34,652 nucleotides of DNA from a virus, in IMG/VR virus record IMGVR_UViG_3300025858_000008. One strand, written 5' to 3'. Both the position numbers and the translations under genes were made by a program. Below are positions 1 through 34,652 of the stretch, piece by piece. How positions within the stretch are numbered: the stretch's first letter is position 1; every line of letters begins with the position of its first letter. A model generated the notes under the pieces. The model saw nothing but the letters and a program-made list of their open reading frames with translations, made no database searches and was not told where the DNA came from.

Positions 1-127
1 AGCTCTGCTTGTTATCCAAAAACATACTAAGCAGACTAAACATGTCCCCGGTATTCGCCAAAAAGAGGCACAAATGACTGACATCCGCTATCAAGAGCAG
101 TGCGCTAACTGCGAGTGCGATATCTGG
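1..127. repeat. Terminal direct repeat copy 1, identical to 34526..34652. This is the assembly overlap of a circular or circularly permuted genome. It carries the 3-prime end of the membrane-protein gene 34387..34602 and the start of the remnant ORF 74..139.
   Basis: Read base by base: agctctgcttgttatcc...gcgagtgcgatatctgg is present at both ends of the window. Confidence 0.95.
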
Positions 128-139
128 CCTATCAGCTGA
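74..139 (+). pseudogene. Truncated 21-aa remnant (MTDIRYQEQCANCECDIWPIS*) of a zinc-ribbon gene, paralog of 2374..2535
   Basis: Positions 80..127 match 2386..2433 at 46 of 48 nt. The second CxxC pair is deleted. Weaker homology to the 3-prime end of the intact copy resumes out of frame at about 131..165. The ATG overlaps the TGA of the upstream gene. Confidence 0.6.
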
Positions 140-189
140 TGAGGAGGGAGAAGGTGAACAAACCTTATCACGAGACAGAGCATGGTGTT

Positions 190-235
190 CTGTATAAAAT
201 GCTTGACAAATATAGCTAATCATTTTGTGTTGCAC
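190..235 (+). promoter_or_regulatory. Candidate promoter P0 (CTTGACA, -35 hexamer at 203..208) driving the HNH-MTase cassette
   Basis: aaaatgCTTGACAaatatagctaatcaTTTTGTGTtgc lies in a non-coding gap, followed by an AAGGGG SD and ATG 248. There is no canonical TATAAT. Confidence 0.35.
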
Positions 236-247
236 TAAGGGGTAAAT

Positions 248-982
248 ATGATAAATTATTGTAAAACATGCGGAAAGAAATTGCGACACTTAAACGCAAT
301 ACAATGTAGAGAATGCTATTTGCAAAGCAGAAAAACAAATATATCAAAAACCATTTGTGCTGTTTGCGGCAAAGAATTTCAGTGCATACCATCAAGAATG
401 AATAAACGAGAAAGGCTTTGTTGTAGTAAAGAGTGTAGCTTTATTTTAAGAAACAAAAGAACTACAAGAGAATGCGCATATTGTGGCAAAAAGTTTACTG
501 GATTATACGCAGAAGTGCAACGTGGCAGGGCAAAATATTGTTGCAAAGAGTGTTATAATGCAGACAACAGGATAGAAAAAGTATGCCCAATATGCAAAAA
601 ACCATTTATCGTTTCAAAATCATTGTCAAATAGAACTTATTGTAGCATCCCATGCAAAGGCATTGGGCAAAGAAAAGGAAACAAAACATTGCTTGCAGCT
701 ATAAGAAGCACCTCGAGATATTACGAATGGAGAAAAAATGTTTATGAATCTTATAAGTTTATGTGTGCAGAATGTGGTGCAAGAATAACGCAAAAAAAGA
801 GACCCCACGCTCATCACATTATATTGCTTGCAGATTTGTTGACCAAATACGAAATAAAGACACTCGAGCAGGCATTATTGGATGAAAGAATTTGGGATGT
901 CAAGAACGGGGTATTGCTTTGTAAGCAATGCCACAACCTGCTCCACAGCAATCTTAAATTACAAATGGAAGTAGATTTATGA
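248..982 (+). CDS. HNH endonuclease with four tandem Cys4 zinc-finger-like modules
   Basis: Four repeats of CxxC-(10-13 aa)-C[CS]xxC, followed by a C-terminal HNH core (PHAHHI...NGVLLCKQCHNLLH). Confidence 0.8.
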   Translation: MINYCKTCGKKLRHLNAIQCRECYLQSRKTNISKTICAVCGKEFQCIPSRMNKRERLCCSKECSFILRNKRTTRECAYCGKKFTGLYAEVQRGRAKYCCKECYNADNRIEKVCPICKKPFIVSKSLSNRTYCSIPCKGIGQRKGNKTLLAAIRSTSRYYEWRKNVYESYKFMCAECGARITQKKRPHAHHIILLADLLTKYEIKTLEQALLDERIWDVKNGVLLCKQCHNLLHSNLKLQMEVDL

Positions 983-1809
983 TTACCCCATATCATGTTA
1001 GCGAATTTGGTTCATTATATCATGGTGATTGCTTGGAAGTGCTAAAGACCATGCCTGATGAGAGTGTGGAATTAACAGTTACATCTCCGCCTTATGATAA
1101 CTTAAGAGACTACAAGGGATATTCCTTTGACTTTGAAGGCATAGCCAAAGAATTACTCAGGGTTACTAAAAAAGGCGGGGTTGTCGTTTGGGTAGTTGGC
1201 GATGCGACAATAAATGGATCTGAATCTGGCACCAGCTTCAAACAAGCATTATATTTCAAAAAGATAGGATTTAATCTCCATGATACGATGATTTATGAAA
1301 AAGATACAATTTCGTTTCCAGACGCTAACAGGTATCAATCGCAGTTTGAATATATGTTTGTGCTAACTAAGGGGAAGCCAAATACATTCAATCCAATTAA
1401 AATAAAGTCATTATATCGTGCAGACAATAAACTCGTAACAGATAGGCAAAAAGACGGAACAACAAAGGGAAAACGAGTAGTTAGCAATTCCTCTGAGAGA
1501 ATTAAAGGAAATGTGTGGAGATATGCAGTGGGGTATAACAAATCATCATCATGCGATTATGTATTTAAGCATCCGGCGATATTTCCAGAAAAACTTGCTG
1601 CCGATCATATTCTGTCTTGGAGCAATGAAGGTGAAACTGTGCTTGACCCATTCAGTGGTAGTGGGACAACTATCACAATGTCTGCGAGATATTGCCGCAG
1701 ATACATTGGTATAGAGATAAGTGCAGAGTATTGCGAGATCGCAGCCCGACGCATCGAATCCGAGCTTGAGCAAACTACGATAAATCTGGAGGTATCAAAT
1801 GAATCCTAA
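979..1809 (+). CDS. DNA methyltransferase, beta-class N4/N6 amino-MTase. The SPPY motif hints at m4C.
   Basis: Motif IV (TSPPY) lies near the N-terminus and motif I (DPFSGSGTT) near the C-terminus. The start overlaps the HNH stop as ATGA. Confidence 0.85.
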   Translation: MITPYHVSEFGSLYHGDCLEVLKTMPDESVELTVTSPPYDNLRDYKGYSFDFEGIAKELLRVTKKGGVVVWVVGDATINGSESGTSFKQALYFKKIGFNLHDTMIYEKDTISFPDANRYQSQFEYMFVLTKGKPNTFNPIKIKSLYRADNKLVTDRQKDGTTKGKRVVSNSSERIKGNVWRYAVGYNKSSSCDYVFKHPAIFPEKLAADHILSWSNEGETVLDPFSGSGTTITMSARYCRRYIGIEISAEYCEIAARRIESELEQTTINLEVSNES

Positions 1810-2371
1810 GCAAGACATCCGCTATAATTTACCAAGGATAGTTACCAACCCGCAATTCTCATGTTATTGGGCTATGCCAAACAAGGATACATTTACCATT
1901 AAGCCCATAAATAACTTGCTATCGAGATATGTCGGTGATGGCAGAAATTGGATAGACCCAATGGCTGGGTTGAACAGCCCTGCCCAAGTCACAAATGATA
2001 TAAACCCAAATACAAACGCAATGTTTCACGTAGATGCAATGGAATTTATTGGCGATATGATAATCCTGTTTAATGGGGTATTATTCGACCCTCCATATAG
2101 TCCAAGACAGGTTTCTGAAATGTATAAAGGTTTTGGAGGCAAGGCTACTTCATGGGACACAACAATGTCTTATTACTCTAAGCTGAAAGATGCCATTTCC
2201 CCAATAATTAGAACGGGTGGCTATGCTATTTCATTTGGATGGAATAGCAATGGCTTTGGGATAGGCAGGGGATTTGAAGTGATAGAAATAATGCTTGTTA
2301 AGCATGGTGGGTGGCATAACGATACTATTGTAACAGTGGAGAGAAAGAAATGCAACATACGAAAGATTTGA
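1799..2371 (+). CDS. Small (190 aa) DPPY-motif DNA methyltransferase, probably N6-adenine
   Basis: IDPMAG (motif I-like) is followed by LFDPPYS (motif IV). The first 9 codons share a 21-nt identical stretch with the start of gene 2374..2535. Confidence 0.65.
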   Translation: MNPKQDIRYNLPRIVTNPQFSCYWAMPNKDTFTIKPINNLLSRYVGDGRNWIDPMAGLNSPAQVTNDINPNTNAMFHVDAMEFIGDMIILFNGVLFDPPYSPRQVSEMYKGFGGKATSWDTTMSYYSKLKDAISPIIRTGGYAISFGWNSNGFGIGRGFEVIEIMLVKHGGWHNDTIVTVERKKCNIRKI

Positions 2372-2373
2372 CA

Positions 2374-2535
2374 ATGCCTAAGCAAGACATCCGCTATCAA
2401 GAGCAGTGCGCTAACTGCGACTGCGACATCTGGATTCGTGACGGAGTGAGACACCTCATCTGCCCACACTGCGGGGCGAAGCTGAACGAATACTCATCAG
2501 AAGATGCAGAGGAGGGAGCGATTAATGAACCTTGA
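2374..2535 (+). CDS. Small zinc-ribbon protein (intact copy)
   Basis: MPKQDIRYQEQCANCDC...CPHCG contains two CxxC pairs. ATG 2374 lies 2 nt after the MTase stop. The track start at 2350 lies inside the MTase gene. Confidence 0.6.
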   Translation: MPKQDIRYQEQCANCDCDIWIRDGVRHLICPHCGAKLNEYSSEDAEEGAINEP

Positions 2536-2929
2536 AGAACTGCAAAAGCTGTGCGATAAGTCTATCCGGGCTATTGGCAAAATTGTCCCAAGCACTCAAA
2601 ATAGGATATATATGACCGCCATATCCGATCCCGACGGGAAGCATGGAGATGGTTCATATATGTATCCCAATACTGATTACCACATATCGAGGTGCTTCAT
2701 CAATCTATATGATTGCAATACATTAGATCAGGCATTGCATACCATAGCACATGAGATGGTGCATTGCCTGCTATATCGCTTTGATCACTTTTTTGCTGTC
2801 GTTAGCCCACTGCTGCTTTCCGGATCAGAGCAATCAATGTCTAAACTGCACTATCAAACTGCCGAGAACTTCGCAGAAATGATCACCCCAATAATCTACC
2901 AGTTATTGAAAAAGGAGAGAAAGCCATGA
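2525..2929 (+). CDS. SprT-like / HExxH zinc metallopeptidase-domain protein
   Basis: IAHEMVHCLLY motif. A GGAGGG SD lies upstream of ATG 2525. Confidence 0.5.
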   Translation: MNLEELQKLCDKSIRAIGKIVPSTQNRIYMTAISDPDGKHGDGSYMYPNTDYHISRCFINLYDCNTLDQALHTIAHEMVHCLLYRFDHFFAVVSPLLLSGSEQSMSKLHYQTAENFAEMITPIIYQLLKKERKP

Positions 2930-3111
2930 ACCTGAATAAATGCCGTGGCTGTCATTATGTAGTCTATACCCCCGATCCGATGAACTCGTGGTGTTGGAAA
3001 GACCAGAAAAACATCAGAGACATGGTTCGTTGTGCGCATGGGCATATTCCGGTAATGACAAATAACAAGATCAAGAAAGCTATTGGCAGCCCCAAAGTGG
3101 GGAGGTGGTAA
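2926..3111 (+). CDS. Small Cys/His-rich hypothetical protein
   Basis: AAGGAG SD. The ORF contains CRGC...CWK...CAHGH. ATGA overlap with the upstream gene. Confidence 0.5.
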   Translation: MNLNKCRGCHYVVYTPDPMNSWCWKDQKNIRDMVRCAHGHIPVMTNNKIKKAIGSPKVGRW

Positions 3112-3113
3112 GC

Positions 3114-3524
3114 ATGATAACGCTAACCATACCAATTAAAGCAGTTCCTAAACAATCGTTCCGGATAGGCAAACACAATTACCAATCAGCTCCAGTTCGC
3201 AGGTTTGCCAAAGCGGTCAAGATGTTAGCCTTGTCGCAAACCAAGCCATCTGACAGGTTGCTATTGTGTGCATTATCTGTTGACATTGACTTTCGGTATG
3301 CACTGCCAAAAGGAACGCCTAAGCACATCAAAGACAGACTTGCAAGCGGTGCGGTTATCCCGAAACTAACCAGACCGGATATTGATAATCTGTGCAAGGG
3401 ATTATTAGATGCTCTTTCCGGGGTCATGTGGGAAGATGATGCGATAATTACCAGCTTAACGGCAAGAAAAGTTTGGGCTGCCAAAGATGAGATTGTGGTA
3501 AAGATTTCTGTTGACACAACGTAG
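3114..3524 (+). CDS. rusA: RusA-family Holliday junction resolvase
   Basis: Typical RusA length and motifs (PKQSFR..., RPDIDNLCKGLLDALSGVMWEDD). GGAGG SD before ATG 3114. Confidence 0.8.
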   Translation: MITLTIPIKAVPKQSFRIGKHNYQSAPVRRFAKAVKMLALSQTKPSDRLLLCALSVDIDFRYALPKGTPKHIKDRLASGAVIPKLTRPDIDNLCKGLLDALSGVMWEDDAIITSLTARKVWAAKDEIVVKISVDTT

Positions 3525-3566
3525 TAACCTAAATACATTGTCAATGATCGTTCATTAGGTACTCCG

Positions 3567-3603
3567 AAGCTCGTTGACCTCCCGGTTGACGGGCTTTTTC
3601 TTT
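3567..3603 (+). terminator. Candidate intrinsic terminator ending the plus-strand arm
   Basis: Imperfect hairpin aagctcgttgac/gttgacgggctt followed by a tttttcttt run. Confidence 0.4.
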
Positions 3604-3605
3604 GC

Positions 3606-3641
3606 CTAAAAAATAGGGCAGGTCTTGTAAACATCCTGCCC
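3606..3641 (-). terminator. Intrinsic terminator ending the minus-strand arm
   Basis: 7-bp stem gggcagg/cctgccc (3616..3622 and 3635..3641). On the minus strand it is followed by tatttttt. Confidence 0.65.
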
Positions 3642-3748
3642 TGTGGTGCCGGTGTGGCTTGGGAGTAGGTAGCGTATTAGGAGCGTGTTATGGTAAAAGT
3701 ATGCAATCCCCATGTCTTGTTTTTAATGTATACAATTTGCTTGGCTTG

Positions 3749-4585
3749 TTATAAATAAACAGGCTCAAGGATTATCCTTGTTTGAGATTTATCATGCGTT
3801 GACGGGTAAATGCTTTGCCGAATAAGCCCGATTGCTGATTCCTTCCCCGGCTTCTGTTCAAAATAGCCATCATTGCCAAAAGCAGACTTAGCAAGAAAGC
3901 AGCCGTTGGAAGCAAACCATACATTGTCAGCACGCAGCACGTCATTGGTATATTGATGATATGTTGCCCTGTCTGTTGCCATTTGGTGCAAATGCCCCAT
4001 GACGTGTACATCAGCCATATCCCATCTGAACACGTCATAAACCTTGTTGATCGGATAGCCCTCACGCATGCCACCCCCACCAGCACCGTGGCAAACAACT
4101 ATCTTTACCGGGCAGGTTTTTTCCTTATCTCCTTTCCGGAAGAAAGTCAATGATATCCACGCTTTGTGTTTCAGGTTATCGGTTTTAATCGCATCGCAAA
4201 TATATTGTGTGCAGTCGAAAGTATTGTGCCGTTTGTAAGCATCCTCATGGTTGCCTGAGATTAAGCCAATGCACTTGTCAGCTATCGGTGCAATGTTATG
4301 AATGAACCTGTCGCATTGCGCTCTTGGCAGGTCTGAAAGGTCTCTGATGCCATAGTCTTGAGATATTTCACATGGATTGAAACGTGGATCGTGGTAATTG
4401 ATAGCATCAATGTAATCCCCTACCCCCACCCATGCGTCCCCATCACAGGCTATCATGGCAACAGCTTTTTTGAATTGTGCAGTGGTTTGATTAGCAGCAC
4501 CTTCATGGACATCGCCAAGATAATATGTTATGTGCGGTCTTTGCTTATACTCTGAGTTAGGTATTCTGATCGTTTTCTTTTCCAT
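3749..4585 (-). CDS. Calcineurin-like metallophosphoesterase
   Basis: The ordered motifs GDVHEG, GDYID, GNHED, CHGAGGG and MGHLH are present. GGAG SD. Confidence 0.8.
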   Translation of the reverse strand: MEKKTIRIPNSEYKQRPHITYYLGDVHEGAANQTTAQFKKAVAMIACDGDAWVGVGDYIDAINYHDPRFNPCEISQDYGIRDLSDLPRAQCDRFIHNIAPIADKCIGLISGNHEDAYKRHNTFDCTQYICDAIKTDNLKHKAWISLTFFRKGDKEKTCPVKIVVCHGAGGGGMREGYPINKVYDVFRWDMADVHVMGHLHQMATDRATYHQYTNDVLRADNVWFASNGCFLAKSAFGNDGYFEQKPGKESAIGLIRQSIYPSTHDKSQTRIILEPVYL

Positions 4586-4657
4586 CTCCTGGTTCCTATT
4601 TTATCGAATAGTTGAACAATCAAGGATTACTTACAAGTTCGATGTTTCTATGCTCCG

Positions 4658-5050
4658 TCAAGGATGCACTTCCAACAGCCTTGCCGTGTTCCTTACGTCA
4701 ATATGCACCCAATTAACATTTGCCTCGATGCAGGTGATCTCTGGGAATAGGCCGGAGCGGATGTCATTGCGCACCTGCTCTGCAGGTATGCCAAGCACAT
4801 CGAAGTCCACTGCACGGCCAAAGCGATGCTGTGAGTATTTGGCCCCCACATCTCCGGTCATTGGCCGGAAGCCACGGTTGCGGAAAGACCCGCCATGCAT
4901 CCAATTATTGACGGTTACGGGGCGGTTGTAATGCTCACGGATAGCGTCCAGGGTCATGAGCAGGCGTTCATCCATCAGAATAAGCCAATAAGGTTTATAC
5001 TCCTCTGAAGGCATCAGTTCGTACCATTTGAAGTGCCGGGGGATATACAT
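4658..5050 (-). CDS. Endolysin, M15-family (VanY / L-Ala-D-Glu peptidase-like) zinc peptidase
   Basis: SQHRFGRAVDFD and WVHIDV metal-site motifs. 130 aa with no binding domain. Directly downstream of membrane-protein genes. Confidence 0.75.
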   Translation of the reverse strand: MYIPRHFKWYELMPSEEYKPYWLILMDERLLMTLDAIREHYNRPVTVNNWMHGGSFRNRGFRPMTGDVGAKYSQHRFGRAVDFDVLGIPAEQVRNDIRSGLFPEITCIEANVNWVHIDVRNTARLLEVHP

Positions 5051-5052
5051 CT

Positions 5053-5352
5053 CTACCTCAGCACATTACCCTGGTATGTGCCAAAGATTGACACCACCAT
5101 GATAATCCAGTAGCCTGCGTTCCCGGCTGCGATGTCCACAATGCAGTCCAGCCATTTGCCGTCTTTCAGGTAGTCTTTGGCTTTCTTGCCTGAGAATAGC
5201 ATCTGAGCATACTCGAATAGCACAGTAATAGCAAACCAGCCCAGAGCCAGCGCATATACGCAGCTTTCTGCTTTGGTCAGATGCAATACAATGGCAGCGC
5301 CAATGCCTGTGAATAGCCCGGTAAAGAAGTGTCTCTTGATGTTGGTAATCAT
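5053..5352 (-). CDS. Multi-pass membrane protein, candidate holin
   Basis: About three hydrophobic helices. Located immediately upstream of the endolysin. GAGGTG SD. Confidence 0.5.
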   Translation of the reverse strand: MITNIKRHFFTGLFTGIGAAIVLHLTKAESCVYALALGWFAITVLFEYAQMLFSGKKAKDYLKDGKWLDCIVDIAAGNAGYWIIMVVSIFGTYQGNVLR

Positions 5353-5360
5353 TATTCACC

Positions 5361-5498
5361 TCAAGTTATGGTTATTTTCATTTGGATGTAACGCTTGGAT
5401 GGCGGGGTAGATGCCCAAGACAGGTTGACGGCGATTATTGCGGTCATGATTGCACTTATCAGTAAGTGCAGCCATTTGTCTTTGTTATTGATTTTCAT
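5361..5498 (-). CDS. Small single-TM protein (45 aa), absent from the ORF track
   Basis: Hand translation gives MKINNKDKWLHLLISAIMTAIIAVNLSW... It is tightly packed within the lysis cassette. Confidence 0.45.
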   Translation of the reverse strand: MKINNKDKWLHLLISAIMTAIIAVNLSWASTPPSKRYIQMKITIT

Positions 5499-5508
5499 TG
5501 TTAGATCC

Positions 5509-5604
5509 TTATAGTGCCGTCATAGCAGCGACGTATGCGAAAAACCAAGCTGCGGTACCAAGCAATAGCATAACACCACCGTGTTCCCATGTGTTAGTCA
5601 TCAT
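5509..5604 (-). CDS. Small single-TM protein (31 aa), absent from the ORF track
   Basis: MMTNTWEHGGVMLLLGTAAWFFAYVAAMTAL. GGAGGTGG SD. The start overlaps the upstream stop. Confidence 0.4.
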   Translation of the reverse strand: MMTNTWEHGGVMLLLGTAAWFFAYVAAMTAL

Positions 5605-5821
5605 CCACCTCCTGTGGATATTCTACCGATTCCACCAAACAGTCGTCAAAAAATATCTCTACGTGCGGGAGCACTTGCATCACATATCTGCCGTTCACGT
5701 CAAGACGTGGATTTTCTTCTGAATACCTATCAGTGCCGTTCCCGTCAGGGTATCTAAGAGCCTCTGATATTTCTGTGTTTTTTCCCAGATATGCTTCTAA
5801 TGTGTCAAATAATGCAAACAT
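5594..5821 (-). CDS. Hypothetical acidic protein
   Basis: ATG 5821 has a GGAG SD, whereas the track start at 5827 is GTG. It is packed between the LamG gene and the lysis genes. Confidence 0.45.
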   Translation of the reverse strand: MFALFDTLEAYLGKNTEISEALRYPDGNGTDRYSEENPRLDVNGRYVMQVLPHVEIFFDDCLVESVEYPQEVDDD

Positions 5822-5823
5822 AA

Positions 5824-6663
5824 TCACGCTCCATAGGTCGATTTTGTCAGGTCATATATTGACTTGAGTTGTGTAGGGGTCAGCACAGCATTGAATACCC
5901 CTATGTGGTTGGCTGTGCCAGCCAGTTGCCTATCTGCCGCAGCCCTATTGCCAACTGTAACTGGAGTAGTGCCAACGGCTGTCAAGTTTCCACCTCCAGT
6001 GATTGTCAGATGTCCAGCCGAGGTGAGACCACCATTAACGTATAAATTGATGTTATTGCTCCCTACGTCACCATCATAGGTAATTGCAACGAATGTATTG
6101 GCATTACGCACGTCCACAGTTCCGATGATTGCGTCCACCCCAGTCCCAAACCACCTAATCCAGCCACTAGGTCCATCACCAAGGATTCCCCATTTCCCCT
6201 CGCAGTTGAGAATGCGCGGAAATGCGGAGCCAGTATTAGAATAGTTTACCCATGAAAACAGAGTAAGCTTTTTAGTCACTGGAAACGCTACATCAGAGCC
6301 AGCACATGACAGCAGGTCATTAGAGCCGTCAAAGAGACCACCCGTTGCCGTGAGCTTAGGCTGTTGCGTTTCTGTGGTGTTCAGTACGTCATTGGCTTTT
6401 GGGGACATATCGTATATCTTCGTGATAAATGTATCCGCTCCAGCAGTGCGGGACTCCATGCCAGTCAAAATGTCTGCATACATGAGGCAATTAGGATACA
6501 GTCCAATTGCCACGATGTTGTCAATAAGCGATGCGGCAAGGACTGGATTAGCTACTTTCGATATGCCAATGCGATAAAAATACGCCAAAGCCTCTGCTGA
6601 GTATGGAGAGCCCGCCCCCCGCTGCGCCCCGAGGCCGAGACCCATTCCCATGCCGAATCTCAT
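5824..6663 (-). CDS. LamG / concanavalin-A-like lectin domain protein, probably tail-associated
   Basis: Pattern typical of Laminin_G_3 (LTLFSWVN...PRIL...WFGTG...FVAITYDG...NLYVNGG). Last gene of the tail block. Confidence 0.55.
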   Translation of the reverse strand: MRFGMGMGLGLGAQRGAGSPYSAEALAYFYRIGISKVANPVLAASLIDNIVAIGLYPNCLMYADILTGMESRTAGADTFITKIYDMSPKANDVLNTTETQQPKLTATGGLFDGSNDLLSCAGSDVAFPVTKKLTLFSWVNYSNTGSAFPRILNCEGKWGILGDGPSGWIRWFGTGVDAIIGTVDVRNANTFVAITYDGDVGSNNINLYVNGGLTSAGHLTITGGGNLTAVGTTPVTVGNRAAADRQLAGTANHIGVFNAVLTPTQLKSIYDLTKSTYGA

Positions 6664-6664
6664 T

Positions 6665-7102
6665 TTAGTGCCTCTTTATGATGGGCTTGACAATGCCTTG
6701 ATAGGCAGCGCTCACGATTGGTATCATGTCCGCAGCACTGGTGATGCCAAGTTTTTTCAGGATATTAGGTTTCTCGGCTTTGGCAGTCTCGAATGCTTTG
6801 GTTGCCACGATCAGAGCCTTCCCCTCGTTGCTATACACTTGGGCATGGCTTACAGCATTGGCAGTTCCGTCAAGCTCCATAGGTTTATTGACAATACTAT
6901 TCAGCACCTGCAATGGCTTATTTTCCGCTTCCGCTGCGATAGGTGCGATAATGGCATTCAAATCACCTTCCGCAAGCATTTTCTTGATCTTCTGGTAAAG
7001 CACAATACCTGCAATGATGGCACCGGATGCAGCGCCGATAAGCGTTTGTATGTTGCCAAACATGGCAATAAGCTGGTTGATGATTTCGTTGATATTAGTC
7101 AT
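6665..7102 (-). CDS. Hypothetical protein with one hydrophobic segment
   Basis: AGGAG SD. Contains LIGAASGAIIAGIVLY. The plus-strand ORF 6650..7195 is judged a shadow of this gene. Confidence 0.5.
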   Translation of the reverse strand: MTNINEIINQLIAMFGNIQTLIGAASGAIIAGIVLYQKIKKMLAEGDLNAIIAPIAAEAENKPLQVLNSIVNKPMELDGTANAVSHAQVYSNEGKALIVATKAFETAKAEKPNILKKLGITSAADMIPIVSAAYQGIVKPIIKRH

Positions 7103-7111
7103 GATTATCTC

Positions 7112-7492
7112 CTATTTTTTCTCAAGGATTGCTCTGATATAAGCAAGTTCAGTTTCAATGCGGGCAAACCGTTCTGGGAATTTCAGGTCAAGTAAGCTGG
7201 TAAGAGTTTCTTTCAATTCCCTATAGCATTGACTATAAACATCGTTCCTGACATACGTTGCAGCATTATAGCTTTCACGTAGCGAAACAATCTCTTGTCC
7301 CCATTTCAGAGCATCGTTTATTTTGTTCATTAGTTCCATATCCGCCTGCGTCAACAGCTTTATCGATTCACGAAACTGCTCATTCATAACACTTTGCTTG
7401 GCATTGGTTTTCACTAACGCCAAGATTTGCACTGAAACGAATATCGCTACAGTAATCACCCACCCAATTACGTTTTCGATGCTGATTCCCAT
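7112..7492 (-). CDS. N-terminal TM plus coiled-coil protein
   Basis: VIGWVITVAIFVSVQILALV is followed by heptad-like helical sequence. Confidence 0.5.
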   Translation of the reverse strand: MGISIENVIGWVITVAIFVSVQILALVKTNAKQSVMNEQFRESIKLLTQADMELMNKINDALKWGQEIVSLRESYNAATYVRNDVYSQCYRELKETLTSLLDLKFPERFARIETELAYIRAILEKK

Positions 7493-7494
7493 GA

Positions 7495-7803
7495 CTATCC
7501 CTGCGGCGTGATGTTAAGCGTAGCAGCCCCCACGATAGCGATTTTGTGATTCATGGGGATAATGAAATACTCAACCTGATTAGCCCAAAGCCGGATGTGT
7601 GAAGTTGTGGCGGTGGGGCCTGTACCTGTGGTCATGTGGCAATCAGCAGAAGCGGTCAATCTGCAAATGGTGTCCTGTGTGGTGCTTATCGCCGCAGCAG
7701 TAGCAGCAGATGCACCCGTAGAGGTGAGAATAACGGGAGTCCCTCCGGTACGTAGCAAGGGAAGGGGGTTTCCGTTATCGTCAAGATGTAGAATGTTTGA
7801 CAT
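7495..7803 (-). CDS. Hypothetical small structural protein
   Basis: Codirectional and tightly packed after the fibre gene. Confidence 0.45.
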   Translation of the reverse strand: MSNILHLDDNGNPLPLLRTGGTPVILTSTGASAATAAAISTTQDTICRLTASADCHMTTGTGPTATTSHIRLWANQVEYFIIPMNHKIAIVGAATLNITPQG

Positions 7804-7804
7804 G

Positions 7805-8545
7805 CTATACTCCTATTTTCGGTAATACTTTTAAGGTTGCTACAAGTTGATATGTTTTCTCTGCTGTAAGTCCAGCAAAGGAGATTGTGTCTAATTGCTC
7901 TTGTCCATTGATAGTTTGCGCAGTATAGGAATAATGCGCCCCGGTATCCAAAATGCCCACGCTATCCCAAGTGGTGGTTTTGACTAATTGCAAAGCGATA
8001 ATTAGCGAGGTGTGATCAATTACATACGTTGAACCAGATAGTGACAGCGCACTAAGCAAATTAGCTTGGGTTATGTTCTTTGTGGTCACTCCTGCTGCCT
8101 GAGAAAACTCAATAGCAGCGGTCAAGGTTGCCTGAAATATCGTCAAGGAAGTAGCAACCAATGAGTTTAGTTGCGCCTGTATGCCAGACGTAACGCCATT
8201 CAGGTAACTAATTTCAGTAGCGTCAACCGTGCCAATAGTAGTTGTGGCTGGCAAAACGGTTGTCCCGGTTAGAGTGGCTGCTGAGATCGCAGGGGTGGCG
8301 ATTGTGGGGGTGTTGATTGTGGGTGAAGTTAGCGTTTTATTGGTGAGGGTTTGTGCTGAGTTATTATCCACAATATCACCAGCACCAGAACCTCCCACGG
8401 TTTTCCCGCCCAGGATAAACGTCTTGATAGTGCTAAGTAAAGTCTTGCGCTCCCCGTCAGATGAAGAATGATCTGCCATATAAACATAATCATCTGCTGC
8501 CAGAGTGCTAAGGGTTGGGAAGGTTTTAAGTTGTATGTTTGCCAT
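7805..8545 (-). CDS. Tail fibre protein
   Basis: Contains TLTNKTLTSPTINTPTI and EISYLNGVTSGIQAQLN, motifs recurrent in phage tail fibres. Position is also consistent. Confidence 0.6.
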   Translation of the reverse strand: MANIQLKTFPTLSTLAADDYVYMADHSSSDGERKTLLSTIKTFILGGKTVGGSGAGDIVDNNSAQTLTNKTLTSPTINTPTIATPAISAATLTGTTVLPATTTIGTVDATEISYLNGVTSGIQAQLNSLVATSLTIFQATLTAAIEFSQAAGVTTKNITQANLLSALSLSGSTYVIDHTSLIIALQLVKTTTWDSVGILDTGAHYSYTAQTINGQEQLDTISFAGLTAEKTYQLVATLKVLPKIGV

Positions 8546-9064
8546 TTATATCTCCGCCGTTAGATTATTTGAGTTTTCATCAATTACCTGATTGCCGTTT
8601 TCGTCAATAACGAAGTATTCGGCTGGATTGTCTATCAAGGTAGGCATTACCGTTAAAAGGTGTGAACCGATAAACTGCAATTCCAAGGATTGACCGATTG
8701 GGGTGTTATTCGCTAAATCTTCTATGTTAATATCAGAAACCAGCACCATACTATATGATAGGGTTGAACTCGTTGCACTATCATACTTCGGATAAATCGT
8801 AATCGCTGCACCATTCGCCATATTAAGCATCTCAATAAGCTGCTGGATTAGTGTTGCTTCGCTGCCATCTGCTGCTGATTGCCATAGCTTTATGCTTGCC
8901 ATAGCACGATAGCCTTGTAATACATTAGTTACCGCTCCTGACTTAGCAGTATAGATATTATTGACCTGCTGAAACCAGAGCTTGCCTTGCCCATTAGTGA
9001 AAGTAACTGTGGTGTCGTATTCAAACCTAACACCACCAAAGCCCCAAACGGATTTTATTGCCAT
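8546..9064 (-). CDS. Tail or baseplate-associated hypothetical protein
   Basis: ATG 9064 overlaps the upstream TAA and has an AGGAG SD. Call is from position in the tail module. Confidence 0.45.
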   Translation of the reverse strand: MAIKSVWGFGGVRFEYDTTVTFTNGQGKLWFQQVNNIYTAKSGAVTNVLQGYRAMASIKLWQSAADGSEATLIQQLIEMLNMANGAAITIYPKYDSATSSTLSYSMVLVSDINIEDLANNTPIGQSLELQFIGSHLLTVMPTLIDNPAEYFVIDENGNQVIDENSNNLTAEI

Positions 9065-10545
9065 TATTCCCACTCTCCTATACATTCCACGTCAACCAAG
9101 CCTTTGTCAGGGTAGCTAACTTTTGTTATTACGTATGTCCTGCCATCAATAACTATCTTTCCGGTTATTTGCAATGTCCCGTTATGCCGATAAACCTCTG
9201 GTGCTTGGAATGTCAGGACAACCCCAATCGTTGCAAAGCGTCTGCTAAATATGTTTTTCAGGGCGTTCATTAAGTTAGTGCCATATTTTGCAGGGCTTAG
9301 AGCAGAATCCAATTTGCTCAAATCCGCTAAGATGCCGGTACGTTTCTGATTTATGATATAGTCATTACTGAGTGCCGTTCCGCCTGTGAAGTCTAAAGTA
9401 TCGGATAGCATGCTGTTAATAATGAACCTCTGCCCATCTGAAGTATATCCCATGCCAAGAGCATTAGCTGTAAATAAAGCATAAGCAAGGTCAGCATAGC
9501 TATGTTTGCCATCTGTTATCTGTAATATTTTGACGTTGTAAGGACATGTGATGTAAATCCGATCTCCGCTAATGGCAACACCATATTGATCACCGTTGAC
9601 GGTTCTGCTTGCGCCATAGGAATCAACCACCTCGACATGGCCATTAGTAACATATACATTGGCAAGGTAGCCCGGAGAGGAGATAAGCGTTTCCAGATAT
9701 CCCGCCAACCTTGCAGCCGTTGTTTGTACCATTTCAATATAGCCCACGAACTTGGGCTGTAATAGGGGAGTTTCGTCAAACGTAACCTTTAATACCCTAT
9801 AGCAGAATTGACCGGATGCCTCGAATATGTGAACGAAATCACAGTGGAAGATATTGAAATCAGTGTCGTATTGCACCACCCTATATTTTGCTTCGTAATT
9901 GGCATTGAATAAAGCGCCGTTAAGCATCGGAACCCAAGAACTAAAGTCGTTGTTGTATCCTTCAATGTCCATAGGCAGGTCTTGAACTGTCTCGCTTGTG
10001 TTGTAAGTTTCTGTATAGCTTGGGATTACATTACTCATGCCCTTTAGCAGGTATTGGGTGGGCATATAAAGCAAAGTCAACAATGAAATGTCTCCCTCAA
10101 TAAGCCCACAAGTTGAACCGCCTTCTTTGGTGGTGTAGTAATACTTCTTTGCCTGGGTTATCCAGATATCAATAGAATCACGCAAGCGTAAGGTTACTGT
10201 TCGCTTATCGTAATCGTGGTCAATATCCTGAATCTGAACAGCACCACGGAAAAGAATAATGTTAGTTTCGGTGTCCACAATATCAACAATGGCATCAAGA
10301 TATTCAGGATAGATTGTGCATATACTTTTAGTTTGCAGCCAAGCCTGTGTCTGTTCTTCCCAAAGCGTGGTAACGGTTGCCATGCGTCCCCGGATAGCGA
10401 AAGCCTCATCCTGCAGGTAAACATCATCATCAATCTTATAGTCAAGGATTTTAGCTGTTTCAATGCTGAATAATAGCGGTGCTGCCTGTGGAGCGGTGGC
10501 TGCCAAAGGGGTGTAGATGTCAAGACGAACCGAATCGTATAACAT
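9064..10545 (-). CDS. Tail tip / distal tail structural protein (by position)
   Basis: 493-aa ORF immediately downstream of the tape measure gene, overlapping it by one base. Confidence 0.45.
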   Translation of the reverse strand: MLYDSVRLDIYTPLAATAPQAAPLLFSIETAKILDYKIDDDVYLQDEAFAIRGRMATVTTLWEEQTQAWLQTKSICTIYPEYLDAIVDIVDTETNIILFRGAVQIQDIDHDYDKRTVTLRLRDSIDIWITQAKKYYYTTKEGGSTCGLIEGDISLLTLLYMPTQYLLKGMSNVIPSYTETYNTSETVQDLPMDIEGYNNDFSSWVPMLNGALFNANYEAKYRVVQYDTDFNIFHCDFVHIFEASGQFCYRVLKVTFDETPLLQPKFVGYIEMVQTTAARLAGYLETLISSPGYLANVYVTNGHVEVVDSYGASRTVNGDQYGVAISGDRIYITCPYNVKILQITDGKHSYADLAYALFTANALGMGYTSDGQRFIINSMLSDTLDFTGGTALSNDYIINQKRTGILADLSKLDSALSPAKYGTNLMNALKNIFSRRFATIGVVLTFQAPEVYRHNGTLQITGKIVIDGRTYVITKVSYPDKGLVDVECIGEWE

Positions 10546-12737
10546 TAAGCGCCCGATCCCATGTAGTTCAATCTGGTTTCAACACGTTTTAGAGCATTGC
10601 GTAAGGGTACGCCATCCATTGTCAAGTTGAATGTGGGGTTCTGATTGGCTGCCAAGTCTGAACGCAAGCCGTTGATCGCAGTTATCAGTTCAAAGTTTGT
10701 ATTTCCACCCGTAGGGATACTTGGCATTGATGGGGTAATACTGGCAATTGGCATGCTCGGTATGTCAGCAGCACCAGGCGCACCGATAACTGCTGAACCA
10801 ATCCCAAGAACACCAAAGCCTAAACCAAGCAGTTTTTGAAGGGATATAGTAGTAAGCATTTTAGTGATAATCTCAGCCATTGCTCTAAGTGCGATCTGCT
10901 CCATAGCTGCCCAAGCATTAGCCCAAACGTTCTTAAGAGAATTCGTTCCTGAGATAAGATCGTAAATGGAGTTCTCAAGCAGATTAAGCCCTGAGTTCTG
11001 CATTTCGTTGGCTGCGTTGACTGCATATTCGGTCATCTTTTCCCAATCGGTTTTTGCAATTTCAGGAAGCTGCGCATTGACCTCTTTGAAGTGAGCAAGC
11101 TGTGCGTCCCGTAGCTCCCAGAGCTTAGCATTATACATTTCATCAATCTGTTGCATTGACAGGATAGTGCCATATTGCTGCTCTAATTGGTGCTTGTATT
11201 GATTCGCCTGTGCCTGAATTGCCTCGTTGGAATACTGATCAAGGGTAGTGTAATACGCAGCCCAAGCAGAAAGCATTTCACCTTGCATGTCCCGTAAACG
11301 CTCAACGGCCTTAGCTTGGTTAGCGTCAATCTTGGCATTAATTGCACCCGCATCATCAGCAGCGGTTAGGTCAGCGCCACCTGCAAAGGGGTTCTTGCCT
11401 TCTTTCACCATCTTGCGCTGCGCATCATAAAAGCCCTGTAGTGAGTTTGTGGCAGAACTATATCCTTGGCCGGCTTTGTCAACGGCTGCGGTTATCCGGT
11501 TAATGCCTTCGGTAATGGTGAAAGTCATATCGTTGACATCAGCCCAGACATCCTTGAAATCAGTGCCCTTGCTGATGTTTGCTTTCATTGTTTCAAGCTG
11601 AGATACAATTTTGTCATTGACCTTTGTGAAATCCACGCTTAAACCAAGCTTATTTGTGATAGCTTCCAAGCCTTGACTAATCAGAGCGAAGGGGTTATTT
11701 TTCTGCATAAAGATTGATAAGTCCAGCCATAGTGTCTTTATCCCGTTTATCATGGCTGCAAAGGTATCCTTAATGAATTTCCCATAATTATAGACAGTTA
11801 ATGACAAGGTAGCCAATCCCGTTCCGATAACCTTGAACACGGTCGGCACTAAGTTCATAATGAATGCAGTGGTGTCTCCCCATTGCTGCTGAACGGAAAG
11901 TACATCTGTTAGTTGCTGCTGGGTCATGTTTTTGCTATCGGCTGCAATCCCGTAAAAGAATGTTGCCATGCCCATCTTGACACCTTCAAGCACCGATGCT
12001 GAACCACCTATCGCTTGCAGGTATTCGCCCCAGGCGTTCTTTAGCTGTGCAGAAGCAGTAACCCCCGCCAGAGCAAGACCGCCATACTTGGATTCCAAAG
12101 CATCTAAAAGCAGAGCTTGCGCTCCGGCTTTATCCCCGGTTTCCACTAACGCCTTAATCGTTTCCTGTTGTGATTCGGTAAACATGACACCAGCCCTGCG
12201 CAGTCTGGTCATTCCAAGCACAGGGTCAGACAAAGCAACGCCAAGATTACGAACTGCACCCTCAAGCCCACCCATTGAACCAGCCATGTCAACGGCAAGC
12301 TGCTGAACTCGTGGAAACATCTCTTTGCTTATGCTGTCGAAGCGCAGCAATGAGACAGTTGCACCCTTTAGGATTTCCTCATCACCGAAGTTGGACACCC
12401 GCTGCAAAGCATCAGCCATATTGCCAAGCTCGGTCGAGTTGAACTCAGCAGCCCTGCCTGTGCTGTTTAGAGTAGCATTGACCTCTTTTATCGCAGTAAC
12501 GCCATCGCTGTATTCTCGAACCGCAGAACTGGCAAGGTTGATAGCAGTTCTCATGGATAGATAGGCAGCAGCAGCAGTAATCGCACCGCCTATCATGCCC
12601 TTCATGAAGTCCCCGCCCATTGCCAGCTTATTCTTGGAAGTTTCAATCTTGTTGATACTTTGGTTGACGCTATCAAGCTGTCTGGTTACGGTTGCTGTGC
12701 CGTCTGCCTTGACGATTATCTTAAGTTCTTGCTGCAT
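10545..12737 (-). CDS. Tail tape measure protein
   Basis: 730 aa, Ala/Gly-rich and helical with hydrophobic stretches. It follows the G/GT chaperone pair. Confidence 0.85.
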   Translation of the reverse strand: MQQELKIIVKADGTATVTRQLDSVNQSINKIETSKNKLAMGGDFMKGMIGGAITAAAAYLSMRTAINLASSAVREYSDGVTAIKEVNATLNSTGRAAEFNSTELGNMADALQRVSNFGDEEILKGATVSLLRFDSISKEMFPRVQQLAVDMAGSMGGLEGAVRNLGVALSDPVLGMTRLRRAGVMFTESQQETIKALVETGDKAGAQALLLDALESKYGGLALAGVTASAQLKNAWGEYLQAIGGSASVLEGVKMGMATFFYGIAADSKNMTQQQLTDVLSVQQQWGDTTAFIMNLVPTVFKVIGTGLATLSLTVYNYGKFIKDTFAAMINGIKTLWLDLSIFMQKNNPFALISQGLEAITNKLGLSVDFTKVNDKIVSQLETMKANISKGTDFKDVWADVNDMTFTITEGINRITAAVDKAGQGYSSATNSLQGFYDAQRKMVKEGKNPFAGGADLTAADDAGAINAKIDANQAKAVERLRDMQGEMLSAWAAYYTTLDQYSNEAIQAQANQYKHQLEQQYGTILSMQQIDEMYNAKLWELRDAQLAHFKEVNAQLPEIAKTDWEKMTEYAVNAANEMQNSGLNLLENSIYDLISGTNSLKNVWANAWAAMEQIALRAMAEIITKMLTTISLQKLLGLGFGVLGIGSAVIGAPGAADIPSMPIASITPSMPSIPTGGNTNFELITAINGLRSDLAANQNPTFNLTMDGVPLRNALKRVETRLNYMGSGA

Positions 12738-13063
12738 TATCGTTTCGCCCTTGCTTTAGTGATTTCTGCTTGCTGTTTTTCATTGCGTATTCGGATCATT
12801 TCCGAACGCCCAGCGGTAAACATTGACATAAACCAATGCGGTTGCAGCTCCCATGAACCTGGCAGCGGGTAGAGATTAACCCCTGCGTCAAACTCATACA
12901 GATAGCGAAGGACAAAGGCAGAGCGTTCTGTAATTTTTGCGCCCTTATGATCGCAGTCATTTTCAAGCTCACAGAACCGGCAGAACTGATATTCGCCTGC
13001 CGGTGTCTGCAAAACTTGTTCTGCAAAGCGCCCTTGCTGTTCTAAGAATTGCACCGCTTGCAT
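12737..13063 (-). CDS. Tail assembly chaperone, T-like part, expressed as a G-T fusion by -1 frameshift
   Basis: In the -1 frame relative to 13063..13452. The slippery site lies immediately upstream. Confidence 0.7.
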   Translation of the reverse strand: MQAVQFLEQQGRFAEQVLQTPAGEYQFCRFCELENDCDHKGAKITERSAFVLRYLYEFDAGVNLYPLPGSWELQPHWFMSMFTAGRSEMIRIRNEKQQAEITKARAKR

Positions 13064-13452
13064 TAGTTTTTTACATCAGATTCCAGATTGAGGTCGTTAG
13101 TGCCTTCGTGGGTTTTGATCGCCTCTACCAATGCAGAGCGTACATCTTTAGGCATCAGTTCAGCATTAGCCACGGTGATAGGCTCATCCAGATTCCAGCT
13201 ATCAAGTGCATTCATAATCAGAGCAGTAAAGTAAAGCTCCATATTGCTCTCGATCTCCGGCTCCGGCTTGCCTTCGTTGCTCATTTTCACAATCATAAAG
13301 GAAGCCTGAACCGCTCCCCTCTGCCTTGCGTTCATGGTATGCAGTCCGAACTCCCAAACAGCACCATTCGTATCTGTGAACTCGAACCGGTAATTGAAAT
13401 CGGTTCTGGCACTGATCAAGCTCGGTTTGCAGGTTGTGATCTTCTCTCCCAT
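13063..13452 (-). CDS. Tail assembly chaperone (G-like)
   Basis: Lies between the major tail and tape measure genes. Ends in gtA AAA AAC TAA. Confidence 0.7.
   Translation of the reverse strand: MGEKITTCKPSLISARTDFNYRFEFTDTNGAVWEFGLHTMNARQRGAVQASFMIVKMSNEGKPEPEIESNMELYFTALIMNALDSWNLDEPITVANAELMPKDVRSALVEAIKTHEGTNDLNLESDVKN
13066..13072 (-). promoter_or_regulatory. -1 programmed ribosomal frameshift slippery heptamer A_AAA_AAC
   Basis: The minus-strand sequence is gat gtA AAA AAC taa tgc. A -1 slip reads AAA AAA CTA ATG CAA, in frame with ORF 12737..13063. Confidence 0.7.
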
Positions 13453-13465
13453 TCCTCTCTCCTTG

Positions 13466-14416
13466 TTATAGTGCGGTTACTGTGATGGTTACAGGGACGG
13501 TAGTGTCTGTATCTGTGCATAGGTCAAATGTTTCATTAGTAACAAAGAGTCCACGATCTGCATCGGGGCGCTGTAGGTCTGTCAAATCTCCACCAATTGC
13601 AATTGCCCACGTTTTTTGTGGGTTTACTAACGTAATAGTATTCAAGAAGGAATTAGCCTCTTGTTTATTTGTATATACGTCAACTGCAGGATCATTCAAT
13701 GTTGACATTTGCAGCGTGCCACCCACTTGATTGTAATAGTCATTTGCTTTGGTGCGCGAGTTCATAAAACGCTGGCTATTATCCACCATCGTCTTGCGCA
13801 GTTCCAGATTGAAACTGAGCAGGGTAGTCTTACTGGTGTGAGTGGTGCAAGTAACATCCCCAAACAAGAAGGGAGTGCCATTAACTACTGTGCCGTTGGT
13901 GAGGGTTAGCGCAGTTCCTGCTGAGTTTGCCTGTTGCTGCAAATAATCAGTTCCCTCAATTGTGGCCGTGTATTGAATAACGCCATTAGCTTCGCCTGAG
14001 ATCACCAGCGGATTTATGATTGCGCCCAGAATAACATCATAATGAGTAACCGCTCCGGCACTGTCCAGATATAGCTGATAGATATTATAGCTAAGCGTAG
14101 TAGGTAGCGCAGCAGCATACAGATATGGTGATGTAGCATCGTCAAAATGCGCTTGCAAGAGGATTTCATGGCCATCGGTCAATTCGCCTGAGAGCGTGCC
14201 AGTTACGAGCTTGCCTGTGATCCTAGTGCGTTCGGCTGCTTTGTAAAGTGAGTTCTCTTTTTTAGCCAGTTCCACAGTGATAGGTGCGTAGTTCCATTCG
14301 AGTTTATCAGCAAAGAACACAGCGCCGCCCGCCGTGGTCAGGGTTTTGTTGATTGCGCCATAACTGGATTCTTTGACTATGCAGATTTTATAATTGTTTG
14401 CGTTACGAGTTGCCAT
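13466..14416 (-). CDS. Major tail protein
   Basis: 316-aa ORF directly upstream of the chaperone pair. No sheath gene is present. Confidence 0.65.
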   Translation of the reverse strand: MATRNANNYKICIVKESSYGAINKTLTTAGGAVFFADKLEWNYAPITVELAKKENSLYKAAERTRITGKLVTGTLSGELTDGHEILLQAHFDDATSPYLYAAALPTTLSYNIYQLYLDSAGAVTHYDVILGAIINPLVISGEANGVIQYTATIEGTDYLQQQANSAGTALTLTNGTVVNGTPFLFGDVTCTTHTSKTTLLSFNLELRKTMVDNSQRFMNSRTKANDYYNQVGGTLQMSTLNDPAVDVYTNKQEANSFLNTITLVNPQKTWAIAIGGDLTDLQRPDADRGLFVTNETFDLCTDTDTTVPVTITVTAL

Positions 14417-14570
14417 TGTCTGTTACCTCGATTTTGGTTTTCTTTTCGTTAATGACTTCAAACTTGCCTTTGAACTTTTCCAGCTCTTTGGCAGATAAAT
14501 CATATTCTTGACCGGGAATGAATTTGTGATCTGCATCCCGGTATAGCTTGCCAATATATTTCGCTTTCAT
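14403..14570 (-). CDS. Small hypothetical protein (55 aa), absent from the ORF track
   Basis: AAGGAG SD 7 nt before ATG 14570. Sequence is MKAKYIGKLYRDADHKFIPGQEYDL... It overlaps the start of the major tail gene. Confidence 0.5.
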   Translation of the reverse strand: MKAKYIGKLYRDADHKFIPGQEYDLSAKELEKFKGKFEVINEKKTKIEVTDNGNS

Positions 14571-14574
14571 GGCT

Positions 14575-15024
14575 TTAGCTCCTTGTGTCTTTTATTTGCA
14601 TATTAAAAGTAATTACTCGCGCTGTAATTTCGCCTTGATAGCCTGAGCTGGTGTCGAGTAAAACGTCCTGATTATCCCCCTTGCTTACTCTGTGGCCTGT
14701 GATATTATGAGCAAGACCACCTAAAGAGAGATCGGTAATGACCGCAGTAATGATCTTGTTTTCTAAATCTAAAACATTGGCTATGCGGGTAGTCCCTGGG
14801 ATTAGTTCAACGTGCAGGATAACATCAACGGCATAATCGTAAATGACCTCTTGCCCTACATTATAGTTCGGTGCGTCCTCATCTCCATCACGCACAATAA
14901 CAGCGGGGAAGCGTTGCCCCGTGTTCCAGATAGCCTCTGGATAAAGACCAGCAAAGTTGATTCCTGAAATGGCTTTGCATATCCTGACCACTTCATTCAG
15001 TACAAGTATCTGCTTGTTTGTCAT
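14575..15024 (-). CDS. Head-tail joining / tail completion protein (by position)
   Basis: Codirectional, with an ATGA-type overlap with its neighbour. Confidence 0.4.
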   Translation of the reverse strand: MTNKQILVLNEVVRICKAISGINFAGLYPEAIWNTGQRFPAVIVRDGDEDAPNYNVGQEVIYDYAVDVILHVELIPGTTRIANVLDLENKIITAVITDLSLGGLAHNITGHRVSKGDNQDVLLDTSSGYQGEITARVITFNMQIKDTRS

Positions 15025-15467
15025 TTGTAAAACCTCGCTACCTTGTCAGGATTCATGTACTGCTTGTAAAGAGCAGATTCGACAGCAGAACTAACCCCAA
15101 AGAACTTACGCTTAGGCATCCTCCCCGCCCCCGTGTGATGCGTCCATGCACGGATAGCCAATTCCTTATCGGGAAAGTAAATCTCATAACCTTCCTTGAT
15201 TTTAGAAACGCTCATTGACCGGAGCATAGTTCCCGTGAGCATCAGGTTGACAAGATTGGCTCTTGCTATGCGTGCGGCGGATATATCCCGCTTGCCCCGT
15301 TGATAATCAAGCTTTTCTTTTGCATAAGATTTTGAATAAGCTTTGAACTTGTTGCCATCCATATCTGAGCCCTTTGCCGTGGTGTCTCTTATCACCTTGC
15401 GCACAGCCAGAGCAATGTCATTAAGAGCTTTGTCCAGAGCTTTTTTGTCAATTCCCATTTTAATCAT
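15021..15467 (-). CDS. Virion morphogenesis / tail completion protein (gpS, Mu G or HK97 gp10-like)
   Basis: LTGTMLRSM...HHTGAGRMPKRKFFGVS resembles the conserved core of that family. Confidence 0.5.
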   Translation of the reverse strand: MIKMGIDKKALDKALNDIALAVRKVIRDTTAKGSDMDGNKFKAYSKSYAKEKLDYQRGKRDISAARIARANLVNLMLTGTMLRSMSVSKIKEGYEIYFPDKELAIRAWTHHTGAGRMPKRKFFGVSSAVESALYKQYMNPDKVARFYK

Positions 15468-16162
15468 CTGGTTATGCGCCCCATGCTGGTCTCAAACAGA
15501 TAGCCATAATCGCCAAAGTCAAGGCTCTTGAACGCCTGAGCAAAAGCCTCATCATATTTAGCACGGTAAAAGTCTATCTTAGTGCTGATAGCTTCCGTGT
15601 TCCCCACCTTGCCAAGCAGGTCTGTAAATATCAATTCCAAGCTCTTATAATCGGAAGCAATGCCAAGCATTTGCGGGTTCTCAATCTCCGCCATAATGCT
15701 TGCGATATCATCTTGGCCGGCATATGATGAAAGCGCCAGATATATGGCATTGTAAATCATCTCATTAGCCAAGTCAATCTTAGGCTGCCAATCGGCCACA
15801 AGTTCCGCATCTGTCCAAGTTGGTGCGCTGGCCAGAGCCAAAGTATAGTCTCCGCCTGCTGAAGTAACGACAGATCCCGTGCCTTCCAAAAGTGAAAAGT
15901 AATCATTTTCAGATGCACAGATGAAGCGCACATACTCACCTAAAGGCAAAGCCCAAGTTGTTGCACCTTTTGCAAGAGCTACTGTCGAGCCTGAGGATGT
16001 TATGGCAGTAATGGCGGTAATGGTGTCGGGATTGGCTTTCATTTGCACGGTTGCAGCTACGGATAACGCCTTGCGGGTGTATCGTTGTGCCAAGTTATTG
16101 ATCTCGGCTTCGTGCCGTGCAATGCTGGCCAATGTCGATAGTGAGTAGCTAATGCTTCCCAT
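15464..16162 (-). CDS. Head-tail connector / head completion protein (by position)
   Basis: First gene after the capsid-block terminator. Confidence 0.4.
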   Translation of the reverse strand: MGSISYSLSTLASIARHEAEINNLAQRYTRKALSVAATVQMKANPDTITAITAITSSGSTVALAKGATTWALPLGEYVRFICASENDYFSLLEGTGSVVTSAGGDYTLALASAPTWTDAELVADWQPKIDLANEMIYNAIYLALSSYAGQDDIASIMAEIENPQMLGIASDYKSLELIFTDLLGKVGNTEAISTKIDFYRAKYDEAFAQAFKSLDFGDYGYLFETSMGRITR

Positions 16163-16202
16163 TGCTGCCTCTGTTGTCGTTTATTGTTATCATTCTAAAA
16201 GC

Positions 16203-16234
16203 GGGGGCGGGTCAAAGGAGGTAAGCCCGCCCCC
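16203..16234 (-). terminator. GC-rich hairpin within the late operon, a probable partial terminator after the capsid genes
   Basis: Perfect 9-bp stem gggggcggg/cccgccccc with a 14-nt loop. On the minus strand it is followed by gctttta. Confidence 0.55.
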
Positions 16235-16247
16235 TTTATCCAGAGGT

Positions 16248-16712
16248 TTAGATTGTTACCAGGTAGGCTTCGATCTTGTCAGCTGATTCGTCAGCAGAGC
16301 AAGCAATATTCAAGTCCATGAACTTGTACGTTGACGCCAAGTAGTTGGGTATCAGGATTTCCACCATGCGAACACCAGCAGCCCAAGTGCTATCATCAGG
16401 ATAATCCTTGGTGGTAGCCGAGCCAGCGGTATTGTTCAGGGTGACGTCGCCTTCTTTCAGCTCTATAGTGCCAACACCTCGAACCGTACAGGTAGTGGCG
16501 GTTGTTCCGAACAGCGGGGTAAACCGGATAGTAGCTGCACTGGTCAACTCGTTTGTAACGCTCGATGCACAGATCACAATCTTTAGTTGACCTGATTTAA
16601 CAGCGTTCAGAGTAACGGTGTTTGTGGCTGCAAGGTTAGTGGCATTCGGGAGAGCGAGGTCTTCACATATGATCTGGTCATAAGCAAAGCCGTATTTGTT
16701 ATAGCGTGCCAT
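16248..16712 (-). CDS. Hypothetical capsid-associated protein, possibly a decoration protein
   Basis: Immediately downstream of the major capsid gene. Ser/Thr-rich sequence that looks beta-rich. Confidence 0.4.
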   Translation of the reverse strand: MARYNKYGFAYDQIICEDLALPNATNLAATNTVTLNAVKSGQLKIVICASSVTNELTSAATIRFTPLFGTTATTCTVRGVGTIELKEGDVTLNNTAGSATTKDYPDDSTWAAGVRMVEILIPNYLASTYKFMDLNIACSADESADKIEAYLVTI

Positions 16713-16723
16713 TATCTACCCCC

Positions 16724-17689
16724 TTAATCCAAAACCGTAGTTTCGCTTGACACCAGATTTTGGTCAAGACTGAAATCAGCCATGCCATTCCAAGAAAGCA
16801 CCTGGACATTGTAATCAGTGTCGCTGGGCGCAAGTTTCAAAGCAGTGTTTTTCAAATTCCAGATCATGGAACGAACCTTGTTGTTGCCATACAGGTAGAT
16901 TTTTCCGGATCCGGTATCAACCGCATCGATCAGGTCGTTGATCTGGGTCACCGTGGGTACGTGAGTTGCGTCAATCTGAGTAATGGCAGCCACGGAAGTT
17001 TTGCTGGGAATAATCAGAGCCAGGAATGCGTCAACCAGCCACTTATAGTCCAGCGTTTCCGCTCCGGTGGTGGTATTAACAACAGTAGTGGTGGGGGCGG
17101 CAGGGGTCAAGTCTCTGATATTAATCAGATTATCGCCTGCACCTATACGGATTGACGCACCGTCATTCTCTTCCCAACGAACCGCAAAGAGAGTATTGCG
17201 GCTGCCAGTCGTTCCACCAAGCTGTGCTGTTACGTTGCCAAGTGCTTTTGCATACTGATGCAATCCCAAGAATCCGTTTGTGCTGCCAAAGGTGGGGTCT
17301 GTGCCATAGAAGCATTGTTTGGCAAGGGATTGGCCAAAACCAGCAGTAATGCCAGGCATGTTGGCAGCCACCCAGCCATTTTTCCCACCTGGGTTTTCCT
17401 CGACATCTTTGTAATCCGCTTTGGGATAAATTACTGCATTCCACAGATCAATAGCAGCTTTGTCCTTGCTGATCGTGGTCGGTACTACCGATCCGCCGAT
17501 GCTGCGAAAGGTCGCAGTTGGCAGTTCAGTAAACCATTTGTATTTGTGCTTAAAGCCATCACTGGCTTTCCGAATTAGCGCAGTCTGGAGAAATCCAGAA
17601 CGCTTTAGCAAATCTGCCAAGATGAGCGGGCTTTGTTTAACGTTCCACTCAACGGCCAGATTTTGAATTTGTGCAAGTGTAAGAGCCAT
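16724..17689 (-). CDS. Major capsid protein
   Basis: 321-aa ORF directly after the scaffold gene. Size and position are typical of HK97-fold capsid proteins. Confidence 0.7.
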   Translation of the reverse strand: MALTLAQIQNLAVEWNVKQSPLILADLLKRSGFLQTALIRKASDGFKHKYKWFTELPTATFRSIGGSVVPTTISKDKAAIDLWNAVIYPKADYKDVEENPGGKNGWVAANMPGITAGFGQSLAKQCFYGTDPTFGSTNGFLGLHQYAKALGNVTAQLGGTTGSRNTLFAVRWEENDGASIRIGAGDNLINIRDLTPAAPTTTVVNTTTGAETLDYKWLVDAFLALIIPSKTSVAAITQIDATHVPTVTQINDLIDAVDTGSGKIYLYGNNKVRSMIWNLKNTALKLAPSDTDYNVQVLSWNGMADFSLDQNLVSSETTVLD

Positions 17690-17701
17690 TTAGTTTTCCT
17701 T

Positions 17702-18313
17702 TTATTTCGTTTTTATTTCGGCAATGTATGCTTGGCCTGAATTGCCAGGCATAGGGTTGCCATTCCCAGCAGGAGGGTTTCCACCAGCCGGAGTTTGTTC
17801 ACTGGTAAAGTAATTGGTAGATTCCAGCAGTTCATACGTTTCCAGATTCCTCTTTACAACGTCAATAGGCAGATCAGAATTGGCTTCGGGAAAGACAAAC
17901 CTGCCTTTCACCTTTTCGATTTTATCGAATATCTTGCTTGACTTGTCCACAGATAAAACCTTTGCTTTATCCGCCCATTGGTCTCTGAGCTTATTTTCTG
18001 CTTCGGTTTGTAGCTGCTGGAATTGGGTTTCGATCCCCTGTAATCGCTTCAATTCTGCATCGTTCTTTGGATCTTTTCCTTTTTCAATTTCAGCTTGGAG
18101 ATCGGTGGTCTTTGCTCTTAGCTTGTCATTATCAGATTGAAGCTCCTGAACCCGCTCACGGCGTTCAGCGCTTTCCCTTCTGGTGTCGGCAAGCTGCGTG
18201 TATAGTTTTTCATCTTCAGCTATTCCCTCAGAAATATCTGATTCAATTTTAGCAAGCTCCTCTGAGCTTATCTTGGTCTTGATCCTCTCAAAGATCGTTT
18301 TAATCTTTCCCAT
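17702..18313 (-). CDS. Scaffolding protein
   Basis: Highly charged coiled-coil sequence (E/K/Q-rich) located between the portal/MuF genes and the capsid gene. Confidence 0.7.
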   Translation of the reverse strand: MGKIKTIFERIKTKISSEELAKIESDISEGIAEDEKLYTQLADTRRESAERRERVQELQSDNDKLRAKTTDLQAEIEKGKDPKNDAELKRLQGIETQFQQLQTEAENKLRDQWADKAKVLSVDKSSKIFDKIEKVKGRFVFPEANSDLPIDVVKRNLETYELLESTNYFTSEQTPAGGNPPAGNGNPMPGNSGQAYIAEIKTK

Positions 18314-18331
18314 GTTATTAATTCCTTTTCA

Positions 18332-18655
18332 TTATGTTAGTTCTGCATATTTCCAATTTGATTCAGCTGCCGTGCTTTCACCAACTGAAATCCATAGTTT
18401 TGATGCTTCGTAACGTATTGCACCCGATACGCCTGCTGTGCCGTTTACGCCACTTGCAATGTCGGCTGTGATGGTGCTTCCTTTGCTGGTGGAGTCGTAA
18501 TTCCCAACCTGAGCTTGCAAGGTGGTAAGCTCTGATTGCTCCTCTGTAGAGTATTTGTTGTTAAGTTCTTCAATGGTGCGGTATTCAGGCTTATTCCCAC
18601 CCTGAGGCCGGATAATCGTAATCAGATCATCATTGTTAATTGGTCTATCTGCCAT
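18332..18655 (-). CDS. Hypothetical head-module protein
   Basis: Codirectional ORF that overlaps the upstream gene by 11 nt. Confidence 0.45.
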   Translation of the reverse strand: MADRPINNDDLITIIRPQGGNKPEYRTIEELNNKYSTEEQSELTTLQAQVGNYDSTSKGSTITADIASGVNGTAGVSGAIRYEASKLWISVGESTAAESNWKYAELT

Positions 18656-19391
18656 TGTTGTTTACCTCATAATCTTGTTTTGATATTTGTTCAAAAGTAT
18701 GTCTGCAATTCCAAGCCCGTTCCTCTGCGGTGGCAAGTTCAAAATCTATCCGCTCCTCATTTGTAAAATACCTTTTCGCCATGCCCTCAATGCAAGCGTC
18801 CCGCATCCGATCATCTTCCGGGCCAACGTACTCCCAAAACAACTCGCCGTCATAATTCTTTGCTGCCTCATCTTGCACTTGCTGGATAAACTGCGCTCTG
18901 CTGGTAATGGCATAGGTTCGTGCATAACGTTTGAAACCGCTTTCTAATCTATCGTAAATGGTCTGAATAAACACATCTTCGCTAACTCCGGTAAGTGCAA
19001 AGTGCATAAGCTCTTGATGTAATGACCGGGCAAAGCCTTCCTGAATGTCCTCAAACTGGGCAAGCTCCATATTGCGAAAAGCGTTAAACACTTCGGTTGA
19101 TGTTTTGCTGAATGATGTAGGCAGCCCATTAGCGCCACGAATTGACCTGATTTCAGCTATTAAGTCCTTGTCCTGTGCAAGTAGCTTGGCAACCAGTTCT
19201 TGATAGCCTGAGTTATTGAGGGCGTCAATCAAGCCATTGTATAGGTCAGGCGCAAACTTAATCCGCTCTTCCGCATTGAGACTGAATAGATAGCCAGACT
19301 TGGCATTCTTGATGATGAGAGTTTGCAAGCGTTTTACCACTGTTTCAAGCTCTGCTTCGAATGCGTTGGTCTGTTTTAGGGCGGTGTTCAT
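18645..19391 (-). CDS. Head morphogenesis / minor capsid protein (Mu F / SPP1 gp7-like)
   Basis: Follows the portal gene. The C-terminal ...DACIEG...WNCRHTF resembles the MuF-domain signature. Confidence 0.6.
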   Translation of the reverse strand: MNTALKQTNAFEAELETVVKRLQTLIIKNAKSGYLFSLNAEERIKFAPDLYNGLIDALNNSGYQELVAKLLAQDKDLIAEIRSIRGANGLPTSFSKTSTEVFNAFRNMELAQFEDIQEGFARSLHQELMHFALTGVSEDVFIQTIYDRLESGFKRYARTYAITSRAQFIQQVQDEAAKNYDGELFWEYVGPEDDRMRDACIEGMAKRYFTNEERIDFELATAEERAWNCRHTFEQISKQDYEVNNNGR

Positions 19392-20788
19392 TGTATGCTT
19401 TCAGCCCCCAAATCTGTAGCGGTTATCGGTGCAATCAGTCCAGTTATTTCCCTTTGTTCCTGCTTTATACGCTTAGCTTCGGCAATGGCTTCCTCTTGGC
19501 TGAGATCGGGATTGTTTTCTCGCAAGGCGTCAGCTAACGACATTAAGCCGGCATTGATTTTCATTATCTGCAAAGTTGCCGTTTCCTGTGGATTATTCAG
19601 AGCAGGACGGCTCATGTAATTGAAATAGATGTCCACATCATCAGGAATGCGAATGCTGTCATTTTCTGCTGAGTAGCACTGAGCCATGAAACGCAGATAC
19701 TTCATAACAGAAGGACGGTAAATAACCTTTTTCAGCTCGTTATTTTCCTCATTTTGCTGCTGAGTCAATCGAAGCTGGTAGCCGGAACTTATATTGCTTG
19801 CGTCTTGGTTGAAAGCATCAGCACTAAGCCCGCCTTCTTTGGCTATGCTGATTTTCTTGTTTTGGATAATGCCAGCCACCTCGGCAAGCTTAGCATCGGG
19901 TGTGATGTAATACGCAGCGGGTGTAATCTTATCAAGCTCGTTAGCGGGCAGATCAATACGTCTGGTTACGCCTGTTATCACGTCCTTAGTTGATCCAAGC
20001 CCCAGCGTAATCATGGTGCTGAATGACTGATGGTCAAGAGCCAAGTCAAGATTTGATTCACGCAGATTGACATTTATATTGCCTTCGATAAGCGGATAAC
20101 CACGGTCAACCCAAAAGCTGTCAACCTCAATGTCAGGAGAGAGCCAGACAACGGGTATCTCCCCGTAGATGTTGGGGATCGGCTCTTTAACGGTCTTGAT
20201 TTCTTTAAACTCGTTGTTGAGTTCCACCTCTGAATAGCTTTCCCGTGTCCACTTGCCATAGACATTGACGGGAGTTGCCAGCCTGGGATCGGTATCTTTC
20301 CCTATTAGATAATATACCTCGACAGCCTTTGTTGGGTCTTGGGGGTCAGTAACAACGAAGGTCTTGTCAGGTGTCAGGATATCTACCACAACCCGCTTAT
20401 CGGTTGAATGCCAGTGCAAAGTCAAGCCAACCTTTCCGGTAAGCTCGGCCATGCGGTCAGCAGCGATCAGCTTCTTGTGCAGCTCTGATTTTTCCAGCAG
20501 GTCTTTGAAAGTGTTGATGAGTGCTTCGTTTTCAGTGTCAAGTTCGATCTCAGGCGGTGCAACGAATAGGATTGACTTCTGGTTGATTACGCCTTTCGTA
20601 AGATCAGAGCAGGAAATGTATTTGTCAATATCCTTCCAGGTCTGAGGGTACAGATAGGCAACCACATTTTGCATATGTTCATATTGACGGCCATTGTAAA
20701 AATCAATCGCCACGGCTGCGGAGCGCATGCGCATTATTTCGTCATTTACTCTTGCCGCTATCTGCTTTTCTGCTACTAAGTTAATCAT
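19388..20788 (-). CDS. Portal protein
   Basis: 466-aa ORF directly after terL, overlapping it by 4 nt. Confidence 0.75.
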   Translation of the reverse strand: MINLVAEKQIAARVNDEIMRMRSAAVAIDFYNGRQYEHMQNVVAYLYPQTWKDIDKYISCSDLTKGVINQKSILFVAPPEIELDTENEALINTFKDLLEKSELHKKLIAADRMAELTGKVGLTLHWHSTDKRVVVDILTPDKTFVVTDPQDPTKAVEVYYLIGKDTDPRLATPVNVYGKWTRESYSEVELNNEFKEIKTVKEPIPNIYGEIPVVWLSPDIEVDSFWVDRGYPLIEGNINVNLRESNLDLALDHQSFSTMITLGLGSTKDVITGVTRRIDLPANELDKITPAAYYITPDAKLAEVAGIIQNKKISIAKEGGLSADAFNQDASNISSGYQLRLTQQQNEENNELKKVIYRPSVMKYLRFMAQCYSAENDSIRIPDDVDIYFNYMSRPALNNPQETATLQIMKINAGLMSLADALRENNPDLSQEEAIAEAKRIKQEQREITGLIAPITATDLGAESIQ

Positions 20789-22083
20789 ATCTCTTTGCCT
20801 ACTACTGGTTTGAATATCAGGTGTTTGAAGTCTTGAAATACATCGTAAGTAACAGCATCCAGAATATGGGTGCGGTCTTCGTCTTCCTTTTTCAGTTCGC
20901 CATAATCGTCAGTTACGCACATTTCCATATCCTCGATTAAGTGAGTGCAATTCTTGGTGACCTTCCAAAGCCCCTTTTGGAAAGCTATATTGGCAACCTT
21001 GATTCTACTGGAAACAGGCGGGTTTGACGTTCCGATAATCTGGCAGCCGTATTTACGCAGGATAGTGATGTCGGTAATGTTTGACTGTGTTTTACGTGCC
21101 ACCCCGGTCATATCCGGTGCAATGGCAATAGTGTATATCTTAGGCACGTCTTTGTCTATATTCTGCTGATACCACAGATTGGGATAGCACTGCAATAGCA
21201 GCATCATTGCCTTGTCAGTAAACGAAGCATAGCCATCAGCACCGCCAGCATTGCGAATGTAAAGCTCGTCAAAAGTGATCTTATTCCCGTCTTTGTCCAT
21301 GTAGCTGATAGTCAAGCAGAACGGGTCAACATTAAAGTCCATGCCTACGGTCAAGTTATGAGGTATCGCTTCGGGTGCTATGGGTGCAATAAGCAATTCC
21401 TCTCTGTAGTTATACATGGCACGTAAGCCCGCCAGGTTGACATATTGCCCTTTGATATACATCTGGATGTGTGCTTCATCATAACAATCATACATATCCC
21501 GAATGAAGCTCTCAGGAAGGGATTTGTTATCTTCTGTGCTTGCAGTGATCTGCTTTATCTTGCCGGACTTGAATAGCTTGTAAACCAGTTTATGCCCTTC
21601 CGGGGTGGTAGTGATGGATAGAGTGCCGTCCTTAGCACCCCTGAGCCTTGCCAATGCCCTTGTCCAGATAGGTTCTTGCCTTTCTACAGAGATCACATCA
21701 AACTCGTCAAGGATGCCATCAGTAGCGGTAAAGCCGATCAGATTCTTGTATTTCTCCAGCGAGATCAGCTTGATAGTGCCTTTTAGTTCCGGGGTGTCGA
21801 TCAGGATAGAGTGATGCTGCTTATCCTCATGGTATTTGATGCCATATTTATCGAGGGTGTCGATTAGTTCCAGATAGTAGGTCGAATAGATAAGATCGTA
21901 AGTAGGTGCAGCATAGAATATAAACGCCTTGCCATGCCTCTTTTCCAATAGGTAAAGGGTGCGCATTACGTTTGCAAAGGTTTTGCCAGAGCCGTATCCA
22001 GCTACGATCGCTGGACGTGGGTGTTCAGACTGCACATATTCAGTCTGATGCGCATAAAGCCCGATAATAGCACGGACTTTCAT
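20785..22083 (-). CDS. terL: Terminase large subunit
   Basis: Walker A motif AGYGSGKT near the N-terminus. ATG 22083 forms an ATGA overlap with the terS stop; the track start at 22095 is GTG. Confidence 0.85.
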   Translation of the reverse strand: MKVRAIIGLYAHQTEYVQSEHPRPAIVAGYGSGKTFANVMRTLYLLEKRHGKAFIFYAAPTYDLIYSTYYLELIDTLDKYGIKYHEDKQHHSILIDTPELKGTIKLISLEKYKNLIGFTATDGILDEFDVISVERQEPIWTRALARLRGAKDGTLSITTTPEGHKLVYKLFKSGKIKQITASTEDNKSLPESFIRDMYDCYDEAHIQMYIKGQYVNLAGLRAMYNYREELLIAPIAPEAIPHNLTVGMDFNVDPFCLTISYMDKDGNKITFDELYIRNAGGADGYASFTDKAMMLLLQCYPNLWYQQNIDKDVPKIYTIAIAPDMTGVARKTQSNITDITILRKYGCQIIGTSNPPVSSRIKVANIAFQKGLWKVTKNCTHLIEDMEMCVTDDYGELKKEDEDRTHILDAVTYDVFQDFKHLIFKPVVGKEI

Positions 22084-22469
22084 ATCTTTTCCCACTTAAA
22101 GCCTACGGCTTCGGGGGTGGTATCATCCTGCACGTGATCGGGGCGGTTATAACCTCTGCGCTTGCCCATGTTGTTAAGATAATAGAATATCGCTTGCAGC
22201 TCGTCCCGCTTGATAGCTTGTAGCAGCTTGCTTTCGGCAAAGTCAAGAGACATTTCAAATATGTCCTTGACCGCTTGGGCGTATTCCTCATCTTCCTTGA
22301 TCCAGTTGTAATGTTGACACCTGCTCACGTTTGCGGATTTAGCTGCTGTGGTTACGATCCCCATAGCGTTCTCCAGAGCTTTCAGCATATTAGCCTTGCG
22401 CTTTGCGGTGTGCTCTGCCGTCAGTTCCGGGGTTTCGATTTTTTTAGGTGTCAATTTCGTCTTAGGCAT
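22080..22469 (-). CDS. terS: Terminase small subunit (HTH-containing)
   Basis: Small basic protein upstream of and overlapping terL. ATG 22469 gives MPKTKLTPKK; the track start at 22517 is GTG and lies inside a hairpin. Confidence 0.6.
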   Translation of the reverse strand: MPKTKLTPKKIETPELTAEHTAKRKANMLKALENAMGIVTTAAKSANVSRCQHYNWIKEDEEYAQAVKDIFEMSLDFAESKLLQAIKRDELQAIFYYLNNMGKRRGYNRPDHVQDDTTPEAVGFKWEKI

Positions 22470-22481
22470 TAGAATCCAAAT

Positions 22482-22505
22482 CAGGGGAGGGTAGAGCCTC
22501 CCCTG
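22482..22505 (-). promoter_or_regulatory. Perfect 9-bp GC-rich hairpin between the ParB-MTase gene and terS. Could be a terminator, an antitermination target or a packaging-related structure.
   Basis: caggggagg-gtagag-cctcccctg, 13 nt upstream of the terS ATG. Confidence 0.5.
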
Positions 22506-22546
22506 GAATCTGATCACTTACCCTTTGCTTTACCAAGGTAGACACT

Positions 22547-23734
22547 CTATGAGACTTTTTGTATTTCGCCATTTATTTTAATCTCAAGGTCAGGATCAAG
22601 CTTCCGCATTCGGTCAATAACGATCTGGCAATAAGTAGGCTCAATCTCCATGCCATAGCACTTTCTGCCGAGCTGGTGCGCTGCGACCATTGTGGTCCCT
22701 GAGCCAATGAACGGATCATAAACAGTTTTGGCAGTGTGATTTCTAATGGGCTTTGCCATGCATTCTACAGGTTTTTGGGTGCTATGCCCAGTTTCATTTT
22801 TCATGTTTTTGTCAATATCCCATACGGTGGTTTCTGTTCTTGATCCTGCCCATAGGTGGTTTTTGCCAGATTTAACACAATACCAAATTGGCTCGTGCTT
22901 ATGGTGATAATTGCCCATTCCAATAACAAGGCTGTTTTTATTCCAAATTATAAGGTTTATTGGATCATACCCTGCATCGATAAGATTTTGTAAAACCTCG
23001 CCAGTTTTAACGCCAGCATGATACACATACGCTACTTGAGATTGAGAAAGTTCATAGGCCGTTGTCCATGTTGCGTTATTGTCGTTAGTAACCTTCCCTG
23101 TCGCAGTGCCTTTTTTACTTAGGCCAGCTCCCACTCTCCACTCAGCATCATAATTAACTCCGTAAGGTGGGTCTGTAACCATTATTTCAGCAATGGCATT
23201 GTCCATTAGCTTGTCCACGTCATCTTTTTTGGTGCTATCTCCACACATCAGCCTGTGAATTTCTTTGCCGTCTTTCATAAGCGAATATATGTCGCCATAT
23301 TGGATGTCTGTTGTGATCTGCTCTGGCTCTTCGTAATCATCATCTTGCACTTCAGCAGTATCGCCTGCATGTATCTCAGGTATCTCAATCCCCATCTCTG
23401 CAAAGTCGAATTCTGCAAAGTCAGCTTCCAGAGCTTCAAAGTCCCACTCACCGAGAGGCACGTTGTCTTTAATGATAAACTCCTTCTTTTCCTCTGGTGT
23501 TAGATCGGCTGCGGATTTTACCCAGCTATCGGGTATTTCGGTCATTTTCAGGTTTTTAATGGCCTGAAGCCTCTGATTACCGCCCAGCACTTGCATAGTT
23601 TCGGGATCGTAAACGATAGGCCGCAGTTCCATCATCTTTGGAAAGTTCTGAATTGACGCAGTTAGCTTTGCCAGATGATCGGGACTGATCCGGCGTGGGT
23701 TCTTAGGATTCAGTTTAAGTTCTTTAACCTTCAT
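22547..23734 (-). CDS. ParB-like nuclease domain fused to a beta-class DNA methyltransferase (DPPY)
   Basis: N-terminal LKLNPKNPRRI...LGGNQRL (ParB/Srx-like), then TDPPYG and DPFIGSGTT. ATG 23734 is preferred because the track start at 23806 is TTG. Confidence 0.85.
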   Translation of the reverse strand: MKVKELKLNPKNPRRISPDHLAKLTASIQNFPKMMELRPIVYDPETMQVLGGNQRLQAIKNLKMTEIPDSWVKSAADLTPEEKKEFIIKDNVPLGEWDFEALEADFAEFDFAEMGIEIPEIHAGDTAEVQDDDYEEPEQITTDIQYGDIYSLMKDGKEIHRLMCGDSTKKDDVDKLMDNAIAEIMVTDPPYGVNYDAEWRVGAGLSKKGTATGKVTNDNNATWTTAYELSQSQVAYVYHAGVKTGEVLQNLIDAGYDPINLIIWNKNSLVIGMGNYHHKHEPIWYCVKSGKNHLWAGSRTETTVWDIDKNMKNETGHSTQKPVECMAKPIRNHTAKTVYDPFIGSGTTMVAAHQLGRKCYGMEIEPTYCQIVIDRMRKLDPDLEIKINGEIQKVS

Positions 23735-23763
23735 GAGACACAAACTAATTAGACTTGAAATGT

Positions 23764-23769
23764 TGTCAA
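23764..23769 (-). promoter_or_regulatory. Candidate -35 box (CTTGACA on the minus strand) for the ParB-MTase/late arm
   Basis: cCTTGACAacatttcaagtctaattagTTTGTGTctcATG. The TTTGTGT element is shared with P0 and P3. Confidence 0.3.
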
Positions 23770-23835
23770 GGGATAATCCTGTTTTTGGAAAATCGGGAGC
23801 GCACAATATATATCATCTTTACGAATGTAAAGTGA

Positions 23836-23929
23836 TAGATTAGATTCTATTTAATTTAATTAGATTAGATTTAATTGTCAAGACAACTAAAGACAACCTA
23901 AGTCCACTTAAGTGCACCTAAGTCCACTT
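23836..23929. repeat. Iteron / operator array in the divergent control region
   Basis: TAGATTAGATT x2 (23836 and 23861). AGACAAC x2 spaced 10 bp (23881 and 23891). ACCTAAGTCCACTT x2 spaced exactly 20 bp (23896 and 23916). Palindrome CACTTAAGTG at 23905..23914. Confidence 0.7.
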
Positions 23930-23984
23930 GCTTTTTATTTTATCTGATTTACAACACCATTAGATTATTTTTTACAATACATGC

Positions 23985-24030
23985 AGATTTTCCTTGACAG
24001 ATTTTGGGGCTGTGTTTTTGTGTCTTCGAA
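23985..24030 (+). promoter_or_regulatory. Candidate early promoter P3 (CTTGACA, -35 hexamer at 23994..23999)
   Basis: tccTTGACAgattttggggctgtgtTTTTGTGTctt, followed by an AAGGAG SD and ATG 24053. Confidence 0.4.
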
Positions 24031-24052
24031 GTAAACATAAGGAGTTTATGAA

Positions 24053-24304
24053 ATGGACAGTAAGAAAGAAACCAAGATCGCACCGATAATTAATATCGGG
24101 GCACGAGACAATGAGAGTGAATGCGGAGGATGTCCTTATTCTGATATACACCCAGAATATGATTTCAAGTCTATCTGCACGCTATTTAGAAAGGTGCTTC
24201 CAGAGGACATAGAGCCAAATCATTTATACCGGCTGCACGAATGTATGATTAGCCAAATTCAGGAGGGTAATGATGACAATGCTAACAGTCAAGGAAATAG
24301 CTGA
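24053..24304 (+). CDS. Small acidic Cys-containing hypothetical protein, first early gene
   Basis: AAGGAG SD 8 nt upstream. 83 aa. Confidence 0.55.
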   Translation: MDSKKETKIAPIINIGARDNESECGGCPYSDIHPEYDFKSICTLFRKVLPEDIEPNHLYRLHECMISQIQEGNDDNANSQGNS

Positions 24305-24461
24305 ACTGCTCCGAATCAGTGAGCGGAAGGTTTACGAGCTTGTCTCAAATAACGAAATCCCCCACGTAAAGGTGGGGGGTTCAATCCGTTTTAATAGCGA
24401 AGTAATAAACAAATGGCTTTCTGGTGGTGATAATGGCGAAGCTGAAATATCTCCAAATTGA
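24270..24461 (+). CDS. Excisionase / MerR-type helix-turn-helix DNA-binding protein
   Basis: LTVKEIAELLRISERKVYELVSNNEIPHVKVGGSIRF matches the HTH_17-type pattern. Confidence 0.75.
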   Translation: MMTMLTVKEIAELLRISERKVYELVSNNEIPHVKVGGSIRFNSEVINKWLSGGDNGEAEISPN

Positions 24462-25227
24462 CTCCGACATTCTCGGTAATAACAAGATAAGTGTAATGCT
24501 AAGACGACTTGGGGTAAAGGGTCTTGGTGTCTATATGTATTACTTGATTGGCATGGCGCAAGCCACAGAGGATAAGCCGTCAAGTATTGAGGTAAGCGAC
24601 ATATTTAATGAGTGTGCGTCCTGCCTTCTGGATATTAGCAAAGAGGAATTTGTAAGTATCACCAATGAGCTTATTAAGATAACTTTGCTATCTGTAAATG
24701 ATGACTCAAGGATATATTCAGAAGGGTTTAATAAGCGTACCGGAAAACTTCTTGCTTCCAATAAACAAAGAGGCGAAACCCTTAGCAAGACCAGGCATGC
24801 AGAATCACAATCATCAGATAGTGTTGTGTTTGCTAAAGCAAATGATGAAGCAAAACCGCAAGCAACTTCTAAAGCAAATCCACCCAAGCCAGTTGTAAAG
24901 GATTCTTTATTACCTGAATCCGATCAGATCACCCGGCTGCGTGGCTATGCTCAGGCGATCTTTGACGAGCTTGGGAGCAGCAAAAACAAGCCGGAGCTAA
25001 CCACCGAGCAATATCAAAAGCTCATTGACAAGTGGGGATTTGATAAGCTGGTAGTAATGCAAAGGGCTTTTTATGACCATGTTTCCAAACTGGATAAGAA
25101 GTATAGCTACAATCACTTTAACGTCTTGATTAAAGGCGGGTGGGTGCTTGATAAGGTAGAACAAAAGTCCAAAGATACCGGCAAGGTTGACCGGTTGAAT
25201 CCTTCCGGGAGGTTCTTAGATGATTAG
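24433..25227 (+). CDS. Replisome organizer / DnaD-like replication initiation protein
   Basis: The N-terminus KYLQIDSDILGNNKISVMLRRLGVKGLGVYMYYL resembles the phage replisome-organizer N-domain. It sits next to a DnaC-like loader gene. Confidence 0.55.
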   Translation: MAKLKYLQIDSDILGNNKISVMLRRLGVKGLGVYMYYLIGMAQATEDKPSSIEVSDIFNECASCLLDISKEEFVSITNELIKITLLSVNDDSRIYSEGFNKRTGKLLASNKQRGETLSKTRHAESQSSDSVVFAKANDEAKPQATSKANPPKPVVKDSLLPESDQITRLRGYAQAIFDELGSSKNKPELTTEQYQKLIDKWGFDKLVVMQRAFYDHVSKLDKKYSYNHFNVLIKGGWVLDKVEQKSKDTGKVDRLNPSGRFLDD

Positions 25228-25792
25228 CTACCCGGATAACTACATAAAGTTTCCTGCCTTCACGGAAGCCATTGAATCCGCACTTGCAAGCGGTGAGGAG
25301 ATTCGTTTCTTTTTTACAGGCGCACCAGGAACGGGAAAGTCAATGCTGGCAAGGCTTGTGATGGATTCGCTCTTGCAAACTCATAAAGAAAAGCACGGCA
25401 CTAAGCCGGATTGTCTTATCGCTTCCGTTTCAGAGCTTTATCGCAGATATTTAGCACTAACCCAAAGCACCTATTCAGATAAGAACGATGCTCTGGATTC
25501 ACTTATGAAAACGCTTGCTATGCAATACGTTATCCTTGATGACTTAGGAAACGAGATCAATTCAGATGCGTCAAGCTCTTTCATTGCAGAGCTTTTCAGC
25601 TACCAATACGATAGACTAAAGGCATTAAACAGAAAGCCAATCAATACCATCATAACTTCGAATTTCGGAAGCAAAGATTTGTCTCGTTTATATGGGCTTC
25701 GCATCATTGACCGGATATATGAGACTTACACTGTATTCCAGTTTAACAATGAATCATTCAGAAAGAAGATGATTAAGGTCATTGCTAATTGA
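25220..25792 (+). CDS. DnaC/IstB-like AAA+ ATPase (helicase loader)
   Basis: Walker A GAPGTGKS and Walker B ILDDLG. GGAGG SD. Confidence 0.7.
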   Translation: MISYPDNYIKFPAFTEAIESALASGEEIRFFFTGAPGTGKSMLARLVMDSLLQTHKEKHGTKPDCLIASVSELYRRYLALTQSTYSDKNDALDSLMKTLAMQYVILDDLGNEINSDASSSFIAELFSYQYDRLKALNRKPINTIITSNFGSKDLSRLYGLRIIDRIYETYTVFQFNNESFRKKMIKVIAN

Positions 25793-25802
25793 GAGGGAAA
25801 GA

Positions 25803-26081
25803 ATGAACTTTGCAGAGAATTACGTCAAGATGCCAGACGGCACTTTTACACCCACACTCGGCTATTTCGGCTCAGTCCACGCAGTTATTTACAAAGGCGT
25901 GTGTTATTGCTCAGAACTGCCAAGCGAGGCTTTCATAAGCTATGTGAAGCACTGGGCGGAAACGCACCGGATAGCTAAGATTGTAACAGCCGATCAGAAC
26001 GTCATTGCTAATTTGCAGTGGGTGGAAAAGCCGGAACTGCTGGAGAGCCAGATGGAGATTTTTGGAGCGCAGAATGATTAA
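25803..26081 (+). CDS. Hypothetical protein
   Basis: ATG 25803 has a GAGAGGGAAAG SD region; the track start at 25782 is TTG. Confidence 0.45.
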   Translation: MNFAENYVKMPDGTFTPTLGYFGSVHAVIYKGVCYCSELPSEAFISYVKHWAETHRIAKIVTADQNVIANLQWVEKPELLESQMEIFGAQND

Positions 26082-26274
26082 AGATAGCTACGGCAATTAT
26101 CACAGAACTAAAACACCAAGAGAATGCACTATTGACCAGCTTTGGGGATTTCTAAATAACTATAAATTTGACTATGTTTGCTCGCAACTGCGCAGGGCGG
26201 TTTTAGTCGAACTAATCAACCGGATAATCAAATCTAAGCACAATGGGGATAATTATGAAACCACTGTTACATAA
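26074..26274 (+). CDS. Hypothetical protein
   Basis: ATG 26074 has a GGAG SD and overlaps the upstream stop. Confidence 0.45.
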   Translation: MIKDSYGNYHRTKTPRECTIDQLWGFLNNYKFDYVCSQLRRAVLVELINRIIKSKHNGDNYETTVT

Positions 26275-26686
26275 TGCAGAAACCGGGTGGGTGGCAGTTC
26301 TTGCTGATGGTAAGGAACATGAAATTGAAGTTACTGACGAATATGGTATTGAAATCAATGGCACTACTTATACAGAATATGGGAATGTAGCATATAAATG
26401 GCTATACAAGCCAATCGAAAGAGCCTTACTAAAGGTTGTCAGAGCATATAATCCCAAAGACACAATCCAAATACTACCACCGCCATTAAAGCAGCACTGC
26501 ATGAATAAAAAGCTCTCGGATTGCAGTTTTGAGGAGTTATGCTGCTTTTGGCATATATTCAATGTTGATGGGCTTATTGATAAAGCAGATGATTTATTCG
26601 CTTATATTAAAAGCAATTACCAAGAGGAAATTGATAATATCAAAAAGCAGATAGCTATTGAGGTGCAGAATGAAACAACCCATTGA
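26255..26686 (+). CDS. Hypothetical protein
   Basis: In-frame ATG 26255 with a GGGGA SD. Confidence 0.45.
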   Translation: MKPLLHNAETGWVAVLADGKEHEIEVTDEYGIEINGTTYTEYGNVAYKWLYKPIERALLKVVRAYNPKDTIQILPPPLKQHCMNKKLSDCSFEELCCFWHIFNVDGLIDKADDLFAYIKSNYQEEIDNIKKQIAIEVQNETTH

Positions 26687-26819
26687 GGTCATTATTGACG
26701 GCAAATTGATTGAAAAGGTGCGCCCCAAAATACGCAAACAACATAGTAGAGTTTCCCAAAAAGCGGGTGCGAGAGCTTTACTCAAAAGAAAAGCCGGACT
26801 GGTTGTTTGGCAGTTTTGA
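26670..26819 (+). CDS. Small basic hypothetical protein (49 aa), absent from the ORF track
   Basis: Hand translation gives MKQPIEVIIDGKLIEKVRPKIRKQHSRV... It fills an otherwise empty gap. Confidence 0.3.
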   Translation: MKQPIEVIIDGKLIEKVRPKIRKQHSRVSQKAGARALLKRKAGLVVWQF

Positions 26820-26838
26820 AGATTACAAGAGCAAGAAA

Positions 26839-26900
26839 CTTTCAAAAAAATGAAAAAAGTACTTGACAATAAATCCAGCTCTGGTTTCATGGGATCAGAG
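26839..26900 (+). promoter_or_regulatory. Candidate promoter P1: A-tract UP-like element plus CTTGACA (-35 hexamer at 26862..26867)
   Basis: tttcaaaaaaatgaaaaaagtaCTTGACAataaa is nearly identical to the element at 28838. Confidence 0.5.
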
Positions 26901-26920
26901 ACTAACTAAAGGAGACTAAC

Positions 26921-28048
26921 ATGAGTAACCAATTACAACAGGCAAAAGGGACTTCGGGAGCTACCTTGAAATCCCTAATCCAAGCCCAAGCACCAGCCTT
27001 TAAGATGGCTTTAGGCAAGCCGGAGTTGGCAGATGCCTTTGTGCGTTCTGCTATAACCCTCGTCAACATGAATCACAAATTGGCAGAGTGCCAACCCATG
27101 AGCTTCTTAGGTGCGCTTATGCAAGCTGCACAGCTAAAGCTGGATTTATCCCTCGGCCAAGCATGGATAATCCCTTATTACAGCTCCAAGAATGGCGGAC
27201 TGATGGCACAATTCCAGATAGGCTATCAAGGCATGATTGATCTATTCTATCGCCACCAGTTGGCATCAGAACTGTATGCTGAGATTGTTTATGCCAATGA
27301 CAAGTTCGAATACTCGCTTGGCACATCCCGGAACATTATCCACCAGCCCACCCTGGGAGATCGGGGCGAAATGGTAGCAGTGTATGCCATTGCCAGGCTG
27401 AGTTCTGGTGCTTCAAATATCGTTGTAATGTCCACAGCGGAACTGGTAAGGTATAAGCTTCATTATTGCAAGCCTGACCAGCAAGGCAGGTATGGGGTAT
27501 GGGACACTGACTTTGAGGCTATGGCGAAAAAGACCGCTATCAAGCAAGTCTTGAAATACATGCCAAAAGCTGTTGAGATTCAAAGGGCATTAGTAAATGA
27601 TGGTGCTGTTGTCCAGGTTTCCAGCGTTGCGAATCTTGACCTTGACCGTGCCACCATCACGCAGCTAACTGATGAATCCGATACTCCCATGATCGAATCA
27701 AAAGAACCGGCAAAGCAAAGCAATTTTGGGTTGGGTGCACCTCCAGAACCCCCGGAAAAAAAGGAATCACCTATCGAGGAGATCATCCAAGAGCCGGACC
27801 AGGAATTAGACAATGGGCAAACTCTTGAAACTAATATCGGTGAACTCAAAGAAGAAATCAACGAATCAATCGCCATCTGCAAGGCACAGCAGATTCCCGG
27901 ATATTCTGATGAATCGGAAATCAACAAGGTTGTCGTAAAGCACCTGGGCGCAAGTTCGCTAATTCAAAGCACCAATGCCAAGAAGCTAACCGCCCTCTAT
28001 GCTGAACTCCAGAAAGCCATCAATAAACTTGTGGCTGTGGAGGGATAA
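26921..28048 (+). CDS. recT: RecT-family single-strand annealing recombinase with a long acidic C-terminal extension
   Basis: Typical RecT core (AQLKLDLSLGQAWIIPY...QIGYQGMIDL...AIKQVLKY). AAGGAG SD. Confidence 0.8.
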   Translation: MSNQLQQAKGTSGATLKSLIQAQAPAFKMALGKPELADAFVRSAITLVNMNHKLAECQPMSFLGALMQAAQLKLDLSLGQAWIIPYYSSKNGGLMAQFQIGYQGMIDLFYRHQLASELYAEIVYANDKFEYSLGTSRNIIHQPTLGDRGEMVAVYAIARLSSGASNIVVMSTAELVRYKLHYCKPDQQGRYGVWDTDFEAMAKKTAIKQVLKYMPKAVEIQRALVNDGAVVQVSSVANLDLDRATITQLTDESDTPMIESKEPAKQSNFGLGAPPEPPEKKESPIEEIIQEPDQELDNGQTLETNIGELKEEINESIAICKAQQIPGYSDESEINKVVVKHLGASSLIQSTNAKKLTALYAELQKAINKLVAVEG

Positions 28049-28584
28049 TGTATAATGACTGGCTTGATGATGCAGATTTACAGGCATTAGACAGCGGGGA
28101 TATTCAGGACAATCTCCCTGCTGATGTTCTCCACAAGTGGGCTTTGAAAGCAGCTGATAGCTTTGATTCTCTGGACGTGGTGATTGCCGGGCTGGAATCC
28201 AAGATTGCAGAGTTTCAAGAATATCTGAAAGCCGTAAAAGATCGCAAGGAAAAGCGCAAGCAATACCTTATCCGCTACTTGCTTCAGCTCCCGGACCATG
28301 AATTGGTTGCCGGGGTTGACAAATATAAGGCCATAGAAAGCACCGCCACTAAATGCGAAGTTAAGGACAAAGCCTTAGTGCCAAATAATTACTGCAAATA
28401 TACCATAACCACAGACTATGCTGGACTTAAAAGCATACCTGATGATGTGTTTGTATTCGGGACTGTAAAGATCGAGCCGGACATATCCAAAATTAAAGCA
28501 GATTCACAAAAGGGTGTCGAGATAGCAGGAACTGAGATTGTGCCAATTTCGGCATCATTAAGAAAGAATAATAAGGGAGTGTGA
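28048..28584 (+). CDS. Siphovirus Gp157-like protein (RecT-associated)
   Basis: Coiled-coil N-terminus, then ...KIEPDISKIKADSQKGVEIAGTEIVPISASLR, which resembles the Gp157 family. Adjacent to recT with an ATG/TAA overlap. Confidence 0.55.
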   Translation: MYNDWLDDADLQALDSGDIQDNLPADVLHKWALKAADSFDSLDVVIAGLESKIAEFQEYLKAVKDRKEKRKQYLIRYLLQLPDHELVAGVDKYKAIESTATKCEVKDKALVPNNYCKYTITTDYAGLKSIPDDVFVFGTVKIEPDISKIKADSQKGVEIAGTEIVPISASLRKNNKGV

Positions 28585-28585
28585 T

Positions 28586-28795
28586 ATGAGAATCACCCAA
28601 TCACAGCATAACCAGATCAAGGCAGCCATTGCCATGAAGGGATTAACGATCACTAAATTTGCGAGGCAAAACAAACTGGATGAAGTCCGCTTTGTCCGCT
28701 GGTTGCACGGGACTGGCTACACCAGAACCAAGCATGGCGAGCAGTTCCGCTTTGTGGTCAAGCAGCACCTTGGGATTGAATTGACCGAGGGCTAA
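28586..28795 (+). CDS. Small putative DNA-binding protein
   Basis: GGGAG SD. KGLTITKFARQNKLDEVRFVRW is HTH-like. Confidence 0.4.
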   Translation: MRITQSQHNQIKAAIAMKGLTITKFARQNKLDEVRFVRWLHGTGYTRTKHGEQFRFVVKQHLGIELTEG

Positions 28796-28837
28796 ATGCT
28801 GATGCAATCAAGCCCCGTGGCTCTGTTAGAAATTATT

Positions 28838-28900
28838 TTCAGAAATATGAAAAAAAGACTTGACAGAATAGCGGGGCTGATTATCTTAGACTTCATAGAG
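28838..28900 (+). promoter_or_regulatory. Candidate promoter P2: A-tract plus CTTGACA (-35 hexamer at 28861..28866), possible -10 TATCTT
   Basis: tttcagaaatatgaaaaaaagaCTTGACAgaata. A 5-prime UTR hairpin ggcagc...gctgcc follows. Confidence 0.5.
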
Positions 28901-28952
28901 TGTAAGGCAGCCCAGAGCAAAATAAAACGCTGCCACCTATAAAGGAGATACC

Positions 28953-29294
28953 ATGAACGCAGTCAAGGGGACTAAATTTACCGCAACGATGCCGTTATTC
29001 GATAGCAGTTATGCTAAGCCAAGATTTATCGGCAATGCCACTATTTCTGGGATCATCACCAGAGACACCTGCTACGACGTAAATAACAAACATTGGGTCT
29101 GGTTCACATGTACAGCCAGCGATAATGCTAAATATGTTGTTGGTAAAGAATATAAGAAGCAGGGCAAGAACTTTTATGATCAGGTTGTGTCATATGAAGA
29201 ACCTGCTAATTATGCGGAAGTGGCCGCAGCAAAAGATGCTTACAAGGCTGCGTACTGTGTTGGCAATAAGGCGTTAAATTACAGGGGGATATAA
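28953..29294 (+). CDS. Hypothetical protein, first gene of the P2 unit
   Basis: AAGGAG SD. Confidence 0.5.
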   Translation: MNAVKGTKFTATMPLFDSSYAKPRFIGNATISGIITRDTCYDVNNKHWVWFTCTASDNAKYVVGKEYKKQGKNFYDQVVSYEEPANYAEVAAAKDAYKAAYCVGNKALNYRGI

Positions 29295-29587
29295 TGATCA
29301 GCAGAGATATCCACTACTACTGCCAGGACTGTCAAACGAGCTTTGACAACCCCGTGGAGCTACAGGATTACGACGACAGCTTGGTTGACAAATGGACGCC
29401 CAACGAGGACAGGGAAATGCTTGTTTGCCCGTCCTGTGGCTCTGATGAGTTCGAGGAAGTTACCCGCCGCTGCGAGGATTGTGCAAGGTGGCTGCCCAAA
29501 GAAATGCTGAAAATGGTAGAGGATTGCACAGATGCCTATATCTGTGTTGATTGTCTGGCTGCCATGAAACAGGCACGGGAGGAATAA
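29294..29587 (+). CDS. Double zinc-ribbon protein
   Basis: CQDC...CPSCG and CEDC...CVDC. Confidence 0.5.
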   Translation: MISRDIHYYCQDCQTSFDNPVELQDYDDSLVDKWTPNEDREMLVCPSCGSDEFEEVTRRCEDCARWLPKEMLKMVEDCTDAYICVDCLAAMKQAREE

Positions 29588-29761
29588 ATGAAGCACGTTC
29601 TTAACGCCATAGCATGGTCAGTATATCTGCTGGCTATCGTGTTTGCCTATGCGCTTTTAATGTACTCTAAGGATGCCATAGCTGGCAGGTATGTTTACTG
29701 CTATGCTGCCCTGTGGCTTATGCAAGTTCATAACTTAACTATCCTGGAGGAAAAATGCTAA
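29588..29761 (+). CDS. Small two-helix membrane protein (57 aa), absent from the ORF track
   Basis: MKHVLNAIAWSVYLLAIVFAYALLMY...YCYAALWLMQV. It fills the gap exactly. Confidence 0.45.
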   Translation: MKHVLNAIAWSVYLLAIVFAYALLMYSKDAIAGRYVYCYAALWLMQVHNLTILEEKC

Positions 29762-30084
29762 TTGCCCTTGCTATTATCACCCTGGTTTTGGGGATCGTTA
29801 TTGTTATCCTGGTGTGCATGGATCGCAAGGATTGTAAATCCCACACAGCCGAAATAACCGACATGTACGTCAGGATGCACAATGCAAACGCTGTTGCCAA
29901 TAAGCTCTCATCCATCAACCAATCCTGGCATCAGATGATGATGCGGAATGGGAATGTCCGATGCAACCGCTGCGGTAAGTTCGTGCGCTATGCAGATGCC
30001 TATATTGACACCGGATCAGACTGCTGCCTGTGCCAAGCCTGTGCTGCGAAATCCCTAAGCAAAAAGGATGTGTGCCATGTGTGA
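29755..30084 (+). CDS. N-terminal TM protein with a C-terminal zinc ribbon
   Basis: LIALAIITLVLGIVIVILV, then CNRCG...CCLCQAC. GGAGG SD. Confidence 0.5.
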   Translation: MLIALAIITLVLGIVIVILVCMDRKDCKSHTAEITDMYVRMHNANAVANKLSSINQSWHQMMMRNGNVRCNRCGKFVRYADAYIDTGSDCCLCQACAAKSLSKKDVCHV

Positions 30085-30376
30085 ATATGAAGAATTGGAA
30101 CGCATGCGGGAGATATTCTTATCTGCTGTCCGCAAGCTGGCAATCATCGCCATGCCGTTCATGGTGGAGATCGAAATGGACACATTACAAGGATTGCCAT
30201 TAGAGAGCATAAGGAACGCCGTTCCTGAAGGTTATGACGGCTGCCTGATGATCAACATCAAGAGCCTGAACAAATGTGATATTTATGCCGTAGGTCAAAC
30301 CGTTGCGCTTGCTGAGAGCGTCCAGATCAGTGATGCGGAGTTTATCAATCTGCTGGACAAAGGTAGTATAGCATGA
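30077..30376 (+). CDS. Hypothetical protein
   Basis: ATG 30077 has AAGGA 8 nt upstream. An alternative start exists at 30068. Confidence 0.45.
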   Translation: MCEYEELERMREIFLSAVRKLAIIAMPFMVEIEMDTLQGLPLESIRNAVPEGYDGCLMINIKSLNKCDIYAVGQTVALAESVQISDAEFINLLDKGSIA

Positions 30377-30579
30377 AACCTGCTTCCCGCAACCCGCATA
30401 TCTGCATCAATCGCCACGAAGTCAGGACGCTATTGGAAAAGCATGGCATTGATAAGCAAATAATGCCATTCGTAGATGCGCTGCTGGCTTCTGGCCGGGC
30501 AGACAAGAATACAATCAAGCTTCTGGAAAAAGACAACCAGCAGCTTATGGAACAGATAAATAAAGGAGATACAAAATGA
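30373..30579 (+). CDS. Hypothetical protein
   Basis: ATGA overlaps at both ends. Confidence 0.45.
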   Translation: MKPASRNPHICINRHEVRTLLEKHGIDKQIMPFVDALLASGRADKNTIKLLEKDNQQLMEQINKGDTK

Positions 30580-31907
30580 TACAATTCAAAGAAATCAACG
30601 GCCAGCTCTGCATCATGCTGGAGAAGCCGATACCGCTCACTACCGATGCCAAGTTCCCCTGCGTGGTGAGGCTGATTCAAGATGATTCACCGATGGGGAG
30701 GCTAAACAGGCGCCATCGTGACACTAACATTAAACAAGACATCAAATACATTTGCGTATCGGTAAAGAATTATGTCATGCAAACCGAAACAGACAGCATT
30801 ATGGCAATCGAAGCTTACGAACTCATCGGCTACCCCGTGGCGGATGGCAGTGCAGAGTGGGCGTATTACATTTGGAAACAGAAGAATAATGTAATAAATG
30901 GCTACAATATATTCCCAAGCAATTATAGTCTGCCAGATGAAGAAGTATACGAACAGATGAAATATATAGCTGCAACCGGATGGCAGCTATACGAGCCGAA
31001 GGCAGAACCCTGCCCCGCTTGCAACGGCACGGGCGTTGTGCAGCACGACCACCCAAATGGTGCAACACAAACAGATTTGCCTGTATCTGATGCAACACAA
31101 AAGCCCTTGCTTTCAGCCGCTAAGGTAGGGGATTTGTGCCAACGCAGCAATGGCAGATATACGCAATTCCACAGTAAGCACAAACTTAACGATGGAACAA
31201 TAGCGTATTATTTTGATGATGTTTCCGGCAGTACAAATATTGACGGAGACCACTGCTCTCATGAGTGTGGCAACAACATAGTTAGTTGCGAACCTCTCGC
31301 CCCTATTGGCAGCGCGGAGTGGGCGTTACAAATGATGAAGTTGGGGAAAGATGTTTGTCGCAAAGGACATGAAACCGCCTACTATCACATTTGCAATGAT
31401 GGAAAAGAGATAGCCTGCTCACTCAAAAATGAAAGAAGGCTTACTTGTGGACACCTTCTTGTTAGCAAATGGGGAGAAACTGGTAATGATTGGCAGCTAT
31501 ACGAGCCGAAGCCTGATCATTGCACAAAGCAAATCAACCCTATCACTGAATCAGGAATGGCTCTATCGACGCTAATCAATGGGCTATCTGAAATCAAGAA
31601 GTCATTCGGAGATTCCAATATCCATTTTATAGACAGCATCCCAAACGACGACAATAGCGTAACCCCAACTACTTCTAAAAATGGTGAGTTTGGTGTTATT
31701 GTTCATATTAACAAATCCCCCTCCGATGTAGTAGTGGATTTTGGCAGCTTCAGGGGCACGATTGAGCTAAACTCTCATCCGTTTGAGAACCAAATCACGG
31801 TAAAGAATACACAGGGCGATGCAATAGCATACATAAACATAGTGTACCTCGACACACCCACGCGTAAGCTTGTGCAGGAACTGCTAAAGGCGCAGGAGGA
31901 ATCATGA
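30576..31907 (+). CDS. Large early hypothetical protein with an internal repeat; the modules resemble DUF2829
   Basis: AAGGAG SD. The exact 21-nt repeat tggcagctatacgagccgaag occurs at 30981 and 31491, encoding WQLYEPK. The second module reads SAEWALQMMKLGKDVCRKG...NDWQLYEP. Confidence 0.6.
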   Translation: MIQFKEINGQLCIMLEKPIPLTTDAKFPCVVRLIQDDSPMGRLNRRHRDTNIKQDIKYICVSVKNYVMQTETDSIMAIEAYELIGYPVADGSAEWAYYIWKQKNNVINGYNIFPSNYSLPDEEVYEQMKYIAATGWQLYEPKAEPCPACNGTGVVQHDHPNGATQTDLPVSDATQKPLLSAAKVGDLCQRSNGRYTQFHSKHKLNDGTIAYYFDDVSGSTNIDGDHCSHECGNNIVSCEPLAPIGSAEWALQMMKLGKDVCRKGHETAYYHICNDGKEIACSLKNERRLTCGHLLVSKWGETGNDWQLYEPKPDHCTKQINPITESGMALSTLINGLSEIKKSFGDSNIHFIDSIPNDDNSVTPTTSKNGEFGVIVHINKSPSDVVVDFGSFRGTIELNSHPFENQITVKNTQGDAIAYINIVYLDTPTRKLVQELLKAQEES

Positions 31908-32404
31908 TACATAGAATAGCAATCTATCGCACTGAGAACGGCCAACGTGTGTTCGACCACTACGCTACTCCAGAGGAAATGAAGTATTTGCGTGTCAATG
32001 CAAAGGGGAAGGTTGAGAAGCTGATAGAAGAACACGACCCTTATCCTCCAATGAGACCCGTATTGTTTCCCACTAAATGTTGGGGTAGTGGTTTCAATTC
32101 GGTGAATTGGCTCAACGTCTCCTCCACGCACGAGGTCGAGTGGGGATTTGTGTGGCGCGATGGTAAAGTCTTTTATGAAAATGATATTATCGCAAGAAAC
32201 TACGGAAACCCAAAGCCAATAGTTAGAGTGGTAAAACGCCAAGACGACCCACGCTTTGCATTGTTTGTGGCAAGATATATTTCTGGAGAGACTAATTCAA
32301 CGCATGACATTAACATGCACGAACTAAATGTATATTTTAATGTCATCGGCAACATCCACGAGAACCCCGAACTTATAGCCGAACTTGGAGGAAAAGATGA
32401 GTGA
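31904..32404 (+). CDS. YopX-like protein
   Basis: The C-terminal VIGNIHENPELI is the hallmark ending of the YopX family. Confidence 0.6.
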   Translation: MIHRIAIYRTENGQRVFDHYATPEEMKYLRVNAKGKVEKLIEEHDPYPPMRPVLFPTKCWGSGFNSVNWLNVSSTHEVEWGFVWRDGKVFYENDIIARNYGNPKPIVRVVKRQDDPRFALFVARYISGETNSTHDINMHELNVYFNVIGNIHENPELIAELGGKDE

Positions 32405-32864
32405 GCAAAAAGAACTCCGACCCTGTCCGTTCTGTGGTGGTGCAGTTTCAAGGTGTGATGAAAGCCCACTATATGGCGGGTCTATCATGCACGATGAAAC
32501 TGAATGCCTTTTCAAAAACAATCTCTTGTTTCATGGAAACATTGCAGAACGCTGGAATAGCAGACCCCTTGAGGACGCCCTCCGCACCCGCATAGCTGAG
32601 CTGGAGAAGTCTGCTATTGTGTGGCATCGCTATCCAGATGAGAAGCCTGAGAGACCAATAGGAACGCTGGTAAACAGGCTCGTTGATTGGTTTACCATGT
32701 TGATATTATATAAAGACAAAAATGGTAATCGTTTTGTTGGCAGAGATACATATCATTGGTGGGAAGATGATGAGCCTGCTTTTGAATCGGAAATGGATGA
32801 AAGCATAACAGTAATCGGGTTTGCTTACCTGCCATCCCCGCCAGAGGAGGTGTCGAATGACTAA
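32397..32864 (+). CDS. Lar-like zinc ribbon fused to a DUF551-like domain
   Basis: N-terminus LRPCPFCGG (Lar restriction-alleviation family signature). C-terminus IVWHRYPDEKPE...YLPSPP is DUF551-like. GGAGGA SD before ATG 32397. Confidence 0.55.
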   Translation: MSEQKELRPCPFCGGAVSRCDESPLYGGSIMHDETECLFKNNLLFHGNIAERWNSRPLEDALRTRIAELEKSAIVWHRYPDEKPERPIGTLVNRLVDWFTMLILYKDKNGNRFVGRDTYHWWEDDEPAFESEMDESITVIGFAYLPSPPEEVSND

Positions 32865-33321
32865 GCAGGAATACGAAGCCGCTATTCAATCGCTTGACAT
32901 GGATCTATATGCTTCTTGGCTTCCAGATGAAGGAGAAAAGATAGCAGGGAAAAGACACGAACTTAAGGAGCAATACATCTCCAGCCTCGAAGCCGAGAAC
33001 GCTGCGCTAACGCTATTGCATACCCAAGCCACGGATGAGATGCTAAAGATGCAGAATCGGGTGCATGAACTCGAAGCCGAGAACTCCGCCCTCAAGGCCA
33101 GCTCCATTGTCTGGCACAAGTATTCGGATGAGAAGCCTGATTTTGATAATGACAATGCTTTTTATCCCTTGCTTGCATATATTTGCAATGGAAAACAAAG
33201 AGCCGTGGAAATGGTTTTATATCATAATGGAACATGGTATAGGGCTGATATGGGATGGTATCAAGATGATCAAATTCTTTATTGGTCTGAAATGCCCGCA
33301 CCGCCAAAGGGGGAGAAATGA
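32857..33321 (+). CDS. Coiled-coil plus DUF551-like protein, paralog of the preceding gene's C-terminus
   Basis: IVWHKYSDEKPD...YWSEMPAPP. Shares ggatgagaagcctga with the upstream gene. GGAGG SD. Confidence 0.55.
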   Translation: MTKQEYEAAIQSLDMDLYASWLPDEGEKIAGKRHELKEQYISSLEAENAALTLLHTQATDEMLKMQNRVHELEAENSALKASSIVWHKYSDEKPDFDNDNAFYPLLAYICNGKQRAVEMVLYHNGTWYRADMGWYQDDQILYWSEMPAPPKGEK

Positions 33322-33533
33322 ATTCAGTGAAACTTACCAAAGCCGGCCCCGAACGGTGCATCTACTGCGGAAGGTTCATTGCCTGGGATAACCTGGGCAA
33401 AACCGCTAAAAAGGTGAATGACACCTATATGGCTGAATGGGCACATATTGAGTGTCTGGCCAAAAGTGTACAAAAAGCGATTGAACATATAAAAACAAAT
33501 CAAGAAAAGAAGAAACATGATGGACTTTATTAA
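33318..33533 (+). CDS. Small hypothetical protein (Cys/His pairs)
   Basis: ATGA overlap. Contains CIYCG...HIEC. Confidence 0.45.
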   Translation: MNSVKLTKAGPERCIYCGRFIAWDNLGKTAKKVNDTYMAEWAHIECLAKSVQKAIEHIKTNQEKKKHDGLY

Positions 33534-33924
33534 AGATCAATGGTACAAGTATGACGGCTGCTACTTGCAGTTTATGGGCGTTAGCAAGACTGGCAAAAAC
33601 CAGTTCCGCTATGCCGGAGACGATTGCAATATCTATATCGATGTTGAGGACAAGCTCAAGCCGTCCTCGCTGCTTCCCGACTTCAGCAATGCGAAGGAAG
33701 GGGACGAGTGCTTTAGTGCTGAAGATGATTTCTGCATAATGTTGCCATGCCATGACAAGCATTTTGTTCCGGCAATGAATAGCAATGGTGGTTTTGATGT
33801 ATTTCTACCAGATGGAAGATTGACAGCAGAAAGTAAGCACCCCACGCTATTCAACAGCTTCGCTCAGTTCCTCGCCTACTGGCAGGAAGAGGCACTCAAG
33901 CTGAAGGGAGGCTCCGATGCCTAA
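33517..33924 (+). CDS. Hypothetical protein
   Basis: Codirectional ORF of 135 aa. Confidence 0.45.
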   Translation: MMDFIKDQWYKYDGCYLQFMGVSKTGKNQFRYAGDDCNIYIDVEDKLKPSSLLPDFSNAKEGDECFSAEDDFCIMLPCHDKHFVPAMNSNGGFDVFLPDGRLTAESKHPTLFNSFAQFLAYWQEEALKLKGGSDA

Positions 33925-34006
33925 CTGCCTTCACATAGCCATCGCCTTCGCTATAGCCTTCCTGATGTGCTGGCTCGCATATAGACTGATGAGGGGGAGA
34001 AAATGA
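33917..34006 (+). CDS. Tiny TM peptide (29 aa), absent from the ORF track
   Basis: MPNCLHIAIAFAIAFLMCWLAYRLMRGRK. Overlaps both neighbours. Confidence 0.35.
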   Translation: MPNCLHIAIAFAIAFLMCWLAYRLMRGRK

Positions 34007-34158
34007 ACCGAAACATAGACGATAACCATAAATGCACCTATGATTCTGTGAGAGACTGCCCAATGTATGAGAGTGTCAAGGAATATTGGGAATTTATGGG
34101 ATACAATGCCACCGCCGATCTGGTGCGGGAGCTGATTGCGAAGCAGGAGGGAAAATGA
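34003..34158 (+). CDS. Small hypothetical protein (51 aa), absent from the ORF track
   Basis: GGGGGAG SD. ATGA overlap. Sequence is MNRNIDDNHKCTYDSVRDCPMYESV... Confidence 0.4.
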   Translation: MNRNIDDNHKCTYDSVRDCPMYESVKEYWEFMGYNATADLVRELIAKQEGK

Positions 34159-34171
34159 AGGGAGAGAAGGA

Positions 34172-34384
34172 ATGTTAATGGCAATAGCTATCGCTGCCCT
34201 CGTAATGTCTGCAACCGCTCTTGGGCTATCACTTGGCAACAGTTCACGAATAAGCGGCCACGAAGCCGATCATAACACCCACCAACTAATACGTTCTTCA
34301 ATGGATAGGTGCACACAAAGTCAGATAAGGCACATACAAAACTGGCTTGAACAAACAGATGAAAAGCTAAAAAAAGGAGATTGA
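34172..34384 (+). CDS. Small N-terminal TM protein
   Basis: ATG 34172 lies after GGGAGAGAAGGA. Contains MLMAIAIAALVMSATALGLSL. Confidence 0.45.
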   Translation: MLMAIAIAALVMSATALGLSLGNSSRISGHEADHNTHQLIRSSMDRCTQSQIRHIQNWLEQTDEKLKKGD

Positions 34385-34386
34385 AC

Positions 34387-34602
34387 ATGGATAAAACTAT
34401 AACAACACTTAAAAAAATACTTGCTTGGGCAATAGCCACGCCGTTCATAGTTATTACCTTTTCCCTATACTGGATAGGATACATCCCATATTATGCAGCA
34501 ATAGCAATTTGGACACTAAACGATAAGCTCTGCTTGTTATCCAAAAACATACTAAGCAGACTAAACATGTCCCCGGTATTCGCCAAAAAGAGGCACAAAT
34601 GA
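34387..34602 (+). CDS. Small two-TM membrane protein
   Basis: AAGGAG SD 8 nt before ATG 34387; the track start at 34381 is TTG. Its stop overlaps the ATG of the zinc-ribbon remnant. Confidence 0.5.
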   Translation: MDKTITTLKKILAWAIATPFIVITFSLYWIGYIPYYAAIAIWTLNDKLCLLSKNILSRLNMSPVFAKKRHK

Positions 34603-34652
34603 CTGACATCCGCTATCAAGAGCAGTGCGCTAACTGCGAGTGCGATATCTGG
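34526..34652. repeat. Terminal direct repeat copy 2, identical to 1..127
   Basis: Same 127 nt as the window start. Confidence 0.95.

Follow-up and report, generated by a model that had tools for sequence, protein, structure and literature searches.

Three superimposed recombination scars as the probable origin of a methyltransferase and HNH endonuclease block in a phage genome

The region described here is a variable, probably anti-restriction locus of a tailed phage whose genome is a 34.5-kb circle. The left anchor of the locus is the gene for a small hydrophobic protein of 29 aa, and its right anchor is a small zinc-ribbon (Zn) gene. The window, i.e., the whole stretch of DNA analyzed (34,652 nt), represents a circle of 34,525 bp and carries a 127-nt terminal overlap, which places the gene at 34387–34602 directly upstream of the first Zn copy, as implied in a preliminary description of this DNA. 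On the (+) strand, to which all genes and gene fragments below belong, the order is the 29-aa gene (33917–34006), three small genes that fill the locus in this phage (34003–34158, 34178–34384, and 34387–34602, from the L006 and L009 gene calls and the sequence), a Zn stub (ZnA), a methylase stub, an HNH gene, two methyltransferase genes (MT1 and MT2), and an intact Zn gene (ZnC). The genes of this block are all co-oriented and overlap or abut one another in an operon-like order. Positions 128–2376 contain 38.2% G+C vs 45.2% in the remaining genome, less than any other interval of this size (2,249 nt; genome-wide mean 44.8%, sd 2.2); the AT-richness first estimated by hand count is thus upheld in a proper GC profile. 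The anatomy of the region, its boundaries, and its alternative alleles can be read directly, and the arrangement is reproducible. Specifically, the same sequence was recovered from JGI 3300010352, JGI 3300009692, ENA ERZ795026, and Logan SRR5007244, and all joints are identical in at least four assemblies from differing samples and assemblers.

ZnC (2374–2535) encodes 53 aa with two CxxC pairs, has homologs P0001–P0006 and P0127–P0134, and starts 2 nt past the MT2 stop; an alternative ATG at 2350 (SD GGAGAG) would yield 61 aa. ZnA (74–127) is a 54-nt (18-codon) 5′ stub of the same gene, whose start overlaps the stop of the gene at 34387–34602 (ATGA) and whose ORF extends past the stub to a stop at 137–139. 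Three earlier observations on these copies were confirmed: positions 80–127 match 2386–2433 at 46 of 48 nt (the mismatches being 115 and 121), the copy 1 ORF at 74–139 has 21 codons, and the 21-mer CCTAAGCAAGACATCCGCTAT is identical at 1805–1825 and 2377–2397, with a further copy (71% identity) at 71–91. The Zn N-termini differ between the copies (MTDIRY vs M(N)PKQDIRY), and each matches distinct alleles in other phages. The sole PHROG match of the Zn gene is phrog_6422 (E = 3e-3). A Lar-like restriction alleviation protein was considered and rejected, as the PF14354 threshold was missed, with the fused relatives P0128 and P0131 at 21 bits vs a cut-off of 28.6. Exact searches with a 26-mer and a 23-mer from the Zn start gave 0 matches in IMG/VR and JGI metagenome contigs, two sets from which the source samples are absent, and locus searches in IMG/VR seeded by the Zn protein and the downstream 134-aa protein (gene at 2525–2929) found none.

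The homology of ZnA to all Zn alleles stops at 127. In the earlier reading, some 60 nt had been deleted from copy 1, with similarity to the Zn 3′ end returning afterwards. We rejected such an internal deletion, as positions 123–175 score 46 when aligned to the 29-aa tail plus methylase start of L003 and 23 when aligned to the Zn 3′ end. Positions 124–157 (CTGGCCTATCAGCTGATGAGGAGGGAGAAGGTGA) are a second copy of the tail and boundary of the 29-aa gene, aligning to L003 10–60 and to window 33974–34006; the resident copy lies at 33979–34006 (...ATAGACTGATGAGGGGGAGAAAATGA). The two tails are ~79% alike, and the boundary motif has a chance expectation of 0.01. Since the second tail (from 124) overlaps the last CTGG of ZnA, a microhomology joint is suggested at this position. 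The 29-aa gene and its boundary, common to L003, L036, and this phage, are followed by a methylase and then Zn in L003, by the Zn gene itself in L036, and by a 51-aa gene in this phage. Alleles without the insertions, whose existence had been anticipated, are thus on record: L012 lacks MT2, and L036 and L003 represent other fillings of the locus.

The first 14 codons of the original MT1 5′ half survive at 154–195 (VNKPYHETEHGVLY) and match the methylase starts of L003 and L013. Like the stub at every other HNH copy, this one ends in ...TGTAT; its frame is closed by a TAA at 217–219. An 825-nt HNH homing-endonuclease unit follows (196–1020; PF13391 HNH_2, phrog_1271), consisting of a conserved leader (196–247, with TTGACA at 203–208 and the SD AAGGGG at 237–242), a separate HNH ORF with its own SD (248–982), and a replacement methylase start with 14 codons (979–1020, MITPYHVSEFGSLY) that overlaps the HNH stop. 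As now translated from this start, MT1 (979–1809) is an N6/N4 DNA methyltransferase of 276 aa (PF01555, 1.1e-45). From codon 15 onward it consists of the interrupted gene's 3′ half, and its C-terminal 165 nt show 71% identity to the L003 methylase, which abuts Zn directly. The unit sits in the methylase between ...LY and HGDC..., and its junction with the MT1 body reads TCATTATAT/CATGGTGATTGC. Uninterrupted methylases with MIYHETEHGVLY-HGDC are found in L013 and L003, and the uninterrupted site (GGNGTNYTGTAT/CAYGGNGAYTGC) is carried by L013 or L003.

The HNH unit occurs in four genomic contexts (the window, L014/L021/L023, L019/L020, and L024–L031), each consisting of a methylase 5′ stub and then the same leader, with the same left edge (...TGTAT followed by [AC]AAATGCTTGACA); none of them adjoins a Zn stub. 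Identity between the window and L019 is at least 0.9 inside the unit (at least 0.9 at 191–730 and 0.97–1.0 at 941–1015) and ~0.5 outside 165–1030; beyond ~1030, the methylase bodies are different alleles. The HNH gene is kept under selection and is no decaying relic: pN/pS is 0.24–0.41 among four copies, and 10 of the 12 cluster members have 244 aa (the remaining two, 256 and 270 aa). The domain itself was recognized by PF13391 HNH_2 (E = 5.6e-5, 23.4 bits, cut-off 21) and phrog_1271 (5e-25), and its catalytic residues are intact in the sequence (HAHH...N...CKQCHNLLH). Because the replacement-start form is confined to two contexts (the window and L019/L020), with a methylase 3′ remnant coming after HNH in the remaining ones, the 14 codons that these two share could alternatively derive from a crossover at the conserved TATCAYGGNGAYTGC motif. 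In an exhaustive HMMER search, the nearest representatives of MT1 did not exceed 58% identity, and nothing about the original start could be read from their N-termini. An intron- or intein-borne HNH was rejected, given the separate ORF with its own SD, the closed methylase frame, and an Rfam scan of 1–2700 (E ≤ 1) that returned no intron or other family. Judged from these comparisons, the free-standing HNH homing endonuclease appears to be the sole autonomous mobile part of the locus, and its home the methylase gene rather than the Zn gene.

Further searches extended over several collections. The HNH protein had no match in a PDB sequence search and recovered the already known contig only from the metagenome collection; its leader 30-mer and the terminase were not found in GTDB genomes, and megablast of 1–3000 and of 3000–27900 gave no match to GenBank phages. 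A tblastn search of phages with HNH returned one weak match, within a large methylase ORF of Escherichia phage BUCT618.

MT2 (1799–2371) encodes a small DNA methyltransferase of 190 aa with a DPPY motif (phrog_11619, 8e-39), and its N-terminus had been described as chimeric. The stretch in which it starts, 1787–1825, is identical at 39 of 39 nt to L012 59–97, a native junction between an upstream gene end and the Zn start. This junction holds the RBS GGAGG (1788–1792) and Zn codons 1–9 (MNPKQDIRY, 1799–1825), and in L012 it runs straight on into the Zn gene without MT2; the DNA inserted for MT2 proper is 1826–2376. Zn alleles start MNPKQDIRY, and P0130 and P0131 begin MNPKQDIRYQEQC. The closest MT2 homolog begins MVTNQNYDMPKL, a different N-terminus, which together with the L012 junction bears out the chimeric start. 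The sole available start codon upstream of M26 is 1799, and since the family-conserved residues F19 and W24 lie in between, MT2 needs this start. The MT2 homolog P0010 lies in an unrelated neighborhood without a Zn gene.

A CTTGACA promoter had also been ascribed to the enclosed segment. However, the TTGACA at 203–208 has no acceptable −10 partner, and the hexamer occurs 50 times in the whole genome. A sigma-70 scan of 1–3600 gave 8 promoter-like sites vs 10.8 expected, with promoters of other types still possible, and a terminator scan of the same interval found 0. The phage encodes a RecT-family single-strand-annealing recombinase (26921–28048; PF03837 on the called gene), which may plausibly have promoted exchanges through short homologies at this locus.

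One sample points to a genome that lacks the block. In JGI 3300009692, the circle is assembled as three unitigs with 123-nt overlaps (21701 + 10647 + 2546 − 3 × 123 = 34525): L010 ends at 127, L005 spans 5–2550, and L007 begins at 2428. At k = 123, the assembly graph branches exactly between 127 and 128 and between 2427 and 2428, with nodes at window 5–127 (left) and 2428–2550 (right). For MEGAHIT at JGI, 123 is the last entry of the k-list (PMC6243002). When V1 and a variant joining 127 to 2434 were put through a de Bruijn simulation, exactly these nodes resulted at k = 123 and, at k = 127, a node at 1–127, which is the window's own overlap; other crossover positions did not reproduce the nodes. 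That the window overlap ends at 127 by coincidence or through an assembler chimera was considered and rejected. The graph topology in this one sample and the break position of the window thus suggest a co-existing cassette-free genome in which 127 is joined to 2434 and the Zn gene is intact. Such a genome may represent the parent or may have arisen by a pop-out between the 48-nt repeats. Neither a contig nor a protein of this variant was retrieved, and the predicted hybrid Zn protein was absent from the collection in an exact look-up.

Taken together, we favor, with a probability of about 70%, a reading of the region as a composite of three superimposed recombination scars, produced by phage mosaicism (unequal or illegitimate recombination) and a homing endonuclease. 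The three scars would be an HNH gene in a methylase gene, MT2 spliced into a Zn start, and an uneven crossover that left a Zn stub; the repeats would be homologous gene ends from two parental phages. Of the earlier proposal of a mobile or recombinational insertion, gain by recombination and foreign composition stand, but a single module with one reused joint does not; rather than an undescribed type of element, we see three nested events joined at different points, namely nt 27 and nt 54 of Zn and codon 14 of the methylase.

The order of these events, the recombination pathway, and HNH cleavage at the LY/HGDC site are inferences from sequence, and the course set out here is accordingly conditional. 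In a donor phage with the order 29-aa gene, MT1, and Zn, the 825-nt free-standing unit would have inserted itself into MT1, separating the ...LY codons from those of HGDC.... With the unit would have come a leader, the HNH gene, and a replacement start with 14 codons, translationally coupled to the HNH stop. With these codons, MT1 would stay whole, and the old first 14 codons would be left upstream as a stub. MT2 would have been joined in frame past codon 9 of the Zn gene following MT1, thereby capturing that gene's ribosome-binding site and ATG. The donor block would then have been fused to a resident genome carrying the 29-aa gene, the three small genes, and Zn, through one crossover within the common Zn gene (right of 2427) and one illegitimate joint of Zn nt 54 to the donor 29-aa tail, possibly at the CTGG microhomology. 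The pathway might have been unequal crossing-over; alternatively, a break could have been repaired from one end and then closed by microhomology end-joining. This joining would stack two alternative locus fillings in tandem and duplicate both anchors (33979–34006 with 124–157, and 74–127 with 2380–2433). Both anchors are present twice, and CTGG is common to the joint. A donor phage was not recovered in the searches, so that a part for this microhomology, like the direction assigned to each event, is tentative.

A single mobile nuclease-methylase module that targets the Zn start, for example through HNH cutting Zn and repair of the break from a cassette-bearing genome, is an unlikely alternative, although it survives best among those considered. 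It would account for the HNH gene within the block, for both Zn-linked joints falling in the first 54 nt of the gene, and for an inferred empty allele cut cleanly between 127 and 2434; moreover, the intact copy and the stub differ at two positions (115 and 121), 7 and 13 nt from the joint, like immunity polymorphisms of homing donors. However, in all four contexts the HNH unit occupies a conserved insertion site of its own within methylase genes, the Zn joints lie at differing positions (nt 27 and nt 54) and are attached to unrelated sequence, and the left end of the block is the tail of another gene, as unequal crossing-over yields. The block also has no recombinase or terminal inverted repeats and was found nowhere else in the collections searched. 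Two further candidates were rejected: a transposon or IS with target-site duplication, given no transposase domain and no inverted repeats at 128/2433 or 1826/2376, and an integrase- or integron-like site-specific cassette, given no recombinase in or beside the block and, in place of one core site, the three different joints named above.

Less probable again is a classical moron, i.e., an autonomously transcribed unit, equipped with promoter and terminator, that was placed between two genes. The atypical composition, the absence at the same locus in relatives, and the conserved TTGACA upstream of HNH are in line with it; the lack of a promoter-like pair and of a terminator in the scan of 1–3600, the operon-like overlaps, and insertion within rather than between genes are not. 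In-situ tandem duplication of a Zn-methylase unit in one lineage, with decay of the first copies and no foreign donor, could yield direct repeats of the gene starts and the 29-aa tail, but is rendered very improbable by the G+C content of the enclosed DNA (38% vs 45%), by Zn N-termini that match distinct alleles in other phages, and by 29-aa tails that are just ~79% alike. Lastly, an assembly chimera, in which the 48-nt and 21-nt matches misjoined two genomes, is hardly credible despite the metagenomic source and a contig break that coincides with a repeat end, as the longest exact run common to the repeats (35 nt) is far below the assembly k of 55 to 141, contig L005 covers 5–2550 as a single piece, and the independent assemblies agree across all joints.

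The favored composite has parallels among described systems. In phages, free-standing HNH homing endonuclease genes include T4 mobE and the seg genes, and such genes occur at recombination boundaries (PMC2790892, PMC10448857). The unit described here resembles them in its nuclease with repeated Cys-rich DNA-binding modules, its purifying selection, its occurrence in some genomes but not others at a single exact position of a conserved gene, the co-inheritance of its flanks, and its position at a boundary of genetic exchange. In contrast to them, it is placed within coding sequence of the host gene, with neither an intron nor an intein around it, and in two contexts it appears to bring a new start with 14 codons, so that the gene would be re-initiated rather than split or spliced. 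A ShiLan-type HNH insertion is known from DNA methylase genes of actinophages (PMC11855218), which is likewise a selfish HNH inside a phage DNA methylase gene without detectable self-splicing. That element, however, reads through in frame with the methylase and hides its HNH in another frame, whereas here the methylase frame stops at 217–219, HNH has an ordinary ORF to itself, and the methylase begins anew farther downstream; the two elements have no sequence relationship.

Phage mosaicism has been attributed to illegitimate (Hendrix model) or relaxed homologous recombination (De Paepe et al. 2014, PMC3945230). As in mosaic genomes, alternative gene sets lie between conserved anchors, and a phage-encoded RecT is present. 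Homology-facilitated illegitimate recombination was reportedly described by de Vries and Wackernagel in 2002, and both it and mosaicism would be matched by one joint in common sequence and another at a few-base microhomology. Unlike in usual mosaicism, the illegitimate joint is inside the anchor gene, leaves an anchor stub, and occurs twice at the same gene. Morons, a term said to go back to Juhala et al. in 2000, are similar in comprising extra genes of deviant composition (here missing from L036, L003, and the inferred V2), but the present block has no demonstrable promoter or terminator and is inserted within genes. Integrative elements can bring along a substitute for one end of the gene that they target, as in tRNA or icd integration by phages, reportedly treated by Campbell in 1992. 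There, too, the inserted DNA supplies a gene end and the interrupted gene stays functional; those elements rely on integrases and att sites and exchange the 3′ end, whereas the present unit exchanges the 5′ end and encodes an HNH nuclease instead.

The locus reveals no new class of mobile element. It is an unusually legible record of anti-restriction gene build-up in a phage, with every joint resolved to the base, and one natural sample apparently holds isogenic genomes with and without the 2.3-kb block. Given these joints, the alternative alleles, and the apparent isogenic pair, rates of gain and loss, the role of RecT, and HNH activity become directly testable. We tentatively suggest, at somewhat less than even odds, that the HNH units form a family specialized on the conserved ...LY/HGDC... 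site of phage N6/N4 methylases, with a surrogate coupled start and 14 codons that re-initiate the methylase and with breaks that seed anti-restriction stacking. Carrying a replacement gene start without an intron, intein, or in-frame read-through is possibly, though not probably, an undescribed solution, and it would be the mildly new part of the locus. If true, a self-supplied gene start would be a fourth harmless way for a homing endonuclease to lodge in a gene, after introns, inteins, and gene splitting. Beyond this model, both illegitimate joints fall within the first 54 nt of the Zn gene, which may mark a break hot spot.

The first 127 nt of the window are repeated at its end, making the genome circular (34,525 bp); the stop codon of the gene immediately upstream (34387-34602) overlaps the ATG of the first zinc-ribbon (Zn) copy at position 74. 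The block that follows encodes an HNH endonuclease (248-982; PF13391; phrog_1271, 5e-25), an N6/N4 DNA methylase, MT1 (979-1809; PF01555, 1e-45), and a small methylase, MT2 (1799-2371; phrog_11619, 8e-39); beyond it lie the intact Zn gene with two CxxC pairs (2374-2535) and, further downstream, RusA (3105-3524). The remaining genome, that of a tailed phage, has genes for terminase, SPP1-type portal, capsid and RecT. Another DNA methylase (22547-23806, (−) strand), a 419-aa protein whose C-terminal half matches PF01555, adjoins the terminase genes and brings the phage total to three. No close relative of this phage was found among GenBank phages or IMG/VR. A sliding computation bore out the AT-richness noted in the preliminary description: the G+C content of 128-2376 is 38.2% versus 45.2% elsewhere, the lowest of any 2,249-nt window of the genome.

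Both repeats described previously were recovered, namely the 46/48 match of 80-127 to 2386-2433 (mismatches at 115 and 121) and the 21-mer shared identically by 1805-1825 and 2377-2397, and the first Zn copy indeed stops after 21 codons (ORF 74-139). The suggestion that this copy then resumes similarity to the Zn 3′ end did not hold, since 123-175 prefers positions 10-60 of L003 (score of 46 vs 23 for the Zn 3′ end), a contig overlapping L002, a relative that is syntenic with this phage and shares 87% identity across the tail genes. Positions 10-60 of L003 cover a 29-aa ORF's tail and, after it, a methylase start (MNKPYHE...). The same boundary is resident in the window, where the 29-aa tail (33979-34006) is followed by a 51-aa gene, and in the related contig L036, where an intact Zn gene follows directly. 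Given these matches, copy 1 is a 54-nt Zn stub joined to a second 29-aa-gene tail (124-157) and 14 methylase codons (154-195, VNKPYHETEHGVLY); the CTGG ending the Zn stub also belongs to the 29-aa tail sequence.

Three other contexts (L014/L021/L023, L019/L020 and L024-L031) carry relatives of the HNH gene, with amino-acid identities of 84-99%. Every copy is preceded by a methylase 5′ stub (MIYHETEHG[VT]LY) ending ...TGTAT, then a common leader, [AC]AAATGCTTGACA[AG]ATATAGCTAATCATTTTGT..., and the HNH ATG. Identity of the window to L019 is below 0.5 left of about 165, at least 0.9 over 191-730, 0.7-0.8 over 731-930, 0.97-1.0 over 941-1015, and about 0.5 from about 1030. MT1 codons 1-14 (979-1020, MITPYHVSEFGSLY) are identical in L019, where the methylase bodies are different alleles; these breakpoints and the shared codons place both edges of the HNH unit at one methylase site, between ...LY and HGDC.... 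Uninterrupted methylases read MIYHETEHGVLY-HGDC in L013 and MNKPYHEHGVLY-CGDC in L003. Both the window stub (17/18 nt) and the beginning of the MT1 body (78.6%) resemble L003, so we take the pair to be a single original gene split in two. The L014 and L024 contexts instead have, after the HNH gene, a methylase 3′ remnant (IA[AS]RRIESELDKTNIFMDGRRI*) and then another methylase. The HNH gene is under purifying selection (pN/pS of 0.24-0.41), and no intron model matched. Its less conserved part, 731-930, encodes the catalytic HNH motif and is 70-80% identical to L019 and L024, versus 93-100% elsewhere in the unit, a mosaic pattern that suggests domain exchange between endonuclease alleles. L019 also carries three tandem N6/N4 methylase genes (1026-4102), the third of which houses the HNH unit, showing that methylase arrays are common at such loci. 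The sole GenBank-phage tblastn match of the HNH protein (28% identity; Escherichia phage BUCT618, 36396-38258) sits within a 620-aa ORF annotated as a site-specific DNA-methyltransferase and may be another nuclease-methylase association.

The proposed chimeric N-terminus of MT2 proved real. The related contig L012 carries window 1787-1825 at 39/39 (GGAGG, ATG and the codons MNPKQDIRY) and runs straight on into a Zn gene 90% identical to 2377-2516; the Zn proteins P0130 and P0131 begin MNPKQDIRYQEQC. MT2-family conservation starts at F19 and W24, ahead of M26, so that ATG 1799 is the sole usable start codon, and the nearest MT2 homolog begins differently, with an N-terminus of about the same length (MVTNQNYDMPKL...). 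A former Zn initiation region thus appears now to serve MT2. The 21-mer is not a recombination joint: either two parental Zn alleles share it as their start, or it arose by duplication. Zn itself restarts 2 nt past the MT2 stop codon, although its start is possibly ATG 2350, inside the MT2 3′ end. Within 2338-2376, ATG 2350 has a good Shine-Dalgarno sequence (GGAGAG) and ATG 2374 has no obvious ribosome-binding site; a start at 2350 yields a 61-aa product, as called in ENA and MGnify.

An assembly chimera can be set aside: the arrangement recurs at 99.96-100% identity in JGI 3300010352, JGI 3300009692, ENA ERZ795026 and Logan SRR5007244 (implied assembly k of 127, 123, 55 and 31, respectively), and the single contig L005 spans 5-2550 unbroken. 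In 3300009692, exactly three unitigs, each overlapping the next by 123 nt, make up the circle: L010 (ending at 127), L005 (5-2550) and L007 (starting at 2428). Their sum closes (21701+10647+2546-3x123 = 34525). The final k of MEGAHIT runs at JGI is 123 (PMC6243002), and the imperfect 48-nt repeat is unable to branch such a graph. We simulated the graph of a mixture of the window genome and a variant in which 127 runs directly into 2434. For k=123 it branched precisely at nodes 5-127 and 2428-2550, and for k=127 the left node was 1-127, the window's own terminal overlap; crossovers simulated elsewhere in the repeat gave other nodes. We infer that a cassette-free genome of this structure co-exists in 3300009692, its 240-nt unitig and protein not having been retrieved. 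It would encode an intact Zn protein, MTDIRYQEQCANCECDIWIRDGVRHLICPHCGAKLNEYSSEDAEEGAINEP. Besides the cassette bubble, the only branch in this graph is a single-node break at 13074, so the two genomes appear isogenic elsewhere and cassette gain or loss would be recent. The data fit the variant either as parent or as pop-out between the repeats; a single-strand-annealing product retains one repeat's markers half of the time. Within 12948-13075, two JGI assemblies of the circle share a right-hand break, 13074|13075: Ga0116247_10002046 (k=127) terminates with 12948-13074, and the k=123 unitigs L007 and L010 overlap at 12952-13074. This implies an additional out-branch there in both samples, be it a minor variant or an end of some type.

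In the simplest history, related phages with different fillings between the 29-aa gene and Zn would have exchanged DNA by unequal or homology-facilitated illegitimate recombination. One exchange would have fallen within shared Zn sequence and one joint at microhomology inside the Zn 5′ end, such joining having happened twice (nt 27 and nt 54), with the HNH homing unit also resident in MT1. The phage RecT and putative HNH breaks are plausible catalysts (PMC3945230, PMC10448857, PMC13096335). Tested as a transposon, a site-specific cassette, an intron-borne endonuclease or a ShiLan-type in-frame insertion, the block fitted none. It also differs from a moron in that neither promoter nor terminator could be detected: TTGACA (203-208), formerly taken as the block's own CTTGACA promoter, has no −10 partner and, since the leader is common to every copy, is a conserved piece of the HNH leader, while a sigma-70 scan of 1-3600 returned 8 promoter-like sites vs 10.8 expected and no terminator. 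All components are of known kinds, i.e., phage mosaicism, a free-standing homing endonuclease and orphan methylases. We found no description of an endonuclease unit supplying a replacement start for the gene it interrupts, a putative feature seen here in two contexts only.

The block adds two orphan methylases beside Zn, which in some relatives is fused to a sub-threshold Lar-like domain, so block and neighboring Zn fit an anti-restriction hot spot. The related proteins P0128-P0132 (also L012 71-490) are 132-139 aa long; they begin with the Zn ribbon, and their second half is similar to the restriction-alleviation protein Lar (PF14354; 21 bits, under the 28.6 cut-off).
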